Shown here: one piece after another, positions 1 to 64,000 of the stretch
Numbering within the stretch: position 1 is the first letter of the stretch
Layout: each line of letters begins with the position of its first letter
IMG/VR virus record: IMGVR_UViG_3300021387_001106
Span: 1-64,000 of that record
From: a virus
Lineage: Duplodnaviria > Caudoviricetes
DNA: 64,000 nucleotides
Strand: one strand, 5' to 3'
Notes under the pieces: model-generated
What the model was told of the DNA's origin: nothing
Databases searched by the model: none
What the model saw: only the letters and a program-made list of their open reading frames with translations
Position numbers and translations under genes: made by a program

Positions 1-176
1 ATACGGCGCAACTCACGCTGTAGAGGAATGAAGGAAAACCTAAGCCTTCTAAGTTCCCGATGCTAAACTGTGTAATCGGCGCTGGATTAGATGAGAGTCT
101 GTCCTGAATGAGAAAGCTCTGCGAGAGTGAGCTTCTTGGGGTGACGCCCGGTGGAGACCGAATAGTCTATATGATT
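1..176 (+). ncRNA. 3' part of a large structured ncRNA, ROOL/GOLLD-like (5' end outside window)
   Basis: No ORF; stacked short hairpins (AGAAAGCTC/GAGCTTCT, CGGT-GGAG-ACCG, GCGA/GTGA loops); CCTAAGCCTT...TAAA..TGTAATC segment resembles my recollection of ROOL/GOLLD motifs; directly upstream of tRNA-like array. Confidence 0.45.
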
Positions 177-262
177 GCCCCTATAGTTCAATGGAAGTCG
201 ATTTAAGCATGTAGAACGCCAATGGTCTTTAGGTAATCTGGGTTCGATTCCCAGTGGGGGCG
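177..262 (+). tRNA. tRNA-like element with enlarged D-loop and disrupted anticodon arm
   Basis: Acceptor GCCCCTA/TGGGGGC, D-stem GTTC/GAAC, T-arm CTGGG-TTCGATT-CCCAG; anticodon arm does not pair properly. Confidence 0.65.
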
Positions 263-266
263 GTTA

Positions 267-350
267 TGTGTTGAAGCGATAGGTTAGAGGGAGACACCGG
301 GTCGCCAACAACGACTAAGCGTGGGTTCGAGCCCCACAGACTTCAACACA
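267..350 (+). ncRNA. tRNA-like RNA with 10-bp terminal stem
   Basis: TGTGTTGAAG/CTTCAACACA closing stem, arm GGTCG-CCAACAA-CGACT, T-arm GTGGG-TTCGAGC-CCCAC; no proper D-arm. Confidence 0.55.
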
Positions 351-389
351 TTTCAGCCTTACGTCCAAAGACTATAATAAAGTGCTGGT

Positions 390-458
390 TGCACAGTGAG
401 CAAGTGGAAGCGACCTTACGTAATAAGGTAAATGCAGGTTCGAGTCCTGTCTGTGTAA
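390..458 (+). tRNA. Atypical tRNA-like element (loop ACGTAAT, nominal GTA/Tyr, no U33, short D-arm)
   Basis: Acceptor TGCACAG/CTGTGTA, anticodon stem ACCTT/AAGGT, T-arm GCAGG-TTCGAGT-CCTGT. Confidence 0.55.
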
Positions 459-550
459 GCCGTGTTTATACATTTGGCGTTACTAAAATGTATGGGCGGG
501 TAAGTACGTAGCCAGAACAGCCGTCAGCAGAGAAACAGGTTCAGGTGAGT

Positions 551-613
551 GGGGCATGTAGCTCAAAGGGAGAGTGGTGCGCAAGATGTGGGTTCGAATC
601 CTACCATGTCCCA
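551..613 (+). tRNA. tRNA-like element lacking the anticodon arm
   Basis: Acceptor GGGCATG/CATGTCC, D-arm GCTC-AAAGGGA-GAGT, T-arm GTGGG-TTCGAAT-CCTAC; only ~12 nt between D and T arms. Confidence 0.65.
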
Positions 614-718
614 GCGGGGTTAAGAGCAAATGTGGGTAACCCAGTGAGGTGTCTGTTTACAGATACTTCAGGCCAATTATTCCCGATGTGCAGTTACCGG
701 TTTACTTTAAACCGACCA

Positions 719-808
719 GGGAGCGTAGCTCAAAAGGAAGAGCGGCTGAGACCCAACAGAGTAAGGAGCCAATCAGTATGGATACAGGTTCGAGTCCTGA
801 CGCTTCCA
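719..808 (+). tRNA. tRNA-like element with 23-nt expanded anticodon loop
   Basis: Acceptor GGGAGCG/CGCTTCC, D-arm GCTC/GAGC, anticodon stem GCTGA/TCAGT enclosing 750-772, T-loop TTCGAGT. Confidence 0.65.
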
Positions 809-838
809 ATACAGGATATGCAATAGAAAAGGAGTTAT

Positions 839-1075
839 ATGGAGAGAGAGTGGGCAATTTATGCGTCCTTTAACATCGGTGGGAAACAAATGTACGTCAT
901 GGCATTTGGACCTGCACCCCGGATATACGAAGCGCTGGGAAGCGCCAAAAGTTCCATAGCACTCGCCTACAGGGACGCAGATATGGAAAGCATAGACTTC
1001 ACATGCGCCATGGAAGTCCCATTTGAGGGAAACGGAAAGTGGTATGTCAGGGAAACGGTGGCAGAAGAATTTTGA
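839..1075 (+). CDS. Hypothetical protein
   Basis: AAGGAG RBS, 78-aa ORF between tRNA-like elements. Confidence 0.65.
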   Translation: MEREWAIYASFNIGGKQMYVMAFGPAPRIYEALGSAKSSIALAYRDADMESIDFTCAMEVPFEGNGKWYVRETVAEEF

Positions 1076-1084
1076 GATAAACAA

Positions 1085-1201
1085 GGGAACGTGGTGTAAG
1101 GGTAGCATAGAAAAAGGGAGGTCATGTCTGTGGCCTTGTCAGCAATAAATCTTAAATCGTCTGCTAAACGGTAGGTGCGGGTTCGAATCCCGCCGTTCCC
1201 A
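1085..1201 (+). tRNA. tRNA with GCT (Ser) anticodon, short variable loop and 46-nt insertion (1110-1155)
   Basis: Acceptor GGGAACG/CGTTCCC, D-stem GTGT/GCAT, anticodon arm ATCGT-CTGCTAA-ACGGT, T-arm GCGGG-TTCGAAT-CCCGC. Confidence 0.75.
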
Positions 1202-1220
1202 TTATCAAAAAAAGGAGATC

Positions 1221-2723
1221 GTGATGAACTTTGCGGAAGCAATGCGGCAGGAACATAAGTGGACTAAGACCGAGAATGGAGCAGTCGCCCTGAATACATC
1301 GGGGGATGCACTTCTCGATTTTTTTGGTACTGTTGGTGCTCTTCGTGAGGCGCCTGATACGAGGGTCACTACCCTGTTCGAGGAAGCCTATAAGGAAGAC
1401 CCGGCCATCGCCACGAAGATACTGTTCTACGCAAGGGACATCCGTGGCGACGGAGAGACGACCGGGCTCGGTGAGCGCAAGACGTTCAGGACTATCCTGA
1501 GGTACTGTGCATATCATCATCCTGAAGCCGTCCGTCCAAACCTTGACCTGGTCGGCGCGTACGGGCGCTACGACGACCTCTATGAACTGGTTGGGACTCC
1601 GCTTGAAGATGACGCCTTCAAGGCAATGAGGAAGCAGTTCGACGAGGATCTGGACAACATGTCAAAGGGGAACGTCATTTCCCTTCTCGCCAAGTGGATA
1701 AAGACTGCGGATGCTTCTTCCGCACAGACGCGGAAACTGGGAATCCTGACCGCAAATAAGTTCGGGATACCTGTATATAACTTCAAACGCATCGTGCGTG
1801 CTATGAGGAAGCACATAGGCGTAGTCGAGGGGCTGATGTCCACACAGCAGTGGGACAAGATAAAGTATCCTGATGTCCCTTCGAGAGCGATGCTGATATA
1901 CAGGAACGCTTTTATGAAGCACGATGGGATACGGTTCAACACCTTTGCCCAGAAAGCGGCAAGCGGTGAAGAGAAGATAAACTCCGCAACACTGTTCCCG
2001 TATGACATCATCGAGAAATACAGGGGCGGATGGTGTTATGGATATACGGGCGGCAACCTTGACAAGGTGCAGGAGCAGATTCTTCAGGCACAGTGGGATC
2101 AGCTCCCGAACTATGTTGAAGAGGGAACGAACGCCATCGTCATTGCAGACACATCTGGGAGCATGACCGGCAGACCCATGGATACTGCGGTGGGGCTCGC
2201 CATCTACTTTGCCCAGAGGAACACAGGAGCGTACCACGACCTGTGGATGAACTTCTCATCTGACCCGTCTTTCCAGAAGATAAAGGGGAAGACACTGAAG
2301 CAGGTCTTGAGAAACATCAATTATAACAACTGGAACGGAAGCACAAACTGCGAAGCGGCGTTCGAGCTCATCCTCGGGACTGCTGTCAAATACCGGATTC
2401 CACACGAAGAGATGCCGAAAGCACTGATTATCATTTCCGACATGGAGTTCGATTACTGTGGCGACGGGCAGTGGACGTTCTATGACCGTATGAGGGCTGA
2501 GTACAGCCAGAAGGGATATGACATCCCTACCGTCATCTTCTGGAACGTCGACAGCCGCCACGATGTTTTCCACGCGGACAAGACGCGCAAGGGCGTCATA
2601 CTCGTCAGCGGGCAGTCGGCATCTGTATTCCAACAGTTAATGGGGAGCGTCGGCATGACCCCGGTGGAGCACATGATGAAGGTGGTCAATTCAAAGAGAT
2701 ACGAACCGATAACAGTCGGTTAA
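1221..2723 (+). CDS. DUF2828 family protein (helical N-domain + C-terminal vWA; Ro60/TROVE-like architecture)
   Basis: TENGA, LLDFF, RDIRG..GLGER, GRYDDL, SLLAKW, NSATLFPYDI motifs; vWA MIDAS DTSGSM...GSTN...IISDMEFD; FWN. Confidence 0.9.
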   Translation: MMNFAEAMRQEHKWTKTENGAVALNTSGDALLDFFGTVGALREAPDTRVTTLFEEAYKEDPAIATKILFYARDIRGDGETTGLGERKTFRTILRYCAYHHPEAVRPNLDLVGAYGRYDDLYELVGTPLEDDAFKAMRKQFDEDLDNMSKGNVISLLAKWIKTADASSAQTRKLGILTANKFGIPVYNFKRIVRAMRKHIGVVEGLMSTQQWDKIKYPDVPSRAMLIYRNAFMKHDGIRFNTFAQKAASGEEKINSATLFPYDIIEKYRGGWCYGYTGGNLDKVQEQILQAQWDQLPNYVEEGTNAIVIADTSGSMTGRPMDTAVGLAIYFAQRNTGAYHDLWMNFSSDPSFQKIKGKTLKQVLRNINYNNWNGSTNCEAAFELILGTAVKYRIPHEEMPKALIIISDMEFDYCGDGQWTFYDRMRAEYSQKGYDIPTVIFWNVDSRHDVFHADKTRKGVILVSGQSASVFQQLMGSVGMTPVEHMMKVVNSKRYEPITVG

Positions 2724-2725
2724 TA

Positions 2726-2819
2726 TGGGGCACTTACAGCGAATAATAAAACCAGAAGGTTGGGAACCGGGTGGAATACCCCGGGAACTGTGGATATAAC
2801 CCACCCACAAAGTGTCCTG
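2726..2819 (+). ncRNA. CAGC(G/A)A-stem RNA element, copy 1
   Basis: TGGGGCACTT-ACAGCGAA ... AAGTGTCCTG closing stem with three internal hairpins; no ORF. Confidence 0.6.
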
Positions 2820-2829
2820 ATTCAATAAG

Positions 2830-2948
2830 GCGACCGTAGCTCAGTTGGGAGAGCGCTATATGCAACGGGTCATGCATGTGGCCCCGACAGCAACTATCGC
2901 AATCCACTTTTAATGGAGAGGTCGCGGGTTCGAGTCCCGCCGGTCGCT
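2830..2948 (+). tRNA. tRNA-Lys(TTT) with 46-nt insertion (2858-2903)
   Basis: Acceptor GCGACCG/CGGTCGC, D-arm GCTC-AGTTGGGA-GAGC; removing the insert gives anticodon arm CTCCA-CTTTTAA-TGGAG; AGGTC variable loop; T-arm GCGGG-TTCGAGT-CCCGC. Confidence 0.8.
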
Positions 2949-2951
2949 ATA

Positions 2952-3003
2952 TGGGGTGCTTGCAGCAATCATCATTCTAATGGGTTTAGAAAAAGGCATC
3001 CTG
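2952..3003 (+). ncRNA. CAGCAA-stem RNA element, copy 2
   Basis: TGGGGTGCTT-GCAGCAA ... AGGCATCCTG closing stem, internal hairpin TTCTAA/TTAGAA. Confidence 0.6.
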
Positions 3004-3020
3004 AAGAAAAGGAGAACACA

Positions 3021-3290
3021 GTGACAAACGCAGAAAAATTCCACGCCGTGTTTGGCATGTACGCCACGGAAATCTGGTCACTTCCAGAAGCTGATTTTCT
3101 GAAGTGGCTCAATGAGGCAGCCGGGACGGACAGTATTCCGAACCTTCTGGAGGATGGAACGCTGGTCGTTCCTGTCAAAGAAGGGGCAAAGGTCGGACGT
3201 GTCCTTATCGAGGAAGAAGGTACGTGTTTTGGCAGTATGTTCTACCCGGACGGGCAGGGGACTGATTGTATCGGGGAGGGTGTTGATTGA
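3021..3290 (+). CDS. Hypothetical phage protein
   Basis: AGGAG RBS before GTG 3021; upstream part of the track ORF overlaps the tRNA. Confidence 0.65.
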   Translation: MTNAEKFHAVFGMYATEIWSLPEADFLKWLNEAAGTDSIPNLLEDGTLVVPVKEGAKVGRVLIEEEGTCFGSMFYPDGQGTDCIGEGVD

Positions 3291-3472
3291 AAACGAGTAC
3301 ATACCATAAAGGCATCCCCGGGCTGGAGTGGCGGATATGGGACAAGAAGAAAAAGAGCTTCGCTTTCGGCATACGTGAGGAAACTCCCATGTTGGCCGAG
3401 GCGAGGCTTTTTCAAAAGCTCGGAGATGATGCAAGGAAATGGCGATATGAAATCAAGGGGGTAAAGAAGTGA
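3287..3472 (+). CDS. Hypothetical phage protein
   Basis: GGAGG RBS, coupled overlap. Confidence 0.65.
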   Translation: MKTSTYHKGIPGLEWRIWDKKKKSFAFGIREETPMLAEARLFQKLGDDARKWRYEIKGVKK

Positions 3473-3750
3473 GAAGGTTGCATAAGGGGCTGCTTCTATG
3501 CGCACTTGTTACAGCGACGCTGACCGTAACAGGCTGCCAGAAGGCGGCAAGGGACTATGGTACTACAATGACCATTAACCTCAAACCCGGCGAGAAGTTG
3601 GAGGAGATCACGTGGAAGGACGACAGCGATCTATGGTACCTTACAAGGCCGATGCGCGATGAGGAGAAGGCCGAAACTCACAGGTTCAGGCAGTCAAAAG
3701 ACTTCAGCATCATAGAAGGCGAGGTCGTCATCATCGAGAGGGAGAAGTAA
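3469..3750 (+). CDS. Phage lipoprotein
   Basis: Signal peptide with lipobox VTGC. Confidence 0.7.
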   Translation: MRRLHKGLLLCALVTATLTVTGCQKAARDYGTTMTINLKPGEKLEEITWKDDSDLWYLTRPMRDEEKAETHRFRQSKDFSIIEGEVVIIEREK

Positions 3751-4056
3751 ATGGCTGGATTATCGCTCAACATCAGGGGTGCAAAGGTAGTCAATAACAC
3801 TGTCAACTTATGCAGCTCATGCAGATATATGATACCCGAATGCAAGGCAACTTTCGAAGACATCCTGTTTGGCGACGGAATAGGCAAAGACAATGTCTGT
3901 ACATGCAGGTTCTACGAGGCAAGGAATACCGCCATATCATGTGGAGACTGCATGTACTATGACCGGGAAACGAAGGAATGTCGTCAGCCTAATGGTGCTC
4001 TGGCGAATATTGAACCGGACGGCTTCTGTTCAATGGGAAAGGAGAAACGGAAATGA
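3751..4056 (+). CDS. Cys-rich hypothetical protein
   Basis: Two CxxC..C repeats, operon context. Confidence 0.65.
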   Translation: MAGLSLNIRGAKVVNNTVNLCSSCRYMIPECKATFEDILFGDGIGKDNVCTCRFYEARNTAISCGDCMYYDRETKECRQPNGALANIEPDGFCSMGKEKRK

Positions 4057-4445
4057 CCTTAGGCGGATGGGCTATATTTATCATCCTTACAATATGTATC
4101 ATCGCGGTTTTTGTGGCGCTTGGCTGTTCGACCGAAAATAACGGCCTGCGTCTTCTATACGTCTTCCTGCCGATAATCCTTGTTATAGGGCTGTACGCGG
4201 TTCTCAACTGGTATTACAGCAAGACAGCGTCTGGCCTCAGGGCAATGAAATCACAGAAGTCAAACTTCACAAACGGCATTGAGCGGGAAGTGACTGTATA
4301 CGATGTCAACGGCAAAGTCATCAAACGGTATGACGGCAGGTTCGATGTTGACTACGACGATGACCGTATCATCTTCGATGATGAGAACGGGAAACGGCAT
4401 GTCATCTACTACCCGACGGGAACAGTCATTATAGATGAGAAGTGA
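4053..4445 (+). CDS. Membrane protein (2 TM) with C-terminal beta domain
   Basis: Two hydrophobic segments, AGGAG RBS. Confidence 0.75.
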   Translation: MTLGGWAIFIILTICIIAVFVALGCSTENNGLRLLYVFLPIILVIGLYAVLNWYYSKTASGLRAMKSQKSNFTNGIEREVTVYDVNGKVIKRYDGRFDVDYDDDRIIFDDENGKRHVIYYPTGTVIIDEK

Positions 4446-4451
4446 GGACAA

Positions 4452-4652
4452 ATGAGTACACATTACGAACCACTTACCCCGGAACTTCGAAGAAAAGCGC
4501 TGGATTCTATAGAACATAAGATGAAGGAACTCAACACATGCCAGTCTACCTGCTTTACCAGTATGTATATGGCCGGGTATAAGGCGGCACAGAGCATTAT
4601 CAAGGGGCTGCCTGATGGCTACCCGATGCCAATAGAAAGGAGAGGACATTGA
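4452..4652 (+). CDS. Hypothetical protein
   Basis: GAGG RBS, operon context. Confidence 0.65.
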   Translation: MSTHYEPLTPELRRKALDSIEHKMKELNTCQSTCFTSMYMAGYKAAQSIIKGLPDGYPMPIERRGH

Positions 4653-5170
4653 ACGTAACACTTCTGGAATCACCAACCGAGGAGGATTGGAAGGAGTGCA
4701 AGAGAAGGGCACTCATAACGGAGTACGGAAAAGGAATTGGCCCGATAAAGCTGCCGGGCACAGAGTGGAGGAAGAGGATACTGGAAGCGAGGCACAGCCC
4801 TATCAGATACCTGAAGTACAGCTTCCTGTTTCAGAACATCCCTTCCAACACATCAGTCCACTTGTGCCGGCACGTGCACGCACAGCCCTATGTGTCAAGT
4901 CTCCGCAATGACCGTCAGGACAAGATGGACGGCGACAAGGCTCCGAGGAATACCCCGGTCAATATGATACTGGACGTCAACGCAGAGGAACTGATGGTGA
5001 TCGCTAACAAGAGGCTTTGCAACAAGGCGTCCGCAAAGACACGGGAAGCTGTCCGCATGATGTGCGAGTGCGCGGCTGATGCCACACCAGAAATAGAACA
5101 CCTGCTCGTACCTATGTGTGAATATTGCGGCGGTGTGTGCCATGAGATGAAGCCTTGTGGGAGGAGGTGA
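4649..5170 (+). CDS. thyX: FAD-dependent thymidylate synthase-like protein (short ThyX/Thy1)
   Basis: HSPIR, HLCRH, SxRxDR, RLCNKA, C-terminal PMCEYCGGVCHEMKPCG. Confidence 0.7.
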   Translation: MNVTLLESPTEEDWKECKRRALITEYGKGIGPIKLPGTEWRKRILEARHSPIRYLKYSFLFQNIPSNTSVHLCRHVHAQPYVSSLRNDRQDKMDGDKAPRNTPVNMILDVNAEELMVIANKRLCNKASAKTREAVRMMCECAADATPEIEHLLVPMCEYCGGVCHEMKPCGRR

Positions 5171-5176
5171 CGCAGC

Positions 5177-5641
5177 TTGGGAAAGAAGTACGTCATAGAA
5201 ATAGAAGAGAAGCCCTATAAGAACAGCCGTGGGGAGCTTCTGTGGGACGCAACAGATTTCAACACTCTCCACTTTGATGCCTTCGGGATGGAAAAGCTCA
5301 AACCGTACATTCAACCGGACATCGAGTGGATAAAGAAGGACGCTTACGAGGCCGGCTACTCAGCCGCCATGAACGATAAGGCGTCCGAACGTCATTTCTA
5401 CGATGACTCTTTCGCCGTTGAGAAAACAGACCACGACGATGATTTCAGCATAGGGGATGAAGTCCTTATAGGCGGGAAGAAGGGAATGGTCGTAGGACTT
5501 GGTCGATTCTTTTTCGGCTGCGATATGCAGGTCATGTTTGCTGGAAGCGATGCTATACAGCATGTACATAAGTCGACCTGCCGAAAGACCGGAAATACAT
5601 ACCGCATATCGTGGATAAAGGAGCTGCTCGGGAAAAACTGA
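5177..5641 (+). CDS. Hypothetical phage protein
   Basis: GGAGG RBS; shares MGKKY start and IGDEV/TG module with 5948..6607. Confidence 0.7.
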   Translation: MGKKYVIEIEEKPYKNSRGELLWDATDFNTLHFDAFGMEKLKPYIQPDIEWIKKDAYEAGYSAAMNDKASERHFYDDSFAVEKTDHDDDFSIGDEVLIGGKKGMVVGLGRFFFGCDMQVMFAGSDAIQHVHKSTCRKTGNTYRISWIKELLGKN

Positions 5642-5672
5642 GCGGTTTCTCTAATATGTAGGAGGACAGGAG

Positions 5673-5966
5673 ATGTTTGTAAAAATCTGCGGGATTCCGC
5701 ACGAGGTCATAGAAAGGGATGACAACTTCGATATAGAATGCCATCTCGGCCAGATCGACTTCAAACAGGCGGTGATCATCCTGAACAAAGGGATGGCACC
5801 TGCTGTTAAGGAAGAGACTCTCTTCCATGAGATACTGCATGGGATGCTCGTCCATATCGGCAAACAGGAGCTGTCGGACGATGAGCAGTTCGTAACTTCT
5901 TTAAGTAACGCTATATACCAGACATTCCAGTTAAGAGGGGAGGAACTGTGGGAAAAAAATACCTGA
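5673..5966 (+). CDS. Small HEXXH zinc-metallopeptidase-like protein
   Basis: EETLFHEILH motif followed by E. Confidence 0.7.
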   Translation: MFVKICGIPHEVIERDDNFDIECHLGQIDFKQAVIILNKGMAPAVKEETLFHEILHGMLVHIGKQELSDDEQFVTSLSNAIYQTFQLRGEELWEKNT

Positions 5967-6607
5967 TAGAGGCTATGGACAAGTCCGTCATTGCTTTTGT
6001 CAATCCAGAGCACTGCTACAAGACAGAGGGCTCCGACCCCATTATAGTGACCGAGGTCAAGGAGTATGTCGAGCCCGACCTGAAAGCTATCAGGGAGGAA
6101 TACTACGACCACGGCTTCAAGGACGCCAACACCCGGTGCGATGACTGTGCGGCTGTGCTGAGAGCCTATAACAAGGGTTATAAAGAGGCTGCGGATAACA
6201 TCGAGGAGTCCTGTGACAACTGTGTCCGTATCAGTGCTATATGGGACGCGGTGAAGAAGGTCGTCCTCGCCGGGAAGGGATACTACTCGTCCACCGAACT
6301 TGACGAGATATTCGGGACTTCCGTTCCAAGGTCTATCCTTGAGATGGGGCCTGAGAAAGTGCTCAAGTTGATGAAGAACTACGAGAAGCGGAAGGCTGAG
6401 ACTCCACATACCGGCGATGAGGTAAAGGTGCTGCCTCAGGGCGATACCGCAGTATTTATTTGCCATGATTCCGGGGCTTTGAACCAGCTCCTGTATCCAG
6501 ACGGGAAGGTCTACAACAAGACCAACGACCTTGTGAAGACGGGACGGCACTTCGATGAGTTGTCAGGCATTATCACTCAGATCGGAAAGGATGGTGGGGA
6601 AACATGA
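5948..6607 (+). CDS. Hypothetical phage protein
   Basis: GGAGG RBS, operon context. Confidence 0.7.
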   Translation: MGKKYLIEAMDKSVIAFVNPEHCYKTEGSDPIIVTEVKEYVEPDLKAIREEYYDHGFKDANTRCDDCAAVLRAYNKGYKEAADNIEESCDNCVRISAIWDAVKKVVLAGKGYYSSTELDEIFGTSVPRSILEMGPEKVLKLMKNYEKRKAETPHTGDEVKVLPQGDTAVFICHDSGALNQLLYPDGKVYNKTNDLVKTGRHFDELSGIITQIGKDGGET

Positions 6608-6828
6608 GGCTTCCGAAGCTGATAAGGAAAAAGATACTCCTGCCGAAGCGGTGCGGAAGCTGCGAGCATCTTGACCACTCGATAGCGTACCTCACCGACC
6701 CGCCTCAGTATAAGTGTGAGTATCTGGGGTGCCTGGTGTTCGCAGACAGTACGTGCAAAAAGAAGGACATCAATGCCAAAAATCGAAAGACGTTCACCAG
6801 TTTGCTTAACAAATCTTTGTTTCCTTAA
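6604..6828 (+). CDS. Cys-rich hypothetical protein
   Basis: CxxC, PPQYKC. Confidence 0.6.
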   Translation: MRLPKLIRKKILLPKRCGSCEHLDHSIAYLTDPPQYKCEYLGCLVFADSTCKKKDINAKNRKTFTSLLNKSLFP

Positions 6829-6856
6829 TGGAAGGGAGACCTGAAAGGGGCAGCAC

Positions 6857-7180
6857 ATGTCAAAGACGGTTATTCCATCGGATACATACGCACAGTTTTC
6901 AAAGGATTTCGCAAGACTCAAAAAAATGAACCTTACGGGGTTCATCAAGTGGGTACAGGCGATACGCAAGTATGGATATGAAGATGGATGGGGAGCCGCG
7001 ATGGACGCCTATAAGAATACAAATGGCGGCATCAATATTGACGAGAGCATCGAGGCGGTTGTTATGGACATGGATGAAATGCGGGAACTGCTGCTCTCGG
7101 TAAAGGGCATAGGGAACGCAAGGGCGGAGGAGGTTTTACGTAGGATAGATGAAAGATCAAAATCCGAAAAAAATCAGTAA
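6857..7180 (+). CDS. Protein with C-terminal helix-hairpin-helix motif
   Basis: LLSVKGIGNARA. Confidence 0.7.
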   Translation: MSKTVIPSDTYAQFSKDFARLKKMNLTGFIKWVQAIRKYGYEDGWGAAMDAYKNTNGGINIDESIEAVVMDMDEMRELLLSVKGIGNARAEEVLRRIDERSKSEKNQ

Positions 7181-7324
7181 CAGCGATATGCGCTCATTTA
7201 TCGGGTTTGCGGCGTTCTTCGTATTACTGATATTTACAGCAAAAAATGGCGTGTATCTGGCAGACGTAGAGTATATGAGGCTCTTCACGATAATGCTCGC
7301 GGGTTTCATGGCGGGGGGAGGAAA

Positions 7325-7540
7325 ATGACGGTATCAGAGGCTCTGAGAAGGAACCTGATGCGGATAAGCTATGAGAGGGAACTGCCGATATATAAGATCG
7401 CTCAGATGTCGGGAATCCCTCAGACGACGATGTACTTTATCATAGGGGGAAGGGGAAATACGTCGTTACAGAATGCGTTCAGGATTTCGAAAGCTCTCGG
7501 TTGCAAAGTGGATGACCTCATTTATGGAGCAACAGAATAA
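7325..7540 (+). CDS. XRE-family HTH regulator
   Basis: IAQMSGIPQTTM...ISKALGCKVDDL. Confidence 0.85.
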   Translation: MTVSEALRRNLMRISYERELPIYKIAQMSGIPQTTMYFIIGGRGNTSLQNAFRISKALGCKVDDLIYGATE

Positions 7541-7567
7541 ACAAACGCAACCAAAGGGAGAAAGAAA

Positions 7568-7804
7568 ATGAGAAAAGAGACGAATCCGATCATACTGGCA
7601 AACAACATCAAGCAATATCTGGAAAAAAGCGGGATGAAGAGGAGCGAACTTGCAAGGAAGACCTATACGTCAGAGGTCTCAATCACCAGATACTGCTCTG
7701 GTCAGCGGCACCCGGACGCCTACACGATATACAGGATGGCAAAGGCGCTCGGCTGCACTGTCGAAGACCTTATGAAAGGGGTGGACGAAGAGACGTGTGA
7801 ATAA
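7568..7804 (+). CDS. XRE-family HTH regulator
   Basis: ELARKTYTSEVSITRY...MAKALGCTVEDL. Confidence 0.85.
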   Translation: MRKETNPIILANNIKQYLEKSGMKRSELARKTYTSEVSITRYCSGQRHPDAYTIYRMAKALGCTVEDLMKGVDEETCE

Positions 7805-8891
7805 TACTCCAAAGAAATTCAGCCCGCTTGCAGTATCCAGTAAATTCGCCATCTGCGGGCTGCCTATACGAATGGATACGTACAAATTCTGCACCTTCGG
7901 GTGCAGGTATTGCTTCTCCAACAACAGGAAGATCATGGAGTTTGAAAAATCCATCCAGATAGGAGATGATAACTGGCTCCGCAAGAAATTGGAGGGCGTG
8001 AGCAGGAATGGCCCGAAAGAAGGGAACTTCTTAGAAAAGCTCATAGAGAAGAAGATAACCTTCCACTGCGGCGGCATGTCGGACCCGTTCCAACCATGTG
8101 AGGATACATACCACGCGACACAGAAATGCGTGGATATATGTACGGAATATGGGCACACGATATTGTTCAGCACGAAATCAGATACGGTATACAGCACGAA
8201 TATACGTCCTGACTTGCACACGTTTCAACTATCCATCACGGGCTGTGATAGTGAGGTGGAACCAAACGCGCCCCCGTTGAGCAAGAGGGTGGACTTTTTC
8301 AAACAACTGAAAAGAGACGGCTTCAGGGTAGGAATACGTATTCAGCCGTTTATCCCCGGTGTATCTACACTTGACATTGTCAGAACGTTTGAGGAAGCTG
8401 ACAATTTCACATTAGAAGGGATAAAGATAGTCCCTCAGAACAAAGAGTGCAAGGAGTACATACTGTCGAGATTCGGACTGGACAAATCCGATTTTACACA
8501 GATGGGGCTGTTGAACCTTCGCCCGGAGGTGCGTGTGGAGATGTATAAGCCCTTCATAGAATACTTTGAGGCGCATGACATACCATATTCCATCGCAGAT
8601 AATGACATGCACCACCTTGGGACGAACAACTGCTGCTGCGGGGACGCGCTTATCTCCAACTCTCTGCATATCAATAACACGACGATGTGCCATCTGTATG
8701 GATGCGACTATGACAAGGACAAGATGGATGAGATGATATTGAGGGAAGGCGTGCGGGACTGCAAATGCAATGCCCTGTTTACAAGCAACCGGCAGGAAGG
8801 ATGCATAAGCGTTCAGGATTTCTACGACAAGAGGTTTGACAGGAAATCGAGTCCGTTCAGCCCGAAGTTCCTCTATAGAGCTGTAGAATAG
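7797..8891 (+). CDS. Radical SAM protein, spore-photoproduct-lyase-like
   Basis: DTYKFCTFGCRYC (CxxxCxxC), GGMSDPFQP, STK, RIQPFIPG. Confidence 0.85.
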   Translation: MNNTPKKFSPLAVSSKFAICGLPIRMDTYKFCTFGCRYCFSNNRKIMEFEKSIQIGDDNWLRKKLEGVSRNGPKEGNFLEKLIEKKITFHCGGMSDPFQPCEDTYHATQKCVDICTEYGHTILFSTKSDTVYSTNIRPDLHTFQLSITGCDSEVEPNAPPLSKRVDFFKQLKRDGFRVGIRIQPFIPGVSTLDIVRTFEEADNFTLEGIKIVPQNKECKEYILSRFGLDKSDFTQMGLLNLRPEVRVEMYKPFIEYFEAHDIPYSIADNDMHHLGTNNCCCGDALISNSLHINNTTMCHLYGCDYDKDKMDEMILREGVRDCKCNALFTSNRQEGCISVQDFYDKRFDRKSSPFSPKFLYRAVE

Positions 8892-8956
8892 CAGCAATTT
8901 TTTTGGCCCTGAGCATACCAAAAGGAAATGATAAACACCGTAAGGAGATTGCATAT

Positions 8957-9172
8957 ATGGGGACAGGAAAAACACTGACCGTGCGGGAGCTGATAAATAT
9001 ACTGATCGACGCCCCGAATAAGGACGGGAAGGTCGAAGTGGAGTACATCCAAAAGGAAGTTGAGGAGAACGGCAACGGCTACGAATGGAATCAGTTGAGG
9101 GTCAGTCAAGCTGTAGTCCACAACAGGGGCTGCTCGCTGGAAGCCCATCCGTGGAGAAAGGAGCAAGAATGA
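8957..9172 (+). CDS. Hypothetical protein
   Basis: AAGGAG RBS. Confidence 0.6.
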   Translation: MGTGKTLTVRELINILIDAPNKDGKVEVEYIQKEVEENGNGYEWNQLRVSQAVVHNRGCSLEAHPWRKEQE

Positions 9173-9501
9173 TACTGAGGGAACTACTGGAAAAAATATC
9201 TGACGGAGACGGACTGCCTGATGTGTGGGAAGAGTGGACCGATATTACCCCTTCTTCAGAGAACAAAGTCAATCTGTGCTTCATGTCGGAAGATACTACA
9301 TGGGTAACTGCATATGCTGAACACCCTATCTTCATTCCCTTCTATGACTGCGAGGTCACCGGGATAAGCCCCGGCGAATATGAGGATACGATAAACATTT
9401 GGGTCGACTATGAGAACTTCATTCCGAAGCTGATAGCAAGGAACAAGCCGGGAGACCTGTCGGAAGAAGGGGCAGAAACAACCACAGAAGCAACAGAATA
9501 G
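9169..9501 (+). CDS. Hypothetical protein
   Basis: AAGGAG RBS, coupled overlap. Confidence 0.65.
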   Translation: MILRELLEKISDGDGLPDVWEEWTDITPSSENKVNLCFMSEDTTWVTAYAEHPIFIPFYDCEVTGISPGEYEDTINIWVDYENFIPKLIARNKPGDLSEEGAETTTEATE

Positions 9502-9738
9502 AGAAGGGGAAAGGAAAAATGGTGGGGATTCGTGACCTCAGTATGCCAAAGTCCTGTTCTGATTGCAGGCTGATGGCAAACGGATGGTGCTATGCGAGGG
9601 AAGATTGGGATCATGCTTACGATGATATTGATATGAAGAAACGTCCTTCGTGGTGCCCGCTGGTAGACCTCAGCGCGTGGGAGGATGACGGCAAATAGCA
9701 GACAGCTCGGATACAGCAATTATCATTCGGAGGAGGAT

Positions 9739-10011
9739 ATGCGGGTAACAGAAGAGGAACTGAAGAAAATCCTGATTGAGATGTATGCCTCAACATTCAA
9801 ACTGGCAAGGGACAGGAAACAGTCGGAATACGAGGTCGGGAAGTATGATGGCCTACACGAAGCAACATCTGCGATCATGCTTCAAGTCTTTGGCGGAAGG
9901 ACATTCATGAGGATGTGGGAGATATGCCTGAACAGCGGGCCGTTTGAAGACTGGCGTCAGGTGGCTGAATACATAGAGGAATCCATAAAGGAGATGGGGG
10001 ATGGGGACTAA
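9739..10011 (+). CDS. Hypothetical protein
   Basis: GGAGGAGG RBS. Confidence 0.65.
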   Translation: MRVTEEELKKILIEMYASTFKLARDRKQSEYEVGKYDGLHEATSAIMLQVFGGRTFMRMWEICLNSGPFEDWRQVAEYIEESIKEMGDGD

Positions 10012-10354
10012 CTACTATCTCGTCAGGTCAAAACCGTCCGTTGACGGTGCTGTACATATTGGGAAGAGTTCTGCCGGCTGGTTGTTCAACTTCCAGAGAC
10101 AGGATACGTGGATGGGAAATCTGCATGTGAAATGGAACAGTTTTGATGATGTTAAGGCGTTTCTGAAAGAGCACACGGTAGACTCCCATGATTACGTCAT
10201 TTTGGACGAATATGACGAAGTGGTCAGCTATGAAGATTTAATAGACCTGGTCGAGAGCAAGCAGAATGACCCGTGGTGCAGGTCAAACAAGGACAACTTC
10301 AGCTACGCCGATAATGTCGGCGGATACAGGTTTACTGGCGAGGAGTTTTTATGA
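10001..10354 (+). CDS. Conserved phage protein (MGTNYY...HIGKSSAGW type)
   Basis: Recognisable phage motif, operon context. Confidence 0.75.
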   Translation: MGTNYYLVRSKPSVDGAVHIGKSSAGWLFNFQRQDTWMGNLHVKWNSFDDVKAFLKEHTVDSHDYVILDEYDEVVSYEDLIDLVESKQNDPWCRSNKDNFSYADNVGGYRFTGEEFL

Positions 10355-10872
10355 GCGGGAAAAAGAAGGTCATTATCATTAACGGCAAAGGCGGAAGCGG
10401 CAAGGACACTGTCTGCGACATTGTCGGGAAGCATTACAAGACATGGACCGTTTCTTCCATAACTGTTGTCAAGGAAGCGGCGAGGACTCTTGGATGGGCC
10501 GGGGGAAAAGACCCTGCGGACAGGAAGTTCCTTGCCGACCTAAAGTTCCTGTCTACCGCATATAACGATATGCCGTTCAAGACCCTCATGGCAAAGTACG
10601 GGATGTTCAAAGACTATACGAGCGATGAAATCCTCTTTGTCCATATCAGTGAACCAGAGGAGATCGAGAAATTCCGACAGGCGGTCATGAAAGACGGCGG
10701 GGACGTTACTACACTTCTCATCAGGACGGACAGGACAAAGGAACCCTATGGGAACATGGCGGATGACGGAGTTGATAATTACCAGTACGACCATGTATTC
10801 CAAAACGACTTCCCTATAGAGGAGTTGGAGGACAGATTCATGGAGTATTTCAACCGGGAGATTTATAGCTGA
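10351..10872 (+). CDS. P-loop nucleotide kinase-like protein (dNMP kinase type)
   Basis: IIINGKGGSGKDT Walker A. Confidence 0.75.
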   Translation: MSGKKKVIIINGKGGSGKDTVCDIVGKHYKTWTVSSITVVKEAARTLGWAGGKDPADRKFLADLKFLSTAYNDMPFKTLMAKYGMFKDYTSDEILFVHISEPEEIEKFRQAVMKDGGDVTTLLIRTDRTKEPYGNMADDGVDNYQYDHVFQNDFPIEELEDRFMEYFNREIYS

Positions 10873-11031
10873 TGGGGAAGAAATGCAGCACCTGCAAGCA
10901 CTTTCATATCCGTGTCAAGCCTAACATGCCGTGGGACACGGGGATTGCGGAGTGCAGGAAGCATAGTGTCGTATGTGACATTACGAGCACACAGCATATA
11001 AAGAGGCTTGAATGCGTGGAGGATGACAGAG

Positions 11032-11244
11032 ATGACGGTTGAAGAGGCTTTCAGCAAGAATATGTATCGCCACATGAAGAGGAAAGGATGGACATTTGTC
11101 AGGCTCGCCAAAGAGAGCGGGGTTACATCTGGACACCTGAGGTCTATCAAGAACAACAGGCGTGCTCCCCGGCTCGATACAGCATATCTTATATCAAAGG
11201 CATTGGGTGTCACGGTCAATGACCTTATCAGGGGGTGTGACTGA
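11032..11244 (+). CDS. XRE-family HTH regulator
   Basis: LAKESGVTSGHL...ISKALGVTVNDL. Confidence 0.85.
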   Translation: MTVEEAFSKNMYRHMKRKGWTFVRLAKESGVTSGHLRSIKNNRRAPRLDTAYLISKALGVTVNDLIRGCD

Positions 11245-11513
11245 TGACAGATTACATTCAGGCAAAGGGCCTTATCAAAGGCTATGTCAAGGCTTACAGG
11301 GAGGACATGCCGGCATATATGCGCCGCGCACTCGAACTTTCCATGGAAGCCTTGGACAAGCAGATACCAGTCACCCCGGGATATGAAGACGGCGGTTTTG
11401 ACGAAGAAGGGCAGGAGACATGGTATCCCGTCTGTATTTCCTGCCACAGCGAAATAGATGAAGACTATACTTACTGCCCCACGTGCGGACAGAGAATAGA
11501 GTGGAGTGACTGA
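11244..11513 (+). CDS. Zinc-ribbon protein
   Basis: CISC...CPTCGQRIEW. Confidence 0.75.
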   Translation: MTDYIQAKGLIKGYVKAYREDMPAYMRRALELSMEALDKQIPVTPGYEDGGFDEEGQETWYPVCISCHSEIDEDYTYCPTCGQRIEWSD

Positions 11514-12052
11514 TGACTAAAGAGAGAGCCGTAGAGATACTGCGCCACATACACAGCCCTGATGAAGAGGTGATGGCTGTGCTTGAGATGGCTGCAAACG
11601 CAATAGCATCTAATGAACAAATCAGATGGGAAAGGGATACCGCTATCGACCAGCTTGGTCAACTTGGATATGGGCTTGGCGAAGAAATAAAGACACCATC
11701 CGACGGAGACCTGGTCAGGTGGACGGATGCAGTACGTGTTATCTTCAACGCCCTGCTCACGATTCCAGACACAGAAGATAACCCGGACAACATGTCAATG
11801 GCGATAGCCATGGCTGAGGAGATCCCACCGGTACGGAGATGGATAAGGGCCGACAAGGCGAGACCAAAAGACTTCCACCATGTCCTTGGATGGATAGAAC
11901 GTAACAAGTGGGGGGCTGACGGACACATGACCCTTGTTCAGGAGTACGCGGTCGGATGGTACCACAGGGGCAAATGGCACTTCAACGGATACCCGGACTC
12001 GGCTGTGTGCCTTGCGTGGATGCCATTGCCCGAAAAATACAGGGAGGCATAA
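11513..12052 (+). CDS. Phage protein with C-terminal DUF551-like domain
   Basis: WI....P ... AWMPLPE. Confidence 0.7.
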   Translation: MTKERAVEILRHIHSPDEEVMAVLEMAANAIASNEQIRWERDTAIDQLGQLGYGLGEEIKTPSDGDLVRWTDAVRVIFNALLTIPDTEDNPDNMSMAIAMAEEIPPVRRWIRADKARPKDFHHVLGWIERNKWGADGHMTLVQEYAVGWYHRGKWHFNGYPDSAVCLAWMPLPEKYREA

Positions 12053-12054
12053 AG

Positions 12055-12240
12055 ATGATACCGACATTTTCAATCTGCGGAAGCTGTAGCTTCTTCAAGC
12101 CGTATCCGAAAGGGACAGCCGGCAGATGCATGTACTGGAATACGGAGACGGTAGCGCTTGGAAAGTGCAGTGAGTTCAGGCCGGCAAAGACAGGAGAAGA
12201 GGACAAGAGCGGAGAACCGTCAGATGGGGACGCCAAATAG
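12055..12240 (+). CDS. Small Cys-rich hypothetical protein
   Basis: GGAGG RBS, CGSC. Confidence 0.6.
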   Translation: MIPTFSICGSCSFFKPYPKGTAGRCMYWNTETVALGKCSEFRPAKTGEEDKSGEPSDGDAK

Positions 12241-12496
12241 CCCCGTAGAGAGATTCTACATATTTATAGTATAAATCCCCTTAAAAAGACTTCCGGGGCC
12301 GCCACGGGGCGGTCTGAGGCTTCTGAGGGGGTTCTGAACATTCACAACATGATACGGCGCAGTCTGGTAAAATAACCCTGCACTATGACTTCATCCGCAG
12401 GAGAGTGCATGCTTCACCGCCCCTCTTCAGAAAAAGGAGCCTATGCAAAGCGGGGGATGAGTTGTCAAATGCTTTATATCTAAGGAGAACCGAATT

Positions 12497-12712
12497 ATGG
12501 AAAATTTCAAAGGGCCCCTTGCCATGGACATCAAAAAGGTGAGAACGCTTGCCAAGATTGCAGCGGACAACCTTGAAAACATCGGCGGATTCACTTTTAC
12601 GCAGTTACAGCGTATCGAGGAAGTGGAATGCCTTATACTTTCCATTGTAGACGAAGCGGACATCTTGGAGAAAGACCTGAACCAATGGAATAACGGCAAC
12701 GCGGAATCCTGA
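12497..12712 (+). CDS. Hypothetical protein
   Basis: TAAGGAG RBS, followed by terminator. Confidence 0.65.
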   Translation: MENFKGPLAMDIKKVRTLAKIAADNLENIGGFTFTQLQRIEEVECLILSIVDEADILEKDLNQWNNGNAES

Positions 12713-12757
12713 GAGTACAGCGTTGCTACATCTATATCGCCCGGTCAGGGAGATAAG

Positions 12758-12788
12758 TACACGTCCTTCACGGGGCGTGTATTTTTTT
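12758..12788 (+). terminator. Intrinsic terminator
   Basis: TACACGTCC-TTCAC-GGGGCGTGTA + T run. Confidence 0.75.
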
Positions 12789-12932
12789 GCCGGGACAGCC
12801 GGGATATACCGAACGGCTCGCTTGGCGTTGAACTTTTACCGGCTATCGAATATACTAAATCGGGAAAAGCGCGTGCGAATAATAGATGTTAGTAGTGGCA
12901 GTCGAATAGTTGATGCTTAGAAGGAATAGTCG

Positions 12933-14183
12933 ATGAAGTTTGATAAAAGGCTCCTGAAGGAAAAGTGGTTTTCGTACACAGTTGCTTTGTGTTCGGCAGT
13001 CGTTGTGTATATGCTGCTGACACATCTGAGCGGACTGCGCGGCATCATCAAGGGGATATGGGACATTGGAGCACCTGTGTTTATGGCGCTCATCATCGCC
13101 TATGTGATGGCACCGCTCGTAGACGTCTATTCCAAGTATGTATTGAACAAGGTGACTCCTGACAGGCTCCGCCACACGCTGTCTGTTCTCATGGCAGTCC
13201 TGACGGTAGTGCTTTCCTTTGCTATCCTGATGGTAGCGCTTGTCCCTCAGGTCATTGACAGCATCATGATGTTCGTGGGAAACCTGAACAACTATGTCCT
13301 CTCTTTTCAGCAGTTCATGCGACAGGTGAGCAGTTTCGCGGCACAGCATGACATCGACCTGTCGCAGTTTATCACTTCGAGTGACGAGCTGCTCCAATCC
13401 ATTACCCGTATCCTTCCTGAAAATGCGAACAAGATCGTGAACGTGTCCTATGGGTTCGGCGCAAAGATTTTCGACTGGGTCATCTCGTTTATCCTTGCAA
13501 TCTATCTGATGCTCGACGGTGCTAAGATGAAACTGGGCTTTATGCGCCTTATGTACGCCCTGATGCCAGAGGGTATGTACCGTGGAATGGCTTCATTCTG
13601 GGGCCGGTGCAACACGATTCTGGTCCAATATATCGCATTTGATGTCCTTGACGGTCTTATTATCGGGATACTCAACTGGATTTTTATGGTGATTATGAGG
13701 ATGCCCTATGTGGCTATCATCTCCGTGGTCGTTGGCGTCACCAATCTGGCACCGACATTCGGGCCTATGGCGGGTGCGGTTATCGGTTCGTTTATCCTCG
13801 TACTGGCCAACCCGGTTCAGGCGCTTTGGTTCCTACTCTTTACGCTTGTGCTACAGACGATAGATGGATACGTGATAAAACCCCGTCTATTCGGTGAGTC
13901 ATTGGGCGTCTCTTCAGTCTGGATACTGATCTCTCTCATCATCGGCGGGCGGCTTATGGGCGTTGGTGGGATCCTTCTGTCTATCCCGTTTGCAGCTATA
14001 GTTGATTTCGCCTATCACGATTACATCATTGTTCGATTGGAAAAACAAAGCTCGGAGCGGCGGAGGATGAAGCTCGAATCGGAAGCGGACATGGAAAACC
14101 CTACAATGGGGATGGAGCATGTAGAGGCCCAGTCAACAGTACAACCGAACGAACTGGTGACGGATGAAAAGAAAAAAGAATAA
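12933..14183 (+). CDS. AI-2E family transporter (PerM/TqsA-like)
   Basis: Multi-TM; IIAYVMAPLV, NLAPTFGP, LQTIDGYVIKPRLFG, GILLSIP motifs. Confidence 0.92.
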   Translation: MKFDKRLLKEKWFSYTVALCSAVVVYMLLTHLSGLRGIIKGIWDIGAPVFMALIIAYVMAPLVDVYSKYVLNKVTPDRLRHTLSVLMAVLTVVLSFAILMVALVPQVIDSIMMFVGNLNNYVLSFQQFMRQVSSFAAQHDIDLSQFITSSDELLQSITRILPENANKIVNVSYGFGAKIFDWVISFILAIYLMLDGAKMKLGFMRLMYALMPEGMYRGMASFWGRCNTILVQYIAFDVLDGLIIGILNWIFMVIMRMPYVAIISVVVGVTNLAPTFGPMAGAVIGSFILVLANPVQALWFLLFTLVLQTIDGYVIKPRLFGESLGVSSVWILISLIIGGRLMGVGGILLSIPFAAIVDFAYHDYIIVRLEKQSSERRRMKLESEADMENPTMGMEHVEAQSTVQPNELVTDEKKKE

Positions 14184-14261
14184 GAGCTCGACCCTGTACT
14201 ATCGAGAAGGAACAGACTGCTCCCCAGTTCCAATACATTGAAAAAGCGGAGGCTGGATTCA

Positions 14262-14290
14262 TTGAAAGTGGGCTCGTGGTAGCGTATAAT
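14262..14290 (+). promoter_or_regulatory. Sigma-A promoter of a short non-coding transcript
   Basis: TTGAAA-17 bp-TATAAT. Confidence 0.7.
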
Positions 14291-14295
14291 TTAAA

Positions 14296-14366
14296 GTGCG
14301 TTATCCACTTGGTAACCTAATTCCCCCTTGAGAGACGGAGAGCCACAAGCCACCGTCTCTCATTTT
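14296..14366 (+). ncRNA. Putative small RNA with anti-Shine-Dalgarno tract
   Basis: Promoter then ~70 nt containing ATTCCCCCTT and terminator GAGAGACGG/CCGTCTCTC+TTTT; no ORF. Confidence 0.5.
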
Positions 14367-14633
14367 ATCGAGGCAAAAACAGAACACTTTTGTGAATCCT
14401 ATATATGATAAACATAGGGGATGCAATGCTCATCACATAAATGACGCGGGTTTTCTGAAAAAACGTCGGAAAACGCATATAATCGGGGATTTTTAGGCAC
14501 CGCTTGACAATTCGAATTTCCGAATGTACAATTTGCCTTGTATCATATATGCCCCCAAGTTACCGATGTTTATGAAACCCCTCCGTGTCTAAGATGCACA
14601 AAAACTGCATATTAGTCATTTTTTTCCGAAAGA

Positions 14634-14681
14634 AAAAGGCAGAGAGCCGACGGATATTGAGTCCGCAGTTCTCTGCTTTTT
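14634..14681. terminator. Bidirectional intrinsic terminator downstream of the recombinase
   Basis: AAAAAGGCAGAGAG...TTCTCTGCTTTTT. Confidence 0.7.
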
Positions 14682-16451
14682 TCATTCATAGAAAAACCGT
14701 ACGGTAATCCCGTTTTTGAACCGTATGACGGTCACCTTACCGCTTGTGATGGTGATTCTGTCGATGACCCTGTTCATGAAGTCCTTCGGGACAGAAGGCT
14801 CCAAGGCTTTTAAGATGGTGACCGGGTCTTTTGCGCTTCCGCTGAGCAGCTTGTCTACCATCAGGAGATAACTGGCTTTGCTCGCAAAGTCCTTGTCGGA
14901 GAAGTTTTCGACTTCGGGGACGGATTTTTCGAGCATGCTGTCTATCTCTGTGAGCTCGTCGAGGATACGTTTCCTCTCTATCCTATAATCCTTTTCTGCT
15001 ATCCCGTCATCGCCGTACAGGAAAAGCGACTGGAGCCTGCCGAGGGAAGATTCGAGTTTTCTTTTCCTGTCCTTCAGCATCTGGATGTCATCTGACTGGG
15101 CTCTGTTTGAAGAAGGCGGGGAGTATTCAAAGCCGGTCGTACCGGACTGGATGGCTTCAACGAATGCGTCAAGCCCCTCTATACGCAGTATACCGGATGT
15201 TCCGTTGCCCGAAAGTATCGCCTGTTCAATATCGTCAGCTGTTGTATTCCTGCCTGTGCGCCCTACGGACGTCATTACCCCGGAGATCGTGGAAAAAACA
15301 AGTGGTGCGATGGAGAGGTCGTTTACGTATTTGCTATCACACTGGGATGTCTTTCTGCGCTTTGCGGCGCAGCCGTACATGGAAGGCCGGTGCCCATCGG
15401 CACGTCTGCGGTCCTGTGTGGCTGTCATATTTGCCCCACAGTTCCCACATTGCAGAAGGCCGGCAAAGATATGGACGGCTTTGCCTGTATAGGTATCTCC
15501 CTTCTTTGGCCCTTTTCGTACGTTCCTTTTCAGCATGAAGTTCAGCCTGTCAAAACGCACATCATCTATTATGGCGGGATGGTGGTCTTCAACGTCTATC
15601 CACTCGGTGCTGTCACGCTTTGCATTGCCCTTACCATCGGAATGTACGTTGTAGCGGTAGACCCCTTTATAAAAGACATTTGTCAACAGTTTGTGTACCC
15701 CGACGGGGTTCCATGGGCGGCCAGAACGCGTGTGCAGACCCTTCCCGTTGAGCTCCTGACACACCTTCAGCAGGGATTGCTTTTCCTCATACAGGTTGCA
15801 GATGTAACGGTAGACCTCCGCCTCTTTTTCATTGACAGAGAAGGTCTTTGCCTCGGTATCCCAGTCATATCCGTAGGGGACGCGACCGCCGTTCCACTGG
15901 CCGTTGTTGGCTCTGGAAAGCATGACGGCGGTGACACGCTCCGCTGTCATCTGACGTTCGAGCTCCGCGAACACGAGGATGATCTTCAGCATCGCCTCGC
16001 CTATCGCGGTCGATGTATCGAACTGCTCATTCTTCGACACGAAAGTAACGCCTATCCGCTTTAATTCAGAGTACATGGTGGCGAAATCGAGAAGATTTCG
16101 GCTGATACGGTCGATCTTCCAGACGAGCAGGTGGGAATATTCCCCTGTCCTCAGCCTTGCCATCATGCGCTGATAAGCCGGCCTTGAGGTATCCTTACCT
16201 GAATAGCCGGGGTCTTCGAACACGTCATAATCTTTTATGCCGAGGACCAGTTCGGAATACGCGGCAAGCTCACGCCTCTGTACCTGAAGGGAATCTTTAT
16301 CAATCTGGAACTGCGTAGATACACGAATGTAAATGGCTGCTTTGTTTCGCAAAATAGTTTCCATATATCCCATCCATTTTTCCGAAAAATATGCACGGAT
16401 GGATAAGCAGCGCTTTTTGCGTGCCGGCACCCGTGCATCGTTATCGTTCAC
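14682..16451 (-). CDS. Large serine recombinase / integrase (start may be 16373 or 16364)
   Basis: AAIYIRVST catalytic motif, DRISRN, GGRVPYGY recombinase domain, zinc ribbon CGNCG. Confidence 0.95.
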   Translation of the reverse strand: MNDNDARVPARKKRCLSIRAYFSEKWMGYMETILRNKAAIYIRVSTQFQIDKDSLQVQRRELAAYSELVLGIKDYDVFEDPGYSGKDTSRPAYQRMMARLRTGEYSHLLVWKIDRISRNLLDFATMYSELKRIGVTFVSKNEQFDTSTAIGEAMLKIILVFAELERQMTAERVTAVMLSRANNGQWNGGRVPYGYDWDTEAKTFSVNEKEAEVYRYICNLYEEKQSLLKVCQELNGKGLHTRSGRPWNPVGVHKLLTNVFYKGVYRYNVHSDGKGNAKRDSTEWIDVEDHHPAIIDDVRFDRLNFMLKRNVRKGPKKGDTYTGKAVHIFAGLLQCGNCGANMTATQDRRRADGHRPSMYGCAAKRRKTSQCDSKYVNDLSIAPLVFSTISGVMTSVGRTGRNTTADDIEQAILSGNGTSGILRIEGLDAFVEAIQSGTTGFEYSPPSSNRAQSDDIQMLKDRKRKLESSLGRLQSLFLYGDDGIAEKDYRIERKRILDELTEIDSMLEKSVPEVENFSDKDFASKASYLLMVDKLLSGSAKDPVTILKALEPSVPKDFMNRVIDRITITSGKVTVIRFKNGITVRFFYE

Positions 16452-16467
16452 GTTTCGAATAATTTGT

Positions 16468-16821
16468 TTATGTTCTGTACTTCTTTAGTACAGCCTCAAT
16501 GACGGCTTTGTCGTCGTCTGAGGCTTTGTCGTAAAGCCACGCGACCTGCTCTGATTCCTCTGACAGGACGGCCTGTTTTTCTGGCTTAATGCCGAGAAGG
16601 TAGTCTACTGTGACCCCGAAGTATTTGGCTATCCTGCACGTGTATTCAAGTGTTGGTTCGCGTTCATTTGACAAATACCTTGAGATGGAAGCCGCCGTGA
16701 TACCCACATCATAAGCGAGGTCTTTTGCGAGCAATCCTCTTGACTCCATCAGTGTCCGAAGGGTCCGCCTGAATGTTTCTGATCGCTGTTCCCATTCCTT
16801 AGAAAAATCCTGATTATCCAT
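16468..16821 (-). CDS. CI-like XRE repressor
   Basis: HTH LAYDVGITAASISRY; co-oriented with integrase, divergent from cro. Confidence 0.88.
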   Translation of the reverse strand: MDNQDFSKEWEQRSETFRRTLRTLMESRGLLAKDLAYDVGITAASISRYLSNEREPTLEYTCRIAKYFGVTVDYLLGIKPEKQAVLSEESEQVAWLYDKASDDDKAVIEAVLKKYRT

Positions 16822-16872
16822 GTCTCACATTCCTTTCGTGGCGTTCGCCTGTACTAAAAGTATAATCTCAAA

Positions 16873-16971
16873 TTACCATTCGGGCAAGAAAATAATTCGC
16901 ATCATCCTTTTAGTGAGCAAAAAACAAATTGACATCACACAATGAGTACCATATAATAAACCATACGGTAA
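16873..16971. promoter_or_regulatory. Lysis/lysogeny switch: rightward promoter with operator-like palindromes
   Basis: TTGACA(16929)-17 bp-TATAAT(16952); TTACCA-NN-YGGNAA-like sites at 16873 and 16958. Confidence 0.75.
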
Positions 16972-16993
16972 TTCTAAATGAGAGGTGGTAAGT

Positions 16994-17293
16994 ATGAACA
17001 CGACAGAACTAATGGTAGAACGTATCAGGAGTGGCAAGACTCGCCGTGACATTGCAAACGCTCTGGAGATTTCATACGATGCTTACAGGCGCAAGGAGGC
17101 GGGCCTTGTTTCATTCAACCCTGACCAGATTATCGTTGTAGCAACGGAGCTTGGTCTGACAGCGGGAAAGATAAACCTGATTTTTTTTGACATGAAGTTA
17201 CCAATAGGAAATCCAGATGAACCATACGGTGATCTGGCTGGCCCGCTTGACCAAAGCATAGCACAAGGAGGAACGGAAAAAAATGGGGCGTAG
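16994..17293 (+). CDS. Cro-like HTH regulator
   Basis: IANALEISYDAYRRKEAG HTH; first gene of lytic operon. Confidence 0.8.
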   Translation: MNTTELMVERIRSGKTRRDIANALEISYDAYRRKEAGLVSFNPDQIIVVATELGLTAGKINLIFFDMKLPIGNPDEPYGDLAGPLDQSIAQGGTEKNGA

Positions 17294-17774
17294 AGCCACG
17301 GTGGCGGCAGGTAACGTATGGTATGAAGCACGTATGAGAGCCGCAAAAGGGAACGACAAACTGTACAGCAGGTTTGGAGCGGCTGACGAGGCCGGCATGT
17401 CTGAAGACGCTATAAAAAGCACTGAACTGGGGCTTGAAAAACAGATGCCGGTAGAGAAAGCTGTCATTCTGGCAGACCTTTACAATGCACCAGAACTGCT
17501 GAATTACTACTGCATCCATGAGTGCCCGATAGGACAGAACCATGCTATATCTGACGAGGTCCCGTCCATTGAGCACATCACCCTAAAGTTGCTTAAAGCA
17601 ATGAGGGTGTCACAGCTCAAGCCTATCATGGAACAGCTTGTCGATATTGCCGAGGACGGCAAAATTACTGATGACGAGAAGGAAGAACTCGAAAAGATTG
17701 TTGCGTACATGGAAGACCTTGCAAGGTCTATCAGTATGCTGAGAACATGCAGCAGTAAACAGGGAACCGGGTAA
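17283..17774 (+). CDS. Phage regulatory CII-like protein
   Basis: LADLYNAPEL..YC..ECPIG, IAEDGKITDDE. Confidence 0.75.
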   Translation: MGRRATVAAGNVWYEARMRAAKGNDKLYSRFGAADEAGMSEDAIKSTELGLEKQMPVEKAVILADLYNAPELLNYYCIHECPIGQNHAISDEVPSIEHITLKLLKAMRVSQLKPIMEQLVDIAEDGKITDDEKEELEKIVAYMEDLARSISMLRTCSSKQGTG

Positions 17775-17779
17775 AGAAA

Positions 17780-18043
17780 ATGGGACGCACAGAAATACTG
17801 AGACAGATCCTGAAAGAAGAATATGGAATCACTACCGATGCCGAGCTTGTAAAGACCTTAGAGAAGATTTGCAAGCCCGGCATAGGTATTTTTTGTGTGG
17901 CAATGGAAGGAGGTTTGCATGAAGGAGATAACAGTACCGGAAATGAAGGAGCTTCAGTTCTCAGACGACGGTCACGTATACAGACTGGACGGGGTGGAGA
18001 TCCCATCCGTAACAACGGTGATGAAGCCGTTAAGCCGGCATGA
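17780..18043 (+). CDS. Hypothetical protein
   Basis: LKEEYGITT motif; 3' part overlaps next gene. Confidence 0.5.
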   Translation: MGRTEILRQILKEEYGITTDAELVKTLEKICKPGIGIFCVAMEGGLHEGDNSTGNEGASVLRRRSRIQTGRGGDPIRNNGDEAVKPA

Positions 18044-18533
18044 ATACAGAGCTGTAGATACACACACTCTGGATGTTGCGGCTCAGAGAGGTACCGCTGT
18101 GCACGCGGCCATAGAGAACTTTATCAAATATGGGATTGACGATGCAGCCCCGGAGCACAGGGGATACATGGACGGCTTCCTCGAATGGTGGGAGCTCAAG
18201 AAACCGGTCGTTGTCGGCAGCGAAATCAAGGTGTACCACAAGCTGTTTGGTTATGCCGGTACGGTAGACCTTATCGCATGGGTCGATAATGAGCTTAACC
18301 TTATCGACTATAAGACGACATCAAGGCTCATTGACAAAAACTGCCGCGTACAGCTGGAAGCCTACTCACAGGCACTCGAAAGTCACGGTATAAAGGTGAG
18401 CAAAAAGAGGATACTCCACCTTGGAAAAGATGGTAAATGGAAGGACCCGGAATATGCCGCAAAAGATGCAGAAGCATGGAGAGTATTCACGTCTCTCAAA
18501 TGCGTTTACGACTATATCCAGTATATCCAGTAA
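17919..18533 (+). CDS. PD-(D/E)XK exonuclease (Cas4/RecE-like)
   Basis: PSVTT, RGTAVH, AGTVDL, IDYKT, QLEAY. Confidence 0.88.
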   Translation: MKEITVPEMKELQFSDDGHVYRLDGVEIPSVTTVMKPLSRHEYRAVDTHTLDVAAQRGTAVHAAIENFIKYGIDDAAPEHRGYMDGFLEWWELKKPVVVGSEIKVYHKLFGYAGTVDLIAWVDNELNLIDYKTTSRLIDKNCRVQLEAYSQALESHGIKVSKKRILHLGKDGKWKDPEYAAKDAEAWRVFTSLKCVYDYIQYIQ

Positions 18534-18656
18534 TGTGAATATTGAGCCGGCGAACCGCCAAGAGGCGCACTTGACATCACATTTTTGCAATTTATTATTA
18601 TATCAGGAAGTTACCAGATGGAATAAAGGATTACCAGAATAAGGAGAGGTCTGCCT

Positions 18657-19343
18657 ATGGAGATTATGAATGTGAATAAGCAGGAGCAGGAGCTTGACAA
18701 GCAGGTTACCGCGCTCGAAGCAAAGGCGAACGCCATTACTATCCTGAACGATGAGGACTTTCTGGTGGCCACGGAGGCGGTCAAGAAAGTCAAGTCGGCT
18801 CAGAAGATGGTCAAGGACTACTGGGAGCCGATGAGGAAGTCGACCTACGAAGCCTACACGGCGGTCAACGCCCACAAGAAACAGATGCTCGACCCTCTCG
18901 AAAAGGCGGAGAAGACCATCAAGGGCAAGATGTCGGCCTACCAGATGGAGCAGGAGAGAAAGAGACGCGAGGAAGAGGAGCGCATCAAAGCCCTTGCTAT
19001 GGCAGAGATGGAAAAGAAGATCGCGGAAGCTGCTGAGGCAGAAGCTGATGGCGACCTGTTCGGCGCGGAATACGCAATGGCGGAAGCAGAGGCTCTGGAC
19101 AACATCACTGCCACTGCCCGCGTTCCCAAGACTACGGTCACGGTAAAGGGCGTATCCCAGTCAAAGGGGTGGGCTATCAAGTCTATCGACCTCAGCAAGC
19201 TGCCTGTTGCTTATGGCGGGGTCGTCATCAGACCGGCGGACGAGAAGGCGATCATGAACCTTATCAAGTCTTCGAACGGGACTATTTCCATTCCCGGTGT
19301 CGAATATGAGGAGACAGTGAGTTTTTCTGTAAGAGCATCTTGA
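18657..19343 (+). CDS. Coiled-coil phage protein of the recombination module
   Basis: Coiled coil, C-terminal IPGV motif; own promoter TTGACA at 18571. Confidence 0.75.
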   Translation: MEIMNVNKQEQELDKQVTALEAKANAITILNDEDFLVATEAVKKVKSAQKMVKDYWEPMRKSTYEAYTAVNAHKKQMLDPLEKAEKTIKGKMSAYQMEQERKRREEEERIKALAMAEMEKKIAEAAEAEADGDLFGAEYAMAEAEALDNITATARVPKTTVTVKGVSQSKGWAIKSIDLSKLPVAYGGVVIRPADEKAIMNLIKSSNGTISIPGVEYEETVSFSVRAS

Positions 19344-19362
19344 ACGAATAGGAGGTAGAAAA

Positions 19363-20247
19363 ATGGGTGATGGAATCGTAACAGTTGACAACATGCAGAT
19401 TCAGAAGTCTGTGACAAGGAACAATCTTGGCGTCTTCGAGAACGCGGAGAGCTTCGGGCTCGCAATGCAGATGGCGGACGCACTGGCACGGTCGACAATC
19501 GTGCCAAAGTCCTATCAGGGCAATCCGTCCAACTGCCTGATCGCTATCGAAATGGCGTCCCGCATTAACACGAGTCCGATGATGGTGATGCAGAACCTGT
19601 ACATCGTCAACGGGACTCCTGCGTGGTCTTCCCAGTGGATTATCGCCATGATTAACAACAGCAAGCGTTACAAGACGGAGCTGAAGTTCGACATGGAGTA
19701 TGACCAGTACGGGAAGCCTGCAAGCTGCATGGCATGGGCTGAGGATTACAACGGCAACAAGGTCGTCGGACCGAGAATCACCATGCAGATGGCTGACGCA
19801 GAGGGGTGGATTCGAAAGAACGGCTCCAAGTGGAACACTATGCCGGAGGTAATGATTCGGTACAGGGCGGCGTCCTTCTTCGGGCGTCTGAACTGCCCCG
19901 ACATGATTATGGGCATCTACTCTCAGGAAGAGGTCATCGACGCTTTCGACGAGTCCACGGGAGAGGTTGTCGTGGAATCGGAGACTACCACACCGGATGG
20001 TGGAGACCGCCAGATCACTCAGGATGAGCGGCAGGTGTTCATGAGCGCAATCGCCAACAAGTTTAACGGAAAGGACAAGAGGAACAGCGTCTTCAAGGAG
20101 GTCATCACACAGCTTGGGCTCAAGTCCACGAATGAGATGACGGTCTCGCAGCTTGGTCAGGCAATCGAGCTTGTTGACAAAATGGCAACAGAAACGGTAA
20201 CGGATGAAAATTTGGCGGAGACACCTGAAGTAATGGACGGAGAATGA
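19363..20247 (+). CDS. recT: RecT-family single-strand annealing protein
   Basis: STIVPKSYQGNPSNCLIA...PMMVMQNLYIVNG; SKWNTMPEVMIRYRA. Confidence 0.8.
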   Translation: MGDGIVTVDNMQIQKSVTRNNLGVFENAESFGLAMQMADALARSTIVPKSYQGNPSNCLIAIEMASRINTSPMMVMQNLYIVNGTPAWSSQWIIAMINNSKRYKTELKFDMEYDQYGKPASCMAWAEDYNGNKVVGPRITMQMADAEGWIRKNGSKWNTMPEVMIRYRAASFFGRLNCPDMIMGIYSQEEVIDAFDESTGEVVVESETTTPDGGDRQITQDERQVFMSAIANKFNGKDKRNSVFKEVITQLGLKSTNEMTVSQLGQAIELVDKMATETVTDENLAETPEVMDGE

Positions 20248-20333
20248 TGATATAGCACTGTCAATTTCATCCATGAACAAGAGAGACCTGCGGATTACCA
20301 TGCCCGGGTCTCTCCAAGTTAAAGAGGTGGGCT

Positions 20334-21200
20334 ATGGCACTGTATCGTATGGTCTCAAGCAGTTTTTGGACCGACAGCAAAGTCGTAGATGACTTTACGC
20401 CAGAAGACAGATACTTTTACCTGTACCTGTTTACAAATCCACACACAAACCTGTGCGGGTGTTACGAGATTAGTTTCAGACAGATGGTGAGTGAAACAGG
20501 ATATAGCAGGGAATCTGTTGAAAACTTGCTGAAGAGGTTCGAAAACGTTCACAACGTGATCAGGTATTCGCAGGAAACGAAGGAGCTTTTGATCCTGAAA
20601 TACCACAAATACAACTGGACAAAATCCGAAAAATACAGGAAAGGGGTGATGAAAGAGGTTCAAAACATCAAGGAAAACTCGTTTAAGGAGTACCTTTTGG
20701 GGCTGTTAGAAGGTGACGATACGGTACAGATACCCTATCCATACCCTATTTTTTCTCCCCCCCAGACCCCCCCTATTACTAATACTATTACTGATGCTAA
20801 TACTAATGCTAATACTAATACTGTTAAAACGGTATCCATACCCTATGGATACGGTATCGAAGACAGGGTGGCGGAGAAGAAGCCAGTTGCACCATGGCGT
20901 GATACGGTGCGGGATTCCCCTCTGTCGGAACCTGTGAAGGACAAGCTGCTCGACTTTTTGGAATACAGGAAGGAGATAAAAAAGCCCTTCAAGTCGGAGC
21001 GTGGAGTCAAAGCCCTGATAAATCAGGTGGTAAAACAGGAACAAGAGCACGGCTCATCGGCTGTAATAGGGTGCATAGACACAACTATGCAGAATGGATG
21101 GCAGGGGCTGTTCTGGGACCGGATAGACCCCGGGCGGTCAAAACCCCTCACTGGTGCAGATGTTTACTTCGAAATGGCAATGGAGGGCAGGAAAACATGA
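20334..21200 (+). CDS. Phage replication initiator / replisome organizer
   Basis: FWTDSKV...YFYLYLFTNPHTNLCG N-domain; C-terminal NGWQGLF. Confidence 0.85.
   Translation: MALYRMVSSSFWTDSKVVDDFTPEDRYFYLYLFTNPHTNLCGCYEISFRQMVSETGYSRESVENLLKRFENVHNVIRYSQETKELLILKYHKYNWTKSEKYRKGVMKEVQNIKENSFKEYLLGLLEGDDTVQIPYPYPIFSPPQTPPITNTITDANTNANTNTVKTVSIPYGYGIEDRVAEKKPVAPWRDTVRDSPLSEPVKDKLLDFLEYRKEIKKPFKSERGVKALINQVVKQEQEHGSSAVIGCIDTTMQNGWQGLFWDRIDPGRSKPLTGADVYFEMAMEGRKT
20718..20860. repeat. Putative replication origin (iteron-like repeats inside the initiator gene)
   Basis: TATCCATACCCTAT at 20736 and 20833, GATACGGTA repeats, AT-rich TACTAA tract between them. Confidence 0.55.
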
Positions 21201-21895
21201 CGATACAGGAAACGAAAGAGGTACTCGCAATGGTTTCGTCCTCTTTCCCGAAGTTTTTTTCAAACATCACAAGGGAGAGTGCTGAGCGCAACGTCATCAT
21301 GTGGCATGAGGATTTAGGCGAATATTCAATGGCTGCGGTCGTCGCGGGTGTAAAAGCCTACAGGACTGCTGACAGAAGCGGCTTTCCACCTTCAACCGGA
21401 CAGGTGATCGGGTATATCCACATGGTCGGACATCCCGAGGACAGAAGCGGCACAGAGGCTTGGGCGCTTGTAAGGCGTGCGGTTAACTGCCCGTGGGACC
21501 AGATGGAAGCGTCATTCAATACACTGCCAAAGACGGTGCAGAAAGCGGTCGGAAGCGCAGCTTCCCTCAAGGAACTGGCTATGATGGACTCGCAGAAATT
21601 CGAGACTGTGGCACAGTCGAATTTCCTCAGGATGTATGATGCCGAGCAAAAAAGAGAGGCCATTGAACAGCGCATGAGCAATTCGGTCATCGAGGCAAGA
21701 GAACTCGTCCGCAAGGAACTGGAAAAGCGGAGGCCGGCGGAACCACAGCTCGGTACTTCTGAGAGGGGGCGGATGATAACGGCAAAGAAAGACCCCGGGA
21801 ATAAGGGGACTGAGAAGGCTGAAAGCATCCAGAGGCCATCTGGAAGGACAAGGGCGGATGACCTTGCGGAGCTGAGAAAAAGGCTCGGCGTATAG
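21197..21895 (+). CDS. Replicative helicase loader/inhibitor (G39P-like)
   Basis: MTIQET...W..DL..Y...GFPPS; AWALV. Confidence 0.75.
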   Translation: MTIQETKEVLAMVSSSFPKFFSNITRESAERNVIMWHEDLGEYSMAAVVAGVKAYRTADRSGFPPSTGQVIGYIHMVGHPEDRSGTEAWALVRRAVNCPWDQMEASFNTLPKTVQKAVGSAASLKELAMMDSQKFETVAQSNFLRMYDAEQKREAIEQRMSNSVIEARELVRKELEKRRPAEPQLGTSERGRMITAKKDPGNKGTEKAESIQRPSGRTRADDLAELRKRLGV

Positions 21896-21923
21896 GATTA
21901 TCAATCGCAAGGATGGAAAAAGC

Positions 21924-22442
21924 GTGAAAGAGGCAAAGTTTACAGTACCCGGTGAGCCGAGGGGCAAGGGACGCCCCCGGTTCGCCACAAGGAAAACTAA
22001 GGACGGAAGGACGTTCGCAAAAGCCTATACACCGAATGAGACAGTGGTCTATGAGAACTTGGTTCGGATGGAGTATGAGAGGCAGTGCGGGGGCATCTTT
22101 TTCCCGAAGGATACACCCGTAGAGATGAGCATAACGGCGTACTATCAAATCCCTAAGAGCGTGAGCAAGAAAAAAGCACGTATGATGCTTGAAGGGAAAA
22201 TACGTCCACTCAGGAAACCAGACTCAACGAACGTCCAAAAGTCGATTGAGGATGGTATCAATACTGTTGCGTATCATGACGACGCCCAGATTGTTGATTC
22301 GCAAATATGCAGGTACTACGGTGAGATACCGAGAGTAGAAGTGACTATCAGGGAGATAGTGCAGGAAGGAGAAAACGCAGATGCACAAGGAAAAGCTGAC
22401 ACTGGCAACGATATGCGGCGGAGCGGTACAGGAGAAGGTTGA
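21924..22442 (+). CDS. rusA: RusA-family Holliday junction resolvase
   Basis: GEPRGKGRPRF, KPDSTNV.K..D, DDAQIV. Confidence 0.9.
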   Translation: MKEAKFTVPGEPRGKGRPRFATRKTKDGRTFAKAYTPNETVVYENLVRMEYERQCGGIFFPKDTPVEMSITAYYQIPKSVSKKKARMMLEGKIRPLRKPDSTNVQKSIEDGINTVAYHDDAQIVDSQICRYYGEIPRVEVTIREIVQEGENADAQGKADTGNDMRRSGTGEG

Positions 22443-22830
22443 CCGCGCACTTGAGAGGGTGGCAAAGAACATCCTCGACCCAAATACGGACGCGGGCAAG
22501 AAGAGGGTCATCTCCCTGAAGATCACCATGAAGCCCGACGAGGACGACCGCGAGGACGTTGTTGTCAGCGCAGACGTGACCTACACACTGGCACCAGAGA
22601 CCGGTGTGCAGACACAGTTCTTCGTCAACAAAGACCTGACGAACGGCAAGGTGACCGTCATGGAGCACAAGAAGGGCGAGATCAAGGGGCAGCTTGACTT
22701 CACCGACCTTGGCCTTATCCCCGGCCCGGTGGATGACATTGACGATGACGAGCCTGTCGAGGACTACGAGGAAGATGTCGAGGAGACGGCAGACGGAGCC
22801 GGTGTACTGGACTTCAGACGTCACGGATAA
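22381..22830 (+). CDS. Phage replication-terminator-like protein
   Basis: GGAVQEK...NILDPNTDA..KR. Confidence 0.7.
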   Translation: MHKEKLTLATICGGAVQEKVDRALERVAKNILDPNTDAGKKRVISLKITMKPDEDDREDVVVSADVTYTLAPETGVQTQFFVNKDLTNGKVTVMEHKKGEIKGQLDFTDLGLIPGPVDDIDDDEPVEDYEEDVEETADGAGVLDFRRHG

Positions 22831-22839
22831 GGGGGACAC

Positions 22840-23124
22840 ATGACGGATATATACGTCAGGGATAAAGAAACGGGCACTGTTCACAGGGTGGGGGATGACC
22901 CGCATGACTGCCTGTGGGTACATAACGGGACTGTCATTTACTACAATCTCAAGAACGGGGAAGGAACCAGAACAGGCGTCTCATACGAGTTCGTGGAGTC
23001 TGATATATATGGCGAAATATCTGACGGGGATATGGAGAAAGCTGAAGCATACAGGGAGAGTATAGAGGACTTCCGCAGGATACAGAAGGAACTGGCCGCA
23101 CAAGGATTTGTTTTAATATCATGA
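22840..23124 (+). CDS. Hypothetical protein
   Basis: H.VGDDPHD.L, YYNLKNGEG. Confidence 0.7.
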   Translation: MTDIYVRDKETGTVHRVGDDPHDCLWVHNGTVIYYNLKNGEGTRTGVSYEFVESDIYGEISDGDMEKAEAYRESIEDFRRIQKELAAQGFVLIS

Positions 23125-23135
23125 GGAGAAGAGAT

Positions 23136-23858
23136 ATGATCGCAAGCGCAATCGACAAGATATTATCAATCGCACAGCCCGTCGTCGTAGAGGTGGACGG
23201 GGAGCATTTCAGCACGGAACGCCTGAACCGGATACCTGCTGAAAAGAACGCTGAACCGGTCGAGGTCAAGACGCTTTCCAGTCTTGTGAAGTACGTCAAG
23301 GACTTCAGAGAGAACTTCAAGGACGTACCGCTTCTGGTACACGTGGTCTCCCCTACAACGGTGAGGCTCATGACCGCGCTCAATGATGACAGGGAACGCG
23401 AGTACCTGATGACCGCAGAGGCGGAGCTGCCTCATATCCCGTTCGGCGTTTACATCGGCAACGAGGATATGCTCATCAAAGTCCAGTCCATGTTCGTGGA
23501 CGACGATGAAACGGACAAGGATCTGGTGCTGAAGTTCGCGGGAACCGTTACATCGGGGAGTGTCAAGGAGTACGGCGATGACGGCGTCACGCAGAAAGCG
23601 ACCATCAAGAACGGCGTGGCGTCCAAGGCGGAGGCCATCGTACCCTCACCTTGCACGCTCAGGCCGTACAGGACGTTCCTTGAGGTCGAGCAGCCGACGT
23701 CAAAGTTCATCTTCCGCATGAAGGAAGGATTGGGCAACAGCGTTGAGTCGGCGTTCTTTGAGGCCGACGGCGGCGCGTGGAAGAACGAGGCGAGGGCCAA
23801 CATCCGCGACTATCTGGAAGAGGAGTTTGAAGGCACGGACATCGTGGTCATTGCGTAA
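23136..23858 (+). CDS. Conserved phage protein
   Basis: DDGVTQ, LRPYRTFLEVEQP, FEADGGAW. Confidence 0.8.
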   Translation: MIASAIDKILSIAQPVVVEVDGEHFSTERLNRIPAEKNAEPVEVKTLSSLVKYVKDFRENFKDVPLLVHVVSPTTVRLMTALNDDREREYLMTAEAELPHIPFGVYIGNEDMLIKVQSMFVDDDETDKDLVLKFAGTVTSGSVKEYGDDGVTQKATIKNGVASKAEAIVPSPCTLRPYRTFLEVEQPTSKFIFRMKEGLGNSVESAFFEADGGAWKNEARANIRDYLEEEFEGTDIVVIA

Positions 23859-23872
23859 AAGAGGGCAAGCAG

Positions 23873-24556
23873 ATGAAGTCGCCAAATGATACCGTCAAGG
23901 GAACGATCGTGGACTACAACCCTGAGACGGGGGAAATGACCATAAAGGCTTATTACCCGGACTGGCCGACCATGACGCGCAGGGAATACAAGAACTGCCT
24001 GCTCCAGATGGTGGACAGCAGGCCGCTCTCTACCAAACAGCGGAACGCCTGTTATGCCCTCATCCACGAGATCGCGGACTATACGGGCATGGAAGTGGAA
24101 TCGGTCAAGCAATGGACCAAGATACGCTTTCTGGCAAACGACCTGAATGAGACGGCAGATAAGATATTTTCACTCAGCAATGCCCCGATGTCCCTTGTGT
24201 GTGCCTTCCAGAGGTTCCTGGTGCGTATCATCATCGAATTTGACATACCGACCGCGATGCAGCTCTCCAAGTATGTCGATGACGTACAGGACTTCGTCTA
24301 TGCATGTGCCATACACAAGAAATGCTGCGTGTGCGGCCAGACAGCAGAGGGGCACCACTGGAAGAGGCTCGGTATGGGAGCGGACCGGAAAAGGGTGAAC
24401 CATATCGGGATGCCCATGGAGCCCCTGTGCCGGCTGCATCATACGCAGTGCCACTCCATGTCACAGGCAGAGTTCGATGAGAAGTGGCATATATGCCCTG
24501 TCAAGATAGACAAGGCGATCGCGAAAATATATGACCTGAACGCGGATACTGAATAA
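23873..24556 (+). CDS. Putative HNHc nuclease
   Basis: CCVCG...HH...LCRLHH..CH. Confidence 0.8.
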   Translation: MKSPNDTVKGTIVDYNPETGEMTIKAYYPDWPTMTRREYKNCLLQMVDSRPLSTKQRNACYALIHEIADYTGMEVESVKQWTKIRFLANDLNETADKIFSLSNAPMSLVCAFQRFLVRIIIEFDIPTAMQLSKYVDDVQDFVYACAIHKKCCVCGQTAEGHHWKRLGMGADRKRVNHIGMPMEPLCRLHHTQCHSMSQAEFDEKWHICPVKIDKAIAKIYDLNADTE

Positions 24557-24570
24557 CAGGAGGATAGAAC

Positions 24571-25152
24571 ATGTTGAATAACTGGTGTGGGCAGGGAAGG
24601 CTCACAAAGGATGTGGAACTCAGATACACGGCGTCGCAGATGGCTGTAGCGTCATTCACCATCGCGTGCGAGAGGGATTACAAGCCAAAGGACAGGGAAA
24701 GGGAAACGGACTGGATCGACGTTGTGGCATGGAACAGCAACGCGGAGTTCGTGAACAAGTATTTCCGCAAGGGGGATATGGTCATTATCAGCGGTCATCT
24801 TCAGACCCGTACCTACGAGGACAAGAACGGGGTGAAGCGGAAGGCTGTAGAGGTCGTCGTCGACAAGTTCAATTTCGGCGGGAGCAAACGTCAGGACGGC
24901 AACCGGGAACAGCAAAACAGCCAGTATGGACAGTATGGACAGCAGGGAACCCCCGCAAACGGCTCGCACAGCCCCTCTAACAGCTCTTACGGGGGTGGGG
25001 GCAATAACTATACCCCTAACAACGTAAAAGCCGCCTACGGGGCTCAGAGCGGCCTTTACGGGCAAAACGGGAATCCTGACTACTCACAGGGTATCGCGGA
25101 CGGGTTTATGAACATCCCGGATGGGATCGACGAGGAACTGCCATTCGCGTAA
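24571..25152 (+). CDS. ssb: Single-stranded DNA-binding protein
   Basis: GRLTKDVELRYT OB fold; acidic tail DEELPF. Confidence 0.95.
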   Translation: MLNNWCGQGRLTKDVELRYTASQMAVASFTIACERDYKPKDRERETDWIDVVAWNSNAEFVNKYFRKGDMVIISGHLQTRTYEDKNGVKRKAVEVVVDKFNFGGSKRQDGNREQQNSQYGQYGQQGTPANGSHSPSNSSYGGGGNNYTPNNVKAAYGAQSGLYGQNGNPDYSQGIADGFMNIPDGIDEELPFA

Positions 25153-25235
25153 TCAGCAGCCGTGCATTATCATTACCGGAGGGGTTATCGGCGCAAATGG
25201 AACGGCTCTGATAATGCTATTGAGGAGGAACCCTC

Positions 25236-25733
25236 GTGGAAATGGCTGCCAAAGTGACCTTGAAGGACGACATACGGGCCTTGAAGGAAAGGCTCATGGA
25301 CTACCGTGAAAGGGAGAGGGACATAGATAACCAGATAGAGCGTATAGAGAATCTTGATGAAAAGATGCGGAGCCTTCAATCACCGGAACTGTCGGGTATG
25401 CCTCATGCGCAGAACGTCATTAACGACCGTATCGGAAAAATGTATGCTGAAAAGGACGAGTTGGAGCATGAGATACGAGACCTTATAGAGTTCCAGTCCT
25501 CGGAGAGGGAGTGGATAAAGGGCATCCTGTCCCACATAAAAAAGGCGGATGAAAAGGCATGTATCCAGATCAGGTATCTCGATGTGGAAAGCTGGGGAAA
25601 GGTATCGCTCTCCCTGTTCGGCACAAACGAAGACTATCAGGAGCGGCGGGACTCATATATCAGGAGAACGACCAAGCTGCACGGTCGGGCTCTCATGGAT
25701 ATGGCCGCTTACCTGAGAGAACAGCAGGGATGA
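25236..25733 (+). CDS. ArpU/RinA (DUF1492)-like transcriptional activator
   Basis: LSGMP, IRYLD..SW, KLHGRAL. Confidence 0.75.
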   Translation: MEMAAKVTLKDDIRALKERLMDYRERERDIDNQIERIENLDEKMRSLQSPELSGMPHAQNVINDRIGKMYAEKDELEHEIRDLIEFQSSEREWIKGILSHIKKADEKACIQIRYLDVESWGKVSLSLFGTNEDYQERRDSYIRRTTKLHGRALMDMAAYLREQQG

Positions 25734-25749
25734 ATAACGCATTGGGGAT

Positions 25750-25776
25750 AGACCGGCAGAAGCCGGTCTTTTTTTT
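25750..25776 (+). terminator. Intrinsic terminator
   Basis: AGACCGGC-AGAA-GCCGGTCT + T run. Confidence 0.8.
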
Positions 25777-25834
25777 GTGGCAAAAAGACGGGAAAAGGCC
25801 GAAAACGGGCTGTACCCACCGTAGAAAAGGCGTT

Positions 25835-25849
25835 CTAAGACGTTTTCAG
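25835..25849 (+). repeat. CTAAGACGTTTTCAG repeat, copy 1 of 4 (others at 31126, 33951, 42141)
   Basis: Exact intergenic 15-mer. Confidence 0.85.
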
Positions 25850-25965
25850 CAACGCCACCCTTACAATACTACCCTACGGCATGTTTTATGAGAGCTCAGA
25901 GGCTCAAAAAATGCGGATATAAATATACATAAGATAAAATACTAAGAAAAGTATCTGTAAATAAA

Positions 25966-26006
25966 TTGACCATGCACGCTCTATTGATACAATAAAATTA
26001 CAGGGG
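25966..26006 (+). promoter_or_regulatory. Repeated promoter cassette TTGACCATGC...TGnTACAAT..AATTACAGGGG
   Basis: Related copies at 34081, 38360, 40846; TTGACCATGC also at 40231, 43302, 44862, 51010. Confidence 0.75.
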
Positions 26007-26053
26007 ACACTTAAAACACTACACGCCGGGGAGCCGGTTCGGGGGATTCCGAG

Positions 26054-26317
26054 ATGTTGGACATGCTTCAGGCAAAGGTCGCGGGGATGCTCAAAAACAT
26101 TAACAGCGGCCTGTACGCAGACGACCGGCGGTGGAATGACGATGAGACAGTAATCGACTTTGCCGTCATCGAATTTCTCGGCTGTACCAAAGACGGAAAA
26201 CCTGTTGAAAAAGACCGGGGCCGCCACCGTTTCATCTATGTGGATAACGACGTCTTCGGGCGCTCTTTTGAGGAACAGGCGGACGACTGGCTTGAGGAAC
26301 TGTCCTACAGATTCTGA
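26054..26317 (+). CDS. Hypothetical protein
   Basis: GGGGG RBS after promoter cassette. Confidence 0.65.
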   Translation: MLDMLQAKVAGMLKNINSGLYADDRRWNDDETVIDFAVIEFLGCTKDGKPVEKDRGRHRFIYVDNDVFGRSFEEQADDWLEELSYRF

Positions 26318-26331
26318 ACAGGAGGGCGGGT

Positions 26332-26553
26332 ATGAAATTGGCGGTATTCAGCAAACCACAGGAACTTGCCGACTGGCATAACAGGGAGGCTGACCTCATT
26401 GAGGCCAACGGCCTGAGGCTCGCCAAAGAAATGCTGGCAAGGGCAAGGAAGACTGGCCACGATGTCAAGTGGCATGAAGGCAATGTCAAGAGCATCGAAC
26501 GCAAGGTCAGAAAGCACAGAAGGCTGGCACAACTGGCTTTGACGGAAGCATAA
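26332..26553 (+). CDS. Hypothetical protein
   Basis: AGGAGG RBS. Confidence 0.65.
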   Translation: MKLAVFSKPQELADWHNREADLIEANGLRLAKEMLARARKTGHDVKWHEGNVKSIERKVRKHRRLAQLALTEA

Positions 26554-26596
26554 ACGACGGTCCATACAGGCGGACAGACGCCAGAAGGGAGTTTCG

Positions 26597-27025
26597 ATGA
26601 GCTGGGAATATTTCGACAAATTTGAAGCCATTAACGACAAGTACCTTCCGTCTTGGGGAGAGGGCGAGACGCTTGCCACTCAGATCTGCACGGCGGTGAA
26701 CAAGCTGGTCTACAAGTGGTTCAACGACGGTGACGTTTTTGACAACGTCCACTGCCCACTTGATGGATGGGCCAACGACCTGACCGACTACGCCAACTGG
26801 CTCTACAAGAACACGGACGCGGACGCCATCCTCGACTCCATCTGTGACTGCGAATGCGGTGACGACTACGAGACTCTGCTCATGGATCTGGCGGACTTGC
26901 TCCTGACCGACGAGGTGATGGAAGCTGCTTCCAAGAAACCGGCGGTCGGAACCATCTACGACTGCGACGGACCGTTCGAGTTCGACGAGTTCAAAGGGGA
27001 AGAAGAGGAGGAAGAAGAGTGGTGA
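26597..27025 (+). CDS. Acidic hypothetical protein
   Basis: YLPSWGEGET, YKWFNDGD; poly-Glu tail. Confidence 0.75.
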   Translation: MSWEYFDKFEAINDKYLPSWGEGETLATQICTAVNKLVYKWFNDGDVFDNVHCPLDGWANDLTDYANWLYKNTDADAILDSICDCECGDDYETLLMDLADLLLTDEVMEAASKKPAVGTIYDCDGPFEFDEFKGEEEEEEEW

Positions 27026-27117
27026 GATGCCCGAAATGACCGGGCACGGCGGGCTGCAAGGCGGTCTACAAAAATGTGAACATGGGTTAACAAAACGTGT
27101 TTACGAAGGGGGATGAA

Positions 27118-27351
27118 ATGACCAGACAGAAGAAGGAGATTATCCGAAAGATTCAGGAACTCGACAGGGAACTGGCCATCGACGAAGCACTCAGCTTCGG
27201 GTGCGCCCCGGATGGAGCCTATGACGTCTTCTACGACGCCATTAACAAGCTGCAAGAGGAACTCGCGCATCTCTGTCATTTCGACACCTACATCGACTAC
27301 GTGATGGACCCGAGGTGGCGGGTCGGCATGGAAGAGCTTCCGTTCACATGA
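27118..27351 (+). CDS. Hypothetical protein
   Basis: AAGGGGG RBS. Confidence 0.65.
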   Translation: MTRQKKEIIRKIQELDRELAIDEALSFGCAPDGAYDVFYDAINKLQEELAHLCHFDTYIDYVMDPRWRVGMEELPFT

Positions 27352-27366
27352 GGAAAGGGGGACTGC

Positions 27367-27555
27367 ATGACTATTCTGGTGAGATGGTACGGGCGCAACG
27401 ATGACTTCTCTCCCAACTACTTTGACGAGCACCATGGAACGCTCCGTGGTGAGAACGCGGATGACTGCTGGAAGAAGTTCATCGAGCACGGCAACACCCA
27501 CGACTTGGCAAAGTACACGGCGCGTGAGATCGCCGGCATGTGGGAAGACAACTGA
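27367..27555 (+). CDS. Hypothetical protein
   Basis: AAGGGGG RBS. Confidence 0.6.
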   Translation: MTILVRWYGRNDDFSPNYFDEHHGTLRGENADDCWKKFIEHGNTHDLAKYTAREIAGMWEDN

Positions 27556-27568
27556 AAGGGGGACGCCT

Positions 27569-28015
27569 ATGGAACACGTGTATGATGACGGCGGCAGGGC
27601 CGCAGCCGGTTACAAGGGGACGGCGGGGGACTGCGCTTGCAGGGCGCTTTCCATTGCCACCGGGATGGACTACAAGGACGCCTACAAGCTCATAAATGAG
27701 TTTGCCAAGAAGGAACGCGCGATCAACCCGAAGAGGGGCAGGTCGAGCGCTCGGACCGGCGTCTACAAGGAGACTTTCCAGAAGATTATGGAGAGTCTCG
27801 GGTGGAAGTGGAAAGCAACGATGCTTTTCGGGAAGGGCTGTACGACGCACATGCGCAAAGAAGAGCTTCCTGCCGGCAGGATTATCTGCAATCTCTCCAA
27901 ACACTACGCGGCGGTCATTGACGGCGTTCTTCACGACACATATGACTGTACACGTGACGGAACGAGATGCGTCTATGGATACTGGTACAAACCGGACGGG
28001 ATTCAGAAAAATTGA
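27569..28015 (+). CDS. Conserved phage protein (GDC..RA...H...V.DG, papain-like Cys-His motif)
   Basis: GDCACRALSIA, KHYAAVIDG, DTYDC. Confidence 0.7.
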   Translation: MEHVYDDGGRAAAGYKGTAGDCACRALSIATGMDYKDAYKLINEFAKKERAINPKRGRSSARTGVYKETFQKIMESLGWKWKATMLFGKGCTTHMRKEELPAGRIICNLSKHYAAVIDGVLHDTYDCTRDGTRCVYGYWYKPDGIQKN

Positions 28016-28131
28016 TACTGGACGAGATTCAGTAAAATTGACACTGCGTTGCTCTATGGTACTATTAACATACAAGGGGATTACCAGATGGTACGGAAAA
28101 GCACCAGAAGAGAGTGCGGAAAGGAGAGCAA

Positions 28132-28365
28132 ATGCAGAACATTCGGGTCGAGGCAAAAAGAGACAACTACATGGTCGTTCTGGCTGACACCGAGCGGTTC
28201 GGGAAGGACGAGGTGATGTTCGAGGGCAACACCTTCGACCAGTGCTTCAACTTCATTAAGCGGGAGACCGGCAGGGAAAACCTTCAGCTTCGCTCCATGG
28301 CGCTGTATGAAACTGTGACTGACAGAAACGGGAGAACCTTCCCTCACTACATGGAAGTCTGCTGA
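28132..28365 (+). CDS. Hypothetical protein
   Basis: AGGAG RBS; promoter TTGACA at 28038. Confidence 0.7.
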   Translation: MQNIRVEAKRDNYMVVLADTERFGKDEVMFEGNTFDQCFNFIKRETGRENLQLRSMALYETVTDRNGRTFPHYMEVC

Positions 28366-28408
28366 GAAAGGGGGAAGCAGTCTAAAGGAACAGGAGAGGG
28401 GATAAGAA

Positions 28409-28657
28409 ATGTTTGGCAATGGAAGGCTTCTTGAGAGCGAACTGAATGGAATGGCTTTGTTCATCTTGTGCGACGACGAGTGTGCACAGCCTGTAACACT
28501 TCTGGACAAGGCTGAAACGGCTTATGACGAATGGATGGCTGAGGTCGATGGAGTCGGTGACTCGGCCATCTGTGACTGGATTCAGGAGAGGCTCCACCAG
28601 AACGGATTCAAGTATGGAAAAGACTATAGGATTTTCACAGACCTGTATTGGGATTGA
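28409..28657 (+). CDS. Hypothetical protein
   Basis: GAGGGG RBS. Confidence 0.65.
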   Translation: MFGNGRLLESELNGMALFILCDDECAQPVTLLDKAETAYDEWMAEVDGVGDSAICDWIQERLHQNGFKYGKDYRIFTDLYWD

Positions 28658-28673
28658 AAGAAGGGGGAATAAT

Positions 28674-29540
28674 ATGACCGAAAAGATGGAAGTTGCAAAT
28701 GTACTGGCTGAAATGGTCGCGGACAAGCTCGGGGTCGGACATGATCAGGTCGAGGCCGGGGAGCACTTGCGGAACAACGGATGTACAATCATCGGCCTGA
28801 CGGCCCGGCTCGGTGACAAGGTGATGTACGTTGCGCCTGTCATCAACATGGACAAGATTCTGGACAGCGTGATGAACGGTGACACGTCCTATGTGGTTGC
28901 CGCCGGCAATATCGCGGAACAGGTGAGGAACGGGTATAAGATGGCACCGGACAATATCAATCTGGACCGTGAGTACATCCTTGGGAACTGCAAGCCGAGG
29001 GTCATCTCTGCGGAAAAGAACCGGCAGCTTCTGGAGAATGTTCCGCACAGGGATGTATGCGACCTTGCTGAGATCGTCTATTTCCCTGCGGTCGGCGTTG
29101 ACGGCGGCGTGATCACAGCGAATGACACCGTCCTTCAGTATTCCGGTATTGAGGCGGATGAGCTCTTCGAAGCGGCTCACAGGAACGCCCGGGGCGACTA
29201 TGAGCTCTTGGACATGAAGTCTGTCCTCAGCTTCCTCGTCCCGGTCGATCTGGATGACGGCCCGGGGATGTACATTGTTACGACCAGGAAAAAGCTCTAT
29301 GGAGCCGCTGCTATCGCGGATACAGAGCTTCTGGCGGCCTACATGAAAGACATCGGTGACTGCACCATCATCCCTTCCAGTGTCCACGAGATCATCCTGC
29401 TACCCAAAACAGAGGGCTGTGGGGGCGATGACCTCAGGGAGATTGTTAGAAATGTCAACCTCTCTATCGTGGATGAACAGGAAGTCCTGAGCGACAACGT
29501 GTATGAACTCGGGGCGGATGGGAAGCTCCATATCGCCTGA
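28674..29540 (+). CDS. DUF5688 family protein
   Basis: RNNG, DLAEIVY, YGAAAI, IIPSSVHEIILLP, LSDNVY. Confidence 0.85.
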   Translation: MTEKMEVANVLAEMVADKLGVGHDQVEAGEHLRNNGCTIIGLTARLGDKVMYVAPVINMDKILDSVMNGDTSYVVAAGNIAEQVRNGYKMAPDNINLDREYILGNCKPRVISAEKNRQLLENVPHRDVCDLAEIVYFPAVGVDGGVITANDTVLQYSGIEADELFEAAHRNARGDYELLDMKSVLSFLVPVDLDDGPGMYIVTTRKKLYGAAAIADTELLAAYMKDIGDCTIIPSSVHEIILLPKTEGCGGDDLREIVRNVNLSIVDEQEVLSDNVYELGADGKLHIA

Positions 29541-29610
29541 CAAAGAACAGCGGTGCCGCTGGCGGTTATGTCAACCGTCGGCGGTGATACCGCCTGATGA
29601 GGTAAGGAAA

Positions 29611-30018
29611 ATGAGCAGAGAAGCTGTGTTCGAGATCAATCCGCCTGTAAGGCTGATGGTCACGAAGGAAGACATTATCAATATCATCGAAAAGGAGACC
29701 ACTGACAGCGGCAACTACAGGACATGGTGTGAGGGCTGCAATCAGGTCGATAACAAAGATGGCCTCCCGAAAGCGGAATTTCTGGCGGAGGGCGGTGAGC
29801 TCGAATATGCCGTCAGGAAGCCATTTGAAATGAACGGGAAACTTGAGGATATTCGCTACTACACACTCACAAGGGAGAGGTTGGTAGCGGCGGTCGAGGA
29901 ATGGATACGCGATACATGCACCATCTGGTCGCTGAATGGAAACGTCTCTGAACAGATGACACCGGACGAGGCTGATTCCATCGTGCAGAGGGCACTGTTC
30001 GGGTACGAGGTCTACTGA
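29611..30018 (+). CDS. Hypothetical protein, paralog of 30731..31117
   Basis: LTRERL...ADSIVQRALFGYEVY. Confidence 0.7.
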   Translation: MSREAVFEINPPVRLMVTKEDIINIIEKETTDSGNYRTWCEGCNQVDNKDGLPKAEFLAEGGELEYAVRKPFEMNGKLEDIRYYTLTRERLVAAVEEWIRDTCTIWSLNGNVSEQMTPDEADSIVQRALFGYEVY

Positions 30019-30032
30019 GAAAGGTAAAAGCC

Positions 30033-30674
30033 ATGATCGTAACAAGAAGCATCACACACCCTGTAGCAGTTGAAGAAATCATTGAGGCAAGGAAGGCTGG
30101 CAGACTGGAATCTGTCCTCCCGAGTGGGGCAAACGTTAAAGCGTCGCTTGGAGATGACGAGATCACCTTTGATGTCGCGAGGGACAGCAAGAGGACCTTC
30201 CTGGTCATGCACGATGCAATGCCTGAGCTGCACTGCATGAATGAGGACTGGACGAATCGCGGAGGATGGCCGGCGTCCGAAATGAGGAGACATGTCAATG
30301 AGATCTTCCAGAGGTTTCCCGTTGAGATCAGGGAGCTCGCAATACCGATCAAGATTAAGCAGAAATGCCGTGGAGAGGTAGTTGAAAGCGAAGACACAGC
30401 TTTCCTGCTGTCAGCATCTCAGGTGTTCGGATACGACTGGCTCAAAGAGCGTGACTGCGGGGACGAACAGCTCGACATCTTCACCGATCCACGGAACCGC
30501 GTGAAGTTACGCAAAGTCACGTCCAGCGCTGCGTCGTGGTGGCTGCGGTCGGCCTATAACTACTACAGTTTCTACGGTGTCAATACGGACGGCAGCTATA
30601 CCCACTACTATGCCTACTACGAGGGCGGCGTGGTCGTCGGCTTCTGTATTGAATCCCGCGACCATGAGATCTGA
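30033..30674 (+). CDS. DUF6273-like C-type-lectin-fold protein, probable DGR target
   Basis: NRGGWPASEMR, FLLS..QV, WWLRSA...F..V.TDG...A...GV..GFC. Confidence 0.8.
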   Translation: MIVTRSITHPVAVEEIIEARKAGRLESVLPSGANVKASLGDDEITFDVARDSKRTFLVMHDAMPELHCMNEDWTNRGGWPASEMRRHVNEIFQRFPVEIRELAIPIKIKQKCRGEVVESEDTAFLLSASQVFGYDWLKERDCGDEQLDIFTDPRNRVKLRKVTSSAASWWLRSAYNYYSFYGVNTDGSYTHYYAYYEGGVVVGFCIESRDHEI

Positions 30675-30730
30675 CGGGCTTCGTCCCGGCAGATCGAGAC
30701 ATTGGCTTGACTAGAACGTAAAGGAGGAAT

Positions 30731-31117
30731 ATGATCGCTGGAAGCATTGATGTGACCGTTACCATTCTGGTAACTGATTACGGGGTAGAAGATATACTGA
30801 GGATGGGATTCGACGGCATCTCTGAGTGGGGCCATCTTGACATGTCCCGGGAAGACCTTATCGGGGAGGATGTTGCCGCAAATGCGGCAAAAGTCCTGCT
30901 CAATAAAGGTGCCATCACCATCGTCGACAATGAGGACATGAGTGATTCGTGGCCGCTTACACTGGAAAAGCTCATTAGCGGGGTCAAGTGGTTCATTGAG
31001 GAAGAGGACAATGGTGCTGCGTATCTGAATGACGGAAAGCTCATGACGGATTGTCTTGACGACTTCGCTGCTGACCAGATCATACAGTATGCACTCTTCG
31101 AGGAGATACTGTACTAA
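30731..31117 (+). CDS. Hypothetical protein, paralog of 29611..30018
   Basis: LTLEKL...ADQIIQYALFEEILY. Confidence 0.7.
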   Translation: MIAGSIDVTVTILVTDYGVEDILRMGFDGISEWGHLDMSREDLIGEDVAANAAKVLLNKGAITIVDNEDMSDSWPLTLEKLISGVKWFIEEEDNGAAYLNDGKLMTDCLDDFAADQIIQYALFEEILY

Positions 31118-31216
31118 AAGGGCCGCTAAGACGTTTTCAGTGGTCTTACCCTTACCACACTACCCTTCATGCAGTAAAAAGGGAGTACAGGGGAAAATAA
31201 AAACGGAATCTAAGGT

Positions 31217-31256
31217 AAAAAGGCGGAAATCCCTATCATGGGGCTTCCGCCTTTTT
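31217..31256. terminator. Bidirectional terminator between convergent genes
   Basis: AAAAAGGCGGAA...TTCCGCCTTTTT. Confidence 0.75.
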
Positions 31257-31262
31257 ATGCTT

Positions 31263-32426
31263 TTATTTATTGCCTTTTGCACGGTTGTGTGTGGCACATA
31301 GCATAGTGCAGTTGCTTATATCTGTGGTACCGCCGTTGCTCCATGCGGTAACGTGGTCGGCGTCCATTTCTTTTAGTTTGTAGATGCGTTTGCTGTTATT
31401 ATCACTCCCGAGTGCACAAAGCGGGCAGTTTGAGACGCCTCTCATCTTTGCGTCGGTGGTCTGCTTCTCATATACCGTCCTCTTTGTAACTTCGTCAAAA
31501 ATACGGACATCGAGAAGCCTCGTATCAACACATCCGCCGAGCAGGTACTCGAAAACACCTTTTCGATTCTTCACGAAATAGTCAGCGTAAAGAGACCTGA
31601 GCTTGTTATGTATATCGACCGGGTTATAAGCGTTGGTGTGGAAACGTTCATACAGGTCTCCCCAGTTCAGCCCGCGCATTTCGGATTCCACATCAATGAA
31701 GATGCTGGATACCCAGTCGATTACGCTGTTGAAATATGTTTTGAGCTCGGTAATGTTTGTATCGTACCTATGGCGGCTCATGTAGTCGTCTATGTTTCCT
31801 TTGCTTACCCACATGAGGGCTGTACGGAGATAATCCTGCCTCTTTACGTCTCCGCTGATATATGCGGACCATTTCTGAATATTGGCGTTTTGGCTGTTAG
31901 AGAACTCCGACTTTGCGAGTGTTACGAACGGCCCGGAATAGATGGCGTTCAACAATTCCTGGTCATTCAGGGGAACACCGGCTATATTGATGGTCTTAAA
32001 CCATTCTTTGATCTCACTCTCTGTTCCACTGCACTCGTAAATGGTCAACTTTGTATCAAGTATCTTGCGCTGGAGGTCGTCCGCAAGGCCACTAAAATAC
32101 TGTTGGACACCATTATTGTCAACGATTGGGAACTTGTCCGTAAGGAAACGACCGATGCTTGTAATGCGTTGCTGGCCGTCTAATATTTCGAACTTGTCGT
32201 CGGACACTTTTGTAAAGTAGATCAGGCCGATGGGGTACCCTTTTAGGATAGACTGGATGACTGCGACGTCCTTCTTGCCATCTGCATAAATATAATTTCG
32301 CTGGTACTCGGGCTGGATGGTTAGCTTTCCAGCAAGCCCGAAAAGCCCTTTTCCCTCATATTCGTTATAGACGAAACCCTCGCATACTTTTTCAACGGTC
32401 AAGTCAATGTTTAATTCCGTATTCAT
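31263..32426 (-). CDS. DUF262 (GmrS/ParB-like) + HNH restriction endonuclease-like protein
   Basis: [19 protein letters not shown]; C-terminal CPLC...DADHV..W..GG....NC..LC..HN. Confidence 0.9.
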
Positions 32427-33565
32427 TGCTTTCTCCTTATCACAATCCGATCGTACATACGGCGATATTTATATTTTCCGTTTTCTTCGGCTAAATAGAA
32501 ACGCTTGCCGCCTGCCATATATTCGCCTTTTTCGGCATAGTTTTTCATATCGTCTGCCAGTTCTAAACTTATCCCTACAATTTCAAATTGTTCGGGGCAG
32601 TACATATTTAAGAAACTAATAGGCACGCCCATTAAGCCATCATAGTCAGAAGGAATTGCATCAGAGTAGCTAACTTCTATTGCGTCATAGTTTACATATC
32701 GTGGGTATCCTCTTTCAAGGATTTCTTTGTGCTTGCTAAATTTGAGATTGTCTGCCATGGTCATTAACGGTAAAGGTTGGTGTCTACGTCCATGCTCAAG
32801 ATTTGTAAACCATCCTGTTCCGGCAACACTAATATATCTTTTTCCGTTCTCGTTGAAAATCTCTGTTCCGCTTGAAGGGTAACTATCAGGAACGGAAAAC
32901 ATCATATTTCTGCCGTTTACACGCTTGTTAAATCTGCATCCTGTCCAGATTCTATTGGCTTGAATTAGCGGGAAAAATTCTTTATAGGTAATGCAATTTA
33001 TGTTCCCGATAATCAGACATTTCTTATCTGCCGCCATAATCCATGCGACGAACTCACGAAAAAGCGAAAACGGCGGATTAGTGACAATAATGTCGGCTTC
33101 ATCGCGCAACGCTGTTACTTCATCGCTTCTGAAATCGCCGTCGCCGTCAAGATATTTCCATTGTAGATCGTTTATATCAATCTTTTTGTTGCGCCTTGTC
33201 AGCGTGAAGATTTTTCCATGTTTGGGGGATATGCTTTCATTGTATTGCGGGGAACTCGTTTCAAAGTCTGTCAGAAAATCAAAAATAGAAAGCTGAATAT
33301 ATTCATGTGCAATTTTACTTTCCGTCGCATAACTTGTACTGATAAGTTTTTTTAATCCGAGCATCTCAAAGTTCTGTGCGAAGAAGCGTGTAAAGTTGCT
33401 CCATTCAGGATCATCGCAAGGAAGCAATATTGTCTTGTCACGAAAGGTATCGGGGTCATATTCCAAATATGCGTTGATCTCGCGCTGTATGTCCTCGTAC
33501 TGTGTGTAAAACTCATCACTCTTTTTTACTTTTGCCTCTGATAATGTGTCGTTCTTTTTTGGCAT
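32423..33565 (-). CDS. Adenine-specific DNA methyltransferase, EcoRI family
   Basis: [37 protein letters not shown]. Confidence 0.92.
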
Positions 33566-33566
33566 A

Positions 33567-33782
33567 TCACTCACCGCCTTTCGTTTGGTTGGCCTCAACT
33601 ATGTCGTCGAGTCCGCAGCCCAGTACAGAGGAAATGCGTATCAGCGTGTCCATAGACACAGTCTCATTCCTGCCCATCTTTGCCAGTACGTTCGTGCTGA
33701 TACCTGCTGCCTTCCGCATCTCTGTCTTAGTCATGTTTTTATCAATCAACAGCTTCCAGAGCCTGTTGTAAGAAACTCCCAT
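33567..33782 (-). CDS. Small XRE HTH (controller-like)
   Basis: VSYNRLWKLLIDK...AGIS. Confidence 0.85.
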   Translation of the reverse strand: MGVSYNRLWKLLIDKNMTKTEMRKAAGISTNVLAKMGRNETVSMDTLIRISSVLGCGLDDIVEANQTKGGE

Positions 33783-34075
33783 CGTTGAATCCTCCCGATA
33801 TTGCCACGATATTGCTAAGTGGTACTTTAATTGTACCGTTCCAGTGTAGGAATAGCAATATTATGTTGCTGAAACATGATAATATGTCTGCTTATATCCA
33901 GAATCCCGTACATGTATAAAAGCGTGATATAGGCACGTAGAAAAGACGTTCTAAGACGTTTTCAGGAATCCATACCATACAACACTACACCGGCGCATGT
34001 TTTGTGAGCGTAGACAGGAATTTGAATGCGATATTAAATAGTTGAATATATAAATACTTTGTTAACTATGCGTAT

Positions 34076-34218
34076 ATACATTGACCATGCGGCCCTGTAT
34101 GGTACAATATAATTACAGGGGATACTAAATACACACCAACCACTGAAGTCGCCGGTCGGCGCTTGGCAAAATTGCGGGCGTTGGACGAGCCGGGTGGAAA
34201 GCGGAAAGGAGGACTTCA
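34076..34218 (+). repeat. Promoter + structured 5' leader, copy A (copy B at 38355-38501)
   Basis: Shared GTATGGTACAATATAATTACAGGGG and AGTCGCCGGTCGGCGCTTGGC..ATTGCGGG..TGGACGAGCCG.GTGGA. Confidence 0.85.
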
Positions 34219-34608
34219 ATGGCTTTTGGATACAAGGACAGTAAATTCTATGACCGCCAGAGAGAGGTCGTTGAATTGTGGGAGAACGGCTCCATTACAC
34301 CAAGCGATCGCGATGAACGAATCCTCAAAGCTCTTGAGCATGAGCTTCGTCACCCTGAGCTTTACGGGACATGGCTCCTCAGCCACTTCAACAGCACTGC
34401 GGAGTTCATGAACGAGAACGTGTACTGGATTGAGGACTACTTCAACCAGTTCGGTGAAGACCCTCTGGCGAGTATGGTCGAGGTGGCAAATCGTGAGATC
34501 GAAATCTTCGAGAAATACGCGGTCGAGTCCAAGTATGGAAGATTCATGGCGGGGGTGCTTCAGGAAGCTCTGGGAAGACTGAGGGAGCGCGGCTTCGAGG
34601 TCGCCTGA
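34219..34608 (+). CDS. Hypothetical protein
   Basis: AGGAGG RBS. Confidence 0.7.
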   Translation: MAFGYKDSKFYDRQREVVELWENGSITPSDRDERILKALEHELRHPELYGTWLLSHFNSTAEFMNENVYWIEDYFNQFGEDPLASMVEVANREIEIFEKYAVESKYGRFMAGVLQEALGRLRERGFEVA

Positions 34609-34647
34609 CAGCAAAAAGAGAACATTGGCCGTTTCAAAGGAGGGCTT

Positions 34648-34974
34648 ATGACGGATAAGATTTGGGCACAGGCGGTTCGCCGTTTCAACGGCATTATGAT
34701 GAACATTGGCTACGAACACAACACCATCGGCACCTGCTTCTCGGAGGACACTGATGACTGGAACCTGAGGGATCTGGTCGCGGAGGCCGACTACACGCTT
34801 AGCACCTACTACGAGAACGGGCACGTAAACGCGGATATGCGGTACGGAGAGCCCGACGAGAGAAAGATGTGGCGGTCGGAGACCGGCAGGCTGAAGCGCT
34901 TCATCGAGAAGTTTGAGCCCTACATCGGGGACCTGAAATGCGCGATGGGACATTGCAGCGCTTACGACAACTGA
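34648..34974 (+). CDS. Hypothetical protein
   Basis: GGAGG RBS. Confidence 0.7.
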   Translation: MTDKIWAQAVRRFNGIMMNIGYEHNTIGTCFSEDTDDWNLRDLVAEADYTLSTYYENGHVNADMRYGEPDERKMWRSETGRLKRFIEKFEPYIGDLKCAMGHCSAYDN

Positions 34975-35006
34975 GGCAGGTTCAACAAAGGAAAGGGGGA
35001 TATAAG

Positions 35007-35159
35007 ATGCTCTACGTAGAGATTGAGTCCGTGTACGGCGGAACGACTACCGGGCTGGTGAGCAGGGAGCTCTGGTTCGACTATCTGATGGATGCTCTGG
35101 AGGGCGATGTGACTGTGGAGCATTACAGTGTGAGCGAATGGACGGGGGACGCGAGATGA
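35007..35159 (+). CDS. Small hypothetical protein
   Basis: AAGGGGG RBS. Confidence 0.55.
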   Translation: MLYVEIESVYGGTTTGLVSRELWFDYLMDALEGDVTVEHYSVSEWTGDAR

Positions 35160-35254
35160 TGCGGCGCTCCAAATTGACACTACATGTTCGCATGTTACTA
35201 TAATTATGCAAGGGGGTTACCAAACGACAAGCGCAGAAACCGGAGGGAAAAAAG

Positions 35255-35437
35255 ATGACGAACAATGAGCACTGGATCTATCTTGAAAAGCTCCGCCGCA
35301 GCGGAGAAACAAACATGTTCGGGGCAGTCCCCTATCTTCAGGCGGAGTTCGGAATGGGCCGCAAGGAAGCAACGGACGTCCTTCTGGACTGGATGAAGAA
35401 CTACAACCGGTCCGATTACGAAGGACTGGAGGACTGA
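35255..35437 (+). CDS. Conserved small phage protein
   Basis: YLEKLRRSGETNMFGA.PYL. Confidence 0.75.
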   Translation: MTNNEHWIYLEKLRRSGETNMFGAVPYLQAEFGMGRKEATDVLLDWMKNYNRSDYEGLED

Positions 35438-35472
35438 CCGGCAACAGGCCGGGAAAATGAAAGGGGGTACCT

Positions 35473-35790
35473 ATGGAGCTCAAGACCAGATACGCAACCT
35501 ATAAGGACTGCTACCTGACCATCGACCGCTATGTAGCGGATAAGTCGCCCGCTATCCAGATTTGGAACGCAGAGGACGGGCCGATCGCCAAACTGACCGT
35601 TTGCCTTGACGCGAAGGAACTCGGGCTGAAGCCCAACGAGTCCTTCGTTGACGTGAACAACCTGCCTGAAGCAATCGACTTCATCCGCGAGTACAAGCTC
35701 GGAGAGCTCACGGAGTTCGCGGCGTGGAGCGGCTTCTGCCGGTTCCCGCTGGTCGCCTTCAACATGGACGAGATCGATAAGTACAAGTGA
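35473..35790 (+). CDS. DUF4313-like protein
   Basis: LTVCL, FVDVNN, SGFCRFPL..F. Confidence 0.7.
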   Translation: MELKTRYATYKDCYLTIDRYVADKSPAIQIWNAEDGPIAKLTVCLDAKELGLKPNESFVDVNNLPEAIDFIREYKLGELTEFAAWSGFCRFPLVAFNMDEIDKYK

Positions 35791-35819
35791 AAAGGGATTC
35801 GCACGCAAGGGGGTGAGAT

Positions 35820-36194
35820 ATGGGATACGAAAGCAGACTCTACGTCGTGAATAAACATGACTGGGGAATCGGAAAATCCCTTGGCGAAAACAAGGTATGG
35901 GGAGAGGTCATCGCGACCTTCAACCTCTGCGTGGTGCCCGATGTCGCGGCTGCAATGAAGGCGTATCCTGCCACAAACGCCTACTTCTATCTTGACGGCG
36001 GTGGCGGGGAGCGGGTGCTTGAGGACAACTATGGGGAACCGCTTGCGGAAATTCCGATTGCCGATGCAGTCGGCATCCTCGAAAAAGCGGCTGCGAATGA
36101 GGACTACAGACGCTTCGCACCGTGTATCCAGATGCTGAAAGGTTTTTCCCCTGAACAGTGGGATGACCTGGTCGTCCTGCACTACGGATACTGA
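35820..36194 (+). CDS. Hypothetical protein
   Basis: MGYESRLY...VLHYGY. Confidence 0.7.
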   Translation: MGYESRLYVVNKHDWGIGKSLGENKVWGEVIATFNLCVVPDVAAAMKAYPATNAYFYLDGGGGERVLEDNYGEPLAEIPIADAVGILEKAAANEDYRRFAPCIQMLKGFSPEQWDDLVVLHYGY

Positions 36195-36222
36195 TTCAGA
36201 GAACAGAGTGGGGGTGGAACGG

Positions 36223-36459
36223 ATGAACGAATGGGTGGTTTTGCACTTTTTGGCCGATGAAAGGCCGGTATCTATCCGTAAGGATGCTGTCACCATGTTC
36301 TACGAATACGTCGAACAGTATTATCACGATGAGTTCAGAGAACCTGAGGTGAAGGGAACATGCCTTATTGTAAAGGGCGCATATGAACAGGTGGTCGTGC
36401 GTGAGCCTTATGCGGTAGTGCGGAAGATGCTGGGTATGGATGGCTCGTGCTTTCCGTGA
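36223..36459 (+). CDS. Hypothetical protein
   Basis: GGGGG RBS. Confidence 0.6.
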   Translation: MNEWVVLHFLADERPVSIRKDAVTMFYEYVEQYYHDEFREPEVKGTCLIVKGAYEQVVVREPYAVVRKMLGMDGSCFP

Positions 36460-36480
36460 TGAAGGACTGAGAGGTGATAT

Positions 36481-36744
36481 ATGGGGATTGAAGGGCTTTC
36501 GGAACTTCAGCAGAAGAAGCTCCGATGTAACTACAATGCTTTCAAGGCAAATTTCGGGGAAGTGGACATTATCAAAAACCCATGCAGATCTGGCGGGCTG
36601 TTGATCTACTATCCGCCCGGGAGTGACAGTTTTATCCAGTCCTGCGAGAATGCCGACTATGCAAACGGCTGGCTCTATGGGGCGGTACAAGGGAACATCG
36701 TCAGGTCAAGGGCATTGATACAAGAAGCGGAGAAGGGTGCATGA
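36481..36744 (+). CDS. Hypothetical protein
   Basis: GAGG RBS; NGWLYGAVQ. Confidence 0.7.
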   Translation: MGIEGLSELQQKKLRCNYNAFKANFGEVDIIKNPCRSGGLLIYYPPGSDSFIQSCENADYANGWLYGAVQGNIVRSRALIQEAEKGA

Positions 36745-36765
36745 CACAGAAGGATTCAGGGGGGA

Positions 36766-37254
36766 ATGGACATGGAAAAGGAAAAAGAAAAAGAAGTAAG
36801 CATCTCTTATGGGGATGGGAATCTGGTGGATGTTTACCGCTATGGGCACAATAAATATTCTGCTTTCTTCCATGACGACAACCATTGTGTCTATGGGGAT
36901 TACATGGACGTCGCAAGGGCGGTCGCCAAATACGGGGAGAAGGGGTCAGGGGCTGCCGGCCAAACTGACAGTATACCTGTGGAAGATGAAGAGAACCACG
37001 CGATGTGTTCCTGCGGCAATTACATGAACCTTTGGACGACCGGCGGTGATTATGACGTGTTCATAATGCTCCATGAGGCTGAGCCTCAGGAAAATTTCGA
37101 CAAAATCATCGAACACGAAGTGGATGAAACATGCCGAAAGGTCATGCGGAACACGAAGCTCAGCACGGAAGAAAAGAAATCGTTGGTCGAGACTATTTTT
37201 GCGGCATATACAGATTTTGGCGTCGAGGTCATGATCGTTGAAAAGAACAGGTGA
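36766..37254 (+). CDS. Hypothetical protein
   Basis: RBS, operon context. Confidence 0.65.
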   Translation: MDMEKEKEKEVSISYGDGNLVDVYRYGHNKYSAFFHDDNHCVYGDYMDVARAVAKYGEKGSGAAGQTDSIPVEDEENHAMCSCGNYMNLWTTGGDYDVFIMLHEAEPQENFDKIIEHEVDETCRKVMRNTKLSTEEKKSLVETIFAAYTDFGVEVMIVEKNR

Positions 37255-37274
37255 CAAAAAGAAGGGGGAATAAG

Positions 37275-37676
37275 ATGGGGAAGAAGATTGATGCTATTGT
37301 TGTTCGGCCTATGGAAAAGCCGAGGTTCATGAAGGTCGACGCCTCACTGGACGGGTACTACAAGACGATCGGATGCGACTGTATTCAGGCGGTCTATCCG
37401 TTCGAAGACCCGGTAGCGGTCATCTGTGATGATGAGGGCAAATTCCGCCAGATGCCGAACAGGGCACTGAAGATGGATGGCAAGATTTACGATGTCCTGT
37501 TCGGAACCTTTATCATTTGCGGCGTCGGGGGCTCTGACTTTTGCAGTCTCCCTGCTGAGCTCAAGGACAAGTACATGAAGATGTTCGCCTCACCAGAGAT
37601 GTACATGAAGAACGTTGATGGCCGGGTGCTCAGGATCGTCATGGACGGCTCCGAACCGACAATGGTCATCGCATAA
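37275..37676 (+). CDS. DUF3846 family protein
   Basis: IQAVYPFEDPVAVICDDEGK...NRAL. Confidence 0.85.
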   Translation: MGKKIDAIVVRPMEKPRFMKVDASLDGYYKTIGCDCIQAVYPFEDPVAVICDDEGKFRQMPNRALKMDGKIYDVLFGTFIICGVGGSDFCSLPAELKDKYMKMFASPEMYMKNVDGRVLRIVMDGSEPTMVIA

Positions 37677-38007
37677 CAACGCTGCGGAAAGGCAGGGCAT
37701 TACGCCTTGCCTTTTCTTTTGCCGCGAACCATATGTCATGTATTTCGATATAGGCAAAGGCACCGTTCATGGAATCATACCGGCCACGCTGCTCGTGGAA
37801 CGGGACGTTGCGGGAATGCCGGTGCCTCAACCTACAGCGGCTGTTGCCGTAATCGGTCATGATGACCCACTCATGACCCGTGGTGAAGCTCTGTAATGTG
37901 ACGTCATGACAATTCGCGGAAAGGATTTTGAATCTGCCATCTGTAAGCTCTGTGAGCAAAGATAAATCATGCCTACTGAACACGGTCCGTCCTCCTGAGT
38001 CAGCCAT
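37666..38007 (-). CDS. Hypothetical protein (start may be internal)
   Basis: VTLQS..TGHEW, HRH....PFH.Q, YI..HD. Confidence 0.6.
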   Translation of the reverse strand: MADSGGRTVFSRHDLSLLTELTDGRFKILSANCHDVTLQSFTTGHEWVIMTDYGNSRCRLRHRHSRNVPFHEQRGRYDSMNGAFAYIEIHDIWFAAKEKARRNALPFRSVVMR

Positions 38008-38354
38008 CGGTTACCTCGTAATTATACACGCCACAAGGCGATGGTAAAACTGGTTCCGGTAATCGGACATTATCTGCACGAAAAAGCGGTTATCGGCCAA
38101 AAGAGTGTCGGCCATTATCACTTACCCTGCGGGGCACGTACAAAAGGCGAGCTAAGAGCGAATCAGCACACACATACATACTATATATCCCCGGGGACGC
38201 TAAAAACGCGTCTCAGGGGATTTTTGTTGTGGCGAGAACACGGTCGAAGGCCGCTCAACGGACATGGAACAGAATGATGGTACAGCCCTCGATATAGCTA
38301 AAAGAATGTGAATACGAATATGTAATTATGAATATTCTGTTAAACTATGCGAAT

Positions 38355-38501
38355 ATACATTGATATAGGCGGCCCGTATGGTACAATATAATTACAGGGG
38401 GATACCAATTACACACACCACCCACCAGAGTCGCCGGTCGGCGCTTGGCAGGATTGCGGGTGCTGGACGAGCCGAGTGGAGAGCCAAAAAGGAGGGCTGA
38501 T
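38355..38501 (+). repeat. Promoter + structured 5' leader, copy B
   Basis: See copy A at 34076. Confidence 0.85.
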
Positions 38502-38828
38502 ATGAGATTCAACAAGAGCAAGCTGATGAGCAACGCTTGGCTGATCTTCCGCAAGGAAAAGGGCATCTCTTTTGGCGAGGCCCTTCACAGAGCATGGCTT
38601 TCCGCGAAAGCTGAGCCGGTGAACGCCCGTCGCATCGCAGATGCGAAAGCGGCTGCGGGGGTGGCCGAGGAAGTTAAGACCTGGTACGGCTGGAAGATGG
38701 CCGGTTTCATGGTCCGCCACGGTTCCAAGAACCTCTTCCAGGTTGAGCTGATCCATGGAAGCAAGGGAGACGGTAAGACCTACAAGGCTTCCTTCTTCGG
38801 AAAGTCTCAGGTCGAGGCAATCGCCTGA
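38502..38828 (+). CDS. Hypothetical protein (AW...K N-terminus, TW.GW...G..V..G ssDNA-binding-like segment)
   Basis: AGGAGG RBS; motif resembles ArdC/YoqW-type N-termini. Confidence 0.65.
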   Translation: MRFNKSKLMSNAWLIFRKEKGISFGEALHRAWLSAKAEPVNARRIADAKAAAGVAEEVKTWYGWKMAGFMVRHGSKNLFQVELIHGSKGDGKTYKASFFGKSQVEAIA

Positions 38829-38849
38829 CAGGCGGGAAAGGGGTGCGGT

Positions 38850-39050
38850 ATGGTGACTGTTAAGAGGACGGTTACGAAGGAGATCTACGACGAGCTCAAG
38901 GCTCTCGAACCGGTGAAGAGGAAAGAAGCCTTCGAGAAGTATCTGGACATCTGCATCCTTTGCGGATACGGGTACTACGGCTTCTACGGGCCGTTCGAGG
39001 AGGGCGGCACCTACTTCGTCGAGTACGTTCGTGGGAGCACCTGCGACTGA
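38850..39050 (+). CDS. Hypothetical protein
   Basis: GYGYYG, GSTCD C-terminus. Confidence 0.65.
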   Translation: MVTVKRTVTKEIYDELKALEPVKRKEAFEKYLDICILCGYGYYGFYGPFEEGGTYFVEYVRGSTCD

Positions 39051-39106
39051 CGGTTGTTCGGGACATGCCCCGCCGGTCGGGCCAAAGGCCGGCAAAGGAG
39101 CGACTT

Positions 39107-39418
39107 GTGGAAAGGAAGTACACGATAAAGGAGTACAAGCTGCTCAAAGAAGTTATTGAATCGGAGCGGACGAGCAAGTGGTTCATTCTCTACTGGGTTC
39201 GCTACAAAGGGCAACCCATGCACGCCTATTTCTGCAAGAATGATTCCGGTATGTATGTGGTGCTCGGAAAGACGAGGTATGGAAAACCTTCAAAGGGACT
39301 GGACATTCGATGGGCTTCCACTTGCTATGTTGACGTCTATTACCGGCGGAATTTCCTGAGCGCGGAAGATGGGAACCGCTTTTACAAGAGGCTGAAAGAT
39401 ACCAAGGAGCTTGGATAG
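39107..39418 (+). CDS. Hypothetical protein
   Basis: AAGGAG RBS before GTG. Confidence 0.6.
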   Translation: MERKYTIKEYKLLKEVIESERTSKWFILYWVRYKGQPMHAYFCKNDSGMYVVLGKTRYGKPSKGLDIRWASTCYVDVYYRRNFLSAEDGNRFYKRLKDTKELG

Positions 39419-39458
39419 GGACAACGTGGTTGCCAGTTGTTTGTACAGGGGGTATGCG

Positions 39459-39734
39459 ATGAACCTTACCACTGGGTATGTGGCCGGTCTTGTGGATGGC
39501 CTCAGGAAGAAGGGCGATGTCGTTAAGATGCTGAAGGAAAACGACATCCGGTTTGAGGACGTTTCGGCGGATTCCGGGTATGACAACATCCGTATCCCGA
39601 CCAATGACGGCGGATACATTAGGGTGTACCGGGGCAAAAGAACCGACCAGTTCAAGGTGCAGAAATTCGAGATGGTCGAGTTCAAATGGTCTGGCATCCC
39701 GACGTTTGAGCCGAGCGGGCGGCGGAGCTTCTGA
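39459..39734 (+). CDS. Hypothetical protein
   Basis: AGGGGG RBS. Confidence 0.65.
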   Translation: MNLTTGYVAGLVDGLRKKGDVVKMLKENDIRFEDVSADSGYDNIRIPTNDGGYIRVYRGKRTDQFKVQKFEMVEFKWSGIPTFEPSGRRSF

Positions 39735-39828
39735 CGGACCTGCCGCCGTACACAGAATGATTGACCCGGGCGGGACACGTAAGACTTGCCCGGGTGTTCG
39801 ACATTATCACTCACGAAAGGGGACGCAC

Positions 39829-40209
39829 ATGATGATGGCAAGGGAGAAGGCTGTTGAGATGCTTGTGTACAATGGCATCTTTGATTACGGGGACATAGGA
39901 ACGCCGGCCATGGAGTTCTACATCAGGGACATAATGGAATCGGGAGATGACTGCATCTGGGACATCGACCGTCATGCCTACCTGAACACGCTGTTTGGCT
40001 ATGAGATAGGGCGCAGGGCGGCGATGCTGATCGACCACTGGCTCTGGTGCAGCAAAGACGAGGACGGTGAGGTCAGGGACATCGAAACATTGGAGCTTAC
40101 CTACAGGGATAAAGACCTGATACAGCGGTGCGTTGAGGAGCAGGGACTCGGCCTCTCATTTGAGAAGTGGAGAACGACAGACGTGATGGTCTATGAGTAT
40201 TATCAATAA
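39829..40209 (+). CDS. Hypothetical protein
   Basis: AAGGGG RBS. Confidence 0.65.
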   Translation: MMMAREKAVEMLVYNGIFDYGDIGTPAMEFYIRDIMESGDDCIWDIDRHAYLNTLFGYEIGRRAAMLIDHWLWCSKDEDGEVRDIETLELTYRDKDLIQRCVEEQGLGLSFEKWRTTDVMVYEYYQ

Positions 40210-40323
40210 GACCGTTGGCGACGTATGAAATTGACCATGCACACACATGTGTGAAAATATACATAGGAGATACCAGACGGGAATAATTGATGCCGGCAGG
40301 AAACCGGCGAAAGGGGATAGCGC

Positions 40324-40743
40324 ATGTACAAGGTTTGGATACGCCTCTACGAGGGCGATAAGCTGATAGCGTCCGCCACATCCATAGAGGAGTTCGGAAA
40401 CAAGCAGGACGCCGAACGGTGGGTAAGGAAGATATACACCAGTCCGCCTGACGGCGGCTATGAGTTCAGATGGGCGGTAAGTGAGACCGACCCGGGCCCG
40501 TTGGACGAGGTGCCTGAGCAATATGAGGTCGAGGTCACCTGTGAGGTCACGGCCCGCAGGAGCTACTCCATGACCATCAGCAGAAGTGATTACGAGATGC
40601 TGCTGGAAGGGGATACTTCTCCTATCGAGGGCATGTTTGATGAGACCATCCGTGACTCCATCGGAACCGGCGACTATGAGAAGGACTTCACGGTCTTTAA
40701 CATCGACACTGGGAAACAAGTTGTGGACTGGAACTGGAAGTGA
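40324..40743 (+). CDS. Hypothetical protein
   Basis: Promoter at 40231, AAGGGG RBS. Confidence 0.7.
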   Translation: MYKVWIRLYEGDKLIASATSIEEFGNKQDAERWVRKIYTSPPDGGYEFRWAVSETDPGPLDEVPEQYEVEVTCEVTARRSYSMTISRSDYEMLLEGDTSPIEGMFDETIRDSIGTGDYEKDFTVFNIDTGKQVVDWNWK

Positions 40744-40917
40744 TGGACAGGGAAACGGGCGTACCTGATTGGTTGAATCTCTCTGGAAAGATTCAAATAA
40801 GCATATGTATAATATGAAATAATTGTTAAACTATGCAGTAATACATTGATATAGCCGCTCTGTTTGATACAATATAATTACAGGGACACCTACACACACA
40901 TCTGGAAAGGGGGCGCA

Positions 40918-42096
40918 ATGAGGTACGCGATCTTTGAGGGAAACATGGAACGGCTCACCAAGAAGATGACCCGTATCCAGAACAAGTGCAAAAAGTACGG
41001 GTGCTCCTTCACCTTCAACGAGGTCGGTGAGGAGTTCCGCGAGCTTACGGATGAGGACGGTCGGAACTACACGGCCCGCTTCGTCCTTGTGGAAGCTGAG
41101 GGCATTGCCCGCGTGAACGGATGGCAGTTCGTTGCCTCTGTCGAGCACACGGAGAAGGGCAACATCCTCAACAAGGCGACCGAGGTGGAAGTGCCCGAAC
41201 GCTACTACACCGGGGCTCCCTACTGCGAGCACTGCGGCAACAGGAACCTGAAGTACACGTTCATTATCCACAACGAGGAGACCGGCGAGTTCAAGCAGGT
41301 CGGACGCAACTGCCTGTGCGACTTCACCCACGGCATGAGCGCCGAGGGCATCGCGCAGTACATGTCCGCCTTCGACGAGCTTATCGTTGGCGAGGCTCCG
41401 ATGCCCGGGTGCAGCATCGAAAGGTACTACGGCACGGAAGAGTATCTCAGATACGCGTGGGAGACCATCCGCCACTTCGGATATGTGAAGACCGCGAACA
41501 GAGAGGACCGGCCTACACGTGACCGTGCCCTTGCCTACTACGAGGTGGAGCACGGTGGATACAGGGGCATGATGGCAGAAGCCGGCAGAAAGTACAGCAG
41601 GGAGATGAAGGCGGTCGGCTTCGACGCCAAGAGCCCTGAGGCCGTTGACATGACGGCAAAAGCCCTTGAATGGCTCGATGCTCAGCCTGAGGACAACAAC
41701 TACATGCACAACCTGAAAGTCGCCTGTGCGCTTGAGTACGTGACATGGAAGAATCTGGGCATCCTTGCAAGCCTGTTCCCTACCTTCAACAGGGAGCTGG
41801 AACGCGAGGCGGAGCGCCGCCGCAGAGAGGAGAACGCAAAGAAGTCCGAATGGGTCGGTGAGGTCGGCAAGCGCATCGAACTGAAGCCGGTCGAGGTGAT
41901 CTGCGTGACCGGTTGGGAGACCCAGTGGGGTTACACCTGCATCTACAGGATTACGGATGAGGCCGGTAATGTCTTCACTTGGAAGACCGCGAAGGACATT
42001 GCTGAGGACGTGAAGAAGATTAAGGGAACGGTGAAGGCTCACAACGAGTACAGGGGGACGAAGCAGACCGAGCTGACCAGATGTGAGTGTGCCTGA
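40918..42096 (+). CDS. Conserved phage protein with Zn-finger and C-terminal OB fold
   Basis: CEHC...QVGRNC; VGEVGKR...WKT...IKGTVKAH.EYRGTKQTELTR. Confidence 0.8.
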   Translation: MRYAIFEGNMERLTKKMTRIQNKCKKYGCSFTFNEVGEEFRELTDEDGRNYTARFVLVEAEGIARVNGWQFVASVEHTEKGNILNKATEVEVPERYYTGAPYCEHCGNRNLKYTFIIHNEETGEFKQVGRNCLCDFTHGMSAEGIAQYMSAFDELIVGEAPMPGCSIERYYGTEEYLRYAWETIRHFGYVKTANREDRPTRDRALAYYEVEHGGYRGMMAEAGRKYSREMKAVGFDAKSPEAVDMTAKALEWLDAQPEDNNYMHNLKVACALEYVTWKNLGILASLFPTFNRELEREAERRRREENAKKSEWVGEVGKRIELKPVEVICVTGWETQWGYTCIYRITDEAGNVFTWKTAKDIAEDVKKIKGTVKAHNEYRGTKQTELTRCECA

Positions 42097-42229
42097 ATAA
42101 GGGGGTGATGGCAAGGGGCCTTCGGGCCCCTATTTGCCCGCTAAGACGTTTTCAGCACCCATACCCATACATATATACCTATCGGTAAGTAAAAAGAGCG
42201 TAGAGGGCGTTTTAGAAGGAGGTAAAAAG

Positions 42230-42622
42230 ATGAGACTGGATAAGACGGAGGTAGAGGACAACATTTTCATTGCGGGCTGGTATGACATGGACGATGCTGT
42301 TGCAAGGGACGGTGAGCTCTATGTAGCGATCGACGAGACATGCTTTCTGGAGGGAGAGGCCGACAAGGTCATGAAGGCCAACGGGGCACTTCCATTTTTC
42401 GACTACAGCGGGGAGTATGACCCGGATGGATGGTACGACATGTATCTGCTCTGCGGCGAAGACTCGGTGAAAGCTCTGGTATTCAGGCCGCAGGAAACAA
42501 AGCAGGAGCTGGAAGAGGAATACGAGATACCTACAGACCCGGTAACGAGGGCGGCCATGTTTGACCGAATCGAATCTCTTTTCGGTGCGGAGAGATGGCA
42601 GAAAATCTTTGGACGGGGGTGA
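42230..42622 (+). CDS. Acidic hypothetical protein
   Basis: AGGAGG RBS. Confidence 0.7.
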   Translation: MRLDKTEVEDNIFIAGWYDMDDAVARDGELYVAIDETCFLEGEADKVMKANGALPFFDYSGEYDPDGWYDMYLLCGEDSVKALVFRPQETKQELEEEYEIPTDPVTRAAMFDRIESLFGAERWQKIFGRG

Positions 42623-42900
42623 TGTTTTCCTATAAGTTCCTTTTGGTTCCTTGCATGTCCATTTTTGAAAGTGGTATAAGGTAAGCTGTCGGAAAATGAA
42701 AGGGAATGAGGTCCTGAAACATGTTCTGGTAAAGATGACATATCCGATGCAGATATATATTCGGAAGAGCATAAATGCTGTGAATCAAAGCCGTTATAAA
42801 TATGCGCTTATGAATACTTTTACTTGCAATTCGAACGTGTATTTGGTATAATAATAATACAGGGAAACACTTCTTTTTGATTGATTGCAGGAGGTGCAGA

Positions 42901-43263
42901 ATGGCAAGATTCACAACCTTTACGGCTGAGGAACTGGAAGAGCTTCGCAGATTCGACGAAGAGGTCGACGCTTCCGAACTCACTTATGAGGACTTCCTGC
43001 TGGAAGACCTCGTGGAAGACCTGCTCTTCCCGGAGCGGGTGGTAACTCGTAAGAAAAACGTGGAGCGGCGCAAAAGGGAGAATGCTTCCAAGACTCCCGA
43101 GGAGCTGAGCCGCAAGTACAAAGAGGACTACGCAAAGAGGGACAAGGAAGCCGAGCGCCAGAGGAAGCGCGAGTGGTACAAGCGCAACAAGGAGCGCGTG
43201 ATGCTTCAGCAGAGGGACTACCGGATTAAGACCGGCAGACAGAAAGCCGAAGCCACCTGCTGA
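42901..43263 (+). CDS. Hypothetical protein (acidic N-half, basic C-half)
   Basis: Own promoter, AGGAGG RBS, terminator 43272-43299. Confidence 0.7.
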   Translation: MARFTTFTAEELEELRRFDEEVDASELTYEDFLLEDLVEDLLFPERVVTRKKNVERRKRENASKTPEELSRKYKEDYAKRDKEAERQRKREWYKRNKERVMLQQRDYRIKTGRQKAEATC

Positions 43264-43370
43264 CGGGTGAGGGCACGGACCTGCGGGTCCGTGCTTTTTA
43301 ATTGACCATGCATACCACCGTTGTATAATGATTCAAGGGAACATTATCATCATACAGAGGGGAGGTTGCA

Positions 43371-43706
43371 ATGAGGATTTACGTAGAAAAGAACGCAAGG
43401 CTGGGTGAGGGCTACCATGTCCGTGTGATGGGTGATGAGGGCCAGACCGACCTGATCGACTTCCATCCATACACGCTCAGGAAGGCCGTCCTGATGGCGA
43501 AGAAGGCACTGGACATTATCAATCAGCGTGAGGGGGCGAACACCAAGCTCCGCCACGTTCTGGAGATTGACCAGAAGAGCGTCATCGACAACAGGGAGTT
43601 CGATGACCTGAGCTGGAACATCGCCTCTAAGATTGATGCGGGGCAAGGCATCAGCTATGAGGACGGTATTGAGGACTGCTTAGATGATTCTGATAAAGGA
43701 ACTTGA
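43371..43706 (+). CDS. Hypothetical protein
   Basis: Promoter at 43302, GGAGG RBS. Confidence 0.65.
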   Translation: MRIYVEKNARLGEGYHVRVMGDEGQTDLIDFHPYTLRKAVLMAKKALDIINQREGANTKLRHVLEIDQKSVIDNREFDDLSWNIASKIDAGQGISYEDGIEDCLDDSDKGT

Positions 43707-44511
43707 AGACCGGGGCTTTGTCAAAACGGGCACGGGACTCAGATATGACAGCATTTCCATTCCGCTCAGCGGGGGACGTTTGAAGAGCACACGGGCAGAC
43801 GCAAGTTCCCGCCTTGCTTTCGGGCTCTGCAAGAAGTACGGCATCGACCTTCCGAAGGGGGCTACGCCAAAAGATGCGTGGGCAGCCCTGAACGAGAAGA
43901 CCGGCAAGACACCGCAGGACTTCTACAGCAGCAGTGGGGAGAAGGGCGCGGACAAGATCAGGTTCGGCAATATCGGTACGAAGAAATACGTCAAGGCGCT
44001 TGAAGCAGCGAAAAAGTCGCAGCCGCCAAAGGACGCGTGGCGTGTGACTGGCATGTCGGAAAAGGAACTTAAAGAGTGGCATCCCGGTGCAAAGCTCCAT
44101 GTCTCAGACGGTGGCAGTACGATCGCCGTCGACAAGAGCGGTGACATCGTGGCCGTATGTGTCGGCAAGGGGGATGGAAAAAAGGGATTTATAGCGGGAA
44201 AGACACTTCTGGCCCATGCCGTTAAGAATGGCGGAACGAAGCTGGACAGCTACGAGGGCAACCACAAGTTCTACGTCAAGTGCGGGTTCGAGCCGGTAAG
44301 CTGGTGCAAGTGGGACCCGCAGTATGAAGACCTTGCGAAACAGCAGGGATGGGACCCGAAACGGGACAAAAAGGAGAGCATCATCTTCTACAGGTATGTG
44401 GGGCCGGGAAAGGTCAAGAATACGAGCCTGAAGAATTTCTGCAAGCAGACACCGGCGGCAAAGGATTATGATGCGGCCTACGAACTCAGGGATAAGGCGC
44501 TCGGGAAATAA
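43684..44511 (+). CDS. Putative head-associated effector with C-terminal GNAT-like domain
   Basis: RYD/RAD motifs, YGIDLPKGATPKDAWAAL segment, GKTLLAHAVKNGGTKLDSY...FYVKCGF. Confidence 0.6.
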   Translation: MILIKELEDRGFVKTGTGLRYDSISIPLSGGRLKSTRADASSRLAFGLCKKYGIDLPKGATPKDAWAALNEKTGKTPQDFYSSSGEKGADKIRFGNIGTKKYVKALEAAKKSQPPKDAWRVTGMSEKELKEWHPGAKLHVSDGGSTIAVDKSGDIVAVCVGKGDGKKGFIAGKTLLAHAVKNGGTKLDSYEGNHKFYVKCGFEPVSWCKWDPQYEDLAKQQGWDPKRDKKESIIFYRYVGPGKVKNTSLKNFCKQTPAAKDYDAAYELRDKALGK

Positions 44512-44522
44512 GGGGGAATGAT

Positions 44523-44768
44523 ATGAGGAAGATGACGGAAGAGGAAGCTGAGAAGTTCTGCGAGGAGAGATGTACCTTCCTCGACTACAAGGACATCGAC
44601 GAGTACATCGAGGACATTATCACCTGCCTTGTTTACAGCCCATGGCATTACACCGAGGAAGAGGCAAGGAAGCAGTGCGAGGACCGCATGGGGATCATCG
44701 AGAACGCCTTCGAGAAGAAGGAACCGGCGGATGACTGCTCAGTGGATGTGGGATACTGCTGCGGGTGA
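44523..44768 (+). CDS. Small acidic protein, possible immunity partner
   Basis: Directly downstream of GNAT-like effector. Confidence 0.65.
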   Translation: MRKMTEEEAEKFCEERCTFLDYKDIDEYIEDIITCLVYSPWHYTEEEARKQCEDRMGIIENAFEKKEPADDCSVDVGYCCG

Positions 44769-44930
44769 GAATGTGGATTGCCGATTGGAAAATACGTTGA
44801 CAGATTGGTATTTTTGTCGTAAAATATAATGTGGATGATGAATAAAATCAGCAGAGATAAATTGACCATGCACTCCTATATGGCACAATAAAATATAAAC
44901 AAATTTTATGTACCTGATAGGAGGAACAAA

Positions 44931-45401
44931 ATGTCAATTTACACAAGCAGATACAGCAATAAAGAACTTGATGGCGACCGGTACTACACGGTCGGTATAT
45001 CGAGGGGAAAGCCAAGGTTCAGGCTCGGATACGTCGAATCGGAACACTGCATATCACTGGCCCCGACAAGAGAGATGTGGGGCATCGTAAGTGATGATGA
45101 TTTCGAGGTGGCGTACAGGCAGCATCTGGACAGGATGGGACCGGAAAGGGTCAGAACCCTTCTGGAAAGGATGTCCCTCAGGGCGGATGGCAAGGATGTC
45201 GTCCTTCTCTGCTTTGAAGATGTAAGGGATGAATCCCAGGTCTGTCACAGGACGATGCTGGCAAAGTGGCTGAAAGACAGGCTCGGCTTGGAAGTGACCG
45301 AACTTCCAGACCCGTCACCAGTCAAGAGGAAAAAGCCGAAGGCCAAGGAAGTACCACAGGAGATTGAGGGACAAATGTCTATCGAGAACTTCCTTAACTA
45401 A
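44931..45401 (+). CDS. DUF488 family protein
   Basis: IYTS, LAPT, VVLLCFE...CHR. Confidence 0.85.
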   Translation: MSIYTSRYSNKELDGDRYYTVGISRGKPRFRLGYVESEHCISLAPTREMWGIVSDDDFEVAYRQHLDRMGPERVRTLLERMSLRADGKDVVLLCFEDVRDESQVCHRTMLAKWLKDRLGLEVTELPDPSPVKRKKPKAKEVPQEIEGQMSIENFLN

Positions 45402-45448
45402 AACTGCAAAACAGCCGGCGTGCATAAAAACCACGTCGGCTCATATAT

Positions 45449-45519
45449 CCGCCATTAGTATATTGGATAGAACGTTCCTATCTAAGGGAAAGGGCGAGGT
45501 TCGAATCCTCGGTGGCGGT
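45449..45519 (+). tRNA. Degenerate tRNA, most similar to tRNA-Arg(TCT)
   Basis: Acceptor CCGCCAT/GTGGCGG, TGGATAGAAC D region, T-arm CGAGG-TTCGAAT-CCTCG; loop TATCTAA lacks U33. Confidence 0.55.
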
Positions 45520-45578
45520 CTCAAACGAGGAGGCGGCAAGCCTCCTTTTTCATTTTCCGAAAACAGAAGGAGTACGGA

Positions 45579-47039
45579 ATGGCAGGGTTCAACAGTCCGA
45601 ACATCCTGTTCCTGAACACTTACGACACGTTGGACAGGAAGTATATCAAAGAGCTTGCACCAAAGCTGAGGGGAGCGGGGTATGACCGCTATGTGGAGCT
45701 ATACTGCGGGGCATTCGTCATGCCGCTCATCGTGGCTGCGGAGGGCTATCCGCCAGAGAAGATGAACTGTTATGACATCTCCCTGTTCTCGAACATAATG
45801 GGATATGTCTTTTCGGGGAAAGACCTGGCGGAGCTGGAAGTGAGGAAGGACGGGGAGCTGATACCTCTGACCGGAAAAGATGCTTCAGAGAACGCGGGGA
45901 TACTGATGTATGAGCAGGCGTTCGCAAGGCTGAAGAAGGCGGAGGGCATCATATATTTCCATTACCTTCTGGAAGACATGGAGGAGAACCGGCAGAAGCA
46001 CATAGATGCCATCGCTGAAAAAGTCCGCAAGATGGACGCATCGCTCCATGGGCTGCATTTCGAGAGGCTGTATATCTGGGAAGCATTCGAGAAGGAAAAG
46101 GACAGCCCGAACACTTTTATCTGCTCTAATCCGCCTACATACAAGGGTGCGTATGAGAAGTTCTTCGATACGGACGGCGTGATAACCTGGGCGGGAGATG
46201 ATTACGAGTACCAGATATGGGATGGATCGGTCGACTGCCCGAAACTCATGCAGGAGGCAGAGGGGCATGAAGCCCTCCTGATGCTCCTACAGCAGGCGAA
46301 CAAGGGAAAGGCTGCCACAGAGGAGCCGGTAAGCGCCAGATTCCTGTCTATGACGCAAAACGTCTATTGGAATACTAATCATCCAGACATCGTAAAGAAC
46401 CTGATCAGCAAGAAGGCAGAGACCGCTAACGGGGCGCAGATAGTCAAATCCAAGTACAGCATACTACCGCCCGACTACAAGATAACAAAGGACGCAAAGA
46501 TAGATATATTCGTGGAAGAGCCGAAAGTCGCGGAATACTACCGGAAGATATGGCTCCACCGTATAAGGGGCAAGGCGGTATCTATCCACCTTTGCGTATT
46601 GCTGGATGGGATGATAGCCGGGTTCATAGGGCTCGACTTCAATGCGATCGTAAAGCCGTACAGGGAGACAGACAGGAATACGGTCGTTTTATCATATGCA
46701 GTGCCGTCGCCTAATGACACTTGCAGGAATGCGAGACTTCTCGTTGAACTGGTCAAGAGCAAGAAAGTCATTTTGGACGGCATGAACAGGGGGAAGAAAC
46801 CATCTCAGTTCGTCATGTACGCCACCATCGCGGATTCCATCTGCACGGTGGAGTATACGAAGTACCATGAGGTGAAGGGGCTGCGAGGGCTCATGAAGAT
46901 CAAGCGCAAGGAGAAGAAGGCGGAAAATCTGTTCGCCCTCACCTACTTTGCAGACCTGAACGAGAACTCGGCGGAACAGTGTTTGGCTAACTTTGTGGAT
47001 GCGGAAGAAAGGTACAACAAGAAATGTCAGAAGAAGTGA
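45579..47039 (+). CDS. Adenine-methyltransferase-like protein with C-terminal acyltransferase-like domain (putative antirestriction DNA modification)
   Basis: YVELYCGAF motif I-like, NPPTY motif IV-like; C-terminal beta/alpha domain. Confidence 0.65.
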   Translation: MAGFNSPNILFLNTYDTLDRKYIKELAPKLRGAGYDRYVELYCGAFVMPLIVAAEGYPPEKMNCYDISLFSNIMGYVFSGKDLAELEVRKDGELIPLTGKDASENAGILMYEQAFARLKKAEGIIYFHYLLEDMEENRQKHIDAIAEKVRKMDASLHGLHFERLYIWEAFEKEKDSPNTFICSNPPTYKGAYEKFFDTDGVITWAGDDYEYQIWDGSVDCPKLMQEAEGHEALLMLLQQANKGKAATEEPVSARFLSMTQNVYWNTNHPDIVKNLISKKAETANGAQIVKSKYSILPPDYKITKDAKIDIFVEEPKVAEYYRKIWLHRIRGKAVSIHLCVLLDGMIAGFIGLDFNAIVKPYRETDRNTVVLSYAVPSPNDTCRNARLLVELVKSKKVILDGMNRGKKPSQFVMYATIADSICTVEYTKYHEVKGLRGLMKIKRKEKKAENLFALTYFADLNENSAEQCLANFVDAEERYNKKCQKK

Positions 47040-47791
47040 AGAATGAGCTGGTAGCGACGCTGGAAGGCGGGATGGAGATATGGAAGCTCAATGCTTCTAC
47101 CATCAAGGAACAGGACATCAATGCGCAGGTCATGGACGACAGGCGCATGAAGATTCTTACCTCGAACATCAAGAACAGGGGGGCGTTGGAGTCCCTTCCG
47201 TACGTGTACAAGGACGGTAACACATTCAGCATTATATCCGGGCACCACAGGGTCAGGGCGGCAAACGACGCGGGGATGAAGACTATCTACGCACTCGTGG
47301 ATACGAACCCAATGACTAAGTCCCAGATAACGTCCAAGCAGATCGCACATAACGAGCTGGTGGGCAAGGCAGACAGCGAGATACTGGGGAAGCTCATCCA
47401 ACAGATGAATGATGTGGACGACATCATCGCTTCCGGTCTCCCACAGGAGATGCTCAACTCCATCAATGCACAGTCGCAGGTGATCGATATTCCGCACCTG
47501 TCGTTCGACTGGCGTATTATCAATCTGACATTCCTTCCGAAAGAACTGAAGAATCTGGAAACACTGGCAAAGGCGGTGGACTCCAAGGCGGATATGGTGG
47601 GGGTGGCAGATGTCAAGCAGTATCAGGATTTCTGTGATGCACTCATGAAGTTCGGCAGAACCAAAAACGTCAAATCCATTGGTACGTCCATCGCACTGCT
47701 TACCGAAATCGCGTTAAGAGAGGTTGAAAAATGCAGGCAGGAAGAGGAAGACCAAGCGGATACAACGCAAAGTACCACGTCCCATGGGTAA
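47024..47791 (+). CDS. ParB/Srx N-terminal domain protein
   Basis: NAQVM, IISGHHRVRAA, QIAHN. Confidence 0.85.
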   Translation: MSEEVKNELVATLEGGMEIWKLNASTIKEQDINAQVMDDRRMKILTSNIKNRGALESLPYVYKDGNTFSIISGHHRVRAANDAGMKTIYALVDTNPMTKSQITSKQIAHNELVGKADSEILGKLIQQMNDVDDIIASGLPQEMLNSINAQSQVIDIPHLSFDWRIINLTFLPKELKNLETLAKAVDSKADMVGVADVKQYQDFCDALMKFGRTKNVKSIGTSIALLTEIALREVEKCRQEEEDQADTTQSTTSHG

Positions 47792-48243
47792 GGAGCCTTG
47801 CGAGAAGGGGACTGACGGTAAAGGAGATAGCGGACGAGATAGGCGTGGCGAAATCCACACTATGCAAATGGGTCAGCGAAAACCCGGATTTATCGGACGC
47901 CCTAAATGAGGGCCGGGACATAGCCGATTCCGTCGTGGAAGAATCCCTTTACAAGCTCGCTTGCGGTCATACTGTACAGACCAAGAAGACTATCGTCTCC
48001 GCCGGGAAGGATGGAGAACAGAAGCCGGCACGGATAGAGATTATGGAACAAGAGGTCTCGCCAAATGCAACGGCATGTATCTTCTGGCTCAAAAACCGCA
48101 AGAGGGCATTATGGACAGACCGTCAGGAAGTGCAGCTTGAGGCGTCCAATGAAAGTGATACGGATGTAGTCATCGTACTGCCGCACAACAACCGGCAGGA
48201 ACATATAGATGGAACGGTTGAAATCGGCGCGGATGAACAGTAA
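47731..48243 (+). CDS. terS: Terminase small subunit
   Basis: GRPS.Y, HTH, TACIFWLKNR; directly upstream of terL. Confidence 0.85.
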   Translation: MQAGRGRPSGYNAKYHVPWVRSLARRGLTVKEIADEIGVAKSTLCKWVSENPDLSDALNEGRDIADSVVEESLYKLACGHTVQTKKTIVSAGKDGEQKPARIEIMEQEVSPNATACIFWLKNRKRALWTDRQEVQLEASNESDTDVVIVLPHNNRQEHIDGTVEIGADEQ

Positions 48244-48251
48244 GGCGCGGC

Positions 48252-50684
48252 ATGGCGAAGAAGACGATAAAGATTACTGCGCAGAAAGGGCCGCAGTGGG
48301 ACTTCCTTGGAACGGAAGCTGATATATGCATATACGGCGGAGCAGCGGGCGGCGGAAAAGCAATGCCGCTCTCGGAACCGGTACTGACTACCCGTGGGTT
48401 CATTCCCATGGGTAGAGTTAGGATTGGGACAGAAGTCCGTACACCCGACAATGGTACAGCAAAGGTTATCCAGATACATCCTCAGGGTGTGGTGGATACC
48501 TACAGGATAAGGTTCTCGGACGGAGCCGAAACGGTTTGCACCGCTGACCATCTGTGGATGTCAAGGGTGTCTCGTGTCCCTGACAGCGACAAGGTACGAA
48601 CTACGGCGGAGATTAAGCGGCTCATAGATGTAGAGAGGAAGAACGTCTTCATACCACTTTGCTCACCGATAGAGTTCGACAGGGAAGTAGAACTCCCCAT
48701 AAAGCCGTATATGCTCGGTGTACTGATAGGGGACGGGTACCTGTGCAGGTATACGATTACCATTACCAAAGGCGATATGGAAGTGTTCGACCGTATCAGG
48801 GAGGACGGCTACAGCCTGACAAATTACTGTGGGAACCATCCCGAGCGTACACCTGAATATGGGGTGAAAGACTTCAAGGAAGAGAAGAAGTGGCTCACAG
48901 AGAAAAAGCTCAGGTGCAAAGGGTACAAGAAATATATCCCGAATGAATACAAATACGCGTCCATCCAAGACCGCATAGACCTGATACAGGGGCTTATGGA
49001 TACGGATGGTTACGCTGATAAACATGGCAACTGTTCCTTCTCAACCACGTCGAAGCGGCTGGCAAATGACGTGCAGTGGATAATCCGTTCACTGGGCGGC
49101 AGGGCCAAGATAACGAGCAAGATACCTTCCTATACACGCAAGGACGGCACAAAGAAGAAGTGCAGAAGAGCCTATATCGTACATGTTCGGATGCCTGACA
49201 ACTCCATACTGTTCAGCCTCCCGAGAAAGAAAAAGCGGTGTGAAGTCACCTATAAAAGAAAGCATCCACAGGGACAGGGCAGAAGGATTGCTTCGATACT
49301 TTGGGACGGGGAGAAGGAATGCCAGTGCATCACCCTTGACAACGAGCAGGGACTGTATCTGACAAGGGACTTCATCGTCACGCACAACAGCTATGGGCTA
49401 TTGCTCAGCCCGCTGATGTACAAGGGCGTGAGAGGGTTCAATGCTGTTGTCTTCAGAAGAACATTCAAGCAGATATTCTCACCCGGCAGCTTGTGGGATA
49501 TGGCGCATGAGATATATTCCCTCATTCCGAACGCTCAAATGCGAAAAGTTGCGGCATCTTGGGAGTTCGTTGATAAGGCGGGGGACGTCATATCGAAAGT
49601 AACATTTGCACATATAGAGAACTATAGCGCTGTTGACGACTGGAAGGGCAGCCAGTTATGCGAGATATGCTTCGATGAGGTGACTCATTTTGGTGAGGAC
49701 ACCTTCTTCTATATGTTGTCCCGTAACCGCTCTACGTGCGGCGTTAAGCCATTTGTAAGGGCAACCTGCAACCCTGACGCTGATTCATGGGTCGCCAAAT
49801 TCATAGAATGGTGGATAGATCAGGACACTGGATACCCTATACAGGAACGGAGTGGGAAGCTCCGATGGTTCGTCAGACGGGACGGTATTATCAACTGGGC
49901 CGATACAAAAGAAGAGCTGTGGGAAAGGTTCAATCTTCAGACACCCGAGGAACGGGATGAACCACGGTCAGTTACCTTCATAATGTCGAGTATCTACGAC
50001 AACAAGGAACTGCTGAAGGTCAACCCGCAGTACCTGTCTTCACTGAAAGCGCTCCCGGAGGTTGAACGTGAACGTCTGCTGAAAGGGAACTGGAAGATCA
50101 AGTCCACAGCCGGTACGTATTTTAAAAGAACACAGATTGAGCTTGTGCTTGATGAACCATCCGACATACAGCAGTATTGCAGGGCGTGGGACCTTGCCGC
50201 GTCATCGGACAAGGAGAGCGGAGACCCTGACTATACAGCCGGGGTTCTGGCTGGTCTTAGGAAGGATAAATCCGTTGTAATCCTTGACGTCATTAACAAA
50301 AGGGTACCGGCATCGGATGTTGAACGCCTGATATATAACACGGCTGTTGCTGACAGGAAAAAATACGGCCTCAAATGCAAGATACGGATACCGCAGGACC
50401 CGGGAGCAGCAGGGAAAATTGTTGCGCAGAACTATATAAAAATACTGTCTGGATTTCCAGTTAAGGCTATTCCCGTGTCAGGAAGCAAAGAACTGAGGGC
50501 AACGCCTGTTGCCGCCCAATGGCAGGTCGGAAATATATATGTTCTGGCGGCAGAATGGAACGATATGTATTTCACTCAGCTTGAAAGTTTTCCTCAGGGC
50601 GCACATGACGATATGGTGGACGCAACATCTGATGCTTTCAACGAACTATCGAAGCCGACATTTGAACTGAAGAACCTTTTGTAG
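48252..50684 (+). CDS. terL: Terminase large subunit containing an intein
   Basis: YGGAAGGGK/S Walker A, ICFDE Walker B, ATCNP, AWDLA, HDDMVDA. Confidence 0.95.
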   Translation: MAKKTIKITAQKGPQWDFLGTEADICIYGGAAGGGKAMPLSEPVLTTRGFIPMGRVRIGTEVRTPDNGTAKVIQIHPQGVVDTYRIRFSDGAETVCTADHLWMSRVSRVPDSDKVRTTAEIKRLIDVERKNVFIPLCSPIEFDREVELPIKPYMLGVLIGDGYLCRYTITITKGDMEVFDRIREDGYSLTNYCGNHPERTPEYGVKDFKEEKKWLTEKKLRCKGYKKYIPNEYKYASIQDRIDLIQGLMDTDGYADKHGNCSFSTTSKRLANDVQWIIRSLGGRAKITSKIPSYTRKDGTKKKCRRAYIVHVRMPDNSILFSLPRKKKRCEVTYKRKHPQGQGRRIASILWDGEKECQCITLDNEQGLYLTRDFIVTHNSYGLLLSPLMYKGVRGFNAVVFRRTFKQIFSPGSLWDMAHEIYSLIPNAQMRKVAASWEFVDKAGDVISKVTFAHIENYSAVDDWKGSQLCEICFDEVTHFGEDTFFYMLSRNRSTCGVKPFVRATCNPDADSWVAKFIEWWIDQDTGYPIQERSGKLRWFVRRDGIINWADTKEELWERFNLQTPEERDEPRSVTFIMSSIYDNKELLKVNPQYLSSLKALPEVERERLLKGNWKIKSTAGTYFKRTQIELVLDEPSDIQQYCRAWDLAASSDKESGDPDYTAGVLAGLRKDKSVVILDVINKRVPASDVERLIYNTAVADRKKYGLKCKIRIPQDPGAAGKIVAQNYIKILSGFPVKAIPVSGSKELRATPVAAQWQVGNIYVLAAEWNDMYFTQLESFPQGAHDDMVDATSDAFNELSKPTFELKNLL
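48360..49388 (+). mobile_element. Class 3 intein (Ala1) with LAGLIDADG homing endonuclease, 343 aa
   Basis: GGGK|AMPL...VTHN|S; block B CTADHLW, block F CQC, block G THN; LGVLIGDG and LIQGLMDTDG. Confidence 0.9.
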
Positions 50685-50735
50685 GTATGGACTTTACCTG
50701 TGATTGGACGGGATAAATACAGGGGGAAGGAATAA

Positions 50736-50912
50736 ATGCACGAATGTTTCCATTGTGGAGAAAAAGCAGTCATATGGGATTCTGACTTCAGCTTTGAAGA
50801 GATGGGGGATGAAGGCGACGGCATTTATCAATTCTGCCATTGCACCCACTGTGGGGCAGAGATACAGTACAGGATACCCTTCGGAACAGAGGGGGATGAT
50901 ACAGACTCATAA
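50736..50912 (+). CDS. Small zinc-finger protein (not in ORF track)
   Basis: MHECFHCG...CTHCGAE, AAGG RBS. Confidence 0.7.
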   Translation: MHECFHCGEKAVIWDSDFSFEEMGDEGDGIYQFCHCTHCGAEIQYRIPFGTEGDDTDS

Positions 50913-51114
50913 AGACGGGCCGGGATACGGATAACGAAAAGGGAAAAGAAAAATGCGCAGGATAGACAGCAAAAGCCTATCCTGCTTTTTATTTGCGCAA
51001 CATAATAAATTGACCATGCATGCGGTTATGCTATCATATTTTACAAGAACATCGTTAGCTGTAATGGGCCAAACCGTAGCGCAGAGTTGATAATGCAAGT
51101 TGGAAGGAGGATGT

Positions 51115-51654
51115 ATGAAAGCGGATTGGCTCAATAGGAAAGTCGAAAAAATCAGAAGTTCTATGTTAGAGCGGTCGGACGGTGGCCCCGGCAGTGGTAA
51201 CTGGGGACACGTCGGAAGGCCAGGGGAACCCGGTGGCTCCCAAAAAGGCGGTGGGAAAGCGTTCCGCATGGTGAATGTAGTAAAGAACACATATACATCA
51301 CAGCCGAAGATCAGGCAGGCTGCCAAGCAGCAGTATAAGAACGCAAAACTGTCTGGCAGCGCCAAGCTGCTCGCAAAGGCGCAGAAGCGCATGAAGAGCA
51401 TCAACACGAACATAAAGACCGCTGATGTCAGGAAGGCCGGCAAGAAGGGCTATCAGGTCGTCAATGAGATCGACGAAAATGCAAGCAGAAATATCCTGAA
51501 GGACAAAAAGCGCGGCAAGTCGGCAAGGGAAAACAACCTGATGAAGGTAAAGGGAACGAATGAGACGATCAAGTACACATTCCCGAACCGGGTCACAAGG
51601 GGCGGCTCTGGCAAACGTGGTGGCAAGACCACTGTGCGGAGAGCGAAAAACTGA
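51115..51654 (+). CDS. Basic protein with RSD-GGPGSGNWGH tag
   Basis: GGAGG RBS; tag shared with 56720 and 57929. Confidence 0.75.
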   Translation: MKADWLNRKVEKIRSSMLERSDGGPGSGNWGHVGRPGEPGGSQKGGGKAFRMVNVVKNTYTSQPKIRQAAKQQYKNAKLSGSAKLLAKAQKRMKSINTNIKTADVRKAGKKGYQVVNEIDENASRNILKDKKRGKSARENNLMKVKGTNETIKYTFPNRVTRGGSGKRGGKTTVRRAKN

Positions 51655-51669
51655 TAAAGGAGGAAGGCA

Positions 51670-51969
51670 ATGCCCGATGTTGAAAAATTATCATACGAGG
51701 TAGCGATGCTGGCAAGGAGTTTCACGCCGGCTGAGATGGAAGTGTTTGAAACACTGCTCGATTATACCGAGACGCTTCCAGAAGGTTTCTTTAGTGATAA
51801 GACTCTGGAAGAGCTCAACGAGCATTTCGGCGGCCATGACGACATGGTGGTCACAGAGAAGGTCCGCACCGCGCTTGACAAACAACAGATGGTTGACCTC
51901 ATGATGGACGCGATGATGCAGATATACGATGACCTTCCCGAAGATGACGAGGATGAAGACGAAGAGTAA
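51670..51969 (+). CDS. Small acidic protein
   Basis: AGGAGG RBS, terminator 52005-52030. Confidence 0.7.
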   Translation: MPDVEKLSYEVAMLARSFTPAEMEVFETLLDYTETLPEGFFSDKTLEELNEHFGGHDDMVVTEKVRTALDKQQMVDLMMDAMMQIYDDLPEDDEDEDEE

Positions 51970-52092
51970 CATCACGCAACAAAAACCGACAAAAATGGAC
52001 ATGGAACAGGGCTGAAAAGCCCTGTTTTTTGTTACCTAAGAAAAAAGCGGCAGGAGTACGGTAAAGATTATCACTCGCCGTAAGGAGAGAGC

Positions 52093-55000
52093 ATGGCAAG
52101 CAGGAAGGAAAAAATCGACTCGCTCAGGCGCTACACGAACTTAATACAGAAGCAGACCGGCAGAGTCGTAAGACCCTACCGCATGGACGGCTATGTCAAC
52201 ATGCTCACCAAGTACGGCACGTCCCGTGATGCTTCGGAAAGATATGAGTTTAAACAGGAACCACCGGTACCGGATGAACAGCTCACTTCCTTCTACGAGG
52301 GGAACGGACTGTTCGCCAAGATCATAGACGCACCGGCGGAAGAGGCCATCAAACACGGCTTTGAGCTGGAAGGGCTTCAGGACCAGAACATCGAGGACTT
52401 CTACACGGAAGCACTTGAAGAGCTGGACTGGGAAGAGACCATGATGACAGCAGTCAAATGGGCAAGGCTTTTTGGCGGTTCCATCGCTGTCATGATGATC
52501 AATGACGGCAGGGGTGTTGATGAGCCTCTCGACTGGAAGAACATCACATCTATCGACGACATCAGGATATATGACCGTTCCCTAATACAACCAGACTACG
52601 GAAGCATGTTCTCCTACGACCCGGACGACCCGTTCGGGACAAGGGGGAGCCGGTTGGGTATGCCTGAATACTACGATGTCTACAGCCGGTACGGGAGCTT
52701 CCGGGTGCACGACTCCAGATGCCTTGTATTCCAGAACGGTATACTCCCTGAGAACACGAGCAATTCTGTCTATCAGTTGTGGGGTATGCCGGAGTACATC
52801 AGGCTCAACAGGGCGATACGTGACGCTGAGGTCGCACACGGAACGGCTCCAAAGATGCTCGACCGCTCCATACAGGCGGTCTACCGGATGAAAGACCTTG
52901 CAACAGAACTTGCTACAGAGGAAGGCGAGGACAGGGTTCTCAGGCGTCTACAGACCATCGACATGGCAAGGGGGCTTTTAAACTCCATCACCATCGACAG
53001 CGAGGGCGAGGATTACGACTTCAGGCAATTTTCATTTACCGGCGTTTCCGAGGTCATCGACACGACATGCAACTTCCTGTCTGCATTGACTTCCATCCCA
53101 CAGACCATCCTGTTCGGAAGGTCACCCGCCGGTATGAACTCCACGGGCATGGGAGACCTTGAGAACTGGTACAACTACCTTGAACGCATCCAGAACCGCA
53201 TGATAAAGAAGAACCTGAGGTATCTTCTGAGCATCATCTTTCAGGCGGGCGTATGTACCGGTGAGATAGATGAGGTCCCACCTATCAAGGTCAAGTTCAA
53301 CCCGCTGTGGTCACTGTCCGATCAGGAAGAGGCGTCCCTTGAACAGATGAGGGCGCAGGTTGCGAACACCAATGCCAACACCGCTATGGTCTACGTCCAG
53401 ATGCAGGCGCTCGACCCTTCTGAGGTCAGAAAGAAACTTGCGGATTCCGAGGAGTTTGATGTTGAGACTCTGCTCGACGAATATACCGAGGAGGAACTGG
53501 AAGAAAACGACCCTATGAAGAAACAGGCGGAAGGTGCTATGCCGGGTATGGAAGGCGGCGGTATGCCGGGAATGCCGGGGATGCCTGCAATGCCCGGTGG
53601 ACCGGAAGGAGCACCGCCTGAAGGGGCACCGCCACAGGCACCGGATGCTATGGGCGGAACACCTACTGGAAAGGTTCAGCCTAATGACGGCCCTAAACCC
53701 GAAATGGCGCAGGGCGGCAAAGAAAAGGATACGGATATTGGCGGGAACGCCCCGGCTGCTGCACCGGCAGCAACAAAACTTCCTGTTGATATGAGCGGGA
53801 AGGAAAAGGACAAAGCAGAGGAAGCTAAGGAAGAGCTCAAGAAGCCTGTAGACAAGGCTAAAGACAACACTCAGGAATCGACAGCTAAGCCAGAAGAAAA
53901 GGCAGAAGATGCAGAGGACACTCTGCGCAATGCATGGCTTGGTGTCGGGCCTGAAGAAGAAAAGCCCTCTGATAAAAAGATTATCAAAAAGCCAAAAAAG
54001 CCCGTCGACCCGCTCCCGGGGGATACCCTTCGGAACGCGTGGCTGGGAATCACTCCAAAAGAAGAAGAGGATGAGGAGGACACGCTCACAAAAGCATGGC
54101 ATGGAACAGAACCGGTCGATACTGAGGATACGCTCAGGAACGCATGGCTCGGTAACATTCCCGTGAAACCGCCTCATGGCTCCAGGATCGTCCGTACACG
54201 CAAGGGGGATATTTCTATCAGGGACTTCCGTGCGGCGTCCAGAGAGGACGAAGAGAACCCTCTGACGGCAATGTACGACCATGAGATCACCGCCAGAAAT
54301 GGCAAGACCTACAGGGCGTTTGAGGGCGAAGGCTACAAAGCCTATGGCGAGAGGATGCGTGAAAGCTCCCGTATGGATGCGGGTGCGCAGGGTGCAGTCG
54401 GCGTGTATGTCATCAAGGATGGCAAGATACTGACAGGCATTCGTGGTGAAGGGGATGGACAATACCTTCTCTGCGGTCCCGGCGGACACATCGAAGAAGG
54501 TGAGACCCCCGGACAGGCTGCAATACGCGAGACACAGGAAGAGTTTGGTATCACACCCATGGAGCTTATCCCGTTCGGGAAAGGGGAAAAGCAAAGCAAC
54601 GGTCTACGGCCTGACCTGTTCCTATGTGTCAGGTTTGAGGGGAAACCCAAGTGCGATGAACACGAGATGCACAATCCGAGGTTCACAGCCATCGAAGAGA
54701 TCGAGCACTCGGGCCGCCTGTTCAGGCCGTTTGAAAACGGCATCCAGAAGCTGATACAGGCAGTTACTGGAAAGAACATCCACGCAGATGATGAAAAGTG
54801 GATTACTGTCAACGGAACACACGTACTTGTTGATGATGATGGAACCGCTAAAAACGGCGGCAAGCTCAAAGGAATGTCTTTTTCAAAAGCCGAGAGCGAG
54901 GAAAGCGCAAAGCAGACCAATGCTCCCGGCTCAAATAAAATACTCTTCCAACCGTCAAAGACTAAGATTAACAGGGAAATCTCTGATATAGCGGATAAGA

Positions 55001-56265
55001 GCACGCAGGATACGGTTGAAGATGACATTAAGAAGATTGGGAAGCTGCTTGACACACTTGAACCCGGCTCCGTAGTCACTGTCCCGGCAAATCTTGCGGG
55101 GGATGATAAGTACACCTATACAAAAGATGAAGATGGAAGATGGGGTGGAAAAGGCACCAACGGAACATGGAAAGCTGAGGACATCGCGTGGGATTTTCTC
55201 TATGAAGACCCGAGGGAACGCGCATATATCAGCAAGTCCGCATTATCGGAAACTGAGAAAGAAAAAGACAGACAGAGCTATGAGGCACGGAATTTCCGCA
55301 ATCAGGAATCCCCGTGGGCCGGTGACAACTCATTGGCTCAAATGGCTGAGGTACAGCTTCAGAGGGAAGACCTGAAGAAAGCCGGTGAAGGCACCGTAGC
55401 GGTCGATAAGGATGGAAGACAGCTCCAATGCCACGGAGATGGCGTATGGACAGACAGGGACGGAAACATCGTGAAGAATCCATCCGGGCTGAAAGTGGAA
55501 GGTGACTACTTCGATATAAACTGCGGATTGAACGGCATGGATCCTATCGAAATAAGCAAGGTCAGGGACGTGTTCGATAAAATGCCACCGGATATTCAGG
55601 GTATATACGAAAAAACCTTCAGGGAACATGGCGTAAGACCGTCTGAGGAAGGATGGGACATCTCATATTTCAAACCGTCAGATGGCCGTGTATATCTCCG
55701 CGAGGGGTCGTCAGCGGGCACCTTCTTCCACGAGATGAGCCATGCGCTTGACAGAGGGGCCGTAGACATAGAGTACGTAAAAGAAAACGGAGAGAAATAC
55801 AGGGTGACGTCTGCGGCGGAAAACCTTGACTGGCTTGCGCATCCGCTTAAAGAAAAGGGAAGAGAAGACTTCGAGACGATGGCAAAAATCGTCGGATTTA
55901 ATACTAACGGGAAGGGATGGTTCGCCAACGAGAAAGAAGAACAGGCGTCCGTCCGACAGTTCATCGACTGGGCATATAAGTATTCCGATATACCGGGATT
56001 TGAATGTGTCAGCGATGCAGTAAGCGCAATGACATATGACGTATGCGGGGCAAGCATATACTCTGGCGGTCATGACAGGCAGTATTGGACAGGCTCGTAC
56101 CTTCAGGGCAGAAAGACATCTGCAACGAGCGATGAATACTGGGCGAATTTCTGTGAACTTAAAGCGATGCGCTACGATACTGCTCTAAAACTCCTGAAAG
56201 TCATTACGCCGAACAGATATGCTGCGGCAGAGGCGACCTACAAAGAAGCCTTTAAGAAGAGGTAA
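52093..56265 (+). CDS. Portal protein (DUF1073-type) fused to a linker, Nudix hydrolase and HEXXH peptidase-like domain
   Basis: KIIDAPAEEA, WARLFGGS, IPQTILFGRSPAGMNSTG, FNPLW; Nudix box GGHIEEGETPGQAAIRETQEEFG (54481-54549); FFHEMSH (55729). Confidence 0.88.
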   Translation: MASRKEKIDSLRRYTNLIQKQTGRVVRPYRMDGYVNMLTKYGTSRDASERYEFKQEPPVPDEQLTSFYEGNGLFAKIIDAPAEEAIKHGFELEGLQDQNIEDFYTEALEELDWEETMMTAVKWARLFGGSIAVMMINDGRGVDEPLDWKNITSIDDIRIYDRSLIQPDYGSMFSYDPDDPFGTRGSRLGMPEYYDVYSRYGSFRVHDSRCLVFQNGILPENTSNSVYQLWGMPEYIRLNRAIRDAEVAHGTAPKMLDRSIQAVYRMKDLATELATEEGEDRVLRRLQTIDMARGLLNSITIDSEGEDYDFRQFSFTGVSEVIDTTCNFLSALTSIPQTILFGRSPAGMNSTGMGDLENWYNYLERIQNRMIKKNLRYLLSIIFQAGVCTGEIDEVPPIKVKFNPLWSLSDQEEASLEQMRAQVANTNANTAMVYVQMQALDPSEVRKKLADSEEFDVETLLDEYTEEELEENDPMKKQAEGAMPGMEGGGMPGMPGMPAMPGGPEGAPPEGAPPQAPDAMGGTPTGKVQPNDGPKPEMAQGGKEKDTDIGGNAPAAAPAATKLPVDMSGKEKDKAEEAKEELKKPVDKAKDNTQESTAKPEEKAEDAEDTLRNAWLGVGPEEEKPSDKKIIKKPKKPVDPLPGDTLRNAWLGITPKEEEDEEDTLTKAWHGTEPVDTEDTLRNAWLGNIPVKPPHGSRIVRTRKGDISIRDFRAASREDEENPLTAMYDHEITARNGKTYRAFEGEGYKAYGERMRESSRMDAGAQGAVGVYVIKDGKILTGIRGEGDGQYLLCGPGGHIEEGETPGQAAIRETQEEFGITPMELIPFGKGEKQSNGLRPDLFLCVRFEGKPKCDEHEMHNPRFTAIEEIEHSGRLFRPFENGIQKLIQAVTGKNIHADDEKWITVNGTHVLVDDDGTAKNGGKLKGMSFSKAESEESAKQTNAPGSNKILFQPSKTKINREISDIADKSTQDTVEDDIKKIGKLLDTLEPGSVVTVPANLAGDDKYTYTKDEDGRWGGKGTNGTWKAEDIAWDFLYEDPRERAYISKSALSETEKEKDRQSYEARNFRNQESPWAGDNSLAQMAEVQLQREDLKKAGEGTVAVDKDGRQLQCHGDGVWTDRDGNIVKNPSGLKVEGDYFDINCGLNGMDPIEISKVRDVFDKMPPDIQGIYEKTFREHGVRPSEEGWDISYFKPSDGRVYLREGSSAGTFFHEMSHALDRGAVDIEYVKENGEKYRVTSAAENLDWLAHPLKEKGREDFETMAKIVGFNTNGKGWFANEKEEQASVRQFIDWAYKYSDIPGFECVSDAVSAMTYDVCGASIYSGGHDRQYWTGSYLQGRKTSATSDEYWANFCELKAMRYDTALKLLKVITPNRYAAAEATYKEAFKKR
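53915..54155 (+). repeat. Four DTL(R/T)(N/K)AW(L/H)G peptide repeats in the portal linker
   Basis: DTLRNAWLG x3 and DTLTKAWHG. Confidence 0.8.
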
Positions 56266-56270
56266 AACGA

Positions 56271-56477
56271 ATGGATAACTATATGGCTGATATGATGCGC
56301 AAGCGGGGGTTTCCGTACACGGCAGATTATATCGAGATGTTCGGCATGGACAACATGAACCCGTGGTTCAGGAACGGCGCGAATGAAAAGACAGAAGCAT
56401 TTTACAAGCAGTGCGTTGAGGAAAAGCGGCCATGGGACTATTTTATTGACCCGCCAGACGATGACGTTGTGCTCTGA
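56271..56477 (+). CDS. Small protein, possible immunity partner
   Basis: GAGG RBS directly after portal-effector fusion. Confidence 0.65.
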   Translation: MDNYMADMMRKRGFPYTADYIEMFGMDNMNPWFRNGANEKTEAFYKQCVEEKRPWDYFIDPPDDDVVL

Positions 56478-56493
56478 ATGATCGGAGAAGGAT

Positions 56494-56700
56494 ATGTATA
56501 TACCGCATTATGATACAAAGGCAGACAGGTTGCCATCGGACGCCACTGCTGAAGAAAAGGGAAGGTTCGAGCGCAGCCACAATGGCTATGGATGGATGCT
56601 TTTTTATAAGGAGCTTTATCCAGACCTGTCTGTCCCATATATGCGGTGGGATGGTAAGGTAATTGACAGCACATGGCTGTCCTTTTTTGATGCCGTCTAA
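56494..56700 (+). CDS. Small hypothetical protein
   Basis: AAGGA RBS. Confidence 0.6.
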   Translation: MYIPHYDTKADRLPSDATAEEKGRFERSHNGYGWMLFYKELYPDLSVPYMRWDGKVIDSTWLSFFDAV

Positions 56701-56719
56701 CCTGTTACAGGAGATGACT

Positions 56720-57883
56720 ATGGAACGGATACAGGCGATAAAACTGAAATCCATACAGATACGCTATCGACTCAGACAGAGGATGGACGGCGGCCCGGGT
56801 TCTGGCAACTGGGGGCACGAGGGGAGACCCGGCAAGATCGGCGGATCGGCGGAAGGCGGCGGCACACATAACCGACAAAAGAACAGGTTCGGCGGCTATA
56901 CCTCGTTCAGCAAATGGAGAAAAGAATCTGCGAGGAGCCACGCGCTTACGAGTCAGGACATAAAGGATGTCTACGACTTCGAAGACATTATCATTGTCGA
57001 CAAAGACGGAAACCGATACCAGAGGAGCGGGCACAACTTTGAGTGCAAAACGACCGGGGATAGAAGGGATTTCGCTATTGGGGATGAATGCCGGCTCATC
57101 ATCCCGAACAAGCTCAGTCCGAATTACAAGGTCACCCGCGATGATAAGAAGGCAATGGCCTTGAATCAGGAACGGTTTGAAAGAGCGTTCTACCCGGAGG
57201 AAAGAGGCGATGCCGATACCAGATACAGGTCTGAAGCCGGGGAAATATGGAATGGATGCAGCGAAAAAGAAAAAGATTCCATGTATAGATATACCTCGTC
57301 GGAGTATAGGAGGATAAACAAAAATGTTCGCGGCGGTAATACCGATGACGAGGAGTGCAACGAGACCATAGCAGCTATCACGGATGTGATAGACAGGTCC
57401 GAATTGAGACAGGATAGTGTCCTCAGGAGAGGAATATCGCTGGGAGCCGCTGAGAAACTGTTCGGGCTGCCAGAGGGGTATCTGGAGGCCGGCAATCATG
57501 CCGATGAAGGGAACATCTCCATGGTCGGCAGGGTCGGAACTGATGATGCGTTCATGAGCTGCGGTTCATCCCGAGATTCCGGGAATGACCGTCAGGTTGT
57601 TCTGGAGATTCTGGCTCCTGAGGGAACCAAGGCCATGTATTGTGAACCGTTTTCCGCGCACGGCTTGGGTGACAGAAAACTGTGGGACGGGAAAAGCGGA
57701 CAAGAATACTTTTCCTCTGAATGCGAGAGCCTTTTGCAAAGAGGAACCACTCTACAGGTCATCAGCCACGAGATGAAGGACTCGTTTGGGTTTACATACC
57801 ATACGATGAGAGCGGTTATTTTAAGGCAGGATACAGGAAGTTCTGAATACAGTCAAAAGATAAAAAAGGCAAAGTGGAATTGA
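56720..57883 (+). CDS. VIP2/C3-type ADP-ribosyltransferase with RMD-GGPGSGNWGH tag
   Basis: YT...Y..IN..R helix, LRRG (catalytic R), FMSCGS, ECESLLQRG (ExE). Confidence 0.85.
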   Translation: MERIQAIKLKSIQIRYRLRQRMDGGPGSGNWGHEGRPGKIGGSAEGGGTHNRQKNRFGGYTSFSKWRKESARSHALTSQDIKDVYDFEDIIIVDKDGNRYQRSGHNFECKTTGDRRDFAIGDECRLIIPNKLSPNYKVTRDDKKAMALNQERFERAFYPEERGDADTRYRSEAGEIWNGCSEKEKDSMYRYTSSEYRRINKNVRGGNTDDEECNETIAAITDVIDRSELRQDSVLRRGISLGAAEKLFGLPEGYLEAGNHADEGNISMVGRVGTDDAFMSCGSSRDSGNDRQVVLEILAPEGTKAMYCEPFSAHGLGDRKLWDGKSGQEYFSSECESLLQRGTTLQVISHEMKDSFGFTYHTMRAVILRQDTGSSEYSQKIKKAKWN

Positions 57884-57928
57884 TTTCAGACACGTATTAT
57901 CAAAAAACCCGCTATAGGAGAACAGGAT

Positions 57929-59038
57929 ATGCCATCAATTCAGAATGACTTGAAAAGGATCCGCCTTTCCCTTAAAAAACGAAGAGAAGACGGATATACG
58001 GGAGAAAAAACATGCACAGGCGCATATAAAACGCATGGGAAAATTGACCGGGGGGCCGCAAGTGCTATAATAAAGTTGAAGGGGGGGAAGGTACGGGCAG
58101 ATAGCTGCCAAAAAGGACAAGCGGACGGCGGACCGGGAAGCGGAAACTGGGGACATGAAGGCAGGGACACAGGTGAACCCGGCGGTTCAAAGCCCGGTGG
58201 CGGAAAGAAAAACAGGACATACCGCAATAAAATAGGTTTCATTGCAACAATGAAGAAAGGAGACGCTAAACTTCTCGAACGGACAGACAGAAAGGTGGCT
58301 AAGATGAGGAAAAAGCTCCCCGGGCTCATGAAAGAAAGCCATGAAACATGGGAAAGCTGTGTAGCCGCCAGCAAAAGCGGGTCTTCAATCCCTTCCGGGT
58401 CTGAGGCAAGAAAAGACAGAGTTTTAAAAGGGCTTTCGCCGGGGGCACAGAAAAGGTATGACCGAGTTTTCGAAGCAGAACAAAGGATAACAAAAGACCT
58501 TATCGGCATTGCGTCCGACAGTGGAACTGAGATGTACGGCTTGGATTTTTCGCTGAAGAAGGGTTCCTCTGTGGTAGAGAAGGTCGCAAGGAAAAGAGCG
58601 GCGGATATTGCGCGTGAACTTAAACCTAAAACAGACGAAGAATATGTATCTCAACTCGGGGACCTTGTCAGGTACACACAACTTTGTGACCATAACAAGA
58701 TGGCAGACGTCGCAAAGGGCACGCTGTCTTCACTGAAGGCAAAAGGATATGACGTAGTCGAGGTAGACAACAAGTGGCAGGATGAGAAGTCCACATACAA
58801 AGGATTTCACATAATCGCAAAGGATAAGAACGGACAGCGGTTTGAACTCCAGATACATTCGAAAGAGAGTATGGATGTCAAGGAGCTTAACCATGTGCAA
58901 TATGAAGTTGCAAGGCAGCCAAAAGCCAGCGCTTATGTCAGGGATACGCTCGACCCACAAATGGCTGAAAGAACTGCAAAAATGAAGAAGCCAAAAGGGA
59001 TGAACGATCCCGCCTTGAAGTCGTGGAAAAATGAATGA
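57929..59038 (+). CDS. RelA/SpoT-type small alarmone synthetase (toxSAS/Apk2-like) with GGPGSGNWGH tag
   Basis: LKKGSSVVEK, DLVRYT, YKGFH, FELQIH. Confidence 0.82.
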   Translation: MPSIQNDLKRIRLSLKKRREDGYTGEKTCTGAYKTHGKIDRGAASAIIKLKGGKVRADSCQKGQADGGPGSGNWGHEGRDTGEPGGSKPGGGKKNRTYRNKIGFIATMKKGDAKLLERTDRKVAKMRKKLPGLMKESHETWESCVAASKSGSSIPSGSEARKDRVLKGLSPGAQKRYDRVFEAEQRITKDLIGIASDSGTEMYGLDFSLKKGSSVVEKVARKRAADIARELKPKTDEEYVSQLGDLVRYTQLCDHNKMADVAKGTLSSLKAKGYDVVEVDNKWQDEKSTYKGFHIIAKDKNGQRFELQIHSKESMDVKELNHVQYEVARQPKASAYVRDTLDPQMAERTAKMKKPKGMNDPALKSWKNE

Positions 59039-59051
59039 AAGGGGGGATAAA

Positions 59052-59309
59052 ATGAGAGAAGTGACCTACTATCTGGCGGATAACTGCGGTAACATTATCC
59101 TCATGAAACGTGTGCGCGACCCTAAAAAAGGTATTTTTACCGGATATATCTGGAACCCGCACAAATGGGTCGAGGCATGGGAGCTTTGTTGTGATTACTT
59201 CTACGGATACGAACCCGCCAAAGTAACAGATGAAGAGGGGGCCAAGGCTTACATGGTCGAGGCCGGTGTAACCGGGGAACAGGCAGAGGAGTTCCTGAAA
59301 GAGGATTGA
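59052..59309 (+). CDS. Putative immunity protein for the toxSAS
   Basis: Small gene directly downstream; YY...W...DEEGA pattern. Confidence 0.6.
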   Translation: MREVTYYLADNCGNIILMKRVRDPKKGIFTGYIWNPHKWVEAWELCCDYFYGYEPAKVTDEEGAKAYMVEAGVTGEQAEEFLKED

Positions 59310-59479
59310 TGAACGAAAAAACGCAAAAGGGGGGAATAACCTTCCGACCCGGTAAAGACGGCAGCATAGAGGCTGTCAAGGATGGTAAAGTGATAGGGCA
59401 TATCTGGACGAATGATGATGTGGTCGATACGAACGAAACGGACGGTAGAACCAATACTGAGAACAGCACGGATAAATAA
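59309..59479 (+). CDS. Small protein ITFRPGKDG...WTND (not in ORF track)
   Basis: 56 aa; same module recurs inside the 60513 ORF near 61875. Confidence 0.65.
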   Translation: MNEKTQKGGITFRPGKDGSIEAVKDGKVIGHIWTNDDVVDTNETDGRTNTENSTDK

Positions 59480-59590
59480 TTCATACTAAGCCGGGGGCGG
59501 CTTAGAGGGGCAGATAAAAAGAATATATAGTGTTTTTTAAGCAGGGTATACACCCTGCTTTTTTATTGCCCAAAAGAGCGTAGGGGAAGG

Positions 59591-60433
59591 ATGACAGAAT
59601 ACAAGAGCTTTTTCAAAACTGTCGGGGGCAACGAGGGCAACAAGTGCCACTACCCGACAAGACTTGATAGCTACGGGTGTGGCTGCGCACATGACTGCAA
59701 ATACTGCTATGCAAGGTCGCTGCTGGAGTTTCGCGGGCTGTGGCGTCCCGAGGACCCGTCTGTTGCTGATATAGGCAAGATACGGCGTAAATTGGATAAA
59801 GTGGAACCGGGGACGATATTGAGGCTCGGCGGAATGACAGACTGTTTTCAGCCGATGGAACGCAAACTGGCCATCACATATCAGGTGGTCAGGGAACTGA
59901 ACAAGCGCCGTATCGGGTACCTGATCGTGACGAAATCCGCCATGGTTGCGGATGACCGGTACATCGGTGTCTATGACCCGGAACTTGCCCATATACAGGT
60001 GACCATTACGGCAACAGATGATGCCGTGGCGCTTGGATACGAGAAAGCGAGTCCAATTTCAGAGCGTATCAAAGCAGTCGAGAAGCTACAGATGAATGGT
60101 CTGGACGTGGCCGTAAGGCTTTCTCCATTCATACCTGAGTATGTAGATTTTGATGTTCTGAACAGCATCAAATGTGACAAGATACTTGTGGAGTTCCTCA
60201 GGTCAAATGCCTTTATCCGAAAGACATTCCCAATAGACTACTCGGAATACACGGTGAAGCAGAACGGATACTGGCACATGTCGCTCGACAGGAAGAAATA
60301 CTGGCTATCAAAGATAACGGGTTTCAACGAGCTGACGGTATGTGATGACGAGACAGAAGCATACGAATATTGGAAACAAAACGTCAACCCGAATCCTGAT
60401 GACTGCTGCAATCTTCGGAAGGTTGCAATCTGA
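59591..60433 (+). CDS. Radical SAM protein, spore-photoproduct-lyase-like
   Basis: RLDSYGCGCAHDCKYCYA, GGMTDCFQP, VTKS, RLSPFIP. Confidence 0.88.
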   Translation: MTEYKSFFKTVGGNEGNKCHYPTRLDSYGCGCAHDCKYCYARSLLEFRGLWRPEDPSVADIGKIRRKLDKVEPGTILRLGGMTDCFQPMERKLAITYQVVRELNKRRIGYLIVTKSAMVADDRYIGVYDPELAHIQVTITATDDAVALGYEKASPISERIKAVEKLQMNGLDVAVRLSPFIPEYVDFDVLNSIKCDKILVEFLRSNAFIRKTFPIDYSEYTVKQNGYWHMSLDRKKYWLSKITGFNELTVCDDETEAYEYWKQNVNPNPDDCCNLRKVAI

Positions 60434-60512
60434 AGGAAGAACTCAAAGAACATAGACGATGAACTATGGGACAGCAATGACTGTTCTTTTTTTTGCACAG
60501 AAGGAGGCGCGG

Positions 60513-63500
60513 ATGACCACGCTGGATTTCAATAAGGCGGTAATGGCATTTGTGTTCGCCTACCGTGCTGGAAATATCGAGAACGATTCTACACACATGG
60601 ACAACGCTTACGATGAATGGCTCGAAGAAAACCTCGATAAGTTTGAAGACGACGATTCAGAGGTGGCATTTGCCCAATGGAAGAACAGCGAGGGGGAAAA
60701 GCCAAGGGACTGTGATGACATCGACATGGTCGAGGCAATGTGGTTGGAATACAAAGGGCGGAGGAAAGACGGAAAAGACGATGAGGAAGGACGCTGGATT
60801 ACCACGGAAAACAAGCATAAGGTGCATATCAATGAAGAAGGCGTCGCTGACAAAGGGAATCCACATGTCCTTGCCGTGATGAACGAGGGGGAGAAAAGTG
60901 CGAGGAATAACAGCAGCCCTAAGGGGACGGCAAAGCACAAGATCGTTAATGGAAAAGATATTTCTGAATCTTACAGCGGTGAAGGAACCATAACGTCTGT
61001 CATACACGAACAGGGATTTGATGGGGTGCCTAAAGTCGTTTCGGATGATGAGTTTGATGAAGCTGTCAAAGCAAGCGGTTTTGTCGCTCAGAGGACATAT
61101 TCATCAGAGTCGCCTGAGGTTCTGGATGCATACCGGGAAGCACTTTACAGCGGGGAATGGTATGTGGAGTGTACTTATGGAAAGTCAGCATTTGGAAGGG
61201 GTATGTATACCGTATCCGATGCCTCGGGGACTATAACAGAGGCTGCGGAAGAAGAGGTTGCGAAATATCGAAAGTATGGCCAACATAGCTATACGGAAAC
61301 GATGACGCTTGCCCCGGGGGCCAAGATAGCAGATTACAGAAAAATTGCAGAAGATTGGGAAGATGGCTTTAATCACTACAATGACCTTGAGGAAATAAAA
61401 GCCTTAGAGAATAGGGCTCAGGAAGATATTGATAAAAAAATAAAAGGACTGGGCAAAAGAGGAAAAGAGTATCTTGATTGGGCAAAGCCTTTAGAAGAAG
61501 CCTTTTACAAAGAACAATTTAAGGTAAATTGGAAAGACGAAAAACAGATAGAAGAATACAACGGGCGGTATAAAAAATTTTACGAGGAAAAGAAAAGAAG
61601 GCTCAGCATGTTTGACCCGGATACTGCTCTTGCATTGGATAAGCCTCATAAGGCAGCTGAGAAAAGATTCAGGGAATTAGAAAAGGAGAAGTTCAAAAAA
61701 GGCATTGAGTTGCGTAAAAGATTCAAAGACATCAACGCTTATGCAGCGTCGTTGGGATACGATGCGGTCAACGTACCCCACGGAAAGGGGCTCTTTTACA
61801 CAATCATCCTGAACCGAACGAAGCTCATCATTAAAGATAAGCGAAATCGGAAAGATGATGAAGATGACAAGCACATCACCTTCCGCCCGGGAAAAGACGG
61901 ACAGATGTTGGCTGTAAAAGACGGAAAAGTGATTGGCTCGGTCTGGACAAACGATGTGCAGTCAGACGATATGCAACATGATTCCGATGAAAGCTCTGGT
62001 CCGGTGGAAAGCCTTGGGGACAAGCTCAGAAAATTTAGGATGATCCGCAGAAAATATAGGCACGATGCATCCTTTGGAGACGAACCTGTTGATGAACTTA
62101 TTGATGATTTCGGCCTTGGTGATGACGAAGAGTGGATAACAGTAAATGGCACGCATATACTCCTGAATCAAGAGGGCAAAGCGGTGAACGGCGGCGACCT
62201 TGCCGGGAAGGACTTCTCAAATGCGAAAAGCGAGCCGACCGTCGCACGCCGTCCTACACCGGAAGTCGGGAAGAGAAAGTCGACGGACTTCCTTCCACTG
62301 CATTCCTACAGGGATACAGAAACGTTTAAGGACGCAGTGGCCTCTTATAAAGAAGCAAGTGAAAAAGCCGATGAGCTGTGGGCAAAAAGAAAAGAACTTG
62401 AAGAAGCTGTCAAAAGCGAGAGCCGACCGAAACCGAAAGATGAATGGGATGAGGAAGATGAGTACCAGTCACTGATAGGGAAAAGGCCGAGGATATACAC
62501 CGAAAAAGGAAAGAAACTCCAAGACGAGTTATCAAAAGTCGAGAAGGAGTGGTTTAAACAGAAAAAAGCCAATGACGAAGCATCTGAAAAGCTCGATGCC
62601 ATGAAAGAGCAGGAACATCAGCGTCAGGCTGCCGCCTATAAGCCGAACAAGTTCAAGGAAGCTAAAAAGGATGACTATGAAGGGTTCACGCTCGACAAGA
62701 CCAGCAATTCATTTGGTGATGAGTACCTTCAGAACGGCAAGGGCAGGATCGTAGAGATGTCACCGAGGGAGTACCTTGAACGGTGTGCTTACGAGATATT
62801 CCACAACGGCACAATGGAAAGCACCATGGGGGCTGTTGACGAAAAGACAACGGACAAATACGCGGAGCAAATGAAGAACGGCGAGAAGTTCGACCTTCCA
62901 TACCTGAACTACAAGGACATGGGACAGGAGGGAAGGCACAGGGCTGTAGCTGCATACAAAGCCGGTATCGAAACAATGCCGGTGCTCATTATCGGGGACC
63001 CGAAACACAGGAAAGATTCCAAACGACATGAGCGTATGGATGAAGAACCAGAAGAATGGATTACCGTGAACGGTAACCACATACCGCTTGATGGCGATAA
63101 GAAGCCTATCGGCGGACAGATGAAAGCGCTTGGGAAAGCAGCTCCAAAAGCAAAAGCCCGTCCTGCACACGGGGTGGTATCCAAAAAGACGTCACTCACT
63201 CCTGCTCAAAGGAAGCATTATTCGGACGAGCTCGAACGGATAACAGAAGCTTTCCAGAAGGAGAGGGATTTCCAGAAGAGTGTTAATCCAAAAGTGAAGG
63301 ACTACGACCCGACCCCGTTTATTGAAAGCGAAAAGCGAGCAAAAGAACTCCGTGCGGAGGGGGAACGCCTCTGTGGGGAAATGCCGGCGGGGACAATTAT
63401 CACTAAGGGCACCGAACTGTATGAGAAGACAGATGACGGAAAATGGACAATGACCAAACCGGGAATCAGAAGGACGATCGAAAATTCGAGTGCGGCTGAT

Positions 63501-64000
63501 TTCATAGGCGGCTATACAGATAACTCTTCCAATTACGGGCCAAAGCTCGTGGAGAGCACGGATGAGGCAGAACAGCTTGAAGACATCTCCATGCACGACA
63601 ACAGCACGTATGGGGACTGGGCTGCTGACCTCAACGGAAAGGCTCGTAAAGACCTTGTCAAGCGAGCAAAGAAAGACCCTGAGTTCAAGGAGCTGGTCGA
63701 TTCCATAGTCCTTTATACAGAAGGTGGATATGTCGACCAAAGGAAAGCACTCGAAGCGGCAACGGAGACCGGACTGAAAGATGTCGATGCTCAGACAGTA
63801 GGAATGTACGCAAACGATACCATCTACAAAATACGGGATCTGTGGAAAGGACAGGACCTGACAGGCAGTCAGGCATCACTTGCGGGGGGCATGGCGCACC
63901 TCACGGGTGTCATCAATGCCGCAGACCCGGTTGAGAAGCCGCTGTTCCGCGCTGCTCAGGATAGGAGCATCGCAAAGACCGGGGAACAAGAACCATATGT
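60513..64000 (+). CDS. Large multidomain head-associated effector polyprotein (>1160 aa, runs off window; not in ORF track)
   Basis: AGGAGG RBS, MTTLDFNK start; frame open at all spots checked; three WIT..N/H tags; ART-like (RTY..FGRGMY..GYDAV), ParB-like (MSP.EY..QEGRHRA), start of second ART-like domain (LYT.GGY..LFR). Confidence 0.85.
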   Translation, partial: MTTLDFNKAVMAFVFAYRAGNIENDSTHMDNAYDEWLEENLDKFEDDDSEVAFAQWKNSEGEKPRDCDDIDMVEAMWLEYKGRRKDGKDDEEGRWITTENKHKVHINEEGVADKGNPHVLAVMNEGEKSARNNSSPKGTAKHKIVNGKDISESYSGEGTITSVIHEQGFDGVPKVVSDDEFDEAVKASGFVAQRTYSSESPEVLDAYREALYSGEWYVECTYGKSAFGRGMYTVSDASGTITEAAEEEVAKYRKYGQHSYTETMTLAPGAKIADYRKIAEDWEDGFNHYNDLEEIKALENRAQEDIDKKIKGLGKRGKEYLDWAKPLEEAFYKEQFKVNWKDEKQIEEYNGRYKKFYEEKKRRLSMFDPDTALALDKPHKAAEKRFRELEKEKFKKGIELRKRFKDINAYAASLGYDAVNVPHGKGLFYTIILNRTKLIIKDKRNRKDDEDDKHITFRPGKDGQMLAVKDGKVIGSVWTNDVQSDDMQHDSDESSGPVESLGDKLRKFRMIRRKYRHDASFGDEPVDELIDDFGLGDDEEWITVNGTHILLNQEGKAVNGGDLAGKDFSNAKSEPTVARRPTPEVGKRKSTDFLPLHSYRDTETFKDAVASYKEASEKADELWAKRKELEEAVKSESRPKPKDEWDEEDEYQSLIGKRPRIYTEKGKKLQDELSKVEKEWFKQKKANDEASEKLDAMKEQEHQRQAAAYKPNKFKEAKKDDYEGFTLDKTSNSFGDEYLQNGKGRIVEMSPREYLERCAYEIFHNGTMESTMGAVDEKTTDKYAEQMKNGEKFDLPYLNYKDMGQEGRHRAVAAYKAGIETMPVLIIGDPKHRKDSKRHERMDEEPEEWITVNGNHIPLDGDKKPIGGQMKALGKAAPKAKARPAHGVVSKKTSLTPAQRKHYSDELERITEAFQKERDFQKSVNPKVKDYDPTPFIESEKRAKELRAEGERLCGEMPAGTIITKGTELYEKTDDGKWTMTKPGIRRTIENSSAADFIGGYTDNSSNYGPKLVESTDEAEQLEDISMHDNSTYGDWAADLNGKARKDLVKRAKKDPEFKELVDSIVLYTEGGYVDQRKALEAATETGLKDVDAQTVGMYANDTIYKIRDLWKGQDLTGSQASLAGGMAHLTGVINAADPVEKPLFRAAQDRSIAKTGEQEPY

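Follow-up and report, generated by a model that had tools for sequence, protein, structure and literature searches.

The first 808 nucleotides of the window (the whole 64,000-nucleotide stretch of phage DNA analysed here, part of a 98.6-kb genome) carry five consecutive tRNA-like genes on the plus strand, referred to below as elements A to E, none of which has a standard anticodon arm although the T loop is intact in every one. The elements evolve in a way that preserves their structure, and the best-conserved DNA of the locus is that of the segments between them. The reading we favour, tentatively, is that the five elements are tRNA-type punctuation at which RNase P and RNase Z would cut to free the flanking RNAs and mRNAs.

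All five elements were found where a first-pass annotation, made from the sequence alone, had placed them. Each passes the Rfam RF00005 gathering score of 29 bits, at 31.5 to 42.7 bits (Table 1), against 60 to 72 bits for the canonical tRNAs of related phages; ARAGORN assigns an anticodon to element C alone. A script check located U8, A14, the D-loop GG, the UUCGA T loop and G53-C61 in five of five elements, and all seven acceptor pairs in A, C, D and E; these four also have the full set of a 7-bp acceptor, a UUCRA T loop and a D arm with U8/A14/G18/G19, the D stem of element C being 2 bp. The features of a decoding tRNA (5-bp anticodon stem, 7-nt loop, U33 and a purine at 37) are found together in none of the five. 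The annotated combination of an intact T loop and an abnormal anticodon region therefore stands. Its paired terminal stem does not stand as a tRNA acceptor in element B, where four of seven pairs form and the pairing is instead that of a 10-bp outer helix (267-276 with 341-350). The loops of B and C, called damaged, are indeed non-canonical but not necessarily damaged, as 22 of 395 tRNAs from unrelated phage arrays also have C33.

Table 1. Features at the start of the window, with Rfam RF00005 scores of the tRNA-like elements.
Feature	Position	Strand	Description	RF00005 (bits)
up	1-176	+	conserved non-coding leader directly abutting element A	
Element A	177-262	+	tRNA-like, 24-nt D loop, no anticodon arm	38.6
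Element B	267-350	+	tRNA-like core (273-345) within 10-bp outer helix	31.5 (273-345)
Spacer	351-388	+	perfect TATAAT at 373-378, read from sequence	
Element C	389-461 (390-458)	+	ARAGORN tRNA-Tyr (gta), 389-461	38.6 (390-458)
sp1	459-551	+	conserved structured spacer, element C to element D	
Element D	551-612	+	tRNA-like without anticodon arm; G-1, C73, G3:U70	42.7 (552-612)
sp2	613-718	+	structured spacer, element D to element E	
Element E	719-808	+	Ala-type acceptor (G3:U70, A73); ARAGORN 'tRNA-???'	42.3
Small conserved ORF	839-1075	+	78 aa, after element E; from the ORF list	
tRNA-shaped gene with stem+ACAGCAA handle	1085-1201	+	scanner match; handle model R1 38 bits at 1114-1148	
DUF2828/DUF7788/vWA gene	1221-2723	+	Pfam; predicted Ro60-like fold (AlphaFold model, pLDDT 64.8)	

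It is unusual for all members of an array to be non-canonical, since about 87% of the members of phage arrays are canonical. The array phage has no canonical tRNA at all, whereas its relatives carry 4-10 near the same gene; elements A, B and D are retained here without canonical tRNAs, and relatives have A, B and D in addition to them. A strict acceptor/T/D scanner, used in place of an earlier permissive one that was discarded for its many false matches, gave 259 distinct matches on the array strand of the related loci and one on the opposite strand, an excess that chance would not produce.

Element A has no stable arm between its D and T stems. Its 24-nt D loop had gone unmentioned in the first-pass annotation. 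Between element A and its counterparts in the relatives L001 and L011 nothing differs in the acceptor, the T loop or the D loop AAUGGAAGUCGAUUUAAGCAUGUA; the D stem has changed at three pairs and the T stem at one, but all still pair, and the middle region is wholly different, yet armless in both lineages. Element B has an anticodon arm with a 5-bp stem and the loop CCAACAA (C33), and its inner acceptor contains three non-Watson-Crick pairs (CxA, GxG and AxA) adjoining the junction. It is 98.8% identical to L001 1899-1982, the sole difference being C33 in place of U33; U33 is also present in contigs from sequencing runs X4 and X8, and since the relatives have U33 the C33 of element B is a recent change. 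The TATAAT in the spacer that follows is absent from the promoter-scan list because its -35 is weak, and a promoter role for it can only be conjectured; the same scan found no sigma-70-type promoter upstream of the array.

Element C forms a cloverleaf with a weak D stem, a 5-bp anticodon stem and the loop ACGUAAU (C33, anticodon GUA). Its positional homolog, L011 7576-7646, carries a CUUG tetraloop in place of the anticodon loop and differs at four acceptor and T-stem pairs, all of which are paired; in X4 contigs, A>G changes at 425 and 426 turn two anticodon-stem A-U pairs into G-U. In element D, 12 nt (GGUGCGCAAGAU) stand in place of the anticodon arm. It looks like a tRNA-His body (G-1, C73) from which about 10 nt were deleted between GUG repeats, and the 3' half of a true tRNA-His anticodon arm in L012 is identical to its string GGUGCGCAAGA. 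The 12-nt replacement is shared by L011 7740-7800, which also conserves G3:U70, G-1 and C73; there G1-C72 has become U1-A72 and two T-stem pairs swap GC and GU, with none broken.

The anticodon region of element E consists of the stem GCUGA/UCAGU closing a 23-nt loop, and the element carries one mismatched T-stem pair. In X2 contigs (about 92% identity) a T>C change at 777 converts an anticodon-stem G.U into G-C, and A>T at 800 converts the T-stem AxA into A-U. The slot of element E, before the small ORF, is held by a canonical tRNA-Asn in L001 and L011, and decoding and non-decoding units are therefore interchangeable there. A 19-mer from the element E loop had no match in viral_contigs. An intron reading of this loop, or of the D-loop insert of element A, was rejected because neither gave an Rfam intron match and known bacterial tRNA introns are group I introns, well over 100 nt. 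A search of the phage genome for antisense targets of the two loops yielded at best a 12-nt complement at 43455-43466 (E 0.07, chance level).

Three related phage lineages made up the comparison set, and the comparative sample is small because each element is carried by only two or three independent lineages. Pairwise stem comparisons (A with L001, D with L011, and C with its positional homolog) gave 11 stem pairs that differ, none broken and seven changed on both sides; under random substitution, at least four stem changes with none broken are expected in about 0.14% of cases (about 0.0014), for A and for D alike. Among the differences listed, the variants read from DNA contigs of runs X4 (425 and 426) and X2 (777 and 800) keep or repair pairs. 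The anticodon defects are likewise kept, elements A and D each being armless in both lineages. The first-pass annotation had taken selective retention of the upper half as a sign of a non-decoding role, to be given up if close relatives had intact tRNAs here, mutated evenly over all arms, and no stable RNAs. Because the relatives carry these defective forms too, with stem changes that compensate each other, that objection falls away, and the kept defects and compensatory changes support the proposal. No homologs of elements C and E were found in 92 related loci, and pattern scans for up, sp1 and element B returned only L001, L011 and L093, or nothing; L093 matches L011 across the stretch read. 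A candidate diverged homolog of element A at L089 1629 turned out to be coding sequence.

The leader up is 98.9% identical to L011 8023-8198 and 100% identical to L001, where it is interrupted at 107/108 by a HEARO/IscB element; it has no Rfam match and terminates one base before position 1 of element A. Spacer sp1 is 96.7% identical to L011, while the flanking elements C and D are 62% and 90% identical, and its conserved block runs from the last acceptor bases of element C to G-1 of element D. It has a predicted 13-bp hairpin in which one of the three changes relative to L011 turns an A-U into a G-U. Spacer sp2 (MFE -33.2 kcal/mol, z -2.5) resembles L011 over its first ~25 nt only, and in an X8 contig position 718 is joined directly to 257, so that element B comes straight after 718. 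By comparison with up and sp1, the small ORF is 60% and the DUF2828 gene 76% identical. The segments between the modules are thus the best-conserved DNA of the locus, and the conserved blocks of up and sp1 stop exactly at acceptor-stem ends. The very high identity of up, sp1 and element B could reflect recent exchange rather than constraint. Alternatively, up could mark a genome end or a site of packaging: two contigs start at the same base, and L001 tolerates an IscB element inside up. Homologs of the small ORF, which has no Pfam family, come after the tRNA-Asn in L001 and L011.

Processing punctuation by RNase P and RNase Z, among the roles put forward by the first-pass annotation, fits these observations best on the evidence of sequence, because flanks that are better conserved than the tRNA-likes end exactly at acceptor-stem ends. 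The elements would be tRNA-derived modules that no longer decode, or not normally, kept for the acceptor/T-arm helix and D-loop/T-loop elbow that serve as the target of processing enzymes. Modules lie at every boundary (up|A, A|B, C|sp1|D, D|sp2|E, E|ORF and ORF|1085-1201|DUF2828). Transcription of the region would yield one or two long precursors, host RNase P would cut every module at its 5' end and RNase Z, or an enzyme equivalent to it, after its discriminator base, and up, sp1, sp2, the small-ORF mRNA and the mRNA of the Ro60-like DUF2828 protein would be released with defined ends. The excised tRNA-like bodies would probably be stable by-products, some of which may serve functions of their own.

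RNase P and RNase Z require just the acceptor/T arm and elbow (PMC4919913), and in plant mitochondria tRNA-like t-elements direct their cuts (PMC1920247). In the tRNA punctuation model of mitochondria (Forner et al. 2007, PMC1920247), t-elements are non-decoding tRNA-likes located at the ends of other RNAs within polycistronic transcripts; they are regarded as cis-signals for the two enzymes, and need to keep just the upper tRNA half. The modules share with them a non-decoding fold with an intact acceptor/T arm, a single transcription unit being assumed. The t-elements, however, are organellar with mapped transcript ends, whereas the array belongs to a phage of gut or rumen bacteria; unlike t-elements, its modules are full-size cloverleafs, D arms included, and border on conserved non-coding RNAs in addition to mRNAs. 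An acceptor/T minihelix of 40-50 nt would be enough for punctuation, which by itself does not explain the D arms, the anticodon stems of C and E, the invariant D loop of A, or an enrichment of G3:U70 described below. In element B the inner acceptor is mismatched, and the sites normally used by RNase P and RNase Z would lie buried in the outer helix.

A second reading, possible but on the unlikely side, gives the function to the tRNA-like bodies, as stable L-shaped RNAs that would engage tRNA-binding proteins without decoding. Whole cloverleafs are maintained, beyond minihelices; the D loop of element A is invariant while its stems covary; and in relatives intact anticodon stems end in stable loops of 4-5 nt (GCGA in L037/L041, CUUG in L011, UCGA in L064). 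G3:U70 is the alanine identity pair, and the synthetases for alanine and histidine ignore the anticodon, recognising G3:U70 and G-1/C73, respectively. G3:U70 occurs in 8 of 34 anticodon-defective elements and 17 of 561 canonical ones (Fisher p 2.7e-5), counts that include homologous pairs and a canonical/defective split made by a crude classifier. The enrichment is specific to pair 3:70 and spans both DUF2828-linked and unrelated phage arrays. Elements D and E, with the acceptor bases listed in Table 1, keep identity elements for these synthetases, and among the possibilities is that the two are still charged by AlaRS or HisRS. From the specific enrichment of G3:U70 among anticodon-defective elements it could be supposed that phages maintain still-aminoacylated, anticodon-less tRNA bodies, mainly from Ala/His-type tRNAs, of which D and E would be members; we consider this improbable. 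Such charged bodies would be non-decoding tRNA mimics and not mere cutting marks; they might, for example, supply or block a host or defence enzyme that depends on aminoacyl-tRNA.

Other possibilities are that the bodies act as sponges for host tRNA-binding or tRNA-cleaving defence proteins, or as partners or substrates of a particle formed by the Ro60-like DUF2828 protein, comparable with the YrlA tRNA-like domain for Rsr. As to the former, a body without a loop makes a poor decoy for a loop-specific nuclease. The proposed decoys of anticodon nucleases are disfavoured for A, D and E because the loop that such enzymes recognise is missing, and the proposed T-box decoys for the same three because they have no anticodon to pair with the specifier. 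As to the latter, the DUF2828 protein has a predicted Ro60-like fold: the best full-length matches of its model are Ro60/TROVE structures (9kop, 2nvo, 9l5y and 1yvr, E 1e-7 to 1e-5), by fold comparison alone, with no sequence-level Ro60 match in the PDB and none to Pfam TROVE. Bacterial and phage Ro60-type proteins bind tRNA-mimicking Y RNAs (PMC4201824, PMC12135203), an example being Thermus phage phiLo, which has Ro60 with Yrl1/Yrl2 (PMC12135203). The array resembles the Ro60/Rsr-YrlA system (RF02553; Chen et al. 2014, PMC4201824) in having non-decoding D/T-arm RNAs near a Ro60-fold gene, encoded ~1 kb or less upstream of it, and it lies beside a predicted Ro60/TROVE and vWA fold as YrlA lies beside a Ro60 ortholog. 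YrlA, however, is permuted, its 5' and 3' ends forming the Ro-binding stem, with a loop-closed acceptor and a GNCGAAN0-1G motif, and the array elements lack all of these; their acceptor stems are open-ended in tRNA fashion. The motif is absent from both strands of 1-1220, and Rfam YrlA gave no match in 1-3200 at E up to 5.

The elements also lack the phage family's own handle. Two tRNAs flanking the DUF2828 gene carry a stem+ACAGCAA handle, modelled as R1 (a 6-bp stem, a UCAUG...GUGA loop, then ACAGCAA). With filters off, R1 matches 1114-1148 and 2862-2896 only, and it is absent from 1-1000, comprising the array and its spacers (647-676 included), at E up to 10. Moreover, L011 keeps up, A, sp1 and D, but has no DUF2828 gene in the syntenic slot or in its whole 38-kb record. 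These results weaken the earlier suggestion that the elements are DUF2828 ligands. A DUF2828-specific enrichment of short anticodon-defective elements was likewise rejected, their 9.1% share in DUF2828 loci only modestly exceeding the 4.0% in unrelated phage arrays; short non-canonical elements do not cluster beside DUF2828, unlike handle-bearing ones. An RNA-repair context was rejected as well, neither RtcB nor a CCA-adding enzyme having been found in the genome.

For elements B and C alone we also considered whether they are still working tRNAs (Val-AAC and Tyr-GUA) with a C33 loop that resists host anticodon nucleases, which we regard as unlikely. In both, a 5-bp anticodon stem closes a 7-nt loop, ARAGORN calls C a tRNA-Tyr, the X4 variants leave the anticodon stem of C paired, and C33 is found, as noted, in unrelated arrays. 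But element B has three consecutive acceptor mismatches and an A34 anticodon, which is unusual for bacteria, and its relatives have U33; element C has a D stem of just 2 bp and no long variable arm of the kind found in bacterial tRNA-Tyr. The two score 31-39 bits, far from the relatives' canonical tRNAs, and the L011 positional homolog of C, with its 4-nt loop, is unable to decode. Phage tRNAs with altered anticodon loops have been proposed to evade VapC, PrrC and colicins (PMC10264068). Such nuclease-escaping tRNAs (van den Berg et al. 2023, PMC10264068) may fit the C33 of B and C; they remain decoders with 7-nt loops, whereas A, D and E are without a usable anticodon loop.

Neutral decay of tRNA pseudogenes, no longer needed and alike through recent common ancestry, would agree with the loss of canonical tRNAs from the array phage, with element D looking like a plain 10-nt deletion between repeats, with the mismatched acceptor of B and T-stem pair of E, and with the ~4% of unrelated phage array members that are similarly anticodon-defective, but it is disfavoured, and in our view highly improbable, given that the changed stem pairs are compensatory or at least unbroken to a degree seldom reached by random substitution, that deleted D and armless A persist where neighbouring protein genes are 60-76% identical, that the canonical tRNAs were lost and the defective ones kept, and that the tertiary-interaction bases are intact in all five elements.

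Several other non-decoding RNAs are comparable. T4 RNAs C and D (rnaC/rnaD) have tRNA-like 3' parts. They too are small phage RNAs encoded among tRNA genes, stable 'RNAs of yet unknown functions' (PMC9697503), and the likeness is one of description; T4 also has working tRNAs, whereas the array phage has no canonical one. The tRNA(Other) of Bacillus cereus is a tRNA-shaped RNA outside translation, a pseudo-tRNA with a regulatory role (PMC3399842), but it is a single chromosomal gene with an anticodon arm of normal size, in no array and with no link to the processing of neighbours. Elements D and E recall the tRNA-like domain of tmRNA in their G3:U70 acceptor, T arm and lack of an anticodon arm; unlike tmRNA, the array has no mRNA-like tag region or pseudoknots. 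ARAGORN found no tmRNA in the window, and the only Rfam tmRNA-type match (1177-1312, 19 bits) was at chance level.

The usual view of phage tRNA genes is that they help with codon usage or make good the loss of tRNAs destroyed by host defences. The array points to a third use, in which the tRNA shape stays under selection after the decoding part has gone and the ordinary tRNAs have been lost. Genes of this kind are listed by annotation as 'pseudo' or 'undetermined' tRNAs and then ignored. If some of the bodies are still charged, as G3:U70 might indicate, phage-host interactions of a new kind would come into view. Should the modules be cutting marks, phages would dice multi-RNA transcripts with the tRNA-processing enzymes of the host, much as mitochondria do, and up and sp1 would be uncharacterised phage small RNAs adjoining a Ro60-like gene.

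The phage record IMGVR_UViG_3300021387_001106 is 98.6 kb long, with the window as its first 64 kb, and looks temperate, carrying a large serine recombinase gene at 14682-16451; its nearest relatives were recovered from samples of gut and rumen type. The Rfam tRNA model (RF00005) found eight tRNA-like genes genome-wide, all on the + strand and inside the window, and five of these (A to E) form the array. They score 31.5-42.7 bits (threshold 29), against 60-72 bits for the ordinary tRNAs of related phages, and ARAGORN accepted only C, as tRNA-Tyr (GUA), labelling E 'tRNA-???'. A lone tRNA-like gene at 45449-45520, distant from the array, scores 33.1 bits and has the loop UAUCUAA (A33), read by ARAGORN as a 6-nt loop ('tRNA-??? 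ct').

Features of the array region and their identity to the related-phage loci L001 and L011
Feature	Position	Strand	Found with	Identity
up (non-coding leader)	1-176			98.9% (L011)
A	177-262	+	Rfam tRNA model	78.9% (L011)
B	273-345	+	Rfam tRNA model	98.8% (L001)
C	390-458	+	Rfam tRNA model	62% (L011)
sp1 (spacer between C and D)	459-551			96.7% (L011)
D	552-612, plus G-1 at 551	+	Rfam tRNA model	90.3% (L011)
E	719-808	+	Rfam tRNA model	
Small ORF	839-1075			60% (L011)
DUF2828 gene	1221-2723			76% (L001)

The first-pass annotation had described five tRNA-like elements with abnormal anticodon regions (unpaired in A, non-canonical in B and C, deleted in D, 23 nt in E), and their positions, scores and anatomy agree with this, although it missed the 24-nt D loop of A. 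A script check found U8, A14, the D-loop GG, the UUCGA T loop and G53-C61 in all five, and seven acceptor pairs in A, C, D and E. In B the three inner acceptor pairs are mismatched and the acceptor is prolonged outward into a 10-bp helix (267-276 with 341-350). A is without a stable anticodon arm, B and C have 7-nt loops with C33 (CCAACAA and ACGUAAU, respectively), and in E a 5-bp anticodon stem closes the 23 nt. The anticodon arm of D is replaced by 12 nt, GGUGCGCAAGAU, and the GGUGCGCAAGA of D is identical to the 3' half of a true tRNA-His anticodon arm in the related locus L012. With G-1 and C73, D looks like a tRNA-His body from which about 10 nt appear to have been deleted between GUG repeats. 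A perfect TATAAT at 373-378, 12 nt upstream of C and with a weak -35, may be an internal array promoter.

These elements were carried by only three related lineages. One is L001, with a DUF2828 protein of 81% identity; L011, which L093 matches, is the second, and contigs from other sequencing runs make up the third. Comparison with L001 and L011 showed the acceptor, D loop and T loop of A to be unchanged; changes affect three of the four D-stem pairs and one pair of the T stem, each without loss of pairing. The stretch linking the D stem to the T stem is wholly different: L001 folds it into a 7-bp hairpin closing 3 nt, and in the window it does not pair. D has the identical 12-nt arm replacement in L011, with G1-C72 changed to U1-A72 and with GC and GU exchanged at two T-stem pairs. 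The L011 element preceding sp1 is far diverged from C, with four acceptor/T-stem pairs differing without a break and a CUUG tetraloop capping the anticodon stem. In total 11 stem pairs differ, none is broken and seven are altered on both sides; for A as for D, ~0.14% of random-substitution trials gave at least four stem changes with none broken. Variants in the other-run contigs agree with this pattern: A>G at 425 and 426 leaves the anticodon stem of C paired, 777 T>C strengthens that of E, 800 A>T mends a mismatch in the T stem of E, and 306 C>T, giving U33 in B, shows its C33 to be a recent change. The relatives share the defects, their slots for these elements hold no intact tRNAs, and none of the altered stem pairs is broken. 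Neutral decay is therefore unlikely, and the proposal of the first-pass annotation that retention was selective is upheld: the comparisons support A to E as non-decoding elements kept by selection.

A self-written strict scanner (acceptor, T arm and D arm) returned 259 distinct matches on the array strand and one on the other strand across 92 related loci, and was also run on unrelated phage tRNA arrays (119 loci). In the unrelated arrays 86.6% of elements had a standard arm with a 7-nt loop and U33, 9.3% a residue other than U at position 33, and 4.0% another loop size or no hairpin, as against 88.2%, 2.6% and 9.1% at the DUF2828 loci. Anticodon-defective look-alikes are therefore a low-level feature of phage arrays generally; nor is C33 in itself damage, since it occurs in 22 of 395 control tRNAs with perfectly paired 5-bp arms (L097-L215; for example loops CCGAUAA and CCGUUAA). 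What is distinctive here is an array with every member non-canonical. Related phages also carry tRNA-like genes whose intact anticodon stems have 4-5-nt caps (GCGA at L037:2618-2685 and L041:2618-2685, CUUG at L011:7576-7646, UCGA at L064:4283-4351, UCGCG at L062:4530-4598), so that these genes cannot decode; they look clearly designed.

Armless tRNA-likes were seen in the unrelated phages L140 (62 nt), L146 (57 nt) and L187 (58 nt), the first with a GC-GCAA-GC mini-hairpin at the arm site that resembles D. A 127-nt tRNA-like at L001:1991-2117 (58 bits, Lys-type loop CUCUUAA) has an insert of ~55 nt between its anticodon and T arms, distinct from the ACAGCAA handle described below. L003:5969-6232, inside a tRNA array downstream of DUF2828, matched the group I intron model RF00028 below threshold (39.9 bits against 50).

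The most conserved DNA of the region lies between the tRNA-likes, not in the elements themselves. The leader ends on the base immediately preceding A, the sp1 block runs from the final bases of the C acceptor to the G-1 of D, and every segment boundary is occupied by a tRNA-like; in relatives the slot of E before the small ORF holds a canonical tRNA-Asn. The leader (98.9-100% conserved) is interrupted in L001, the closest relative, at the exact point corresponding to 107/108 and within otherwise identical sequence, by a HEARO (OMEGA-type) RNA with an HNH/IscB-like ORF (L001:108-1736; RF02033, 139 bits). The window and L001 contigs share their first base (ATACGGCGCAACTC...), and this start point is internal in L011 and L093, immediately 3' of a tRNA-like element. 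Directly 5' of the leader homolog, the tRNA-like element at L011:7953-8020 has a perfect 7-bp acceptor, an anticodon stem of only 3 bp and an 8-nt loop. The segment 1-176 could be a genome end, packaging site or attachment boundary, instead of or besides an RNA.

In view of this conservation pattern, we tentatively favour a role for A to E as putative processing punctuation, in which they would serve as RNase P and RNase Z signals on a precursor RNA. RNase P and RNase Z recognise the acceptor/T helix and elbow (PMC4919913), exactly the features kept here, and in plant mitochondria tRNA-like t-elements play this part (PMC1920247). A full-text search of the literature turned up no description of tRNA-like punctuation in phages. 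The closest described systems are t-elements and mitochondrial tRNA punctuation (PMC1920247), the T4 RNAs C and D, whose function is still unknown (PMC9697503), Ro60 with tRNA-mimicking Y RNAs, phages included (PMC4201824, PMC12135203), phage tRNAs with anticodon-loop variants (PMC10264068) and a B. cereus pseudo-tRNA (PMC3399842).

The first-pass annotation had also suggested the elements as DUF2828 ligands. The gene at 1221-2723 has matches to DUF2828 and DUF7788 and a weaker one to vWA, and its AlphaFold model, of moderate quality (pLDDT 64.8), has full-length matches to the Ro60/TROVE structures 9kop, 2nvo, 9l5y and 1yvr; by sequence there was no match to Ro60. Both tRNA-shaped genes flanking it carry a handle (a stem plus ACAGCAA), and a covariance model built from 42 copies found this over the whole window only at 1114-1148 and 2862-2896, with none within 1-1000. 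No Rfam match to YrlA was obtained and the GNCGAAN0-1G motif was absent. In related phages the handle-bearing elements are grouped beside DUF2828 and the short defective ones are spread through the arrays; L011 retains the leader, A, sp1 and D with another gene in the syntenic slot, and DUF2828 is absent from its 38-kb record (only 37% complete). A direct DUF2828-ligand role is thereby weakened.

Punctuation leaves unexplained the invariant D loop of A alongside covarying stems, the retention of complete D arms and anticodon stems, and G3:U70 in D and E. E combines this pair with A73, as do defective elements in L174 and L203, and D with its G-1/C73, conserved in L011. Across DUF2828 and control loci G3:U70 occurred in 8 of 34 anticodon-defective and 17 of 561 canonical elements (Fisher p 2.7e-5), and no other acceptor position showed such an excess; because one homologous pair is among those counted and the classifier was self-made, this enrichment is a lead, not a result. 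G3:U70 is the AlaRS identity pair, and AlaRS and HisRS act independently of the anticodon, so that some anticodon-defective bodies may still be charged. Additional roles beyond punctuation are possible for A, D and E.

What the first reader, a model, noticed from the sequence alone, without database searches (positions are those of the whole stretch)
1110..2903. Two unrelated tRNAs carry the same 46-nt insertion at the D-arm/anticodon-stem junction
The inserts at 1110-1155 (GCT tRNA) and 2858-2903 (Lys-TTT) are both 46 nt and align without gaps as 10 nt + GGTCATGnnTGTGGCCyyGwCAGCAA (21/26 identical; hairpin RGGTCAT/GTGGCCY with an A-T versus G-C swap at the base) + 10 nt. Deleting the insert restores a complete cloverleaf (perfect CTCCA/TGGAG stem for Lys). 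The position (26-28) is not the anticodon-loop site of bacterial group I tRNA introns, and 46 nt is too short to self-splice. It is either a new protein-dependent mini-intron or a retained extra arm acting as a protein handle.
Basis: seen in the sequence. Interest (0 to 1): 0.88.

Follow-up and report, generated by a model that had tools for sequence, protein, structure and literature searches.

The report
tRNA-shaped RNAs carrying Ro60-like handle
Two tRNA-shaped genes in this gut/rumen phage carry the same extra folded arm, which recurs in hundreds of related phages next to a gene for a Ro60-shaped RNA-binding protein. It is most likely that protein's docking handle, not a new kind of tRNA intron.

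Summary
Both 46-nt inserts (1110-1155, 2858-2903) exist, share the stated motif (2 hits, 0 expected), and deleting them gives clean cloverleafs.

The insert is a conserved RNA module: a 7-bp hairpin with an invariant A-U and U•G apical end, 5 of 7 pairs covarying, followed 2-4 nt later by single-stranded ACAGCAA. Across 161 related loci it is almost wholly strand-specific (230 vs 4) and lies beside a DUF2828/vWA gene (window 1224-2723). That protein's predicted fold matches Ro60 over its full length.

The module also occurs circularly permuted as a stand-alone element (367 vs 8). Examples are window 2726-2819 and 2952-3003, and in 76 loci it sits just before the DUF2828 ribosome-binding site. 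In 16 mini RNAs it replaces the anticodon arm.

Best reading (about 0.6): these are tRNA-shaped Y-RNA analogues whose extra arm is the handle for the Ro60-like protein. Excision as an intron is not excluded (about 0.15), because no RNA data exist.

In the TTT gene's family, covariation places the insert between nt 28 and 29, inside the anticodon stem.

This scan has noted the same module-plus-DUF2828 pairing in at least 22 other genomes. I found it in neither Rfam nor the papers I searched.

The parts
1085..1201 (+). tRNA-shaped RNA gene, 'anticodon' GCT, short (4-nt) variable loop; ends about 20 nt before the DUF2828 start codon
   Evidence: ARAGORN cloverleaf after deleting 1110-1155; Rfam tRNA partial match of 30.9 bits; cloverleaf parse
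1110..1155 (+). 46-nt insert at the D-stem/anticodon-stem junction (best fit 26/27)
1119..1136 (+). Module hairpin: 7 bp (1119-1125 with 1130-1136), loop 1126-1129, with conserved A-U and U•G pairs next to the loop
   Evidence: Model R1 hit of 35.1 bits; covariation in alignment A3
1139..1145 (+). Single-stranded UCAGCAA motif 3' of the hairpin
   Evidence: C24, G26, C27 and A29 are invariant in A3
1224..2723 (+). Gene for a 499-aa DUF2828 + DUF7788/vWA protein with a predicted Ro60-like fold
   Evidence: Pfam PF11443 and PF25043; PHROG 850 'RNA-binding protein'; AlphaFold2 pLDDT 94.2; the top 13 Foldseek PDB hits are all Ro60/TROVE
2726..2819 (+). Stand-alone, circularly permuted module: 5' strand UGGGGCACU, then ACAGCGA, a variable loop, and the 3' strand AGUGUCCUG
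   Evidence: same architecture as 367 + strand versus 8 - strand elements in relatives
2829..2948 (+). tRNA-shaped RNA gene, 'anticodon' TTT; orthologues carry GGT, TGT or GAT
   Evidence: ARAGORN after deletion; family alignment A5 shows covariation in the acceptor, T and anticodon stems
2858..2903 (+). 46-nt insert between nt 28 and 29, inside the 5' strand of the anticodon stem
   Evidence: Split-stem pair 28-42 covaries (GC in 6, UA in 5 of 11); the contiguous alternative fails in 7 of 11
2867..2884 (+). Module hairpin: 2867-2873 paired with 2878-2884, loop 2874-2877
   Evidence: R1 hit of 37.9 bits
2887..2893 (+). Single-stranded ACAGCAA motif
2952..3003 (+). Second stand-alone permuted module (UGGGGUGCU, GCAGCAA, loop, GGCAUCCUG), lying directly before the Shine-Dalgarno sequence and GTG start (3021) of the next ORF

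Best explanation
The 46-nt insert is a retained, structured RNA arm. It consists of a 7-bp hairpin with an invariant A-U and U•G end, followed by single-stranded ACAGCAA. It most likely serves as the docking site for the Ro60-like DUF2828/vWA protein encoded between the two genes.

On this reading the two genes are not ordinary decoding tRNAs with an intron. They are tRNA-shaped partner RNAs, analogues of the Y RNAs (YrlA type) that bind canonical Ro60. The handle is grafted, in circularly permuted form, into the 5' strand of the upper anticodon stem.

The same handle in its stand-alone form flanks the genes. In most related phages it sits just upstream of the DUF2828 ribosome-binding site, where binding would also allow autoregulation.

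Shown: the module, its covariation, its two topologies, its linkage and strand bias, and the Ro60 fold of the protein. Inferred: that the protein binds the module, that the arm stays in the mature RNA, and what the particle does. My guess is tRNA-centred RNA surveillance or counter-defence, by analogy with Ro60/Y RNA.
For: 1. The module is real and folds at the RNA level. There are 2 hits against 0 expected in the window. In 18 homologous inserts 98.4% of cells pair, 5 of 7 pairs change on both sides, and 0 of 500 shuffles match. The invariant U•G pair would be a C·A mismatch on the opposite strand.

2. Linkage to the protein gene. Model R1 finds 87 and 210 hits in the two sets of loci chosen by DUF2828 homology. 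All are on the gene's strand, and nearly all lie within about 1 kb upstream of it or just downstream. A regex census gives 230 on the + strand versus 4 on the - strand. In the 6.1-Mb Diplocloster hominis genome, the only strong hits lie beside its DUF2828 gene.

3. The same helix plus ACAGCAA occurs permuted and outside tRNAs, 367 versus 8 by strand. In 76 loci such an element ends less than 50 nt before the DUF2828 start, just ahead of the Shine-Dalgarno sequence. Its 8-bp closing helix covaries. This form cannot be an intron.

4. Of 157 unique contexts, 16 are 85-96-nt mini RNAs in which the module hairpin takes the place of the anticodon arm, and 49 have a tRNA-like frame without a canonical anticodon arm. 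These cannot decode.

5. The protein model (pLDDT 94.2) matches Ro60 full-length. The matches include Xenopus, human, Deinococcus and Thermus phage phiLo Ro60, with E 1.6e-10 to 1e-5 and TM about 0.5-0.6.

6. There is precedent. Ro60 partner RNAs are encoded beside Ro60 on the same strand in bacteria and phages, and they mimic tRNA (PMC4201824, PMC12135203).

7. The GCT gene has a class-I body with a 4-nt variable loop. Bacterial SerRS needs the long variable arm (established knowledge), so this is not a normal tRNA-Ser.

8. No insert-less close orthologue exists among 364 normal tRNAs from the same loci.

9. No RtcB or splicing endonuclease was found in this phage, and no RtcB in five relatives.
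Against: - No binding or expression data exist.
- About half of the unique insert-bearing genes (74 of 157), including both window genes, keep a perfect 5-bp anticodon stem and a 7-nt loop with U33 and a purine at 37. The stem covaries across the insert. That is what one would expect of a tRNA meant to decode after the insert is removed.
- An arm emerging at nt 26-29 would probably clash with the ribosome (inference). So if these RNAs do decode, the arm must come out.
- Linkage was measured in loci chosen for having DUF2828.
- In Sarcina sp. DSM 11001, module-bearing tRNAs sit in arrays on contigs without a DUF2828 gene, although the genome has two copies elsewhere.
- In a sample of 151 Lachnospiraceae genomes, only 3 had strong module hits and 19 had DUF2828. 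Two genomes had both, so the test is underpowered.
Confidence: 0.6

Rival explanations
1. The insert is a true intervening sequence. It is cut out of the precursor by proteins, possibly with the DUF2828 particle marking the site and a host ligase such as RtcB joining the ends. The product is a functional ~72-nt tRNA.
For: Deleting the insert restores perfect cloverleafs. Anticodon-stem pairs formed by nucleotides on either side of the insert covary: pair 28-42 is GC in 6 and UA in 5 of 11. Canonical 7-nt loops with U33 are kept in 74 of 157 unique contexts. Junctions are often ambiguous by 1-2 repeated nucleotides. All three host genomes examined encode RtcB.
Against: There is no bulge-helix-bulge motif at the junctions (and reading). 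No splicing endonuclease was found in the phage or in three hosts. RtcB is absent from this phage and five related phages. The same module occurs where excision makes no sense: in the DUF2828 5' UTR, in spacers, and replacing the anticodon arm. No insert-less alleles were found. The GCT anticodon on a class-I body is not a chargeable tRNA-Ser.
Confidence: 0.15
2. The module is a processing or regulatory signal of the tRNA-array transcript, such as an endoribonuclease site or a promoter-like element, and is read by something other than DUF2828. Its neighbourhood with that gene is incidental.
For: Stand-alone copies sit 3-5 nt after tRNA 3' ends and 10-15 nt before the next tRNA. The 3' half resembles T7-family promoter cores, from memory only. 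In Sarcina, module-bearing arrays lack a DUF2828 gene on the same contig.
Against: No T7-like RNA polymerase was found, though that search's control rang nowhere, so this is weak. The 7-8-bp helix is too short for RNase III (established knowledge). The invariant U•G pairs and near-total strand bias point to RNA folding. The most constant location is the DUF2828 5' UTR, right at its ribosome-binding site.
Confidence: 0.12
3. The insert is a small mobile DNA element (MITE-like, or a recombination site) that has landed in tRNA genes and has no RNA function.
For: Two unrelated tRNA bodies carry the same insert. One- to two-nucleotide repeats at some junctions could pass for target-site duplications.
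Against: The flanks of the hairpin are not conserved, while the hairpin covaries through G•U intermediates. Orientation is the same in 230 of 234 cases. The site is structural (nt 26-30 of many different tRNA bodies) rather than sequence-defined. No presence/absence polymorphism was seen. Exact-motif copies elsewhere in IMG/VR were only chance hits in coding sequence.
Confidence: 0.03

Closest known systems
Ro60 (Rsr) with Y RNAs, especially tRNA-mimicking YrlA of bacteria and mycobacteriophages, and Yrl1/Yrl2 of Thermus phage phiLo (PMC4201824, PMC12135203)
   Same: A ring-plus-vWA protein of the Ro60 fold. Small RNAs of about 90-130 nt are encoded next to its gene on the same strand, often upstream and in several copies. 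The RNAs combine a protein-binding helix and a short conserved single-stranded motif with tRNA-like arms. The stand-alone elements here share the Y-RNA layout of a 5'-3' closing stem around a large loop that carries the motif.
   Different: The protein matches DUF2828/DUF7788, not the TROVE Pfam family, and is only 12-15% identical to Ro60 structures. No Rfam family other than tRNA matched usefully at E <= 1 in 1-5000, so no Y-RNA or YrlA model hit it. The conserved motif is ACAGCAA beside a CAUG/GUG helix end, not GNCGAA or GGUCCGA. Here the handle is inserted into a complete cloverleaf with free acceptor ends and an anticodon arm. In YrlA the RNA ends form the Ro60-binding stem and the 'acceptor' is closed.
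Archaeal and eukaryal protein-spliced tRNA introns, including non-canonical positions in Thermoproteales (PMC4090602)
   Same: A short insert at a non-canonical position in the tRNA body. Similar inserts occur in different tRNAs. Removing the insert restores the cloverleaf.
   Different: The host is bacterial (Lachnospiraceae). There is no bulge-helix-bulge motif, and no splicing endonuclease in the phage or hosts. The same module also occurs outside tRNAs.
Bacterial and phage group I introns in tRNA genes (PMC3984707)
   Same: Intervening sequence in a bacterial or phage tRNA gene.
   Different: Those are self-splicing ribozymes of 200 nt or more in the anticodon loop. This insert is 43-58 nt, lies at nt 26-30, and gave no group I hit in Rfam.

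Membership tests
Ro60/Y-RNA ribonucleoprotein | Protein has the Ro60 architecture (HEAT-repeat ring plus vWA/MIDAS domain) | tested here: met
   AlphaFold2 pLDDT 94.2, pTM 0.93. The top 13 Foldseek PDB hits are Ro60/TROVE, aligned over 531-582 columns. A DxSxS motif (ADTSGSM) is invariant in alignment A4.
Ro60/Y-RNA ribonucleoprotein | Protein belongs to the TROVE sequence family (Pfam PF05731) | tested here: not met
   hmmscan at E <= 0.01 gives only DUF2828, DUF7788 and a weak VWA_2 hit. A profile search of PDB sequences finds no Ro60.
Ro60/Y-RNA ribonucleoprotein | Partner RNAs are encoded within a few kb of the protein gene on the same strand | tested here: met
   297 R1 hits, all on the gene's strand, almost all within about 1 kb upstream or just downstream
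Ro60/Y-RNA ribonucleoprotein | RNA matches the known Y RNA / YrlA models or carries the GNCGAA(N)G / GGUCCGA motif | tested here: not met
   No Y-RNA or YrlA model among the Rfam matches at E <= 1 in 1-5000, or at gathering score in the window and five loci. By reading, the conserved motif is ACAGCAA.
Ro60/Y-RNA ribonucleoprotein | Protein physically binds the RNA | not testable with these tools
   Needs EMSA, RIP or cryo-EM
Protein-spliced (BHB) tRNA intron | Bulge-helix-bulge motif at the exon-intron junctions | tested here: not met
   Folds of both genes and of the inserts and manual reading show no 3-4-3 BHB
Protein-spliced (BHB) tRNA intron | Splicing endonuclease and ligase are available | tested here: inconclusive
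   PF01974 is absent from the phage and three hosts. RtcB is absent from six phages but present in three hosts.
Protein-spliced (BHB) tRNA intron | Insert is absent from the mature RNA | not testable with these tools
   No RNA holder listed
Group I tRNA intron | Ribozyme core (P3-P9) of 200 nt or more, located in the anticodon loop | tested here: not met
   46 nt at nt 26-29; no Rfam group I hit
Canonical decoding tRNA | Uninterrupted cloverleaf recognised by tRNA finders, with isotype-consistent body and anticodon | tested here: not met
   ARAGORN misses both genes as they stand. The GCT anticodon sits on a short-variable-loop body. The anticodon differs among close orthologues: TTT/GGT/TGT/GAT.

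The most novel reading that the evidence does not exclude
The insert is a genuine protein-dependent tRNA intervening sequence in a bacterial virus. The Ro60-like DUF2828 particle recognises the hairpin plus ACAGCAA and directs its excision, and host RtcB rejoins the halves. Phage tRNAs would then become active only when the phage protein is made. This would be the first tRNA splicing in the bacterial world that is neither group I nor BHB-based.
Probability: 0.12. Interest if true: 0.95.

Novelty: new variant of a known kind. Interest (0 to 1): 0.7.

Why it matters
Ro60 and its Y RNAs form a conserved but poorly understood RNA-surveillance particle, and a human autoantigen. Four things would follow if this reading is right.

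- DUF2828, a family with more than 6,000 representative clusters and no known function, would become a second Ro60-like branch. It would gain a defined RNA partner and a testable 31-nt binding site.
- It would show that a Y-RNA-type handle can be grafted into a complete tRNA. This is the mirror image of YrlA.
- It points to a tRNA-centred function in abundant gut and rumen Lachnospiraceae phages. Decoys, repair or control of tRNAs during infection are possible roles.
- These genes are missed or mis-called by tRNA finders, so phage tRNA annotation needs correcting.

Tried and rejected
- **Exact-motif scan of IMG/VR**: four hits, all chance matches inside coding sequence.
- **Promoter idea.** The 3' half of the module resembled SP6/K11 promoters from memory. 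No T7-like polymerase was found, but that control rang nowhere, so the idea is dropped, not disproved.
- **Basal helix closing the insert** (A-rich 5' linker with U-rich 3' linker): longest helix 4.70 versus 4.51 in permuted controls, so not supported.
- **Insert-less orthologues:** nearest normal tRNAs are only 62-80% identical, which is generic tRNA similarity.
- **Sequencing runs:** no RNA holder listed.
- **Read laying on four DNA runs**: contigs only. The joint 2856>2918 with 15 other letters between is an unrelated ordinary tRNA matching the D and T arms, not an insert-less allele.
- **Genome-level co-occurrence in 151 Lachnospiraceae:** 3 genomes with module hits and 19 with DUF2828, 2 with both. 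Too few to test.
- **ARAGORN deletion scan:** too permissive to fix junctions, so I replaced it with my own cloverleaf parser.
- **CRISPR-like array:** rejected because the units between modules are tRNA-like genes.
- **Complex prediction** was not used, because it scores protein partners only.
Full report
**1. Observation**

The window is the first 64 kb of a 98.6-kb, about 96% complete IMG/VR virus record. It carries a large serine integrase, terminase and portal.

At 1085-1201 and 2829-2948 lie two tRNA-shaped genes that ARAGORN does not call as they stand. Both contain the motif GGTCATGNNTGTGGCCNNGNCAGCAA, which has 2 hits in the window against 0 in 100 shuffles. Removing 1110-1155 and 2858-2903 gives standard cloverleafs with anticodons GCT and TTT.

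**2. The insert is a conserved RNA module**

An exact-motif scan of IMG/VR found only chance hits in coding sequence. Orthologues of the gene lying between the two tRNAs told a different story.

- I found 9 close viral loci, then 80 viral and 80 bacterial loci. In these, many tRNA-like genes carry a homologous insert.
- An alignment of 18 inserts shows a 7-bp hairpin. The two pairs next to the loop are invariant (A-U and U•G), and the other five change on both sides. Overall 98.4% of cells are paired, 0 of 500 shuffles reach the score, and slid controls pair at about 40%.
- Two to four nucleotides 3' of the hairpin comes a nearly invariant ACAGCAA.
- A covariance model of these 31 nt finds 87 and 210 hits in the two locus sets. 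All lie on the strand of the protein gene.
- A regex census gives 230 on the + strand versus 4 on the - strand in 1.63 Mb.

The invariant G•U pairs and the strand bias argue for a structure in RNA, not in duplex DNA.

**3. Hosts**

The bacterial loci are almost all Lachnospiraceae from rumen and gut. They include the isolates Diplocloster hominis CSJ-3 and Sarcina sp. DSM 11001. The hosts are bacteria, so archaeal-type splicing is not expected. PF01974 is absent from the phage and from three host genomes.

**4. Where the module sits**

I parsed 157 unique contexts.

| Context | Count |
|---|---|
| Full cloverleaf with a 5-bp anticodon stem and 7-nt loop | 74 |
| Acceptor, D and T arms present, but anticodon region non-canonical | 49 |
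| Mini RNA of 85-96 nt in which the module hairpin occupies the anticodon-arm position | 16 |
| No tRNA-like frame | 18 |

In full cloverleafs the insert lies on the 5' strand between nt 26/27 and 29/30.

In the family of the window's TTT gene, nt 27-28 lie upstream of the insert. Pair 28-42 is G-C in six sequences and U-A in five, and all eleven are paired. The alternative using the two nucleotides just before the 3' part fails in 7 of 11. The GCT insert fits best at 26/27.

**5. A second, permuted topology**

The same helix and motif occur outside tRNAs in permuted order. The 5' strand (U)G(U/G)GRNNC comes first, then ACAGCAA, then a variable loop that often holds a T-arm-like hairpin, and finally the 3' strand ending YC(A/C)UG.

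- I counted 367 such elements on the + strand versus 8 on the - strand.
- The window has two, at 2726-2819 and 2952-3003, on either side of the TTT gene.
- In 76 loci one ends less than 50 nt before the protein gene's start, immediately ahead of its Shine-Dalgarno sequence.
- Its 8-bp closing helix pairs in 28-30 of 30 unique examples. Pair 3 switches between U-A and G-C, pair 6 between C-G and U-A, and pair 7 shows five standard pair types.

A first-stage note on this genome (e1-5960177) had proposed the circular permutation. I tested it here and it holds.

**6. The neighbouring protein**

The gene at 1224-2723 matches DUF2828 and DUF7788/vWA, not TROVE, and PHROG 850 'RNA-binding protein'. 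The family is large, with 6,354 representative clusters at E <= 0.001.

With a 65-sequence alignment, AlphaFold2 gives pLDDT 94.2 and pTM 0.93. The top 13 Foldseek hits in the PDB are all Ro60/TROVE structures aligned over essentially the full length. They include Xenopus Ro60 with Y RNA or misfolded RNA, human Ro60, Deinococcus Rsr and Thermus phage phiLo Ro60. E-values run from 1.6e-10 to 1.3e-5, TM is about 0.44-0.60, and identity is 12-15%. After those come only isolated vWA domains.

**7. Interpretation**

Canonical Ro60 binds Y RNAs that are encoded beside its gene on the same strand. These have a closing stem around a large loop with a short conserved motif, and in bacteria and phages they mimic tRNA (PMC4201824, PMC12135203). 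The system here reproduces that logic with a different protein family, a different motif and a different topology.

The simplest reading is that the hairpin plus ACAGCAA is the handle for the Ro60-like protein. The two window genes would then be tRNA-shaped partner RNAs. Four observations support non-decoding:

- the mini RNAs have no anticodon arm;
- the GCT anticodon sits on a short-variable-loop body that SerRS should not charge (established knowledge);
- the anticodon triplet differs among close orthologues (TTT/GGT/TGT/GAT) while U33 and A37-A38 are kept;
- no insert-less close orthologue exists among 364 normal tRNAs.

**8. What keeps the intron reading alive**

Half of the members, including both window genes, keep a perfect, covarying anticodon stem and a canonical loop. 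An arm at nt 26-29 would probably be incompatible with the ribosome (inference), so decoding would require its removal. Hosts encode RtcB, although six phages do not.

No RNA run holds the region, so I could not test excision. I give excision about 0.15, a processing or regulatory signal unrelated to DUF2828 about 0.12, and a DNA-level mobile element about 0.03.

**9. Caveats**

- Linkage was measured in loci chosen by DUF2828 homology.
- In Sarcina sp. DSM 11001, module-bearing tRNAs occur in large tRNA arrays on contigs without DUF2828, though the genome has two copies elsewhere.
- A sample of 151 Lachnospiraceae genomes gave too few module hits for a co-occurrence test.
- A basal helix closing the insert is not supported statistically.

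**10. Novelty**

No non-tRNA Rfam family matched convincingly at E <= 1 in 1-5000, and none except tRNA and one HEARO RNA matched at gathering score. Full-text searches for DUF2828, for tRNA introns in phages, and for TROVE/RNA-repair systems found no description of this pairing.

This scan's own notes record the same module with DUF2828 in at least 22 other genomes, with the same reading. Those are unchecked AI notes. My conclusion rests on the tests above.

I class this as a new variant of a known kind: a Ro60/Y-RNA-type particle with tRNA mimicry.

Noticed in passing
window 176-263, 273-345, 552-612, 719-808 (+): Four more aberrant tRNA-shaped genes lie upstream of the DUF2828 gene. One has a ~19-nt D-loop insert, one has C33 and the loop CCAACAA, one is a 61-nt form with no anticodon arm (Rfam tRNA 42.7 bits), and one has a 23-nt 'anticodon loop'. 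None carries the CAGCAA module. Only tRNA-Tyr (389-461) looks normal.
   Followed up: partly
L009 108-350: A HEARO RNA (IscB-associated omega RNA, Rfam RF02033, 139 bits) lies upstream of the tRNA array in the closest related phage contig.
   Followed up: no
G002 (Sarcina sp. DSM 11001) contigs C21, C58, C69 = L178-L180: Arrays of 9-22 tRNA genes contain a module-bearing tRNA(CCA) whose hairpin uses the CCUG/GGG variant, plus stand-alone modules. No DUF2828 gene is on those contigs.
   Followed up: partly
window 2907-2913 and orthologues in A5: The anticodon triplet varies among otherwise close orthologues (TTT, GGT, TGT, GAT; and GCT versus CAA for the other gene), while loop positions 33, 37 and 38 stay fixed. 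The pattern looks like diversifying change at the anticodon.
   Followed up: partly
window 3021-3290 (+): A small ORF with no Pfam hit is preceded by a stand-alone module placed right before its Shine-Dalgarno sequence. In other phages the DUF2828 gene has the same arrangement. This may be a second gene under the same RNA-level control.
   Followed up: no
window 45449-45520 (+): ARAGORN reports a tRNA-??? with a two-base anticodon (ct), far from the array. Not examined.
   Followed up: no

What the first reader, a model, noticed from the sequence alone, without database searches (positions are those of the whole stretch)
2726..3003. Free-standing elements are circular permutations of the tRNA insert
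The stand-alone copies read 5' strand (TGGGGCACTT or TGGGGTGCTT), then RCAGC(G)AA, a variable loop, then the 3' strand (AAGTGTCCTG or AGGCATCCTG), with compensatory CAC/GTG versus TGC/GCA pairs. In the tRNAs the order is swapped: 3'-type strand (GGGTCATG), short loop, 5'-type strand (TGTGGCCCCG), then ACAGCAA, so the tRNA body takes the place of the variable loop. The same local helix + unpaired CAGCAA in two topologies suggests a structural protein-binding site, recalling the permuted tRNA topology of YrlA. The loop of 2726-2819 itself holds three hairpins, one T-arm-like (GTGG-ATATAAC-CCAC).
Basis: partly seen in the sequence, partly recalled or inferred. Interest (0 to 1): 0.8.

Follow-up and report, generated by a model that had tools for sequence, protein, structure and literature searches.

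The report
Permutable RNA handle beside Ro60-like gene
The two free-standing RNA elements and the extra arms inside two phage tRNAs are one conserved stem-plus-ACAGCAA "handle" wired in two ways; it travels with the gene of a Ro60-shaped protein in many phages, so it is most likely that protein's docking site on tRNA-like partner RNAs.

Summary
Every quoted string is at the stated place. In the 98.6-kb phage record the pattern YGKGR-N6-CAGCRA occurs four times, all on the + strand, all within 1.85 kb around the DUF2828 gene. The control pattern gives none.

In more than 150 related loci the handle is an 8-10 bp helix followed by unpaired ACAGCAA. It comes "closed" (a capped hairpin forming an extra arm in a tRNA between the D and anticodon arms) or "open" (the helix joins the 5' and 3' ends of a small RNA).

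The two forms have the same position-by-position profile and the same 10-nt spacing. The same pairs covary in both, for example U-A/G-C at position 3. The clade-specific end letters are also the same in both.

Open forms carry an anticodon-arm mimic, an anticodon arm plus T arm, or a whole tRNA.

A confident model of the neighbouring protein (pLDDT 95) matches only Ro60/TROVE proteins over its full length.

The likeliest reading is a Ro60/Y-RNA-like particle with a permutable handle. Binding is inferred, not shown. The open form has the architecture of the Class I RNAs of social amoebae.

This scan has already noted the same system on other DNA (393 notes, at least 267 genomes). I found no Rfam family or paper describing it.

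The parts
1085..1201 (+). tRNA-shaped RNA (anticodon GCT, no long variable arm) carrying a closed handle as an extra arm between the D arm and the anticodon arm. It ends 22 nt before the DUF2828 start codon.
   Evidence: Rfam tRNA match at 30.9 bits. Deleting 1110-1155 gives an ARAGORN cloverleaf, tRNA-Ser(gct), with a 4-nt variable loop.
1117..1145 (+). Closed handle 1: GGAGGTCATG - TC - TGTGGCCTTG - TCAGCAA.
   Evidence: A short basal helix AAGG/TCTT flanks it (read).
1224..2723 (+). Gene of a 499-aa DUF2828/DUF7788 protein with a C-terminal vWA domain and an intact MIDAS motif. It is a structural homologue of Ro60 (TROVE ring plus vWA).
   Evidence: Pfam PF11443 and PF25043. PHROG 850, 'RNA-binding protein'. 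AlphaFold2 model with pLDDT 95.4. Foldseek's top 13 PDB hits are all Ro60/TROVE, E 7e-9 to 3e-5, TM up to 0.61. D309, S311, S313, T374 and D406 are invariant.
2726..2819 (+). Open handle RNA 1. 5' strand 2726-2735, ACAGCGAA 2736-2743, 66-nt cargo with three hairpins (2744-2809), 3' strand 2810-2819. It starts 2 nt after the stop codon.
   Evidence: The cargo layout (UUGG, a hairpin with a 7-nt loop, a T-arm-like hairpin) parallels the anticodon-arm-plus-T-arm class of relatives, but is degenerate. The L001 orthologue has a canonical T arm, GGGGG-TTCAAGT-CCCCC.
2829..2949 (+). tRNA-shaped RNA (anticodon TTT) carrying a closed handle between the D arm and the anticodon arm.
   Evidence: Rfam tRNA match over 2890-2948. 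Deleting 2858-2903 gives ARAGORN tRNA-Lys(ttt). The L001 orthologue has the same acceptor stem but anticodon GGT.
2865..2893 (+). Closed handle 2: ACGGGTCATG - CA - TGTGGCCCCG - ACAGCAA.
2952..3003 (+). Open handle RNA 2 (minimal class). 5' strand 2952-2961, GCAGCAA 2962-2968, 25-nt cargo, 3' strand 2994-3003. It starts 2-3 nt after the tRNA and ends 17 nt before the GTG of the next ORF (3021).

Best explanation
The stand-alone elements 2726-2819 and 2952-3003 and the arms inserted in the tRNA-shaped RNAs 1085-1201 and 2829-2949 are copies of one RNA module, here called the handle. The handle has three parts:
- helix A, 8-10 bp, with conserved end letters;
- an asymmetric bulge holding unpaired ACAGCAA, always 3' of the same strand and 10 nt from the helix end;
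- a variable helix or junction that leads to the cargo.

In the open form the chain ends lie at the far end of helix A, and the cargo is a hairpin, a tRNA fragment or a whole tRNA. In the closed form that end is capped by two nucleotides and the chain ends lie in the cargo, at the acceptor end of a tRNA. The two forms are therefore circular permutations of each other.

The handle is most likely the docking site of the Ro60-like DUF2828 protein encoded between the copies. On that reading these RNAs are that protein's Y-RNA-like partners, and the handle tethers tRNAs and tRNA mimics (anticodon loop, elbow) to the protein ring.

Shown here: the shared module, its permutation, its covariation, its genomic linkage to the gene, and the Ro60 fold of the protein.
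Inferred: physical binding, and what the particle does. Candidate roles are presenting tRNA look-alikes to tRNA-directed enzymes (as decoy, protection or quality control), or feedback control of the gene.
For: 1. It is the same module in both forms.
- The profiles of 39 two-nucleotide-loop closed and 21 open copies are identical. Larger sets appear.
- The permuted matrix score is 28.1 bits, against -19.9 un-permuted.
- Both variants of pair 3 occur in both topologies.

2. It acts at the RNA level.
- Closed alignment A2: 98.3% of cells paired, 7 of 8 pairs with changes on both sides, covariation 0.650 against 0.243 in shuffles and at most 0.17 when the pairing is slid.
- Open alignment A3: 100% paired, and 4 of 8 pairs show changes on both sides. 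RNAalifold finds the terminal helix on its own.
- The conserved G.U pair and the strand bias (96 copies on the gene strand, 3 opposite) argue against a DNA-level repeat.

3. It is linked to the gene.
- The four copies in the phage all flank the gene.
- In a blind pattern scan of viral contigs, 74 of 114 matches lie in loci with a DUF2828 homologue, and all 74 have at least 2 of 3 extra stem pairs. The 16 matches with 0-1 extra pairs all lack the gene.
- By a strict test, 58 of 80 Lachnospiraceae genome loci have copies, mostly within 400 nt upstream of the start codon. Further loci have variants.
- In loci whose protein is only 31-52% identical, 38 of 53 have open handles, and closed handles inside tRNAs recur. 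These share the core GRCNCUU-ACAGCAA. Their end letters are clade-specific and the same in both topologies.

4. The protein looks like Ro60. Foldseek hits to Ro60/TROVE proteins have E 7e-9 to 3e-5 and are full length. The next hits are vWA domains alone, at 1.5e-3.

5. The cargo is tRNA-like. Two handle RNAs of L262 match Rfam YrlA below threshold, with permuted T / acceptor-like / D order.

6. Ro60 partners are known to be tRNA-like RNAs encoded next to the gene, with the binding site in the stem formed by the RNA ends (PMC4201824).
Against: - No binding or expression data exist: no RNA run holds the stretch.
- Part of the linkage could be shared ancestry and synteny inside phage tRNA clusters. 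DUF2828 sits in tRNA arrays in 31 of 53 distant loci.
- The handle lacks the Ro60 motifs GGUCCGA and GNCGAAN0-1G. The protein shows no sequence-level relation to Ro60.
- Some DUF2828 loci show no handle within the flanks examined.
- With a 2-nt cap, the outermost conserved 'pairs' of the closed form cannot both form. The element recognised may therefore be the end letters rather than a helix.
- In social amoebae, the protein so far shown to bind RNAs of this architecture directly is an RRM protein, Rnp1A (PMC7919456), not a Ro-like one.
Confidence: 0.6

Rival explanations
1. The handle is a processing signal rather than a protein-docking site for DUF2828. In the open form, the leader and trailer pair so that host or phage RNases cut out the enclosed tRNA or fragment. 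In the closed form, the arm is an intron-like insert that is removed to yield a normal tRNA.
For: - Deleting the inserts restores canonical cloverleaves.
- Some open handles enclose whole tRNAs, for example L006 2375-2483 around tRNA-Phe 2397-2468.
- Open elements begin 2-4 nt after tRNA 3' ends.
- The conserved end letters could mark cleavage sites.
Against: - Most open handles enclose cargo that cannot become a tRNA: only an anticodon arm, or 24-33 nt.
- No RtcB ligase is found in the phage.
- No bulge-helix-bulge or group I features are seen, and Rfam finds nothing there.
- A 10-bp helix is short for RNase III.
- This reading does not explain the family-wide linkage to one protein gene.
Confidence: 0.15
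2. The handle is bound by another factor or works by itself. Examples: a host RNA-binding protein, as with the RRM protein Rnp1A for amoebal Class I RNAs; a nuclease-resistant cap; or a cis-regulatory leader controlling translation of the adjacent genes. On this reading DUF2828 is linked only through shared tRNA-cluster synteny.
For: - Class I RNAs share the architecture and are bound directly by Rnp1A.
- Many open handles end 10-25 nt before the DUF2828 start codon.
- Element 2 ends 17 nt before the next ORF.
- DUF2828 lies in tRNA arrays in many clades.
Against: - The handle's end letters change together with the DUF2828 clade, and do so in both topologies.
- The handle was not found away from the gene in the blind scan, except in truncated loci and chance-like matches.
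- Closed copies deep inside tRNAs cannot act as leaders.
Confidence: 0.17
3. The stand-alone copies are only transcription terminators or selfish palindromic repeats, and their likeness to the tRNA insert is coincidental.
For: They are stem-forming intergenic sequences. One follows a stop codon directly.
Against: - No terminator-like site coincides with either element, and no U-run follows them.
- Covariation includes a conserved G.U pair.
- Strand bias is strict.
- Cargo of up to about 100 nt lies inside the stems.
- The two forms have identical position-specific profiles.
Confidence: 0.02

Closest known systems
Ro60 (Rsr/TROVE2) with Y RNAs, especially bacterial and phage YrlA/YrlB (Rfam RF02553; Chen et al. 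2014, PMC4201824)
   Same: - A ring-plus-vWA protein (fold match) is encoded next to small RNAs.
- The 5' and 3' ends of those RNAs form a stem with a conserved element on the 5' strand, and their interior mimics tRNA.
- A distant relative has handle RNAs with YrlA-type permuted cargo.
   Different: - The protein is DUF2828/DUF7788, not Pfam TROVE, and has no sequence-level match to Ro60.
- The conserved RNA element is ACAGCAA after a GRCNC helix, not GNCGAAN0-1G or GGUCCGA.
- No Rfam YrlA or Y_RNA match exists in the window at E up to 10.
- The handle also occurs as a capped arm inside complete tRNA cloverleaves, and it replaces the acceptor stem rather than extending the anticodon stem.
Class I RNAs of dictyostelid social amoebae (Kjellin et al. 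2021, PMC7919456)
   Same: - A short stem joins the 5' and 3' ends. The motif CCUUACAGCAA follows directly after the 5' strand, the interior is variable, and the 3' end is ...CUG(U).
- Sequences in the paper's supplement, such as GGUCGUCUU-ACAGCAA...GAAGACC-UG, match the open handle UGGGACGCUU-ACAGCAA...AAGCGUCC-UG in spacing and end letters.
   Different: - They are eukaryotic, polymerase-driven genes with a DUSE promoter, 42-65 nt long.
- No tRNA-like cargo and no closed (tRNA-embedded) form has been described.
- The known direct binder is the RRM protein Rnp1A.
- They were reported as unique to Dictyostelia.
- I did not test whether the likeness reflects common descent.
tRNAs with extra arms or inserts (long variable arms; archaeal non-canonical introns; permuted and split tRNA genes)
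   Same: - The two carriers are complete cloverleaves once 46 nt are removed.
- Natural circular permutation of tRNA-type RNAs is known from established knowledge of permuted tRNA and two-piece tmRNA genes.
   Different: - The insert lies at the D/anticodon junction, not in the variable region or anticodon loop.
- It has no bulge-helix-bulge motif.
- It carries the same conserved module as free-standing RNAs.

Membership tests
Ro60 / Y RNA (YrlA-type) system | An adjacent protein with the Ro60 architecture: a TROVE helical ring plus a vWA domain with a MIDAS motif. | tested here: met
   Met at fold level only. Foldseek's top 13 hits are all Ro60/TROVE, E 7e-9 to 3e-5, TM up to 0.61, full length. 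MIDAS residues are invariant. Pfam assigns DUF2828/DUF7788, not TROVE. A profile search of PDB sequences finds no Ro60.
Ro60 / Y RNA (YrlA-type) system | An RNA stem formed by the 5' and 3' ends that carries the Ro-binding motif (GGUCCGA in animals, GNCGAAN0-1G in bacteria). | tested here: not met
   A terminal stem is present, but the conserved element is ACAGCAA after YGKGRNNNNN. The motifs are as quoted in PMC4201824.
Ro60 / Y RNA (YrlA-type) system | A match to the Rfam covariance models YrlA (RF02553) or Y_RNA. | tested here: not met
   No match in window 1-3300 at E up to 10, and none at gathering score in L001-L009. There are sub-threshold YrlA matches (32-37 bits; gathering score 69), but only in the distant locus L262.
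Ro60 / Y RNA (YrlA-type) system | A tRNA-like domain in the RNA. | tested here: met
   Closed copies sit in full cloverleaves. Open copies in relatives carry anticodon-arm mimics, T arms and UUGG D-loop-like letters. The window's element 1 is a degenerate version and element 2 has none.
Ro60 / Y RNA (YrlA-type) system | Physical binding of the RNA to the protein. | not testable with these tools
   No RNA-protein modelling or binding data were available.
Dictyostelid Class I RNA | A short stem joining the 5' and 3' ends, with the conserved motif (CCUU)ACAGCAA directly after the 5' strand and a conserved ...CUG end. | tested here: met
   Elements 2726-2819 and 2952-3003 were compared with sequences in the supplement of PMC7919456.
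Dictyostelid Class I RNA | Length of 42-65 nt, a DUSE promoter about 60 nt upstream, and occurrence in Dictyostelia only. | tested here: not met
   These are phage or prophage RNAs of Lachnospiraceae, 52-117 nt long, co-oriented in a tRNA/gene operon. A closed form exists.
Intrinsic terminator | A G+C-rich hairpin followed by a run of U. | tested here: not met
   No terminator-like site at 2726-2819 or 2952-3003 on the + strand. The tails are ATTCAATA and AAGAAAAG.
tRNA (RF00005) | A cloverleaf with a 7-nt anticodon loop and no insert outside the variable region. | tested here: inconclusive
   The cloverleaf forms only after 46 nt are removed. With the insert in place, ARAGORN misses both and Rfam aligns only part. 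Whether these RNAs are charged or decode is unknown.

The most novel reading that the evidence does not exclude
The stem-plus-ACAGCAA handle may be an ancient, portable RNA tag read by the DUF2828 branch of the Ro60 superfamily in phages, bacteria and eukaryotes. Because it works in either connectivity, any tRNA can become a partner RNA by gaining one arm, and any tRNA fragment by gaining two flanks. The unexplained Class I RNAs of social amoebae would then be the eukaryotic members of this family, with a DUF2828-type protein as their missing partner.
Probability: 0.3. Interest if true: 0.9.

Novelty: new variant of a known kind. Interest (0 to 1): 0.75.

Why it matters
- DUF2828/DUF7788 is a very large protein family: more than 6,000 representatives at 50% clustering, found in viruses, bacteria and plants. 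The papers I could search assign it no function.
- A conserved RNA handle that travels with its gene would give the family a testable ligand, and would add a branch with a different recognition element to Ro60/Y-RNA biology.
- The permutation is itself informative. It defines the minimal recognised unit as helix A plus the ACAGCAA bulge. It shows that the cargo is interchangeable. It also yields a clean experiment, because both wirings should bind equally.
- The anticodon-loop and elbow mimics suggest that phages display tRNA look-alikes on a protein ring. This bears on conflicts over tRNA between phages and hosts.
- The match to amoebal Class I RNAs could open a route to their function, unknown since 2004.

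Tried and rejected
- **Expression.** No RNA holder is listed for window 1-3300, so RNA ends and possible splicing could not be examined.
- **Distant proteins as queries.** Scans of viral contigs with single distant proteins P0245 and P0256 found nothing.
- **A false negative of my own.** My first strict scan (10-nt register, 8-9 forced pairs) wrongly suggested that the handle is confined to proteins at least 56% identical. Relaxed scans overturned this.
- **Rfam.** No family matches the handle elements.
- **Sequence searches against the PDB.** Single-sequence and profile searches gave no Ro60 match.
- **First structure model.** The first AlphaFold model (24 sequences, pLDDT 63) was too poor for TM-scores. 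It was replaced by the deep-alignment model.
- **Folding energies.** Single-sequence folding energies are not significant.
- **Literature.** Searches for DUF2828, and for phage Ro60 with tRNA-like RNAs, found no description of this system.
- **ESM Atlas.** It returned only DUF2828 clusters.
- **RtcB.** It is absent from the phage record.
- **Rejected readings.** Terminator, chance repeat and DNA-level palindrome (strand bias and the conserved G.U pair).

Full report
**What is in the window**

Bases 1-3100 form an RNA island on the + strand of a 98.6-kb, about 96% complete phage record.
- It starts with a row of odd tRNA-shaped genes at 177-808.
- A tRNA-shaped RNA with a 46-nt insert follows at 1085-1201.
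- Next comes the gene of a 499-aa DUF2828/DUF7788 protein with a vWA domain at 1224-2723.
- Then a stand-alone element at 2726-2819.
- Then a second tRNA-shaped RNA with a 46-nt insert at 2829-2949.
- Then a second stand-alone element at 2952-3003.
- The next ORF starts at 3021.

**The observation**

- Both stand-alone elements close with a helix that pairs 10 of 10 positions. The inner letters differ in a compensatory way: CAC/GTG against TGC/GCA.
- Each helix 5' strand is followed at once by RCAGC(G)AA.
- In both tRNA inserts a hairpin, (G)GGTCATG-NN-TGTGGCC, is followed after 2-3 nt by NCAGCAA.
- In the whole phage record the degenerate pattern YGKGR-N6-CAGCRA occurs four times, at 1129, 2726, 2877 and 2952. 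All four are on the + strand, and the pattern read backwards gives none.

**Are the two forms the same thing, permuted?**

I collected relatives in four ways:
- nine viral contigs with a DUF2828 protein 68-81% identical;
- a blind DNA-pattern scan of viral contigs;
- 80 genome loci, nearly all Lachnospiraceae assemblies from rumen and gut;
- 80 viral loci chosen around distant family members.

In this material the module occurs in two forms. The "closed" form is a hairpin capped by two nucleotides. The "open" form has the two strands at the ends of a small RNA.

I numbered the helix from the capped or open end, along the strand that precedes ACAGCAA. The two forms then show the same profile:

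| Position | Content |
|---|---|
| 1 | Y.G |
| 2 | G.U (invariant) |
| 3 | U-A or G-C |
| 4 | G-C |
| 5 | R-U |
| 6-8 | variable Watson-Crick pairs |
| then | 2 nt |
| then | ACAGCAA |

Three further points support equivalence.
- Both variants of pair 3 exist in both forms. Closed copies read UCAUG-NN-YGUGA or UCCUG-NN-CGGGA. Open copies read YGUGA...UCAUG or YGGGA...UCCUG.
- A weight matrix built from 65 closed copies scores re-ordered open copies at 28.1 bits. Closed copies score 31.6 on it, the same open copies left un-permuted score -19.9, and pairing-selected background scores -15.8. The window's two elements score 22.0 and 15.2.
- In both forms the opposite strand runs with 0-3 nt into a second, variable helix or junction. 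ACAGCAA is therefore an asymmetric bulge between helix A and the cargo (read).

The two forms are thus true circular permutations. The break sits at the far end of helix A in one, and inside the cargo in the other.

**Covariation**
- Closed alignment (65 distinct rows): 98.3% of cells pair, 7 of 8 pairs show changes on both sides, and the covariation score is 0.650. Shuffles give 0.243, and sliding the partner gives at most 0.17.
- Open alignment (38 rows): all cells pair and 4 of 8 pairs show double changes. RNAalifold predicts the terminal helix unaided.
- These sets were selected partly by pairing, so the percentage paired is not independent evidence.
- An independent check comes from the blind pattern scan, which fixed only the end letters and CAGCAA. 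The three unconstrained inner pairs were all formed in 61 of the 74 matches that lie near a DUF2828 gene, and two of three in the other 13. The 16 matches with 0-1 pairs all lacked the gene.
- Single-sequence folding energies are not significant.

**Cargo**

Open copies fall into classes by length.

| Cargo length | Content |
|---|---|
| 24-33 nt | minimal; the window's element 2 belongs here |
| 33-44 nt | an anticodon-arm mimic with a 7-nt loop such as CUUUUAA, CUGUUAA or CUGCUAA |
| 49-64 nt | UUGG, an anticodon-arm mimic and a canonical T arm |
| up to about 100 nt | includes whole tRNAs, for example L006 2375-2483 around tRNA-Phe 2397-2468 |

The window's element 1 has the layout of the third class, but with degenerate loops. 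Its orthologue in L001 has a perfect T arm next to the 3' strand.

The closed copies sit between the D arm and the anticodon arm. Removing 2858-2903 or 1110-1155 gives ARAGORN cloverleaves with anticodons TTT and GCT.

**Linkage to the protein**
- By a strict test, 58 of the 80 Lachnospiraceae loci hold at least one handle. There are 96 copies on the gene strand against 3 on the other, mostly within 400 nt upstream of the start codon. Several "negative" loci hold variants.
- My first strict scan of the diverse viral set suggested that the handle stops at about 56% protein identity.
- Earlier notes of this scan said otherwise, so I rescanned with relaxed rules. Of the 53 loci whose protein is only 31-52% identical, 38 have open handles, and CAGCAA is 2.3 times more frequent on the gene strand. 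Closed handles inside tRNAs recur there too.
- All clades share the core GRCNCUU-ACAGCAA. The outer letters differ by clade: Y-G-K here, W-A elsewhere. Within a clade they are the same in both topologies. This is the pattern expected if one clade-specific reader recognises both forms.
- DUF2828 genes also lie inside phage tRNA arrays in 31 of the 53 distant loci.

**The protein**
- With a 128-sequence alignment, AlphaFold2 gives pLDDT 95.4 and pTM 0.93.
- Foldseek's 13 significant PDB hits are all Ro60/TROVE proteins matched over their full length: Xenopus, human, Deinococcus and Thermus phage phiLo. E-values run from 7e-9 to 3e-5 and TM reaches 0.61. The next hits are vWA domains alone, at 1.5e-3.
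- The MIDAS residues are invariant.
- PHROGs calls the family "RNA-binding protein".
- Sequence methods do not see Ro60.

**Comparison with what is known**
- Bacterial and phage Ro60 genes are flanked by Y RNAs whose terminal stem binds Ro60 and whose interior mimics tRNA (PMC4201824). The present system works like that, but it fails two membership tests. The RNA motif is different, and Rfam's YrlA and Y_RNA models do not match the window.
- In the distant locus L262, two handle RNAs do match YrlA below threshold and carry the YrlA-type permuted T / acceptor-like / D order.
- The open handle also has the architecture of dictyostelid Class I RNAs: a short end-to-end stem, CCUUACAGCAA right after the 5' strand, and a ...CUG end. 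I checked this in the sequences supplied with PMC7919456.
- I found no paper or Rfam family that describes the phage system.
- This scan has noted the same protein-RNA pairing on other DNA many times: 393 notes in at least 267 genomes.

**Verdict**
- The most likely mechanism is a Ro60/Y-RNA-like particle in which the DUF2828 protein docks on a permutable handle that carries tRNAs or tRNA parts.
- Binding, RNA ends and the biological role remain untested.

Noticed in passing
window 177-808: Five consecutive tRNA-shaped genes keep good acceptor and T arms but have abnormal middles. There is a 19-nt D-loop insert (177-262), no anticodon arm (552-612) and a 23-nt anticodon loop (719-808). None carries the handle.
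   Followed up: partly
window 650-680: The hairpin GTGTCTG-TTTA-CAGATAC is followed by TTCAGGCCAA. It looks like a decayed closed handle of the type seen in distant clades (GTGTCTG-GA-TAGACAC-CT-ACAGCAA in L281). It lies between two tRNA mimics, not inside one.
   Followed up: no
window 2829-2949 versus L001 4096-4211: These orthologous handle-bearing tRNAs share the acceptor stem GCGACCG and the T arm but differ in anticodon: TTT here, GGT in L001. The body resembles a tRNA-Thr of a mycobacteriophage. Changing the anticodon without changing the acceptor stem suggests the anticodon is not read for decoding identity.
   Followed up: partly
alignment A3 (for example L012 716-777, L073 1462-1523, L078 7238-7299): Near-identical open-handle scaffolds differ almost only in the anticodon triplet of their anticodon-arm mimic (GCT, GTT, TTT). 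That triplet seems to be the fast-evolving, selected part.
   Followed up: no
L002 4100-4280 and the same place in L003-L005, L007-L009: Downstream of DUF2828, these relatives have a larger conserved non-tRNA RNA. It contains a closed handle with 12-nt spacing (ATGCGTCATG-AT-CGTGACGCATGC-ACAGCAA), followed by the conserved blocks GGGAACGTGAG, CAATTCAAGG and GCCGTATAC-CGGC. There is no Rfam match at gathering score.
   Followed up: no
L262 4187-4313 and 4644-4756: Handle RNAs of a distant DUF2828 locus match Rfam YrlA at 32-37 bits (gathering score 69) over the whole model. The cargo runs in the order T arm, acceptor-like hairpin, D arm. The handle helix aligns to the inner YrlA stem, and CACAGCAA falls as an insertion after it.
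   Followed up: partly
window 1-176: This ORF-free, hairpin-rich stretch sits at the very start of the linear record, ahead of the tRNA mimics. No Rfam match at E up to 10. It may continue from the other end of the genome.
   Followed up: no
window 45449-45520: ARAGORN reports a second tRNA of undetermined type (2-nt 'anticodon' ct), far from the RNA island.
   Followed up: no
window 14682-16451 (- strand): A large serine recombinase (Resolvase, Recombinase and zinc-ribbon domains). This fits a temperate phage. Homologous DUF2828 loci lie in Lachnospiraceae genome assemblies.
   Followed up: no
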